Position numbers and translations under genes: made by a program. Below, in pieces: positions 1 through 43,690 of a DNA stretch of 43,690 nucleotides. This DNA comes from Klebsormidium nitens (Eukaryota; Plantae; Klebsormidiophyceae), in the NCBI GenBank assembly GCA_000708835.1, contig DF237635.1, forward strand, positions 1 through 43,690. Direction: 5' to 3'. The notes beneath the pieces were generated by a model. That model made no database searches. It was not told the DNA's origin and saw only the letters and a list, made by a program, of their open reading frames with translations. Position 1 is the first letter of the stretch; each line of letters starts with the position of its first letter.

Positions 1-275
1 ACAGGCTAGGCTCCTAGACTCTTGCTAGAGCTCTGTTTACTAGTGTTAATATTCAACACCACGGCCCTATGCGCACTTGTACCGTATGCATGCAGCAGTC
101 TGCCGCTTTCTAGCTGCGTCGCGATCGTTGGCTCTAGATAGCTCTGCCATTGCTTCATAAACACCGAGTAGACAAGTCAGTTTCTTGAAGTTGTAATTTG
201 GAGGTCTTCTCTTTCTTCTTCCTTTGATTGTGCATGGGGATTACAGCAAGCAGATCAAGCGGACCGCGCGCGACC

Positions 276-2758
<2,483 letters not shown>

Positions 2759-3199
2759 AATGGAGTAAGTTCTTGCGGAGGTTCTTGAGGATCTCCGCAC
2801 GACAATAAAGCTTCACAACTGAATGCTGGCCGCGACTTGCATACAACTAGCTCGTGGACTTTGTTTAATGAAAGTTTCAGTCCTCGAGGGGTGTAGTCTT
2901 CAAGCGCGCGACAGTTCTCTCTTGGGATGTAAGTTCATAAGCGGTACCAACGCTCAGAGACCACTTATGTAAAGCTCTGTGCATATACATCCTCACAAGT
3001 TACTGTCCATTTGCTAGAGGGCAAGCCCTTACTCGGCGTCAGAGGTTCTCATACAAGGCCAATCTATGTTCTTGACGGTCTGACCTTAGCAACCAGGTCA
3101 CGAGATCACATGGCTCTGCACATACGCCTTCTCAGATCGCCTGCATTCGAACTTATCGCTTTCGCACATACTTGTCGCGATGACTCAATGTATGGGCAG

Positions 3200-3761
3200 A
3201 ATTATACAAGCGGAGTCAAGCTTTACTAAGATATGTACATACGTAGGACTAGGATCGAGATATGCCGATCTTGTGTCGTGGGCCACACGCGTTAGTGTAA
3301 TACATATAGTATCGATCTTGCGCCTATCAAATCATAACAGATATAATCATGCACTAACGATTATAAGGACAATCACATGGTCACGGTATACATGTGGCCC
3401 GATCGATCCTCGCGAGGATCACTGGCAGCCGGCTGGCAGTCGTACGCACATATAGTATCTACACGTGTATGCGCCGGGCGCGGCCGAGGCCGCCGCACGT
3501 GCCGTCAATGATCTGAGAATCGGGCCTCAGGCTATAATGGATTTCTGTTACATGTTGGGGTGCACAATGCGTGCACTGTTACGTCGGGCATGCACATCGA
3601 GCGGGAGTTGTGATTGGCCGCCGCAGCAACACGCATACGTACATACAGCATACATATCTCATCTATGTACGTACATGGAAGCTTAACGTACGTTAATTGC
3701 ATTGAAAGAATAGAGTCCGCCGACCCCGGGGAAGCAATGGGCCCGGGAACGGCAATCTAGT
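3200..3761 (+). mobile_element. Possible non-autonomous Helitron remnant (3' hairpin + CTAG|T)
   Basis: GC-rich hairpin GCCGACCCCGGGGAAGCAATGGGCCCGGGAACGGC (3719-3753) is followed by CTAG (3757-3760) and then T. The upstream ~500 bp is compositionally distinct and palindrome-dense. No 5' TC terminus identified; the left boundary is approximate. Confidence 0.25.
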
Positions 3762-4109
3762 GATTCAAATCTTAAGTCTCACAACGCTTAGAACACTGAT
3801 AATGCAAAGATTGATTCTGATCGATCCTAGATGCTGCAATCTGACCGTTGTTGCAATTCCGTCGAGCATTTGAAAGCGGCTTGCAAACTGAATGCGTGCC
3901 AGGCTAATATACAACAAACTCGCTTAAAATTCTACTAGTACTCATACTTAGATGATCTATCCTCCTTAGAAGTCTCTTCTTTGCTTCTTGTTTATACATG
4001 GCTTCCAGGACAGTTCTTTCGTTGCTATCAAACTCGGGGCAGTCAGCCGTTGCTTTGCTCAAGCAGAGCGAAGCTGACATTGTTGCGACCAAGTCAGCCG
4101 CTACCACTG

Positions 4110-7100
4110 TTACCGAATGGGCTTATCTCTGATCCACTTCGTTGCCACCCACTTCTGCCCTCGGACGACTGGACAACTCCCGTGAAGAGACGTCTACATT
4201 GCAACGGAGGCACAAAAGTTAGGCTGCCATCTCGAGTGAGAAGCAAGAAAACCCAGCGGGGAAAAACCGTAGGTACGCAGATAACCAAAGCAGTAAGAAA
4301 ACGTACTGGAAGCTAACAACTTGCTTCAAAACGCGTTGCTTCGTCAACCGCCTTGAAGTCGCGACTCCCAATTGGAGACAATCTGGCATGAGATTCTCAG
4401 GACAGACTAGCATGGTCTTTTCAGCATCTCAAACCTCTGAAGTGAAATCCATTTTGCTGTAACCAGGACGTTTAACTGCAACCTCGTTTATGACAGAAAG
4501 AGCCGCGAGAAAATGCCGGTCAAGGAGCCTTACCTTGTCGTACGAGCCGTTCGGCGTCAACGAGTAGAATAGCAGCCCGTCCCCTTTCCTGGGCTTTACC
4601 TTCAGCCCTATGCACGCCTGGAAGTCATACCCACCGTCCATGTTCTCGCCGTTCTGTAAACACAACAACACTCTTGTGGTTTTCAGAACCGGAAGGTACT
4701 TAGAAGGTCTATTGAAAGGAGAGACGTCGTCGGGTTGCATCCGAGTAGGGGTGTTCTGAGGGAACCAATGCCAGACTCCTCTAGCTTGTTGTCTGGTGGA
4801 TTCGAAGCCAAGGGCTTTGTTCAAAGGGAGCAATGCTCAAACGCATCGAGAAACGCGTCGCGTAGCACAGCAAAAAGAAACTTGTCAAAGACTCGTTCTT
4901 CCTTTTCTCTCCGACTGCGGTCTTTGAATATCGCATGCTCTAGATTGAAGGGATCAGGTCCTATCAAATCTCGTGTTTCCATCTGTGAGGTAATGTAGCA
5001 TCTTGAGCTCCTAAAACGCTTGCCGCTTACTTCATACGGGAACATGGTCTCCCCGCCCTCCTCCACGTCACTCAGGTACAGCAGAAACGATGCCATCTGC
5101 AGTCGAGACTGTGATTGTCAGTCCCAGTATTTACTCACAAAAAGGCGCCGGGGAACCCAATTTTGAGTGGCCTCTTCGGCCAACGCTCCGCTCTGGCGAT
5201 TGCTCAAAGCAGCAAGTGGTCACGGATTGGCAGCAACACTTAGACGCACCTCAGAAATCGCTTAGCGCTGGCAAATCACCTGGGCGGACGCTCTCTTTAT
5301 GAAGCAAGGTTGAATGTTTACAAGCCGCAGTATGCCCTGGACTTGAGGTTCAAAATCAGACAAAAAGAAACAAAGCGGTTGAATAACCGACTAGCGGCGA
5401 AGGCATCTTGACCGTTCGCGCACCCAATCGGACCCGCTTCGCGCGTTCCTTCTTTCGATGCAGATAGTTTGACGCACACTCTCCATACTTTGGAGGAACT
5501 GTTGAAACCCTTCGTAGGAAATACTACTTCACCTAAGAGGACGAGACTAATTCCATAAATATTGGTACTTTCGACGCTGGCATGCGTCATGGGAAGTTCC
5601 TCCATTCCAGCGAGTCAAAATCTTCGAAAACGAGCTCAAGCACCGGTTTCAGAAATCGCGACGTCTTACCCGTTGACTATCCTGCGGCCCGTATTCGTCC
5701 GTGGCAAAGTAGTCGTAATGACTGTTGTACTTTTGTCCTATTTCGTATCGAAGCACGTTGAAAGCCTGCAAAAGTAGAGCGGCTCAAGCTTGCAGGAAGA
5801 CCAGGACGTGTCCGCGAGCATTGTTTTGAGATCGTGACAGAAGTTTGGATTCGATTAACGGGATGGTCGGAAGGCGCGTCCGGGATGTTTCTGCCCGGAT
5901 GCGAAGTTTTTGCAGTGGAGTTTGACGAAACTTGGAGCGAAGATAATACGGAACAGCCACTCCTTTTAAAAAAGGGTTGAAGTACTGCTTAGACCATCTG
6001 CAACTGCCAAGGAGAAGGTTCCGGAGCGGTCTATCAGTTATGAAGGGCTCTTAAAACAAGCAGACTTCAGAAAGCCAAGCTTTTCTGATGAAGGCGGCAA
6101 CATGTGAAAGCGATGACCTTCTTCTTAGCACTGGGAGGCGTATGGATATGTGCAACTAAGGCTCGTTCGTTGTCCGCGAAACACGACAAAATTTGATGCG
6201 AGACCTCTTTCTCAACTTTCAACATGGTCAAGATCAACTCTAAAACGCCACTCTCTTACCCTTGAAAAGTGTGGATTGGTACGGATTGGAAAGTTACTCG
6301 GTGTGCTTGATTGTTCCCGAACCAGGAAAACACAAACCGGGTACTTGTTAAAGCAAGTGCGCTAACACTCACCTCTCCATGCTCGATCGGAATCATCGTC
6401 GCCTCTGAGATCGCCCTCTCAACCCAGTCCAACGAGCCCGTTACATCCTGATGCGCAGCAAGAAAAGTCCCGGAGCTGCACAATTGGTGACCAATGAGAG
6501 TTTGCATAGGGTTTGCGTCATAACAAAATTGATGGATTTGTGTCACCCGAACACGTTACGACCTGTCAGCCAACACTTTTTTGCTGTACGTGGACAAAAG
6601 TATTCAGGTCTTTCCGAATGTCGTCTTTGGCCACTCTCCGACAGAGTCAAGTTTCGAAGGCAGCTGTCCGTACAGAGCTTGAGAAGGCAATAAAACGTCC
6701 ATCGCTACTCAGGGCTCGGTGATACAGCGACATTGTTTGGCAACGGCGGGAATTTCAACGGCCGCATTTAAGAGACAAGAGCCCCGTGCTCGAACTGTGA
6801 CTGGTCTGAAGGAGCTCTGCAAATGATGAAAGAACCGCAGAGAATCAATAGCTCATGCTCGGTCTCTCGGGCAACTCGAAGCTTACAGTAAAAGTAAAAG
6901 CAGTTCCCATCCACAGGTAGGAAGCTGCCGACTAAAAACTCCAGTATGAACAGAGGCTTCGTCGGAATCACTAAAGAGTCACCTTTTGTAGGTCATCGCT
7001 CCTCTGTAGTTTAACCCAACAAGCAAAGTGCTCGTCAGGTGAAAACTGGAATTCCGGCCAAGAGCCAATTCTAATCGACCTTGATCCGGGAAAGTCGTAC

Positions 7101-8973
7101 AAAGGAAGGTCAGTGATGCACAGAGCTGGGTGGCTTTCTGGTGACCCCACATTCTGAAGACGGGTAAAGAGCCGTACCTTGTCCGGATATCTTTCGTCGT
7201 CTCATCCGTCTCTCCTTTCCGCAGAGCCAAGCCTGACGGTGCGAGCTGCTTCTCAGCGAGCTTCACTATCTCGTCACACTTCTCAGGGGGCGTAAAGTTT
7301 CGGAAAAGTACAGCTCTCGGCTTGAAGCTGAGAACCTGTGTAACAGACAACGGACGATCAGCCAACGAAGGAAAGAGAGGGACGACGCGGCCAACAAGAG
7401 ATGATTTCACAGTATGAATGGATCTTGCCATTATGACAGCACTTGAAGTTTCATAGAGAAACTCGGCAGAAACGGGATGCAAGTGAACCAATTCTTTTTG
7501 GAAAAACATGTAAAAAGTAGCAATCTTTATTAAAAACGCAAGACCTCCCTGCACTGCTACAGTAATCTAAATATCAACCAAAGCAGAACAACCAGGAACT
7601 TGCACCCCAATTGTCTTCGAAAGCCGTTCCTTCTCAGTTTGTTGGCAAACGAAGCGTGTCTGCAGGATAAAGAGTATCCGCTTTCCTAATAGGATAATCT
7701 GAACTTGATGTTGGTAAGCCTACTTTACAGCGGCAACCAGAAACACTCCCGTCCTAGCTGTGCAATCGAGCGCGAACATTTGTCGAAGAAAAAGGATTGA
7801 ATCAAAAGCCCCTGAAAGCTGATGTAGAAAGTTGCAAGACATATGAACCAAACCCAAGCTGTAGTTTGGGGTTTTCATTCTGTGTTCGTGGCTACCGGTT
7901 AGGCACACGCAGGTACTTACCTGGTAGTCAAATCGGCTCAGGTACGTACGCCCTGTGTCGGTGACTGGCAAGATCTCTGGCTTTGTTTCCTCCGCCTGCA
8001 GACTGGCTAGTTGCTCCTCAGACACAGCTTCGAGCTTCCGCCGACCAGAGTACTCATGAGGTTGTCCCACGGCAGGCTGCAAGAATGATTGCTAATCATT
8101 GTCTCAGATGTAGCAGCGCAATCAGCGACGCTATTCAAGGTTGTGGACTCCTAAGAGCAAGAAGCGATGTCAAAATGCCTTCATCGCGGCAGCCATTCCT
8201 GCTTTTGGGGTGGGTGATTGGACCGCAAGGCCTAGAAAAGTCCTGTCAAGGTTGGACACGTGAAAAACTTGATAATTCGTCCATTCGTGTCTCTGGGAAC
8301 AGCTTTCTAAGATATCCTCTCTATTCATATGGGTGATAGCTTCACTTAGGAGAGGTGAGACCAGACCTCACATGTGGTGGAGAGTGCCAATCTGACAATT
8401 CTGCACGACTGGAAACAGACTAACTTCTTAAAGGGCTCAAGTGCAGTTGATTCAACTATCTTGGAAGTTCAACTTGGCCTCAGATGTCAAGGGTGAAGCA
8501 TCTTGTCTTCAGACCGTGTCAGGGGCCACGCTCTGACATGAAAGGGCTGTTAAGCACCCTCTAGATCATTAATATGAATATGGTTTGGCTTTTTCAGCAT
8601 TTAAGAAAGCTGATGACGTTATGTGACATGACCGTACAAATTGTTTTCAGACAGCTGTAGCTGAAAGTCTCACACCAATCACTTTAGAAGTCTGCATTGC
8701 TCATCAAAGTGCAACAAAGCCCAGGGTTTCCGAACCATCTTGCTGACGCCTCCCAGAAGCTGCCCAATCAGAGACCAAACTCTACCAGCAATCAGTTTGG
8801 CAATCTGCATCACACCACTAAAATGTAAGCAAAGAGTCTCCGACCCAACTTACTGACGCCACCTGACGCTGCCCGATCAGAAGGCCGCACAGGAGGCTGC
8901 TGCAGCACAAGGCCAGGACCACAGGCAGCTTGAGCTTCACAACCCTGCTTGTCTTCTCTCTAGGTCGGGCCAT
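4110..8973 (-). CDS. P4H: Prolyl 4-hydroxylase (2OG-Fe(II) dioxygenase, plant P4H family, type II membrane), 300 aa, 8 exons
   Basis: Minus-strand exons 8973-8854, 8076-7921, 7335-7178, 6475-6373, 5765-5670, 5096-5031, 4653-4534, 4193-4110 (903 nt, phases consistent). N-terminal TM segment LPVVLALCCSSLLCGLLIG. Family motifs VLSFKPRA, RTSSGTFL, AFNVLRYEIGQKYNSHYDYF, MASFLLYLSDVEEGGETMFP, TSLHGSCPV..GQKWVATKWIR, including the His-x-Asp...His iron ligands and the 2OG-binding Lys. Confidence 0.96.
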
Positions 8974-9806
8974 GCGCTGTGATTTGACCACGCTGATGAG
9001 CTCCAAACCCTAATGCTGGACTTTGAAGCTTGCAGGAATATGTTTCTGGATAGAAATGCTGCTCTTATCCAGCCACGAAGAGGATGTGCTGAAGCCTAGG
9101 GGAGTGCCAAAGACCTGTACTTCCACCCAATTCTACGTGATCAAAGATGTTCCCCCCTCAATCGTTCCTCGGCGTCTGTGGTGGCTGCTGAACGAGCTAG
9201 CGAAGAAGGTCGCCTTTGCTCAGCTGGGCAATGCACATATTGCATTCCAGCGTCTGAAAGTTCTGTTTTCTGAGCGCCCTACTTTTCAACCTTCTGACTC
9301 TGACCGAACTGCACAGCCAAGCAATCGCGCTGGTTCCGGTCTGGTTCCGGTGGCTAGCTGAGCTTCAGACGTTTCAGAACTTGAAGGGCCTTGACAAGGC
9401 CTTGCGATGTGGGGCGTCAATGTAACGCTACCCGAAAAGCTGGTATTAACGTTACGTAGCACGACTTGTGTTCCACATGAACGGCACCCTTCCTGCCGGG
9501 CAATTTAGGTCTTATATGTAGAGGTCTGAGGGATGCACAGCCCTGGCGGACATGCAGATACGGTACTTGGAACTTGAAGGGAGCGCCTGCTGTCTCTGAG
9601 AGCGCCTGCTTGCCCTCTCTGAATTGGCCTTTTGTTCTCTGGGTTTCTGCGAGAAGGGGCTTTAAGTTTCAGAAGGTTTGCGCGGACAGAGCACGGAGAC
9701 TGGCAGTGTAAAATTGACAGAGAGACAGAGGGGATCGGCATACGCACACCCCTAATTGGGCCTGCATTCGCATCTTGGTAGCCTGCCGCTCACATGCTCG
9801 AGCAGC
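8974..9806. promoter_or_regulatory. Probable bidirectional promoter between head-to-head P4H and PP2A-A
   Basis: Start codons are 833 bp apart in divergent orientation. Telo-box AAACCCTA at 9005-9012, TATA-like TATAAG on the minus strand near 9515, site II-like TGGGCC near 9758. Motif function is inferred from plant promoter knowledge. Confidence 0.5.
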
Positions 9807-12800
9807 ATGGCGCAAGTGAAAACGGTTGACGAGCCTCTTTACCCCATTGCAATCCTCATCGACGAACTCAAGAACGATGACATCCAGCTTCGGCTGAATT
9901 CGATCAAGCGGCTCGGTACGATAGCAAGGGCTCTGGGGGAGGATAGGTCGCGCAAGGAGCTCATTCCGTATTTGACAGAGAACAACGATGATGATGATGA
10001 GGTGCTTCTTGCCATGGCTGAAGAGCTTAAGGGGTTTGTCCCCTATGTTGGGGGCGTTGAGCATGCAAGCTGTCTGCTGCCGCCACTGGAGACACTCTGC
10101 ACGGTGGAGGAGACGGTCGTCAGAGACAAGGCTGTCGAAGCGCTGTGCAAAATTGGGTCGCAGATGAAAGAGCACCATATTGTGGAGCACTTCATCCCGC
10201 TTATCAAGGTGAGAAAGTATGGCAGCACGCAAGGATTCAAGCACACGTAGTGCAGTGAATGCAAGCAAGCCTTTGCAAGCTTGCTTTGTGTGCCGGCTTC
10301 TTGCGCTTCCAGAGGTATCTGCATCAAGAAGTTTCTAAGCAGCTTGGGCCTAACCTGTTGCATTGAGCACATTGACCAGACCTGTTGCTCCTTATTCTTT
10401 GAGCTGCGTAGCTGTTTCACATTCAGATTGCTTGAGTCTATTTAGCAAGGTTGATTCTATTGGTCATGTTAAATGCAGTTTTAGATGCAGCAGAACGGCA
10501 GCAGCAGTTTGGGTAAACATTAGGGAACAACCTGTTGGTCTGTGATTGCTGATTGGCTTGCAGTCCGAGGCTGTAGCAGGAGTGCTGGTTTTGGCTTCTC
10601 TCTTCCCTTTGGAAGCTGGATCAGGTTCTCTGTTTCTTACTAACAATGAACAAATCAATGACTCTCCTTACTCGAAAGCGACGTCAACTTTGCATACTTT
10701 CCTTGACCCCAGATTTTTAAGCTTGCTGCTTGTAGTGCAATGGATGTGATTCGCAACAAAGATTGCATCAGCTTTAGCAGGTGGCGCATTTGAACCTGCA
10801 AGTTTCCGCTGAATGAGCTCTGATGCTTTCGAAGATTGTCGCATTCAGTCCTTGTGATCGTAGTACACCCAGCTTTAGCTTACTCCGCAATCTGATGATG
10901 CATTGAGTCAATGAATCCGTCTTCTTACCTTTGCAGCGATTGGGCACTGGGGAATGGTTCACCGCACACGTTTCAGCGTGTGGCCTCTTCCACATCGGAT
11001 ACCCCAGCGCCACTGACCCCCTGAAAGCGGAGCTGCGGGTCCTGTATGGCCAGTTGTGCCACGACGACATGCCGATGGTCCGCCGTGCAGCCGCACTCAA
11101 CCTGGGGAAGTTTGCTGCAACGATAGAGCCGCAGTACCTGAAGGGCGAAATTATGATGTTCTTCAAAGATCTCACACAGGATGGTAAGCGGACTCTTCTT
11201 TCAAATGGCAACCTGTACATAGTTCTCCAGGGTAATTCCACAAGAACTCTGTGGCAGGAGAAAACAAGCCCCAAACTTGCGGAGCTTGTCTAGGAAGCTG
11301 CTCATCCTTGTTGTTGGTACTGCTTGCTGTTATTTATGTTGCCAGCTGCAAGGGCGGTCAGGAATCCCAGTTTTAGGAGGCGCGCCAGTTCTAACATAGA
11401 AGATTGGCTCGCAGATCAAGACTCGGTGCGGTTGCTGGCTGTGGAGTGCTGCGCCGCTCTTGGCAAGCTGCTGGAGCGACAAGACTGCGTGTCGCATGTG
11501 CTCCCAATAATCATAGCCTTTTCACAGGTGAGCTGCAGTAGCTCATCTGCTTGCAATATTTCCTTGACAAAAGTGTGGCTGAAGACTCCACCCCGTGTTG
11601 GTTTAGATTGGGCTTATCTGGAAGCTTTTTGCCAAGGAAAATCGAATGGATTCAGAGCCTCAAAGCTAGCGATACCTTCTTGCTAATCAGGCTGGCAGCC
11701 TGGCTTGGAGCATGATCATTGCTCAGAGCCAGTTTGTAGACCCGTTGCAAGTTTCTGCTTCATACTATTTGTCTGTCAGACCGATTGAGTTATCAAATTG
11801 AGCAACATCGGTGACCATATGGAGCCTCCGCTGATACAGGACAAGTCTTGGCGGGTACGATACATGGTGGCTAGCCAGTTGTACGAATTAGCGGATGCCG
11901 TTGGCCCTGACCTCGCCAGGTAAGTACACATCTAGTGTTGTTTACTCTACCCTTTCCTTGTAAGAGGACCTGCAGATCTTGGCTTTTGCGAAGGTTGCCT
12001 CCTGGCAGCTTCTATTCGTGCGCAGTAGCACAGCAACCCGTCTGAGCAGCTCACGCGTCTGTCCACGTCATGTGGCACGTTTAGTGCTGAGCTTATGTTT
12101 TGGTACTCATGCATTGCCTTTCTTTCAGCTTACGCAGCGCCGACTTTCTGACTTGCTTCATGTTGCAGATCGGAATTAGTGCCCGCTTACGTCCGCTTGC
12201 TAAAAGACAACGAGGCCGAAGTTAGGATCGCCGCTGCTGGGAAGGTAGCCAAATTCTGTGGCATCGTCACCCCGCAGCAGGCTCTGTCCACCATTCTACC
12301 GTGTGTGAAGGTGAGACTGCTTTCAGGATGCTATCCAAAGCTGCCAAGTGCAAAGTAGATATACTTCTTAAACAGAAAGCTCGGCGAACAATAAAAGCTC
12401 AGGCAAAGGATTCAGAGAACCGAAGAGTCAATGCACCTACCCTCGTAAGCGTTCCTACCGTTATAGCCGCACGAGCTTATTCTTGATTGTCCTCAGAAGC
12501 ATGAGCGACGACCTGCTGTTAGTCTGCCTGATCGCACCTGCTTCGTCTAATGCTTGCAGGAGCTGTCGACGGATGCTTCGCAGCACGTCCGTGCTGCACT
12601 CGCGTCAGTCATTATGGGTTTAGCCCCCGTCCTTGGAAAGGTAAATCCACAGACCGCCAGTAGCTCACTATCTTGCGCAGCAAGTCGTCAAAAGCAAAGA
12701 TTCTTGACGTGATGTCGCTGACATTCTTTTCGAGAAGGACACTTAAAGGCCGAGTCTTTGCATCTTCTTCTCGGTGGCTGTGTCCTTAAAGGCCGAGTCT

Positions 12801-15704
12801 TTGCATCTTCTCCTCAGTGGCTTTGGTTGTAATGATCGATGTATGCCCGGTTGATCGACTTCAAGCGCCCAGCGCGGGTTGACAACAAGGTTTCAAGCGC
12901 TTTGGATGTGCTACCGGGTTCCTTCTCATGGGGCTCGCTCCTGTTCAGTGTAGAAGCTGAATCCGTTTGAGTATGCTGATCGCGGTCTTCTCTCTTGGCA
13001 GGAGGCTACTATCGACCACCTTCTACCCATCTTCTTGGCGCTCCTGAAGGACGAGTTCCCGGACGTCCGATTGAACATCATTAGCAAACTGGACCAAGTG
13101 AACCAGGTTAGCCTTCGTTCGAGGGCGCTATGGGCGCGCAGCAGAACGGTCTGCAAGCAGTCTGCTCGTTTGTTCGCCCTGCTTCCAAATTGGAAGTCCA
13201 GTGCTCCTTCCAGTACATTTCGATTTGCAGGAACGTTTGCCTTGTCGGATGCTGCGGGCGCCAGATATTTACTGCTCCGATTTCTTTCACAAAGGTTCAA
13301 TCTGCACTTTGCAGAAGGGCGCTCACTCGACCTCCCGTCCGACACTTCATCTTTCAGTATCTGAAATTTCCGAGATTTTTCCTTTGAGACCCGTGTTGGA
13401 TTTCATAGAAGCATAAGGAAAAGCCTGCAAGGAGCACCCGTCCGCCCCTCCAGCTTCTTGTTTTCTGAAGTCCTTTTGTCCTGCGCTTATCCGTGCACCA
13501 ATCAAAGCACTCTGTGCTCTCTCGACTTGCCTCCTTCCCGGTTTCCCTTTTCTAAGCGCTCACTCGGGTGAAAACCCTTAACGGAGTACACCTCCCGGCT
13601 TTTCAGGTCATTGGGATCGACCTCCTGTCCCAGTCGCTCCTGCCGGCGATCGTCGAGCTGGCCGAGGACCGGCACTGGCGCGTCCGGCTAGCGATCATCG
13701 AGTACATCCCGCTGCTCGCCAGCCAGCTCGGAATGGACTTTTTCGACGACAAGCTGGGGTCGCTTTGCATGCAGTGGCTGGGGGATCAGGTGCACTTCGT
13801 TCGCGGTTAAACGTGCAGGTTTTGTGTCATCAGGCAGGTCTGCAAGCAAACGTTGAATCGCTCCTATCTCTATGCCTGAAGGCGGCCTGTACCCTCATCA
13901 CCTCTCTTATCCCAGTTAGAAGCGTCCTCTTACCTGGAGGTTTCATTTCAACATGTGAAGAAATTTACTCTTAGAAGAACCCCTGAAAGCGGAATATGAT
14001 TCGGGGGTCGTCACTTGATCAGAAAGTGGAATTTGCAATGCGCGGTTGTCTTCGGACTCGGATGGACCCTAGTCCCTGGCTACTTGCGGCACCTTCAGCA
14101 GTCTTCTTAATTTCCACTCAGGCCCTACGCCCAACTCTTCCCGCGCCTGTATTCATGTTGACGGCCAGCTTTCTGGTTAAAGCTCAGTGACGCGTGTATC
14201 TCTTGGTTCTTTTCGAGGAGAAGTGTATTTCGTGTCCTCATGGGGTCGCTTTCTGCTTAACAGGTATACTCGATCAGAGACGCTGCGACCGTCAACCTGA
14301 AGAGGCTCGCCGAGGAGTTCGGATCGGAGTGGACGCAGACCCACATCATTCCGCAGGTGAGCCGTCGATCTAGAAACTGATTGTTCGTGACTCACTCGTT
14401 CAGCTCTCTCTGCTGCGAAACACCTAGGTAGTTGCCGGCCCGAAGCCGAGGTCCTGAGCTGATCTGACGATCTGGAAGCAGGATCAACTTAGTTGCTTCC
14501 GCCGACATCGACTTCTCACGGCCTGTCTCGGTTTGGGTGGTCGGTTCTCGTAACTGCATCTTTCTGGTGCCACCTTTGACAGTGCTTGCAGGCATTTCTA
14601 CCACGCTGTTGACTGACCGAACTCTCAACACCACTTTCTCCGCTGCATCAGGTCCTCGAGATGATCAGCAACCCGCACTACCTGTACCGCATGACGGTGC
14701 TGTACGCCATATCCCTCCTGGCCCCCGTCGTGGGCAGCGAAGTGACGTGCCAGACCATGCTGCCCGTCGTCCTCAACGCTGCAAAGGACAGGCAAGCACC
14801 TCCAGCTTGCTCCTCGCCTCATCGTCAAAATACTACTCTGTTTGATTCTAGAATCCGAACTGAGGTGCCGTTGGTTTTGGCTGTGGCCGCAGATACAAGT
14901 TGGTGAACCCCGTCGAGGGCATAATCGAAATGAGACAGGGTCGCTCTTTCTGTTGGTGGGTTCTAAGATACGGCTAGTTTTGTCAAGCCTTGAAGCTACG
15001 TCTTGCAGCAGCTGTCCCCGATTTGTCGCCCCCAAGGTGCTTGTGCTTTACGTTGTGTTCTCATTCCTTATTTTTGTGATTGCGGTCCATGCCTGGATTA
15101 ACCTTCCATTGAGGGCTGCCTTGAGTTGCACCATTTCTGTGTACTCGAACGCTTTCTGAAATTCGCTCAAGCAATTTCGAAGTGTCCGACATATCTGGAC
15201 TTGCCAGCGTTTGCTCAGAAACACTCAAGAGCTCGACTTTGAAAGTGCAACCTACATTTTGCAGGGTGCCTAATATCAGGTTCAACGTCGCCAAGATGCT
15301 GCAGTCCATCATTCCTGTGGTCGACTCGACGGTAAGAATTCCTTTTGCAAAAGCCGTTTACTGATCAAGAATACGGATCGGAATTAAGCAAGCTTTTCCG
15401 TTTGGCAATCTGAGGAACCAAGGCTGGATAATTTGAGACTGAATATTGCCTGCATAATCTGTTGACGTCAGCTTTGGAGGTCGCTCGGTCTTGCTTGTCA
15501 TTTGCCGATTGACTGCCATCGGAAAGGTTGAAAGGCTCGCAACTGAAGCTGTTTTGATCTTCCTAAATATTGGCGGTCCTTGTCCAGGCTGTGGAGACGA
15601 GCATTAGGCCAGCTCTTGTGGAACTCAACGAAGATGCCGACCAAGATGTGCGCTTCTTTGCTAGTCAAGCCTTGCAGAGTTGCGATCAAGTCATGAGCAC
15701 TTGA
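9807..15704 (+). CDS. PP2AA: Protein phosphatase 2A 65 kDa scaffold subunit A (HEAT repeats), 589 aa, 12 exons
   Basis: Exons 9807-10208, 10937-11183, 11415-11527, 11840-11919, 12169-12310, 12560-12640, 13002-13106, 13607-13789, 14264-14356, 14652-14791, 15265-15331, 15588-15704 (1770 nt). Hallmark sequences [83 protein letters not shown]. Intron 10 has a GC donor. Confidence 0.98.
12742..12822. repeat. Direct tandem duplication (43 bp period) in PP2A-A intron 6
   Basis: CTTAAAGGCCGAGTCTTTGCATCTTCT is identical at 12742 and 12785, followed by similar tails (tctcggtggct / cctcagtggct). Confidence 0.9.
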
Positions 15705-16457
15705 TCAGAAGCCGTTTGGAGGACGGTTAGGTAGTCAATCGATGGGAGATCTTATCCTTCTCGACGAATGCTTTTGTACATTTGTCATATGGTTTTGTGA
15801 CAAGGGTGCTTATTGCTCATCAATCCTCAACGCTTGGCACGGAATAATGCTTGTGTGGTTCATTGTTCTACTGCACCGTACTTTATGGAATATTGCTTAC
15901 GTGATCGCCACTGGTGTTTTGCTTGCTGATGGCCAACCTCAACCAAAAATGCACGACTCACATTAGACTAATTTGTGCAGCAGATGCTAATGTTGTGCAA
16001 GTGGCGGTGGGACCCATATGAAACAAATGTTGTAAGCGTATGAACAAACAATCGCATGCATGGCTGCTTGTGTCCATGGGGATTGCAACTCCTTGGAGCG
16101 GGGCCTTATCGATTGCATATGATTTACCTATGGTCGTCTAGACTCTATCAGGCAAGTAGGCATTGCATCAATCACATGGTTGCATGCGCAACATATCTAC
16201 TCTTCAATGAAAATTACAAATCTTGAGCCACACATGCGCGTGCGCTTGCATGATGGCATGAGCGTCATAGTTTCAACAAACTGACCGTCCCCCAGAGGCG
16301 CGGCCAGCACTTTTGAGGGGGATTCCTCTGGGGGAGGGTCTAGTTACTATTGCATGGCAAGTCAGTATTCGACTTTTAGGGTTTGTAATCTGCAGTTTAG
16401 GCACAAGACCGGACATATGGCCAGCTGTCCGGCTCTCCTCAGACCTAGGAAGTAGCC

Positions 16458-16523
16458 ATGGCGGACACGCGAGTGACACCATTTCCTGAAAGGCCAAAAC
16501 TTCAAGCAAAAGGCTCGCAAAAG
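16458..16523 (+). CDS. Candidate first coding exon of the GT61 gene (MADTRVTPFPERPKLQAKGSQK)
   Basis: Strong Kozak context gccATGGcg and a phase-0 donor AAG|GTAGCT, compatible with the phase-0 acceptor at 18872. It implies a 2.35 kb intron; there is no homology support. Confidence 0.35.
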
Positions 16524-18779
16524 GTAGCTAGGTAGTTGGGCCCTGGGGCCAGCCGCCAGTAAAAAGTAAAAGCAGAAGTGTTCCGATTGGCCTGGAAGGT
16601 CCAGGGAGACGGAGAAAGCTTTGCAAGTAGTGTTGCTTTTTCCGTCATGGGGTCCAAGTCAAAGATGTCGCTGTCTGCGGATGCGGATTGGAGCATCCAT
16701 GCGACTTCTGGCGCTTTTTAGAAGAGCAACGTAAGAGAATTGGGACACCAATCCACCCAGTCTATACAAATGACGTTCTCTTAGGAAAAATTTATTCAAA
16801 TCCTTGCTTAGGTTGGCCCCAATTGCTTACAGCCTTCTTCGCATGCACGCTCTTAAGCCATCAATCTCAACACCAGTGTCAAAACGATTCAATAGGGCAG
16901 TGATTGGGACAGTACCTTTGGATGTGACAAGTTCAACACAATCTGGATTGACCAAAAGAGGGCAGAGGTTTAGATTCGCTTTTCAATCAGTGAAGCACAT
17001 CTGCAGTCAGCAGGGCCTTCTGTGAGACACTTCAGATGGCTCTACTGTGTTGTCAATTGAGAGTAAACCTGATTAGTCTATTGTTTCACCTGTAGTAGCG
17101 ACTGTTTACTTGGAAGAAGTGGCACTCTACATGTGGAGCTGTGAATCAAAAACCCTGTCCGTTCATTCCTCATGTTGTATGATTGGTCCTTGTTCTGGCG
17201 CCGGTGCTCGATCCTGTGCTGTCGCATGTTACCTGCCGGACACTGTCCGGTTACGGACTGTGGTGTAGTAACGGGCAATTGCTCAATCTGCACCAGCTTT
17301 TGAGGACCTCAGAGAATCAAGGGTCTAAAAGTGCTGCAAAATTCTCAAATCCAGGTCCAAATGGACAATGGCGGGGCTGCGCCCGTGCAAGACGACTTCT
17401 GCGCCAGTACTGCGGCAGCAAGCATGGAGTTTGACGGGTACGACTATTGGCCTTGACCAGACAGCTGGAACGTTCTATGAACACCAGCCTTACCTTACGC
17501 CTTTCAATATTGTTCAAATGAGCTCAGGACTCTTTGAGCTGCAGTGTCGCTCGGATAGGGCGCTGGAGCAAAGTGAAGTGTCTACTCAAGCTCAGCTACA
17601 TTTTGGCGGGAACGAGCCTGACAGGATTTACGTTCAAGAGTCACATCAAAGACATACCACGAGATGCTCTCAAAGGGCCAGGTTTGCTGAAGCTCTATGA
17701 GGCCTTTGTACAAGGAATGATTCCATTTTGGTGACCTTACATGTGTTATGCCTCCGTCAGTTTGGCGGCTTGCTTGAACTTAGCCGCTGTTCTATGCGGT
17801 GAGTATTTGCCCAAGTGCCCTCTCGATGAAAAGTCTGCGGAGGAGCTTTCCGTGCCGGTTGGTCGAGCTGAAAGACCCGTGAGAAGCAAGGTGGGTCCGT
17901 AAGAGAAAACATGTAGTTCTAGCAGTGGGTTTCCGATCTGACTTGAAACCTGGACGAGGGGTTCTCTCAGATTGTTTGTTAAGCGTGCCTGCGAGTATCA
18001 TACTTGCGTCTTGACTCTCGCAGGCACCTTCCGGAGGCGTCTGCAGTTTCGACCTCGTACGCATCGAGGGAGGGCGTTTACGCGGCGAATGCATGGCAGG
18101 CTCCTGCATTGTGGGGGGTGTCTGGTGATACAGAGGTGGGACGTACTGCCTAACGTGACAGCTGTACTGCGTGGATTGCATGTGGCTGCAGTGACCCTTC
18201 AGAGGTAGTCTTGAGGTCGATTAGAATCCTGGCAGTCTCCGTCTGCCATGGTAGTTGTCTCCGTCAAGAGTCGCTGACAAGACCGAAATCTGCCCGTCTT
18301 TGATGATTCCGAGGTTGGGATACCCTAACTCAATGAAGTGGGGGTCAGCAAGCTGTTGTTCAGGACAAAAGGCTCTGCAGGGAATGTGATGTTTAGTAGT
18401 CCAGAAGTTGGTTTGCCGGCTACTTCGGGTTTCTTCTATCCAGTTTTGCGGTGCCTTACGTTGGAAAACTGAACCCATTTGCGCAAAGGGCCCGGCGAAG
18501 TGTCTGCGATAAAAGCGACCACAAAGACGCCACTTAGGAAGATTCGGAAACGTTGAGCTCGCCGTTCCTGAAAGAGGTTTGGATGGACTGGACAACAGAG
18601 TTCTGTAGCCACTGTATTGGGTCTTACCGTCTGCGAAAGTCCGTCTTCAGCTGAAGAACTCTTTCAACTGTGCGACTGATGACATCGCTTCTTCTCGGCT
18701 CCCTTCCGAGTTTGCAACGAGCTCAACGCTGTGCATACTCGATAACGAACGAGCCCTCGTTTGCCAAACGTTTTGCACC

Positions 18780-18837
18780 CCCGGGCTTCACTACATTCTG
18801 TATCCCACACGCCCGGGCTTCACTACATTCTGTATCC
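18780..18837. repeat. Direct tandem duplication (32 bp period) just upstream of the GT61 exon acceptor
   Basis: CCCGGGCTTCACTACATTCTGTATCC occurs at 18780-18805 and 18812-18837. Confidence 0.9.
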
Positions 18838-18871
18838 AGCCTCTGACGTCATCATCACATTATTGTTGCAG

Positions 18872-21800
18872 CGGGGAGGTGGCGACAGTCCAAGCTCGAC
18901 GGCCTCCGGCCCCACTTTCCGGATCAGCGCGACGGACAAGGACGGGCGGCTCAGCTCGCCAAGCTCGAGAGGAAGGCACCAGTTTGGGTACGTTACAAAC
19001 CCTGTTATTGTCCTTTTATGAATAGAACCCCATGAGTGAGCTGGAGCTGGGAGGTAGGTGATCTTGAATACGCCACGATTGTGCTGTCAACCGTGCAATG
19101 TCCAAAAACCAGTCGCGGTTCGCAGCTGTTGAAGGCCGGACAAGCTGTCAGCAAAACGAGACAGCTGGCAAGGGACAGCTGTTTCCTGCGTGCAAAACGT
19201 TATGTACCACCAGACTGGAAACCTTGGTTAAAAGAACGAAAGCGCTTGTTCGGTCCTACGCCGATCTCGACGCAGCTCCGTCGAGGGCCTTGTCTTGTTA
19301 TGGTCAGCGAGCAGTTTGGCGTGGTTTTGAATGGGGGAACTGCAGTGCAATTGTCGTTTGTATCTGACAGCGAACCGCCTCTCTAAGTCGGGGTGGTTAC
19401 GCGTCGAAGCCCCTGCAAGTGACCAGCTTTTAAGCCTTGGGGTACTGCTTCGCCATAAGTGCCATATTAGGGCGGTACGATGCACTCACCATTGGACCTT
19501 GAGACGAGCTTCCCGATCCAGTCTGTCATCGCTGCATCTTCCTCGACTTTTTGCACTGTTCATGCGGGTGACGCCATCCGAGCTCAACAATTCGAGCTCG
19601 GTTCTGCTTAGAATCTTGTGGGTCCGCTGTGCAGTTTGATTCAATTGCAACTAAACTCCGATTTGAGCTTCCTTTTCGCCTTGACTCTTTCCTCGCGAAT
19701 CAACGGACAAGTCTCTGGCGCTCTCTGCAGCGGCCGTGTCGGCGTGTTCGACACCGACACCCTGCCGAGCCCCAGCCACCGAGCGACCGCGAAGGACCGC
19801 CCCGCGCCGTCCAAGCTGCCCAATCCCCTCAAACGCGTCCAGCTCTGCTCGCAAATCCTAATGGTCGCCCTCTGCGTCTTCACCGTCATCCCGTTCGTCT
19901 ACCGCGTCCCCGTGGCGCGTCACGGGCTCATCTTCCCGAGCGGCGACCGCCGGTTTCTGTACGCGGAGCTCTCCCCCGGGGACCCGTTTCTCGTTCCCGA
20001 CGCGGGGCCGGCGCCGCCCGGGAAGACGCACTTCGGCCCCGGGGTGATCGACGCCGAGAAGGTCCGCGCGGCGGTGCTCGACTCGGACGAGCGCGCGAGG
20101 GCGGGGCTCGTGCACGCGGTCGCCGGAGCGGGCGCTGACTCGGGCGAGCCGGCCGCGACGCCCGAGAGCCACTTGGATGATGTCACCCCGTCCAACACTA
20201 CCGGTGGGCTGTGGGGCGGGATCTTCGCGGCGGCGGTCCGGGAGGAGTTCGAGTGCGACCGGTCGTCGCCGCTGACGGACGTGTGCACGATCCGGGGCGA
20301 CGTGCGCATAAACGTGACGTCGGGCGAGATCGTGCTGTTTGCGCGCAACCCGCAGACGCCGCGCGGGCAGCGGTTCATTCGGCCGCACCCGCGGAAGTGG
20401 AACTGGGGGCTCATGGAGGGGAGCGTGACGCAGTTCACGGTCCAGTCGGTGGATTACAACGACCCCAACGCCCCGGTCATGGAGTGCGCGAAGCGCAACA
20501 CGGCGCCGGGGGTTTTGTTCTCGGTCGGCGGGTTTTGCGGGGGTGTCTTCCACGACTTCAACGAAGTGTACCTGCCGCTGTTCGAGACGACGCACTCGTA
20601 CGAGCGGGATGTCGTCATGCTGGTTGCGGATCTGAAGGGCGACTGGTGGTGGCACGACGCGCCGCGGCGGAGCTTCGTCGGGGCGATGACGCGGCACGCG
20701 ATCCGGCTCGTCGGGCGCGGGATCGACACCGAGAGCTACGCGCAGGGGGTGGAGTGTTTCGACCATCTCACGTTAGGCCTGTACCAAAACCTGTGTATGT
20801 ATGATGAATTTGGCGGGAGGGAAAGCCGGGCGTTTGCGCGTTCGAACGTGAAAGACTTTGCGCCGTACGTTAGGAAAGGCCTCCAGATGCCGGAGCCCCC
20901 GCTAAAGTGGGTCTTCGTGCCGAACGACACGATTCCCGTAGTCGGAATCGTCCAGAGGATGAACACGCGGAAGTTAGTGAACTACAAAGAGCTGCTAGAG
21001 GTGGCGGAAAAAGAGGGGTACAAGGTTGTGCCGATCACGTTCGAGCACCTGAGCCCCGAGCAAGCCGCGGAGACGATGGCGAAACTAGACGTGTTGGTCG
21101 GGGTGCACGGCGCAGGGCTGAGCAACATTTGCCTCATGCGCCCCGGGGGGGTGGTTCTGCAAATAATGCCGTACGGAGAAGGGGGGGCTAGAAACATGAT
21201 CGGGGTTGAGTATAAGAACTTTGCCGCGGCGATGGGGGCGGAGTATCTGGAGTGGAGCGTCCCGGTGCACGACAGCACGATCAAGGACCAGTACAGCCAC
21301 TCCGACTGGATCGTCACATCGCCGCTCATGTGAGTGGATGCATTGTTCTTCCTTAGGATAACGGCTTGGGGTAGTCAAACATCATCCGGTCGTTTCTGAG
21401 GTTGAAACTACTGACGGCGTTTGATTGCGCTGCACTCGTGAGCCCTGCACGGTCATTAGGTTGACCTATAAGGACGTTTCTATGCCAGCATTTGCTGATA
21501 GTTCGTTTTTGTATATTTCTCTTGCTCTTTGTCGAGAAGGGGTTGCAGACGAGATGTTTGGAGAGTCGAAATCTGGATTCTGTCCGGTCGAGCCGAGCGA
21601 GAGATCAGGGAAGAGGTTCCTGCTTGCCACGTCCTAGCGCCTTTCCATGCTAGATAGCTCTAGAGGAAGGTGTTCAATTTGCAGAGTAAATCCTTCGTTT
21701 TCCAGTGGCGAGAATCCTCTAACTGACCACCTTAAGGATTCCAAAGAACGAACTTGACATTAGTTGGTGCGCCAGAACGTATCAGGTGCGAAGAAAGCGC

Positions 21801-21968
21801 TCCTCTCTTTGCAGGATCTGGAAGCATCGCGGGCAGGACGCGATGAACATCTACCACAGTCAAGACGTTGTCATGCCGGAGGACATGTTGGCAGCCTACC
21901 TTCGTCAAATTAAGAGGACGCTCCACTTGAAAGCGAGGCTAGCGCAAGAGCTAGAGGCCAAGTCATAG
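18872..21968 (+). CDS. Glycosyltransferase family 61 (DUF563; land-plant xylan arabinosyl/xylosyltransferase-like), 5' end uncertain
   Basis: Exons 18872-18987, 19731-21329, 21815-21968 (phases 0/2/2 consistent, 622 aa). TM segment ILMVALCVFTVIPFVY. GT61 motifs CDRSSPLTDVCTIRGDVR, IRPHPRKW, VLFSVGGFCGGVFHDFNEVYLPLF, ECF, DVLVGVHGAGLSNICLMRPGGVVLQIMPYG. The donor GTGAGT at 21330 replaces the apparent ORF stop. Confidence 0.9.
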
Positions 21969-22700
21969 TGGCGGGCGGTTCGTAAGTGCAGCGTGGTGAG
22001 CTTTCCGCGTCAGCACCGCTTTTGTTTCTTTCGGTGTGACCCTTTCTCCGGGAGCGCAATACGAAGTCTATCTGTGGTCAAAGTGTGGCAAGCTCTAGAG
22101 CTGCGATTCGAAACCGGCAACGGGTGCGACAAAGGTTGAACGAAGTTGGAGAGGGATGGCAGAGAGCTGTTTGCGAAGAATCGAGGAGTGCCTCTTTTTG
22201 CGCGTCTAGTCTCATGGTAATGATCTGACAAAGACAATGGGTTCCTAGTACTGTGCGCTTGCTAATCCAGCAAAAGATTGGAGAACGCGAGGGAAGCTGT
22301 TGCTGATTTAGTTGCGTCTTATCTCCTGTGCAGGACTCCCTCACTCCGCTCCCGTGTGGATCCCACACGATAAGATCAGTCAATACAAAGGCGCAATGGT
22401 AAGCCGGGAATGTCATGATCTGGTTGTATCTTTTTTCTTGGTCCGATCCGCCAGCATGCTGGAGGGAACGAGTTTGATGGGTGTACACGAATCAAGTCTA
22501 TCTAGCTTGTTTTGTACGTCTTGATTCTTATGAGCAACTTCGTAGGGCTTGAAAGTTTATATGTTCTTCACTGTTGCAACCCTTCCTATCCATAGTGACG
22601 ACCGTTGAAGACTTAAGCTGCTCACGTGTCTGTTCCTCTTTGCAGCCTTCTCGTCGACTTCCGTGAAGTTTGACGAGTCGTGGAATCCGACAGCTATGAG
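21969..22700 (+). other. Probable spliced 3' UTR of the GT61 gene
   Basis: Donor GTAAGT at 21982. Acceptor ctcctgtgcag ending 22333 with donor GTAAGC at 22399 (65 nt exon). A further acceptor ttcctctttgcag ends at 22645. Confidence 0.4.
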
Positions 22701-24104
22701 ATCATGTTAAAACGAAAGTTCGGCCTCGGGCAACCCTCGTCTGATTATCCAATGCAAGACGACCTAGTGGTAGAAATGCGAAACAGTGCGCAATGTGCAT
22801 AAGCACAGAAGGCTTTACGAGTTGTCGCGTTTATAGGTGTTTATAGATTTGGACAGTCAGAAGCATCTGACAGCTGATTGCTTGATGTATGGAGAGAAAA
22901 AATTCTCCGAAGACCTGAATGTACGATGGACAAACTGAGGCCGGTGAACGCCCGTTCGCCCTTCCCTGCAAAACTGTCGATTCGTGCTTGACCGTCATGA
23001 TCGATCAGAAGGGCTACCTGCGAGCTAGAGCACTGCAACAGGATGCCAGATGCAAAGCGGCGTTGGCACTATGCCATGTGCATGCGCCAAGACAACCAAG
23101 TTGAAAGTTGTTGCTCTTTAATTGGTGCATGTGGCCGCGCAAGCGATTGAAAAAGACCAAGTCAAAGTATATGCTTCATGCAGCGCTGCGGGCCTGGGAG
23201 CATGGCGAGTATCCACGGTCAGCGCTCACGTTAGAATGCATGTTTTGATTGATTGGCGCCACGCGCCACATATGCAGCTTCAGTCTTGGCGGCCGACCCT
23301 ATTGTATAACTTACTCGTAGAATGATAAGTGCATGCACAAGAATCGATCCCAGTATATACTCAAGTGAACAATGTGACATGATCATGTCAAATTGTTCAC
23401 ATCTGTCGGCCATCAGTAAGCTGCACACCGGCGCTTACTCCATTTGAGCTCACCGAACTCTGTACATAATCCATGACAGCCTTGCCGGGTGAATAGACTC
23501 GATCGGAAGAGGTAGCCCTCACCGACTTACGAACGTATCAGAACCAAGTCCTCCCCGGCCTTGACAAGTACACAACATTTTGTTGGGAGTTGTCAAAAGT
23601 GAACCGCCGGAAAGCTCTACATGATGCGTTTCCCAAGTTGAAGGGACGCACACGCTGCACCATTGTACATGACCAACCTACCGGGGCCCAGAACGTCAAC
23701 CCTACCACGTCTCCAAGCTAGCATAAATTCATGATATCGTGCAAGCTTAGTGTTAGGGCAAGTCAGGCCTATAGAGGGTCACCCAAGGTAGGCACACAAT
23801 AACATCAGTGTAGGTAGTGTACATGCAGTGGTAGAGTAGCTTTTCTAATTAAACGTTCAGACTCGCAACAAAATGTGTACTCGCTCTCAGGTCCATGGCT
23901 CACGCTACGGCCTTATAAAAGATGCATACATACATACATCAGCTTGTCCGTTCTTACTCTGTCTGAACGCCCATTTAAGTCTCGTTTATATACAGTTCGA
24001 AGATTGACGTGTCAATACCGTGCGAGGCTCAAGCCTTGATGCTCTACTTTACAATCTAGGCACGCTTAAACGCAACAAAACACTCGCTCCTTTAGAAGTT
24101 GATG

Positions 24105-27074
24105 TCAGGTCACATGGCACAGATCGGAAGACTGCTTGGAGCTCCCTCTATGGTACCCGAAGGCGCCGTAACCCACGCCTAACCCAGCTAGCACAGCGAG
24201 AAACAACCCTCCATTGAAGGTCATGACGATCAACATGATCAAGTAACTGCTGCCGAGATTCACGGCGTATAGAAAAGACAGCAGAAAACGAGGTGCGGCG
24301 GTCCCAGGCCACGTTTTGGGTTTTCTTGAGGAAGTGGGTTGTAGGTCCGTTCTGCAGGGAGAGACTTTCGTCACGTTCTAATCCGAGTTCCTCTTGGAAC
24401 AGGCTTTAGGTTAGGTAGCGTAAGGTTGTAAACCCTAGGAACGGATGGGATAGGTTCGCTTCCAGGATTCAGGTTGTTAAGGCTTTCGAGATCCAATCTT
24501 AGGGTAGGGGTACTGAGCACCTTGATCTGTTGGTCTAGATTTTCAAATCAGTCCGTTACTCCCAGCCAGGCAACTGTTGTACGCCATGCTACCCAATCGC
24601 AAGAGTACGATTGCCAGAACCCTCGCCATAGGGGTGTCGATTACCGGGGCGGAACATGGAACAATGAGTGCTCTGAACCTCCGGATCGAGCGGCGCCGTT
24701 CAAGTAAGGCAGGCCAGTCTCTCTGCCATGAACACAAGGAACCCCCAAGAAGCTTAAACCCAGACTTATATCCAAACTCAAACACAGACCCAAACCAGGA
24801 TGGTGTCGGTCGGCCCAAAGAGCGGTGCAAATGCCCAAAAAAATACAATCCAGTTACAATGCGTTGCCTTAGGGGAGCTCAACGAATGGTGGCGGCCAAG
24901 CTCACTCTTGGTCCCGGCGTTGTGACGACCCCTCTCCGCTTGGCAACAAGTGGAAGTCGAGCGACCTGCAACCAATGTCGAGCCGATTGGCCGTGGTCTC
25001 TGGCCATCCCGAAGCTTATGAGATGGTGATTCCAAGGGAAGAATGTCTTTAGGCGCCGATAACATGAGACGCTGATCGCCTGTCTCGCTTTTGACTGCCA
25101 ATAGAGAGCTGATTACGAAGGCACGTCAAGCAGACAGGGGAGGCTATCCGAGCCCGCGGCCCCTTTGGGCTTTTGAGGTATGGCTCTTCGCTCCAAAAGT
25201 CAGAAACACTTTCAGCGGCGAACAATCAAACCCTTGGAAGATCCTTCCCCCCAAGAATGCGATGAGTCGACATCAAGGTGCCAAACAACCAAGGTGCACT
25301 GAAAGGGCGCATTCCATAATCGCCAATGCCACGCGTAAAGCGACATGGAAACACGCGTCTTCCCTTTGTACAGTTGCTGTCTACGATTCACCTTTTCCCT
25401 GGACATAAGAGTCCCATGGATACGTCTCGCAATAACAATTTGTCCTTAGTTACGCGAACCTTAATATGCACAAAAAACAGCGGCGAGAGATAGAGGGACC
25501 ACTCACTCGTCCGCCCCACTCTTTGACCGCCCCCGGAGCTCAGCGTCGAGGCTGGTGCGGTACGTCGTAAACCACTCGTGCAGCACGCAAAAGAGGAAGA
25601 CACCCACGAGGGCGACGTAGTACTTGGGCCACGACATGATCATCCAGGGCTGGAAAAGAAGGGTCACCTAGAGAAGAGGGGGAAAGTATTGTCAGAATGA
25701 TCTGCTTGGAGGTCCAAATGAGGAAGTAGGAGCATGAGCGGACCTCGAGAAAGGCGCCGCAGTGTTTGGGCCATGACATGGAGGGCTGGAGAAGAAGGGT
25801 TCCCCTACAGAAGAGGGGGAGGTAAAGACTAAGTGAGAAGTCTGGGGATGGGGTGTTGAAAGAAGGAAGCGGCAGCAGGGGCGGGATCCCGACTTGGGCG
25901 CCTGAATGCTGAGCAATGCTGTGATAATCCGGGCTGAAGAGAAGGGAGCTTTTTAACGCAAAAGGGATGATTTTAAAATTTGTGAAAAAGGGCGTAGAGA
26001 ATGAGATGGGAGGACAGGAGGATTGACCGACACGGGGCTAGCAACTTTATCGTCCCGAACGTTGAAGCGGCGATAGTATAACCGGTAAGGTGGGGGGGAT
26101 GATTCAGAAGAAACTTGCGAAGGGGGGGGGTTAACGCACTGGGGAAAACCCTCTTAGATGACCTGAAGTTTTGAGCTAGGATGCCGAATTGGATGAGATT
26201 GAGAGTTGTCTGCCGATGATATGGTGAGGGCCCGGGGAACTCAGAGGTTACTCTGAGAGGAAAAGGGGGGTGAGAAAAACAAACAATGGTATGGTCGACA
26301 ACATATTTTTGTGCGGACCGCAAGTATTCATGGCTGAAATAGGCGGGACATATTTGCAAAGCTCTGGGGGAAAAGTCCAGCTTAAAGGGTCTCATCTCAA
26401 TGTGGCGGGAAAAAGACAAATTGGTTTGTGAACGATAGTTCGTCAAGTGTACAAGGAAGCCGATCAAAGGATTCTCCATATGCAGGACATCCAAATCAGG
26501 CGGCTACTCACACGGTATCAGTAGTGCAGGATCAGAGTGGTCACTCCTACCCTCTGACCGTTATGACTTTAGAGTCCACTAAATGTGTCTTATTCTTCAA
26601 CAAGATTTATACTGAACAATTCAGAGTTCATCTTGAGAATGCGAAATACTGATGGCATGCAGACGAAACCACATAACCTTAATATCCACTTAACGGGAGT
26701 TGTCAGACCGGTTTCCTTGAAGTTTCTGCGCTAATACCAAACTCGACACCAGATTGAAGTGTGTCGTGGATTGCCAGGAGTTCCAACTTCAAGCACTTCT
26801 AAAAACTAGGAAGAAGGATCCTCACAGCATTCGATGATACTTTCAGTAAAGTGAAGCATATTTTCTGCGAAGCCCAACAAAAGGTGTTCTCCAAAGGTTG
26901 AAGCATGCTTTTGGCAGAGCCCATGTCGATATCCTTGTATAGCCCTACTGCTTTTTCATAAAGAAAGGAAGAGCGCACCTCTGGACCCCAGTAAAAAAAA
27001 GAGTGCATCATGTGCATTGCATGGGGCATCGCCTGCGCTGCGGTTGCGACCGCCGCCTCCCCTGCCCCTTCCAT
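24105..27074 (-). CDS. COPT: Ctr/COPT copper transporter, 167 aa, 3 exons
   Basis: Exons 27074-26979, 25667-25507, 24351-24105 (504 nt). N-terminal Met/His motif MPHAMHMMHSFFYWG, then VTLLFQPW, TM1 with HEW, TM2 MxxxM (YLIMLIVMTFNGG), TM3 GxxxG (GLGVG), and C-terminal LCH. Confidence 0.94.
25764..25820 (-). repeat. Decayed copy of the COPT exon-2 acceptor and exon start, inside intron 1
   Basis: Minus strand ccccctcttctgtag|gggaacccttcttctccagccctccatgtcatggcccaaacac versus the true site ccccctcttctctag|gtgacccttcttttccagccctggatgatcatgtcgtggcccaagtac, 137 nt downstream. Confidence 0.85.
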
Positions 27075-28002
27075 GATCTAGCAGAGTTCTTGAGATCAGC
27101 CCTTCAAATCAGTGTTTTCTCTTGGCAGATTCGAAATTGCAGCTGCGCCTGAACTCAGGGGGGTTGCCTTTTGAGGGCCAGCATTAGTCAGTGTGCCAAG
27201 TGGTGAGCTGATAACATTTGGAGCTATTCAAGGGCGAGCTTCATGCCATGGAGCAGTGTGAAAAGTCGACAGAAGGGGCTCCCAGGCGCCGTGAATCGGC
27301 AGCTTGAGTTTCTCGAAGGGGTATACCTAATTAAACACTCAGGGCCCAGGCCCTGTTTTTGTTGAAGTCCACCGGAGCTTGGCTTTAATTTCAAACCGCC
27401 CTGCACCAGTGCTCTGGACAATGTCCGGATACTTGGTGCCCAAATTGCTCCAGGTAAGTTATTTCTGATGAGCGAGGGGAACAGGAGGGCATGCCTGATT
27501 CAGTGATTGCATTTGTGGGAATTATATCCTTGTGAGAGGAAGAGGGTCTACTGAGGTGGTGAGGTGGATCAGCTGTGTTACACCAGGAGGCCACTTTTTG
27601 ATGGGCGATCTATGGGTGGCATTGCTCGATCTTGTTCATTCAGCTGGCGGGGGGAGAAGTTGCATCAAAGGCAGTGATTGCCCTTGCCGTGAGTCTGCGC
27701 ACAAAATAACTTCTGTCTTATTGTGATAGAGTTGGCGCCGTTCAACAAGCAAAGACGCACAGCTGGCAGCGAAAAGGGCACGACTGGCGGGTGTCATCAG
27801 AAAAGGTAGATGTTAGAACAACAAAGACTGGGCGCCCATGTTTTGAAGACATTCAAAAGTAAGAAGCCGGTAGGAAGTGAACAAGGAGATCAACAATGAC
27901 GTTGGTTAGTACTTTGAGTTAAATTGGATCGACATCGAACCGGCTCAATGAGATAAAACCTTCTCCCCCCAACTTACCAGAGGGGGATCCCCTGGACGCA
28001 AG
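27075..28002. promoter_or_regulatory. Divergent intergenic/promoter region between COPT and the GHL10 gene
   Basis: Start codons are ~930 bp apart, head-to-head. A plus-strand donor CAG|GTAAGT at 27454 and an acceptor ending 27980 suggest a 5' UTR intron of the GHL10 gene. Confidence 0.4.
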
Positions 28003-31000
28003 ATGGAATCCAGCGGAGGTCTGGCGTCGCTGGCGGACCGAGAATCAGAAATGATCCAGGGGGGCTTGAGAGAGCAGCTGGTGAAGATGTCGTTTCTAAC
28101 GCCGTACCCCTGGGAAGACCCGGCGTTCCGAAAGGAGCGACGCCTGCCCAATCTGGTGAGGTTCAGGGGCTTTCGGGTGGGGATAAGCAGAGTCCCTAAT
28201 TGTTTGGTTGTGGCAGATTTTCCAGCTTGTTTTATTGGGATCTGTCCTTCCGTAATTGGGTTCCTGTCCGTCCGCATTGTTGTTGAACAAGCTTGGGTAA
28301 TCTTGTGCGCTTTCGGGCTTCATTATACATCCCCCGTTTGTCAAGACAAAGCGGACTGGAGTTGATTTCCCACAGCCCACCCGGGTGGGCTTCACTTATA
28401 ACCTGATTCTGGACAGTGGCTGTCTCTCAGAATCACAAATGAGCATTGGCAAAACTTTTACCAGCTCACATCATCACACTCGGGCAAAAGCTGCCAGAAT
28501 AAGGCATGCAAACGTGTTACTGCTTCCTGCAGAGCAAAGCAGGCACCTCATCTGAGAGGGGAGAATCATGTAACTTTGAAGAAAATCTATGCTTGGCTTT
28601 AAGGGCAGCCCGCGCTTCGCGACCCTGGCAGGACCAGTCACTGTGTGAGGGGGCAGTTCTTCTGCACTTTTGACCGTTCACCTTTCTGCAATCTCAATTT
28701 TCGAGCCACTAAGAAAAGTGTTACATCAGTCATATTTGCTTATCGTTCCTGTGTAGGAGCATTAGACACTGCCCAGCTCTTAGTGCAAGTAGTCGAGTTG
28801 CTGAACGTCGAGTGCTTGGCAACGTCAACAGAGAGTTCCACTTTTATGAGCTTGTGAAAGCTAGCCCGTCAGCATTTCCTTTCACTTGCGCCAAGGAGGA
28901 TTGAGCGAGTGGCACTGAAGTGGATACAAAACAATCGTAACCGTACAAGCCATATCATGTTCACAACATACATCTCGATTCCTGAGATTGTTGGCCCGCT
29001 GTGTGGGACTGTCAAAAACTCAAGGAATTTCTCGGTTCATGAGGAAACCGGCCATGCCAATGTCTCTGGGTCGATTGTTTGTTGACAGTCTGGTTCTCAT
29101 TCTATCAGAAACTATCAGGATATAGTTTTCCTTGAGAAAAGATGTGCTTAGGTAGGCCTTGGCTTTGGCCGACAGTCGCTTGATGACGTGACTTCGCCAA
29201 CTTCTGGCACGGTCACTAATTGGAAAAAAGACCTAAAATAGTCCTGCATAGCTTGCTTTCGTGACTCTGCCTGCGTCTTGCACGGCTGCTAACCGGATAA
29301 TGAACCCAAAATACTTTGCCATTTGCACGATAGCCGTTTTGGAGGAAGCCATCCGGAGAGAAATGTAATCTGAAAGTTCCCCGTGCGTTTGCAGCGGTAC
29401 GGCGACCAGATCCGCGCCCTGTGGGTGACTCGGTGGGACTTCTACGAGAAAGAAGACATCGCTGACATCATGCGCACCACCGCAGATGCGGGCTTCAACA
29501 CCGTCTTCTTCCAGGTAATTTTTCCACACACTCAGTGGCGTTCATTTACACGGACTGGGGGAGTCCACGGTTCAGGAAGTCGCACAGCTTTGGAATTGGA
29601 TTGCGAAGAGCGATTCTCACAGTGGAGATGCCCATTCCAAACCTGGGATGGTGTATTTGGACTGAAGCGATTGTTGAACCCCTCGAAGCGCGGAAGTCTC
29701 TAGGTTCGTTCCACGCTGAAAGCTGCTGCGTTGTGAATTCATGTTCCTTTGACAAACCCTAATGACTCCCGACTATTGTTCGATTCCTTTGCAAGTGATG
29801 CACATTTTCCTCTTCAGGCCCACAGGAGACATAGAAATAAAAATAGCGTTGTGTACTAATGCGGAACCTCCGACAGGTGCGGGGTAACGGCACGGTCCTC
29901 TTCTCGAGCCGCCTCGAGCCATGGTCGGAGGCGTATCATTACCGCCACCCTGGGTTCGACCCGTTGCAGGAAGCGATTCGAGAGGCGCACAGCCGTAACA
30001 TGGCGCTACACGCCTGGATCAACGGTGGGGAAAGCATTTCTTGGTAACTCAAGTCACGTTTCGTGTGTCGTAACCGCCTAGCATGACACAACGCGCTCCT
30101 CTTCTTTCCAGCTCGAGCGCTGGAATGAGGTCTTAAGAGTTGCCGTCGCTGTTCATCCGGGTAAGTTCGTGGAGCGTCAACTTCTTGCTGTTCGTCATTT
30201 GAACAAAGAGGCGAATGACCGGAGGGCGGAGCTGCAGCCGTGAAAAGAAGTCCTTCGTTTGTTTGCTCAGTCGATTCGTTGTTTACCAACCCAGTAGCGC
30301 AGACCTTCGTTTCTTTCAATTTCTCGCTCTTGGTTCCCCCGCTTGGTCCTGTCTGCGATGCTTCTCTCCTGCACTTTCCATTACCTCCGCCTTCTTTTTC
30401 ACATTCCTCCCGTGAAGATCTCTGTCCTTTATTGCTATTGCAGGATTGCTTGCAAGCTTTGTCTTCCGGCTTTTGGGTCTCCTTATTCGTCACGAACGGG
30501 GTCCGGAATGCAAGCGAGCCTCAGTCGATCAGATTCGTCAACCAGTTTACTTCAACTTCATTCCAAATTTCAGCCAATTCATTTGACGATCATAATCTAC
30601 AACCAGTGTGAATAAGCCCCCTTCTCTGCCAGTGATTCCCCATGTGGGCCGGTCTGCGCCCTTCTTCACACCCGAACCAACTCTGGAACAACCACCCTTT
30701 TTGGAGCCGGTTCGAGAATCTTTATTGAGGTCAAATATTTCTTCCAACTACCACCTTCCACAACTTTAGTGTGAATAAGCTCCTTCCTCTGCCAGTGATG
30801 CCCATGTGGGCCGGGCTGCGCCCCCCTTCACACCCGGACCAACTCTGGAACAAGCACCCCGAGTGGAGCTGGTTCGACCGGAACGGCGAGCGTCAGCCGT
30901 TGCAGCGGGGGTTTTACGTCAGTGCCAACCCGTGCCTCCCGGAAGTTCGCCGGCATATCTCGGCGGTGTGCCGCGAGGTCTTATCCAGGTGAGGGCATCT

Positions 31001-34000
31001 CTTATGCACAAATTGAGGCTCTTTTAAGTTCGTATCAGTAGTCTTTCTCTCTGCACGAAAGGCTTTCTTGTATAGAGAGGCGTACGCTCAACTTGTGACA
31101 CACCGGAAGGCGTTTGGCATATCCCGGCAGTCAGCCGGGAAGTCCTATGCATGGGAGCCATATGATCTCATAAGCCTCCAGCACGAGGTCCTATGGAAGC
31201 TGCCAACCACTTATGTAGGAGAGTGTTCCTTATGCGAACAGTGTACTGCTAGCCGTTTGCACTCCTGACGATACGGCGACCGATCCCGGCCGTATGCTGC
31301 AAGGTCTTGTCTAGGTGATAGCATGTTCTTACGCACTCGAGTATATCTTATAACCCCTCTGTGTCAAGGTTCTAAGAACGTACCTTAGCTCCTTACTTAA
31401 ATATAAAATTGAGCCGCTAACGAGCTGATAAGCCATTTGGCAACGCAGGTACGAGGTCGACGGCATCCACTTGGACTACATCCGCTTCCCAAATGAGTGG
31501 CCGGTCGAGAACGGGAGAGAATATCCCCGAGATGAGGTGAGAACCTGCATCTCCGACTTCTTCTTATACGTGACCTGGCATGTGTGCTAGAGCCGCTTCC
31601 GAGAATTCTCAGGGTCGAGCCGACCCTTCTTCCTCGGAAAAAGACGGCCTTGACTTTCCTGGAAAAGTTCCCAGCTGCATTTCGAGCATTATGATCACCA
31701 CCCTTGATAAAACATCGCCTCATCATCATTGCTTTCTAATATATTCTCGATTGCGCTGTTCTCTGCCGCGAACGCTGGCGTCTTCCAAGCGGACACCGTT
31801 CTGGACAGCCCCGAGAGTATTAGCATCATAATTACGACGCTTGTAGTAAGAAAATTGTTTCATCATTTGTTTCCTACTCATCCGTTATTTGTCTCAGCGC
31901 ACGACGGCGCTCTTCCACGCGGACATTGGTCTCGACCCCCGTGCGTATTAGCATCATAATTTCCGAATGTATCTCACAGTGCTTCATCGTCATTGCCATT
32001 CTATTACTTTTCGGTTGCGCTGTTCTCTGCAGCGAACGCTGGCGCTTTTCCACGCGGACACCGGTCTCGACAGCCCCGAGAGTTTTCCCGCCGTCTGGGA
32101 CCAGTGGCGCTGCGACTGCGTCACGGCGCTGCTCAAAGACATTCACCGAGGTGTGAAAAGCCTCCGGCCGGCCGCGGTACTTACCGCTGCAGTAGGGGTC
32201 CAGAAAGACGAGGCGCTCGCACGCTTTCAGGTACGTACCGGGGCAGACTTTACGTTCTTCTTGACGACAATCATCGAGGTGTGAAAAGGTTCCGGCTGGT
32301 CGCGGTACTGACCGCTGCAGTCGGTCTTTACAAAAAGGCGCTCGCGTGCTCTTAGGTACGTACCAGAGAGACTTCCTGTTTTCTGCCAATTGCGGGACCG
32401 TTTTTGTGAGTGCGGGGGTGTCGGTGGGCGTGCCGATTGGAAGCAGGATCGAGTCACCTTTTTCTTTAACCCCTTCTGGAATCGTTAGGGCGACGGCGAT
32501 CGTCCGGAAAGAAGCACTCCGCTCGCACAATCTGCTGGCACGTACCACGCACCATTTGCAGAGACGGGCGCGCTCTGGTTTTCAACGAGCAGTGCTCTGT
32601 ACGTATGCAGACTGCCAAAGGTGCAGAGGCGCTCGCACTATCACTACGGTGCTCACTGGGGCCTTCGTTGTGGCAGCGTCGTCGATCGAAGTCATTTGGG
32701 TGCCGGCTCATGAACCGTCTAGAGTGGTCTGTCGGAATTTGTAATCAGACACAATGGACTTCAGGACGTCGGAATATGGTTGATTGAGTTGAATCTGCAC
32801 TCAGGACTCTGGGGCATCGTTACAGATGCTGACATCTTCTTGTGTATATATGCAAACGATCCTCCCAATCACTTCTGTCTCTTCCAGGACGTGGAAACGT
32901 GGTGGAAGGAGCGGCTGATTGACGCCGTTATTCCGATGAACTACACGAACTGCCATCGCGACTTTCGGAGCAAGTTGGAGGCGGACTGGCGCGCGGAGTG
33001 GCGCGCGCTGTCGACATTTGCGAACTCGCTGTGGGACAGGTGCGCGCGTGCCACATGGCGCTCGCGAAAGGAACGGCTCTTGCTGCGTTTGTTCCGACTC
33101 TTCCTTCCGCTCGTTCCTGATCACGGATTCCGCTCGAGTTGCGCTGCTTTCAAGTTACGAAGACTTCTTGCGGCCACGTCCTTGTGTGTCCAATAAGGAC
33201 AGCCGTTCAGGATCCTACGAAGACTCCCCACATTCCGCAGAAGGAACAACTAGGCGAATGGCAATGCATACCAAAGGGCATCAGAAGCTAGTTTTCCGTC
33301 CGCCATTTTGCGCAGGAGCCTCAAGGTTCGCGAGCGGCCGCGCCCTCCTCGGCCGTTACGGCGCACCTTCAAACGACTGCGCGACAAGTGGCGCCACCGG
33401 CAAGAGGAGCAAGCAACCAATCCCGACGAGCCACGTGGCCACCAATGGGCGCCTCCCCCGCCGCCAGGTGTCATCGTCGGGATGTCCGTAGAGTATGGCC
33501 CGACCGCCGCGCACCAAAAGCAACTCATGCTCGCCCTTCAGCGGTTCGGGCACTTCGCTATTTTCTGCTACTCGGCGCTGTTCGAGTCGAGCCGCGCGGG
33601 AGGCGCGATTCAAAACGGGGCTCCCGCCAGGGCCCGGCGCCGAGCGGAGCTGGTGCCGTTTCTAAAAGTGCTCGCAGCGGCCGCGGAGTCGAAGACGGCC
33701 GTCGTGGCTGCGGTCGCGAGCGCGGCGCTTGGGGGGCGCATCGCACGCACGCCGACGACATCCGCGGCGGTAACGGCCGCGGTGACGGGGGCGGTATCGG
33801 TTGGGGACGAGACGGAAGACGGCGGGCGAGGGTTGGAGGAACTGCGGCGGCGGTTGCAGGGCTTTCCGATGCACCCGGAAGAGGCCGCCTTTCAGGGGGA
33901 GAAAGTGACGTCAGCGGATGCGGCGGCTGTGCTCAGCACGCTAGAGGGGGGCCAAGAGGAGGGGGGCGAAGGCCTGGAGGAACCGGTTAGCGGGGTGGTT

Positions 34001-34759
34001 AGCACGCGGTTGACGGTTGGTGGACGGTCGGTTAAGGGGCCTAACGGCGAAATCGTGACGTTTCGAAGACGGACGTTTATCAGGGGGGTGAAGGCGAGAG
34101 ATGAGAGGAAGAAGCAATTACGGGAGGCGTTTGGCAGGGCGACGAGTAAAGCGAGGGGTAGGGCGACGGGTCGCCCGAGCGGGCAGCGGCGCTCGGGCGT
34201 TAGCGAAGTGGACGGATTGGACGTCCGATTGGGGGGGGAACGAGATCAAATTGTGACACGTGTCGAGCTAGCGGGACTTGCTACCGGCAATTTGAACGGC
34301 ATGCTCTTGTCACCGGAATTTGACGATGGTGAGTTGGTCGAATCGCCACTCCTAGATCCCCAGGCAGAATCTGGGGCGACTTCAGGTGTTAATGTGGGCC
34401 CGGTAGATACTTACTTAGTTGCGGAAAGGGACGCCGAGCTGGTCGAGAGTGTGAATGCGCCCCCCGAGACGCGGGAAGATATGCAGTGGGAAGCCGCAAA
34501 GCTCAAGGCAGTCACTACTTTCGACGACGCAACGGCAAACGGGGATAAAAGCTTAGCAGATCGAATCGAAGACGAGTCTGTGGATGTCCACATAGACAGA
34601 ACGGGAGATCAAATCGAAGGGGAGGGCCGCACCGTATTGGACAGCGGTGCACCGTTCGGTCATTTATCAAGCATGCTTTTAGAAGGTGGCTTTGCGCGTT
34701 CTTTAGAAGGTTTCAGATTAAGAGCTATTACGCAGGTCCGACGGCTTCGTCAAATTTGA
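28003..34759 (+). CDS. Glycosyl hydrolase-like 10 (GHL10/DUF187, YddW/DigH family) with long C-terminal extension, ~831 aa, 8 exons
   Basis: Exons 28003-28155, 29395-29514, 29877-30024, 30796-30988, 31449-31536, 32033-32230, 32888-33039, 33316-34759 (2496 nt, phases consistent). Family motifs IRALWVTRWD, AGFNTVFFQVRGNG, LEPWS, FDPLQEAIREAHSRNMALHAWIN, HPEW, NPCLPEVR, YEVDGIHLDYIRFP, QDVETWWKERLIDAVIPMNY. The first exon and the extreme C-terminus are less certain. Confidence 0.88.
30605..30697 (+). repeat. Decayed copy of the GHL10 exon-4 acceptor and exon start, 163 nt upstream of the true one
   Basis: agtgtgaataagcccccttctctgccag|tgattccccatgtgggccggtctgcgcccttcttcacacccgaaccaactctggaacaaccaccc versus 30768-30859 agtgtgaataagctccttcctctgccag|tgatgcccatgtgggccgggctgcgccccccttcacacccggaccaactctggaacaagcaccc. 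Confidence 0.92.
31683..32080 (+). repeat. Three degenerate tandem units (~130 bp) spanning the intron-5/exon-6 junction of GHL10
   Basis: Each unit has agcat(c/t)at.at...catc.tcattg...ctctgc(a/c)gcg(a/c)acg(c/a)(t/c)ggcg...ttcca(a/c)gcggaca...tct(g/c)gac. Copies at ~31683, ~31820 and ~31948; only the third is the functional acceptor (exon starts 32033). Confidence 0.88.
32263..32364 (+). repeat. Decayed copy of the GHL10 exon-6 3' end and donor, in intron 6
   Basis: gacaatcatcgaggtgtgaaaaggttccggctggtcgcggtactgaccgctgcagtcgg...aggcgctcgcgtgctcttag|gtacgtacc versus the exon gacattcaccgaggtgtgaaaagcctccggccggccgcggtacttaccgctgcagtagg...aggcgctcgcacgctttcag|gtacgtacc. Confidence 0.92.
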
Positions 34760-35901
34760 GGTGATCTTGGCTAACAATTCCATGTCGTAGATACAGAAGA
34801 CTTGGAGGAACGACAAAACTTCCTTCGAGGCTCTAGTCTTAGAATGGACAATCAGGCATCGTTTGAAGGGCCGAGATAAAGGGCCGAAGACGAATTTGGA
34901 CTTAGCATAACCCGAGTATATCGGCGATCCAATTAATCAGATGGTTTAGTCAGGGAGATTTCGGCTTGCTTGGAGTCCTAGACGTCAATTAAAGGCTCGG
35001 TACTCAGTAGAAGGGCCCGTGATTGCATGCCACCTTGGCGACGGCATCGATTGTGCATCTTTTGGCGATGATGCTGACGTCGTGATCACAATCAACTCAC
35101 ATACATGCGCCGGCCTGCCTGCTTGTGACGCGATCATATTGCGCCATACCGCCACATGCAATCCTGGCAGGCAGCGAGTTGTAGCCCGACGATCTCAGTG
35201 ACGCGAGCACAACCGAACTTACAAATTCGGCAGGCTTGTGACGAGCTTAGACTGCACCGTTGAGGACAATAGTACATAGCTGGACAACAGCTCACATAGC
35301 TCCGGATTTACGCTCAGTGTGATCTCGCACTGCATAGGAGCTGAATGAATGATTACGATTACGAATCGATTAGTGCGACACTTGCCGGTGATCCGGTGCT
35401 CGATCAGATCTCCCGCGGGCGCGGCCCGGGCCCACCTTTTGACCGGCCGCACCATGAAGAGTAATGGGTCGTGCTGTGCATTTGCCCGTTGCCTGCATGG
35501 TGCATTTTCGGGATATACGCTTGAAGGACGACCTTGCAACCATCATTGCAGGATACTGGATACTCGAACCCAATTTCATAAGCGTTCGTTCGATGTGAGA
35601 AATAGTTGCTATTAGGACCGTTCCTAATGTACGTTTGACTTCAATGCTATACTTTACCTGTGCACATGCGCGGTGCTGGTCGACTGAAGGCTAGTCCGCT
35701 GAGCGCATCCTCCAAATCCTACGCGCGTTAACAAATCTATGATACAACTTACCAGGGCTCGTTTTGGTTCTCTTATGACGATCTATTGATCGGTTAGATC
35801 GGGCGTTCGACGCAAAGCGGGTATCGAGCATTTGAAACTGATCACCTTGTAGCTATTAGTCTATCCATTGGCAATTTGAAAACACCCCTCTACTCGCCTT
35901 T

Positions 35902-38900
35902 TCAGCTTTTCGGCAGCGACATGTCGAATAAGGCAGCATCGATCAGCAGAAACAAGCGGTCTAGGTTAAGAATAACCTCGGAATCGTCCCGTAAGACCCG
36001 GTTATCAGTTGGGTCCAATCCTGGGGGTATGAAGTATTCCCCCTCGCGAACGTCGTAGTATTGCGTCTGCAAGGCGATGGTAACTTGAGCCGCTAGACTG
36101 CCGACGCTTATGTCTGCTGTCAAATTACGATCGGAGAGCACTTCCAATGGGAAATGCACTCTTGCCCAAGAGACTCGGATACTTTAAGAAAGAAAGAAGA
36201 AGCGGAGAGGTTTTATATGGCTCCTACTGTTGTGATACCTGGATTCCGCTTGGATTTACCACAAGGAAACTGCATATGGGGCACGGAGTGCAGCGAGTCT
36301 GCAGGGACTCAATGTCCGATCTCAGATGATCGTAGATTTGGAGCGCTTTTAAAACCATTGGTGCTGACCACTTACCTTGATATGAGTTATGAAGTCCCAT
36401 AGAGAGTCGTCCATATGCTGCGTTGTACCAACTCGCGTTGTTGGGCTTGTTGCGTTCAAATACTGCACAGGAGATCGCAGAAGGTCTTTTCAGCTTCTCG
36501 AGGCGCTACGAGGAACAGAGCCGTCGGATCCTCCATCGATATTTTCTGGAAGAGTAATGGTGGGCTCAACTTATCATCACGAACGACGCTGACAACGCAA
36601 TTTGATCCCAATCATTTAATGAAACTCAAGAAAAATATAGTAAGTCGAGATGATAATATGGTAACCGCACTGGGACGGGTAGGGTTAGTCTGGTGGTTAG
36701 GGTGGGTACGGGTGCGGAGCAGGTATCTTTTTGGGTTACGATTTTAAGTGTTAGTCGGAGCTTACTATCATCTTGTCTTAAAATTATCTTTCTTGAGAGT
36801 TATAAACATTCTCCGTACCTGTGCCCACCCTACCCCCCTACTAACCCCACCCGTTCCGGGCAGGTTGTCTTATTAGCATTAACTTGAGCTCGGGATGATA
36901 TGCCCTACAAAACACTCCTTTCTTGTTTCGGGAGCCAATGGCGAAATCTCCCACATCTCCAGTATTCAGGCGGCATGACAGGCCGAAAAAGAGACTGACC
37001 TGTTAGAGGACAGTCTCTAGCAACAAGCGGATCGAATCTGCTGAAAGCACCTTGCCATTTTCGCAAGCACACCAAGAGTTTTACATTGCTTGACGTGCTA
37101 CTTACAGATAGGCAGACAACGCCGTCAGACAAGCCTGTAGCGGGTCACTCGCATCTCTAGTTTGTTTCCCAGTCGGACCAAGTGTTCAGTATGCCGATTC
37201 AGGCAGCCCTCTGAGCTTTTTTGACCAACAGATTGGACGGCAACTGCAAGACCTCGCCAGCTAAATTGGAATAGATTAAAGACACCCTGAAGCGTTTCAA
37301 GCCGTTAAACAACACCGTCTAACAAAGAAGCAACGATCCGCGACCACTGTGCGGTTGGTTGTCTCACCCAGTAGTCAGCCACAATTAGGTGGGCCCCCCT
37401 GGGCAGGAAAAAGAATAAAGACGAAGCTCCGCCAGGGGGCGAAACGACGACCGTCGATCTGGTTGTGAGCTCCAGCTGATCTCGTATCGGCATGTCTTCA
37501 ACGTTTTCGAGAACGCGAACGGACAGGCCTTCGTACCTGAGAACGAGAGATGTCGAAGAGAGTAGAGAACACAAAAAGCCATAGAAATGACAAGGCAAAC
37601 AAATCAGCTCAAACATATGAGTCAAATCACCGAATGGAAGCTGCCGTGAAAGCGACGGGAAATCAATCTGTGGTATTGCGGTGGCTCGAACTTCTTTATG
37701 CCATGATTGGCGAATCAGGAAATCGTTCGACTCCGTGCATTCCTCTGCCCAACGAGGTCAGCTCATTGATCAAAAGCCAAATCGATTTGAGTCAGATCCA
37801 ATCAACGGTCGCACTAAGTCGGATCACGAGCCGGAACCGGGATGTTTAGGATCCTGAGTCCAGCTCACCGTTTCTCTTTTCTGATGGCTGCGAAAATCTC
37901 GTCGACGTTGTGCAACCCCCGCCGGCCCGACTTGCGGAAAATGAGAATGAGGTGCTCGGTTGGCACTCTGAGCGGATCTATTCTTAGTCCTCTCAAGAGG
38001 GAGTTCCGAAACTCCCACAGGGAGGCAGCCCGGCTGTAACGGATGGTTTGCGAGTGCTTTCCGGCAATGCACCCACTGCAACGGAGGAGGTGCAGAGCAG
38101 AGATTTACTAGCACGGACTTGATGTGAAAACTTCTTCAGGTTTTTCTGAGAAGAGATATCTGGATTTTCGGGACTGGATTCGAGACAAAGCGCAATCAGA
38201 ACCATTGAAAGTACAGATGACCGGTTTGAAGAGCCTTTATTTTCCGACGACCTTTCTGGGCCTTTACAAACGACCAAGCCTGGACCCTTTCTCCCACGCC
38301 AGTCTGGCCGGGGCCTCGATTTTCCGTCAAAACCGGACGCCAGAACCAATGGTCAACTTTCGACCAAAATGGAAAAGTAAACCGTTGCTTGTTGTTTGAG
38401 CATACTGAAGCCTAGAGCTTCGGAAAAGCCCACATAATAGATTAGTTGGCAGGCCACACTCAGATGGGCAGAAGAAAGAACGAACCCTTTTGTTGGTCAG
38501 CGCTGAAGATGAACGTCAGGCTCACCTGTTGCCTGTTCCGATCAGCAGCTGCTCGAAGCAGACGATGTCCCCTTGCCCGCCGTACTTGGCTTTGATTCCT
38601 TCGAATCCCATGACTTCCTGGTCGGAGATGCCCCGCCAAAAAGAGTCGCTGAATTTTTGACACGTGCGCCTTGTCGCAGCTGCAACAATTGAGCGACGTG
38701 TTCAGTCATCCCATCGAAGCAGATTTGGCTGGCACAGAAAGTAGAGTCGCGCTCTGAATGTAAGAGACCCATTTTGAGGCGTACCATGACAATACACCGG
38801 TTCGGGCGGGAGTCTACATCAATCAGACGTGGATTTTGAGAGTCAAGAGCATAGCGGAAGGGGCTTTGAGATGTTTCCCTCGAAATGACCTTTGTGCAGT

Positions 38901-41366
38901 TTTCCAGATGGCTTGCTGATATGGCATTCCTGGCGGTCGATTTCCGTAGTGACTCTCCGTTTTCTGGCGATCGACTTTTTCAATAGATTTCTGGTTCAAG
39001 GGTTCTGTAAGCTGTTCGGCACAAGTCCTCCTAACCCGGAAGAGAAATCGAGTAACCAAAGTTTTGTCCATGTAGTCAAGATACGCACTCCTATAATTGA
39101 GGAGTGAATGCTCGACGAACAAACCTTTCAGTCCTTTTGACACAAACCCAGCGTTGCTACTTTGGTGTCTCAACAAGGCCACCAGACTCGGTTTTCTGGC
39201 TTACCGTCTGAGACGGCCGTGCAGGGCAGATTGCTGATGATTTGGACCCGCTTTGGCGAGTGGAGCAGCTCAAAGGCTTGGAGAAGGTCGAAAATGGAGT
39301 ACACATCATCAAGCAGCTGCACACAGATGCAAAAGCGGCAGAAGGATAGTTCGGGTAGTCATTTGCGTACTTTCCTACCAATCGGACATTTCAAGGGACC
39401 ATACGTCCAATCCCTTAAGTATCCGGTGGCCAGCTAGCTGAACAGATGGGCGAGGGAAAACGCTACACGACGTTCTCTTTAGGGCGAGGGTTTCTCAGAA
39501 CGCAATGGCAAAGCTTAAGGTAGAGGCCCGTGAGACAAGCAGCTTTCAAGCCGAGACAAAGCTACGAGGGACGGATACGTTGACGGCTACTGAAGAGAAA
39601 CCCCCCTCTTACACTTGTTAGGGTCTAAAGAGTCCCAATGGGTCGAAACTCACGTAATGACCCATGTTAAAATTCTCGCTGACAGGATGATAGATTGCGC
39701 TAATGCCTGCACACAACAAAGGCGTACATGTCATCATTCAAAAGTTTCTCCGCAATGTCGGGCTCTTCAGAGAAAGCTTTTCGGAAGCTGATGTGGAACA
39801 TACGCAGGCGCAACGCCTCCTTAACTTCAACGCCGCAGAAACAATGCAGGTCAAAGCTTCTTTCTCAAGCAAAGTGCAAAGCGTGGCACAGATGTGACGA
39901 TGCAAAAAGTTGTCTGGAGACCGATTGAGAGTCTAGTCGCACCTGGAACGTAGGAGACGTTCCAATAGGACTCAGGAAACGTGTTATTCACAGCCCAGAC
40001 GTCTGCCTCCGGATTGATTCCTGCACGCGCAGGGTAGAGGCAGAATTGAACGAAAGATGAAGAGCAGATGTATTAAACTGCAGATTGGTCATCTTTATCA
40101 TGCAAATCTGATCTGCGTTGATAACTTTCTCCGCAAGCCTTTTGCTCTCTGTCGAGGTGGCATAGCAAGCTTGCCTGAGGAAGGAAAGCGTCTGACACGG
40201 TAGAAAGAATAGGAGATCTTTTGGAAGTGTGACTTGGTCGTCTTGGTCAGTTACCTGACTCTCTGGAACACACGCTATCTTTGATTAGCTGCAGACTTTC
40301 TCCGCTCAATTAAGCTAGTGGCTCAAAACGCATGCACACAAACGCTTGAAAACCATGACTTATGTGGACCTGAGGTTGCCCAAGGAACAATTGGCGCACC
40401 TTCTCCAGACATTGCGTTGGTCTTGTAAGCCACGTAAGGGCTGAAGAACGAAGTTTGCGGGGGTTGATCGACAGGAAAAACTTGCGGCCAGCGAAATGCT
40501 GGGTCGACATAGTAGTACATTCCTCTGCAAAGTCGGGGAGGCATTGTTCGTCAATGAAAACGAACGAACAGCAAACGACGCTGTGTGTTTTGCAGCGTTC
40601 ATAGGCTCTCTTAGATAGAGACCCCTGCATCCACAACGTCTGATGAATGGAAGTGGGTTCAACATCTGAACGCCAAGAGCCTATAAATAGAGCTTGAAGA
40701 TCCATCACCTGCCAAGTGATGGATCTACAGTGACTTAGGAGCCGTAGTGCTGAACATGTGTGTCCTGACAGAAAGTTTCATCCATTGAAATGCAAAGTGC
40801 CTCACACTGTTAATCCTGACCAACTTTTAACCAAAAGGGCAATCAATCTCTTCCTCAGTCAAAACATTGTTGCAGCACTGTTTGGCACCACTTCCAAGGA
40901 TCCCGGCATGCCGGTTGTCGCTCACACTTACTTTTACATGCACCTCTTCCTGCGGCAAACGCATCCCTGCAACCTCCTTATGTCACTACTTTTACTTAGC
41001 AGCCTTTCCTCACCTAGCCTTGTAGTTGTAGCACACGTTGTGGAAGGAGCACTTCCTATAGACCCACTCCGGAGACTCGTGATAGCCCACACATCGGTGC
41101 CTCGAGTACTTTGGGCGGCCGTCCGGTAGTGTTAACGAGTCCAGCCCCAGGTGCCTTTTCACACCACTTGGCAGCTTGATGTGCACACTCTTAGACGCTT
41201 GAATCCGCTCTGAGACTTTGTAGTTGAACTGGATAAACTGCGGGGTCCACATTCCTGGGTGGCTGGAACGCCCGAGAATGAAGCCCAGCGATAGAAGGGG
41301 GAGAATAACGAGTGCCGCCGTTGCGAAAGGGCTTGCGAGCAGCCGTGTGTGCGATTGTGTCGTCAT
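35902..41366 (-). CDS. Divergent GT61/DUF563-like glycosyltransferase, type II membrane protein, 510 aa, 10 exons
   Basis: Minus exons 41366-41014, 40524-40370, 40020-39943, 39706-39654, 39316-39205, 38679-38526, 38075-37869, 37536-37368, 36462-36376, 36066-35902 (1533 nt, all GT-AG, phases consistent). TM segment FATAALVILPLLSLGFILG. GT61-like landmarks RKCSFHNVCY, NMGHYLLDDVYSIF, VCFEQLLIG, ILIFRKSGRRGLHNVDEI, IRDQLELTTRSTVVVSPPGGASSLFFFLPRGAHLIV. Confidence 0.8.
36663..36866. mobile_element. ~200 bp foldback / MITE-like element with ~50 bp imperfect terminal inverted repeats, in an intron of the GT61-like gene
   Basis: Left arm ctgggacgggtagggttagtctggtggttagggtgggtacgggtgcggag (~36670-36719) aligns with the reverse complement of the right arm (~36811-36859), ccggaacgggtggggttagtagggggtagggtgggcacaggtacggag, around an AT-rich spacer. 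No clear target-site duplication. Confidence 0.6.
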
Positions 41367-42369
41367 CTTCTGATCAAGGGCAGAAAGCAGAAGTTTAGGG
41401 CTTGAACTTGGTGCTTTATGCAAAACCGCTATCAAATGGCTCTCGTAAGCTGGCCAAGTTCTAATGAAAGCTCTTGAAGGAAACTCAGGGTTATGTTTAC
41501 GCAATCTTCAGCAGGTCAGAAGGAAGGGGGGATCAGTGTTGTAAGGTTGATGCGCCCTGCTGTTGAGCAACCAAGCATTGAGCCATTGAGCCACCACTAC
41601 TTTTTGTTGCCTTGTGCTTCTGACTGGATCTGCCTTGCTTGATTCTACGGAAGAAAAAGAATTATTTGCTAGGAAACACTTTCAGATCTAGAAAGCTGCT
41701 TGACAGGTGACAGGGCAATCCTAACAATGCCTCTTTAAATAGCATTGGTAGATCTGGACATCCCGTCTACGTCCCAGAGAAACAAATGATCGAGGCCTTG
41801 GGTAAAATACGTACCATAACCTTACAGGTCCAGATGACAAGACGCAGGTCGCATCCAACCGATTTGCAAGCCAGCTGTGTGAGTCCTACGTAAAAGCTGC
41901 ACATGAAGAAAATCTGACAGCTAGGAAACGTGAAAGCTGCAAGCCCCTCTTTCAAGGCTTTCATGCCCCCCTTTTGCATTATGCGTCACATCAATCTGCT
42001 GGAAAGCAACAACCATTGAAGCTCAAAGATTCCAGGGGCGCCACAAAGACATTGACGGGTTGCTGCTCATTGGGTTCTCTTCTGTGCCATGATTGTTACG
42101 CCTGATCCGTTGATTGGGATTACGTCATGCCTGACCTAGAGCTCAGCTCGTCTTGCAATGTTCTAGTTTGATTGATGAGATGACAGTAGCTCCTTCAGTT
42201 TCGCTGGCCACAATGGCAAATCTAGGGCAACCCTGTGCCAAAGCCGCCAGTATCTAGCTCATGTAACACTAATATGCTGAATGGATGATCCCTCTTTCCT
42301 TTCTTCATCAGAATCTAGCCATCTCCAATGCAGCAGCCAGCTCCTTGCACAATGCTGCATCATGCTAAT

Positions 42370-42860
42370 TGCTCACGAGTCACTGCGTCCACCACTGGTG
42401 CCAATTGACGAGCCGTCACGATTGCCGTCCAGCAGATTCAACCGAGGGGCCTCGGCCAAAGGCGCAGACTCGTCACACAGGTAGGGTTAGTTGAATGAGA
42501 CGACCCGACCGAAGCGACCGGTCCCTTGACTGCCGAAACGGCAGTCGGCCTGGAAGCGGTGCAGCAGCGACCGATCGACAAGCCCAACCGGATCGCATTA
42601 CTCCGGAAGCTGCCACGTGGAAGCCCGACCTAGCGTTCCGCCCCGGCCGCCAGGCGATGCGGAATGCGCCGACATTCCGAGTCACCGTGACGCCCATTCG
42701 CGCGCGTGGGGCCTCCAAGTGGGCGGGCCGTTTAATCATTCTACATGCGGTTAGTCACATAGCTCGAGTTACCTTGAATTCGCCTCTAACGCGTATGTAG
42801 CAATTCTGCGGTAACCCTGGGGTTACGTAAGTCAGGATACTGTTGTGAAATTCTGATGTT
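42370..42860 (-). promoter_or_regulatory. Probable promoter / non-coding first exon region of the GT61-like gene
   Basis: GC-rich island with telo-box-like TAGGGTTAG (42482-42490), G-box GCCACGTGG (CACGTG 42614-42619), perfect inverted repeats at 42528-42546 and 42811-42826, and a minus-strand donor GTGAGC at 42376. Confidence 0.35.
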
Positions 42861-43690
42861 CGTTGAGGGCCCGACCGGGCCTCGGTAGGGTCCTAATCTG
42901 CCAGATTCTGAAGATTCTTGCAGATGCAATATGACGTTTAATAAGACTTCAGCTTTGAAGTCCGCTCAGCTGGAAATGTCAAGCCGGGGTGCCGCTTGTC
43001 ATGTCCAACAATATGCCTGAGTACCGTTCCCTTACAGTTGATACAGTTGAGTCACTCGGGGCTCACTACCATTGCGTATGCTAGCAGGCCCATGCATAAA
43101 AACGGGCCTTTACACGCAAAGAAAGCTAAGAAAGATAATGTAGCGGCACAATAATATTCAATCCACATCCTTTTACCAAGTCAGCCTGAGATTTTCCCTA
43201 AGAAGATTGAAATTTTGTTAGTTCAGACTCACAGAAACGACTCATCGTATCTTAGAATTTGTGCAGGCACGTATCGCATGTAAAAGTAGCCAGTGTTCGA
43301 TTCTGTCTAGAAGAGCTTCGAGCCAACGTCTCAACTTGTCATCGAACCGCAAAGCGTACGGAGCTTCAAGTTCTTAAGCTCCGACTGAGAGACTCGGAAA
43401 TTGTGTGCTGAATTACCGTTTGGAATATTTGTAAAATCGATCAGGCAAGGACGAAAAGACAGGTATAATTAAATGAGCCTTTAAAGCTAGTGCAAAACAA
43501 TAATTTAGTCTGTGCTCGGACTGTAGAAGGTGTCTAGATCTCATAACAGAACCCCAGATCCTGAGAGCGAGACGTTGTTCGCTGCTTGAATCAAGTTCTT
43601 ACTCGATAAACTACCTACATATGCATAGCGTAACAGCTGATTCCAATCCTCAGTTGCCCACGTGGCACTCTGTTGCCATCGATGACAGTA

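Follow-up and report, generated by a model that had tools for sequence, protein, structure and literature searches.

The window analysed here, which is the whole 43,690-base contig on record for the Klebsormidium nitens hypothetical protein KFL_006860060 (P0001), carries an expressed, intron-bearing nuclear gene at positions 28003-34759 of the forward strand. The gene is a horizontally acquired bacterial gene that was domesticated in a eukaryote: it is nested in a bacterial clade, is interrupted by introns and has been inherited vertically. Its product is modelled as a soluble GHL10 (β/α)8 barrel and, by family, is expected to be a glycosidase. The best explanation, to which a probability of about 0.5 is given, is that a planctomycete-like acquisition supplied a soluble GHL10 glycosidase that would cleave glycans of the peptidoglycan type and be linked to the plastid wall.

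The exon model was rebuilt by hand and describes one gene of eight exons and seven introns. All seven introns have GT..AG ends, the reading frame is open across 831 amino acids, and the translation equals the annotated protein letter for letter. Each of the seven splice joints was found at its exact model position in Logan RNA contigs from four runs belonging to four studies. A sequence-only reading of this DNA had described a complete GHL10 barrel spread over seven canonical introns, and every motif that it quoted is present. The 5′ untranslated region (27400..28002, on the forward strand like all features given below) is about 600 nt long, contains nine upstream ATGs and is unspliced. The RNA contigs of runs X2, X9 and X12 start at about 27394-27424 and continue unbroken to 28154, and no splicing was seen from about 27400 to 28154. 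The in-frame stop nearest to the ATG at 28003 on its upstream side is a TGA at 27949, 54 nt 5′ of it. Together, the RNA contigs and this stop codon identify Met1 at 28003, at the head of an acidic segment (MESSGG...), as the true start in the transcripts seen.

Exon 1 (28003..28155) encodes Met1 and the acidic N-terminal segment and ends in the streptophyte-conserved PYxxEDPAFRxxxRLPNL. The barrel starts in exon 2 (29395..29514) with strand 1 (RALWVTRWD) and continues to GFNTVFFQ, while exon 3 (29877..30024) carries VRGNG...EPW, which includes the invariant E105, and HAWIN; both are listed with an intron position common to Marchantia. Exon 4 (30796..30988) runs from VMPMW to NPCLPEVR, and the intron downstream of it is absent from the set shared with Marchantia. 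Exon 5 (31449..31536) encodes YEVDGIHLDYIRFPNE, with the invariant D214 and Y215, the NE motif and, in the exon end ...PRDE, the invariant D233. Exon 6 (32033..32230) contains RTLALF, WDQWR, LTAAVG and a closing FQ; exon 7 (32888..33039) covers DVETWW...IPMNY and the start of an insert specific to the green lineage. Exon 8 (33316..34759) encodes what remains of the insert, followed by the final barrel strands (VIVGMS, FAIFCYSALF), then the closing helix and a hydrophilic tail of about 360 residues, and it ends with the TGA stop codon (34757-34759). The tail shows the streptophyte motifs HPEE, GGR..GE.V..RRT.R and WEA.K, followed by an end found in Klebsormidium only. Searches with the last exon and the tail gave no relatives outside Klebsormidium and no Pfam domain.

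The spliced protein matches Pfam GHL10 (PF02638, formerly DUF187; UPF0748) with 128.4 bits against a cut-off of 27.9 (E=4.1e-37, residues 56-326), which bears out the family assignment of the sequence-only reading. Single exons gave weak partial matches only, so that the spliced protein is required for the full match. The orthologues likewise match the Pfam profile, and NCBIfam has no model for this GHL10 subfamily. The AlphaFold2 model (pLDDT 85.9, pTM 0.83) is a (β/α)8 barrel whose top PDB matches are all chains of Clostridioides difficile Cwp19 (PDB 5OQ2/5OQ3), the best being 5oq2 with a Foldseek E=2e-22 and a TM of 0.71. A sequence comparison likewise gave Cwp19 as its only match of known structure (E=5e-23), with 19-20% identity to the K. 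nitens protein. The GHL10 domain of Cwp19 is a lytic transglycosylase that cuts peptidoglycan glycans (PMC6016235), and the protein is secreted, with CWB2 repeats (PMC5765458, PMC6016235).

The residues named for Cwp19 are Q77, W127, R132, D195, D196 and Y197. By alignment, Q77, W127 and D195 correspond to Q91, W138 and D214 of K. nitens, the proposed catalytic D196 is replaced by Tyr215, and R132 falls on P143 and has no clear counterpart. These differences from the Cwp19 active site are common to the whole planctomycete-type subfamily. An alignment of 68 subfamily sequences has 24 invariant columns, and the plant proteins retain the residue in every one of them, including E105, D214 and D233. 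Because D196 aligns to Tyr215, mechanism and bond specificity are not transferable from Cwp19 or DigH. K. nitens has Ala146 where most relatives have Arg, and barrel identity among streptophytes is 53-66%. In a full-length model of the Marchantia protein, the N-terminal motif and the tail, the latter of low confidence, have no confident structure and thus give no indication of a mechanism.

DigH (YddW) is a divisome-localised glycosyl hydrolase of denuded glycan strands in E. coli (PMC12288456). It shares with the K. nitens protein the GHL10 barrel and the motifs QV(R/K), PW and HAW.N. However, DigH has FDDY and FNPYR where the K. nitens subfamily has LDYIRFP and VNVMPxW, and it is a lipoprotein, whereas the K. 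nitens protein has no lipoprotein signal. The two proteins are 24% identical and belong to different subfamilies, with Tyr at the second Asp of the FDDY motif. The YddW/DigH label of the sequence-only reading does not hold as orthology, in view of the identity, the motifs and the long outgroup branch of DigH.

The closest bacterial homologues are Planctomycetota/Phycisphaerae lipoproteins, which are 50-55% identical over about 70% of the domain and 42-47% over the whole barrel. Those annotated as 'family 10 glycosylhydrolase' (for example P0018, P0037, P0093, P0014 and P0048) share LDYIRFPNE, VNVMPxW and EPW with the plant clade; they are about 400 amino acids long, have a lipobox signal peptide and are frequently part of murQ-symporter operons. 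The plant proteins, in contrast, have no signal and have added the N-terminal motif, the insert after PMNY and a disordered tail of 190-360 residues. In the trees, the streptophyte clade (support 100/99) branches roughly in species order, and its sister is a compact GC-rich eukaryote (100/99). All eukaryotic sequences fall inside one clade (100/90) in which every named member is from Planctomycetota/Phycisphaerae, and a monophyletic grouping of the eukaryotic sequences is not rejected by the AU test (p=0.23). The placement of the Cyanophora LysM protein as sister of the green clade (85/54) dissolved into a polytomy after denser sampling. A single-protein search of genome contigs returned two distant Phycisphaerae loci only, and for the protein of the compact eukaryote (P0009) the ESM Atlas gave nothing beyond generic bacterial GHL10 clusters. 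DigH and the GHL10 proteins of Nostoc and Deinococcus form very long outgroup branches. Cyanobacteria do possess GHL10 proteins; the one sequence compared, a thin sample, is 29% identical and falls far outside the eukaryote-bearing clade.

Five introns of K. nitens recur in Marchantia at identical alignment columns and in identical phase, and one more agrees in phase and lies within five columns. With five or six of seven introns in common, the gene must be ancient and vertically inherited. The nesting among Planctomycetota/Phycisphaerae points to a planctomycete-like rather than a cyanobacterial origin. Of the two origins that had been envisaged for the gene, endosymbiotic and horizontal, the former is therefore not supported, and the latter agrees with the position inside a bacterial clade and the vertical inheritance afterwards.

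Eukaryote-type members were found by word-index searches and an exhaustive profile search only in Klebsormidium, Spirogloea, Mesotaenium, Sphagnum, Marchantia, Riccia, Ginkgo, gymnosperm-like transcripts, glaucophytes and the one compact GC-rich eukaryote. The orthologues of Marchantia, Riccia and Sphagnum are located on chromosome-scale sequences. In the same word-index and profile searches, angiosperms and named chlorophytes gave no homologue, and no orthologue was seen in Selaginella, ferns, hornworts or Physcomitrium, the plant in which plastid peptidoglycan is best documented. The complete set of Mur genes has been reported for K. nitens, Marchantia, gymnosperms, a glaucophyte and prasinophytes and not for angiosperms, and Mur genes are also present in Physcomitrium and Selaginella (PMC12681378). 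All identified eukaryotic carriers come from lineages for which plastid peptidoglycan genes are reported or expected, but the gene was not found in Physcomitrium or Selaginella, which have such genes, and is therefore not a universal part of the plastid peptidoglycan system.

Neighbouring genes and fused domains suggest what the enzyme may act upon. In four of nine bacterial genomes sampled, murQ, an SSF symporter and GHL10 stand in a row, with murQ identified by TIGR00274 (390 and 374 bits against a cut-off of 302); the murQ link is absent from the other five loci. Amidase_3, NamZ and further GHL10 genes occur near the murQ-symporter-GHL10 loci, and symporter-GHL10 fusion proteins exist among the close bacterial homologues. 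In glaucophytes, tig00000169_g11892 of Cyanophora combines GHL10 with two LysM domains, and a β-lactamase-like domain is joined to GHL10 in tig00000849_g4756 of Cyanophora and CAMPEP_0184651612 of Gloeochaete. These fusions belong to the same subfamily (42-45% identity) and come from algae with a peptidoglycan-walled plastid; they have accessory domains and longer N-termini and are without the N-terminal motif, insert and tail of the green lineage. The data do not reject one clade that unites them with the green-lineage genes, and the trees give them no firm position relative to the plant clade. We infer the substrate from the bacterial operon context, the domain fusions and the phyletic pattern, which make a peptidoglycan-related one plausible, and we infer the plastid link as well.

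The plastid wall lies in the space that separates the two envelope membranes, out of reach of a protein that simply resides in the cytosol. By composition and hydropathy, no transit peptide, signal peptide or hydrophobic or membrane segment is present in any streptophyte orthologue. In all of them except Riccia, 27-57 acidic or neutral residues with the conserved motif precede the barrel; the longer annotated N-terminus of Riccia has no import signal or membrane segment either. The K. nitens N-terminus has no lipobox or hydrophobic segment, in contrast to the lipobox signal peptide of its close bacterial homologues. The remark that the acidic N-terminus does not resemble a transit peptide applies to the true start of the protein. 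Of the proposed plastid peptidoglycan hydrolase, the substrate remains plausible, whereas a plastid location is not supported by the sequence. None of the results that the sequence-only reading had named as contradicting it was obtained.

According to the preferred explanation, an ancestor of the green lineage, possibly of all Archaeplastida, would have taken the gene from a Planctomycetota-like bacterium. Introns would then have been gained and the lipoprotein signal lost, and the protein would have been extended by a short conserved motif at its N-terminus, an internal insert and a disordered tail at its C-terminus, with vertical descent since. The substrate would most likely be MurNAc-GlcNAc (peptidoglycan-type) strands or fragments from the plastid wall, and the role wall remodelling or turnover. 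As no import signal exists, the compartment is left to two alternatives: the envelope may be reached by a non-canonical route, or wall fragments that escape may be digested in the cytosol. The points counted against this explanation are the missing targeting signal, the absence from Physcomitrium, Selaginella, ferns and hornworts, the change of D196 to Tyr215, the five of nine loci without murQ, and the report that DogH, another GHL10 member, is active on starch (PMC9967864). A more specific version can be put forward only tentatively. It describes a hitherto unrecognised glycan-cleaving component of the plastid peptidoglycan system, acquired once from a Planctomycetota-like bacterium by the archaeplastid (or green-lineage) ancestor and retained only by lineages that still have the wall, namely glaucophytes, a prasinophyte-like alga, streptophyte algae, Sphagnum, liverworts and gymnosperms. 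In the green lineage, it would be delivered to the envelope or act beside it with no classical transit peptide.

The same gene, with the same bacterial origin, may instead encode a cytosolic or nuclear enzyme that acts on another glycan, such as an α-glucan or another GlcNAc-containing sugar, its restriction to walled lineages being due to losses for unrelated reasons. This is possible, if doubtful. It would agree with the reported starch activity of DogH, the bacterial loci without a muramic-acid context, the absence from Physcomitrium and Selaginella despite their Mur genes, the lack of a targeting signal in all orthologues, and the established start codon; new partners are also suggested by the N-terminal motif, insert and disordered basic tail of the green lineage. 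However, all identified eukaryotic carriers belong to lineages reported or known to keep plastid peptidoglycan genes, the glaucophyte homologues bear LysM or β-lactamase-like domains, close bacterial homologues are encoded in murQ-symporter operons or joined to the symporter in one protein, and both well-characterised family members cut peptidoglycan. It is improbable that the barrel has turned into a non-catalytic, glycan-binding or scaffolding module, as could be read from the Tyr in place of the proposed catalytic Asp of Cwp19, from Ala146 and from the long disordered tail with its short conserved motifs. The Asp-to-Tyr change is also found throughout the bacterial subfamily, including operon-encoded lipoproteins, and is therefore a subfamily trait and not decay; moreover, the 24 subfamily-invariant residues are retained and the streptophyte barrels remain well conserved.

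An endosymbiotic murein hydrolase of cyanobacterial descent, functionally equivalent to DigH at the plastid division site, would fit the shared Pfam family, the occurrence of GHL10 proteins in cyanobacteria and the distribution over peptidoglycan-keeping lineages (PMC12681378). It is nevertheless very unlikely in view of the low identity and different motifs of DigH, the outgroup position of DigH and of the Nostoc and Deinococcus proteins, the distant cyanobacterial sequence, the named close relatives, which are all Planctomycetota, and the absence of a transit peptide. The chance of a bacterial contaminant or assembly artefact is negligible, even though the family is mostly bacterial and the contig only 43.7 kb long. 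It was rejected on the GT-AG introns joined in RNA contigs from four studies, the intron positions shared with Marchantia, and the orthologues in Marchantia, Riccia and Sphagnum; further orthologues in Ginkgo, Spirogloea and Mesotaenium agree with the sequence-only reading, which had already called this a domesticated nuclear gene.

How walled plastids open and recycle their glycan strands in growth and division has been tested for few hydrolases, in Cyanophora and Physcomitrium only. DipM of Cyanophora (PMC4015805) and the hydrolases that Utsunomiya et al. 2021 studied in moss (cited in PMC12681378) resemble the present candidate in being nuclear and of bacterial type; they are proposed or shown to process plastid peptidoglycan at division, belong to unrelated families and are experimentally tested. 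The papers searched contain no report of a GHL10 member as a plastid-wall hydrolase and none linking the GHL10 family to plastids. Since Marchantia is transformable, the candidate can be tested by genetics through Mp3g10680. The gene also illustrates cleanly how plants long ago took up a gene from bacteria other than cyanobacteria, after which introns were gained, an export signal was lost and eukaryote-specific extensions were added. If the enzyme is cytosolic, it would suggest that the host disposes of fragments of the plastid wall, a process that has yet to be described in plants. For Planctomycetota, a route for the salvage of muramic acid is predicted from the murQ-symporter-GHL10 operon.

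Degenerate tandem copies of exon boundaries were also found inside three of the introns. Intron 3 contains one (30605..30715) that copies its own acceptor and the start of exon 4 (repeat families D1 and D6; 87-89% identity, spacing 162-163). Two in intron 5 (31712..31951) copy the intron-5 acceptor and the start of exon 6 (D2, D4 and D5), and one in intron 6 (32257..32324) copies the end of exon 6 (D3; 82% identity, spacing 128).

Assembled from the open reading frames of the window, the GHL10 gene of Klebsormidium nitens consists of eight forward-strand exons (28003-28155, 29395-29514, 29877-30024, 30796-30988, 31449-31536, 32033-32230, 32888-33039 and 33316-34759), with GT..AG at every intron and a spliced frame that is open over 831 aa. 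The motifs from which a complete GHL10 barrel, the (beta/alpha)8 domain of this family, had been read in the sequence were all found in the ORFs of the region, and the spliced protein matches Pfam GHL10 (PF02638) at residues 56-326 with E=4.1e-37. The translation is identical to the 831-aa NCBI entry 'hypothetical protein KFL_006860060 [Klebsormidium nitens]', listed in UniRef as a GHL10-domain protein. The gene is therefore already annotated, by automatic means only.

Splicing was examined in RNA contigs from four runs of four studies, aligned to window 27500-33450. All seven introns are canonical in these contigs, since each of the seven joints was seen, with GT..AG, at the modelled exon border. 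The observation made in the sequence-only reading, namely the motifs, the introns and the GHL10 domain, was thus confirmed in full. Of the words sampled from the stretch, 40-62% occur in each of eighteen runs, whose records give no library type; this fits spliced RNA with some intron retention. Introns 3, 5 and 6 hold degenerate tandem copies of the adjoining exon ends and splice sites (30605-30715, 31712-31951 and 32257-32324; 62-90% identical, spaced 128-163 nt apart), which form decoy acceptors and donors beside the real splice sites. Parts of these introns are covered by low-depth RNA contigs.

The same contigs settle the start codon in these transcripts. They run unspliced upstream from 28154 to beyond 27500, and three of them begin at about 27394-27424. 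The nearest in-frame stop 5' of the ATG at 28003 is a TGA at 27949. Between the two there is no ATG, GTG or TTG, so that translation of these transcripts does begin at Met1. The visible acidic N-terminus, which had seemed unlike a classical transit peptide, is accordingly the real one in the transcripts examined. At about 600 nt, the 5' UTR (27400-28002) is of unusual length; it carries nine upstream ATGs that open short frames, which may point to translational control. The contig of one run extends about 680 nt farther upstream than the 5' ends from other runs.

A predicted model of residues 1-480 shows a (beta/alpha)8 barrel (pLDDT 85.9, pTM 0.83), with low confidence for the N-terminal 45 residues and for an insert at about 335-400. 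Its best matches among solved structures are chains of Cwp19, a characterised GHL10 enzyme of C. difficile, with the PgaB C-terminal domain and a GH156 sialidase next. Close bacterial homologues are about 400 aa long and carry a lipobox signal, in place of which the streptophyte proteins have a short acidic or neutral N-terminus that closes with the conserved (L/M)CPYExEDPAFRRxGRLPNL(R/K)YGDQ. The streptophyte proteins share an insert after PMNY with P0009 and P0010, two eukaryote-type homologues, and end in a hydrophilic, basic tail with the motifs HPFR, HPEE, GGR..GE.VK..RRT.RR and NWEAVKMSEAT. No 19-residue window in the streptophyte proteins reaches membrane-segment hydropathy. In a full-length model of the Marchantia orthologue, Mp3g10680, the N-terminus and the tail fall below pLDDT 50. 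Relatives of the last ~200 tail residues were found only in Klebsormidium-like sequences (P0002-P0004). The last K. nitens exon encodes an Ala/Gly/Arg/Glu-rich tail and is much richer in G+C (window 33000-34760; about 65% at 33-34 kb versus about 50% in the rest of the gene).

The proposed likeness to DigH, the E. coli YddW enzyme, was upheld as to family but not as to orthology. The two proteins are only 24% identical; DigH and Cwp19 carry FDDY and FNPYR, whereas the plant and planctomycete subfamily has LDYIRFP(NE) and VNVMPxW, and DigH forms a long outgroup branch in the trees. D196 of Cwp19, proposed to be catalytic (PMC5765458), aligns with Tyr215 of the K. nitens protein. Given the other motifs and this replacement, catalytic details cannot be transferred from DigH or Cwp19. 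Invariant acidic residues of the subfamily's own are E105, D214 and D233, and all 24 columns that are invariant over 68 subfamily sequences are retained in the plant proteins.

The named bacterial proteins among the best matches all belong to Planctomycetota or Phycisphaerae, with 50-55% identity over ~70% of the domain or 42-47% over the entire domain. In a first careful IQ-TREE analysis under a site-heterogeneous model, the streptophytes formed a clade (100/99) in the order Klebsormidium, Zygnematophyceae, land plants, with P0009/P0010 as its sister (100/97; 100/99 in a denser tree). The denser tree placed all eukaryotic sequences within a 100/90 clade in which every named member belongs to Planctomycetota; a Phycisphaerae sequence is likewise present in the next outgroup. 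The green clade, a Cyanophora LysM protein and the glaucophyte beta-lactamase fusions have no supported order inside this clade. Constraining all eukaryotic sequences to a single clade cost 10.9 log-likelihood units and was not rejected (AU p=0.23), so one old transfer behind all of them is possible on these trees. The endosymbiotic origin offered by the sequence-only reading was not borne out: only Planctomycetota and Phycisphaerae are named nearby, and the GHL10 protein of a Nostoc plasmid (29% identical), a thin cyanobacterial sample of one sequence, lies far outside the group on a very long branch, as do E. coli DigH and a Deinococcus DogH-like protein. The idea of a bacterial-type gene domesticated in the nucleus holds, for besides the RNA-confirmed introns, mapping of the Marchantia protein to its genomic locus showed five K. 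nitens introns at the identical alignment column and phase, and a sixth, of equal phase, no more than five columns off, inside an insert that aligns poorly. These common positions indicate that the gene was already intron-bearing before the Klebsormidium and land-plant lines parted.

Clues to the substrate come from the gene context of nine close bacterial homologues in distinct genomes. In four of the nine loci, from Planctomycetota-type genomes, the GHL10 gene comes immediately after murQ and a gene for a sodium:solute symporter (L010 3140-7200, L011 3135-7206, L012 3029-7182 and L015 3112-7206). MurQ is securely identified as N-acetylmuramic acid 6-phosphate etherase (TIGR00274, with scores of 390 and 374 bits where 302 is the cut-off), and the row predicts a muramic-acid salvage system in Planctomycetota. 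It is often trailed by a protein of ~1025 aa (Golvesin_C, with a weak Amidase_3 match) and GHL10 paralogues; Amidase_3, further GHL10 genes and, once, the exo-muramidase NamZ occur near such loci. Two proteins in the same clade are symporter-GHL10 fusions. The other five loci have sulfatase and DUF5010, NAGPA, Peptidase_M14, or no informative neighbours. The distant GHL10 gene of Nostoc plasmid pNPM5 (L017 1-3792), flanked by genes for an annotated peptidoglycan-binding protein and for an M15 metallopeptidase, provides another wall-related context for the family. Glaucophyte homologues are of two kinds: a Cyanophora GHL10 protein with two LysM domains (70 bits), and a form with a beta-lactamase-like domain ahead of GHL10 in Cyanophora, Gloeochaete and the metagenome protein P0135 (glaucophyte fused proteins P0128, P0149 and P0294). 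Cleavage of peptidoglycan was demonstrated for Cwp19 (PMC6016235) and DigH (PMC12288456). Taken together, gene contexts, fusions and characterised relatives favour a MurNAc-containing glycan as the most likely substrate.

Relatives were sought by two word-index searches with the barrel as query, together covering proteins of 218-1454 aa (for 218-693 aa, matches listed down to 320 bits), and by an exhaustive search of 1.84 billion representatives with a profile that took in the eukaryote-specific N-terminus, insert and tail, so that eukaryote-type proteins rank first. Green members were found in Spirogloea, Mesotaenium, several Sphagnum species, Marchantia, Riccia and Ginkgo; the only other eukaryote-type members among the matches listed are Ginkgo-branching transcripts, a few plant-like sequences and P0009/P0010. 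Among the matches listed in these searches, there was no homologue from an angiosperm, a named chlorophyte, a red alga, Physcomitrium, Selaginella, a fern or a hornwort, the representative library being one that collapses relatives above 50% identity and that weak or fragmentary homologues could escape. The P0009 gene (L004, ENA ERZ27313045, contig k141_788776, 4803-6779) sits on a contig of 13.5 kb with 65-70% GC, beside intron-less ORC3, HYOU1-type HSP70, SAP and CREG genes. Its host, a eukaryote whose genome is compact, may be prasinophyte-like, and prasinophytes reportedly retain Mur genes. The P0009 N-terminus is acidic, and no import signal was seen in it.

All ten Mur genes are reported from prasinophytes, K. 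nitens, Marchantia, Selaginella, Thuja, Picea, Pinus, Physcomitrium and a glaucophyte, and none from angiosperms (PMC12681378). Every identified carrier of the GHL10 gene belongs to this Mur-keeping set or a sister lineage, and none to a lineage that is known to be without the set. The agreement runs in one direction only, because the gene was not found in Physcomitrium or Selaginella; its role could be in a step that is dispensable or redundant, but not in a core one. Of the suggested role in plastid peptidoglycan, the link to peptidoglycan is probable from gene contexts and fusions, but the plastid location did not find support, as no import signal was present in any streptophyte orthologue examined.

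The chief obstacle is one of access: the plastid wall is situated between the envelope membranes, and an import signal is absent from all the streptophyte proteins. The enzyme may be delivered to the envelope by a non-canonical route, or it may act in the cytosol on wall fragments leaving the plastid. In topology the latter arrangement would resemble that of the bacterial lipoproteins, whose action takes place outside the cytoplasmic membrane and supplies a salvage pathway. Alternatively, the plant enzyme may have a new role unrelated to peptidoglycan.

In the full-text literature, outside subscription journals, no paper was found that ties GHL10, PF02638, DUF187, UPF0748, YddW or DigH to plants or plastids, and no mention of the gene identifiers was found there. 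Both the clade that the K. nitens gene defines and the hypothesis resting on it seem to be new. The land-plant-like orthologue P0125 (697 aa) is encoded in a single uninterrupted frame (L005 8001-10094, Logan SRR33208241) within a contig of 19 kb on which the other genes look intron-fragmented, and may be an intron-less or retro-copied version.
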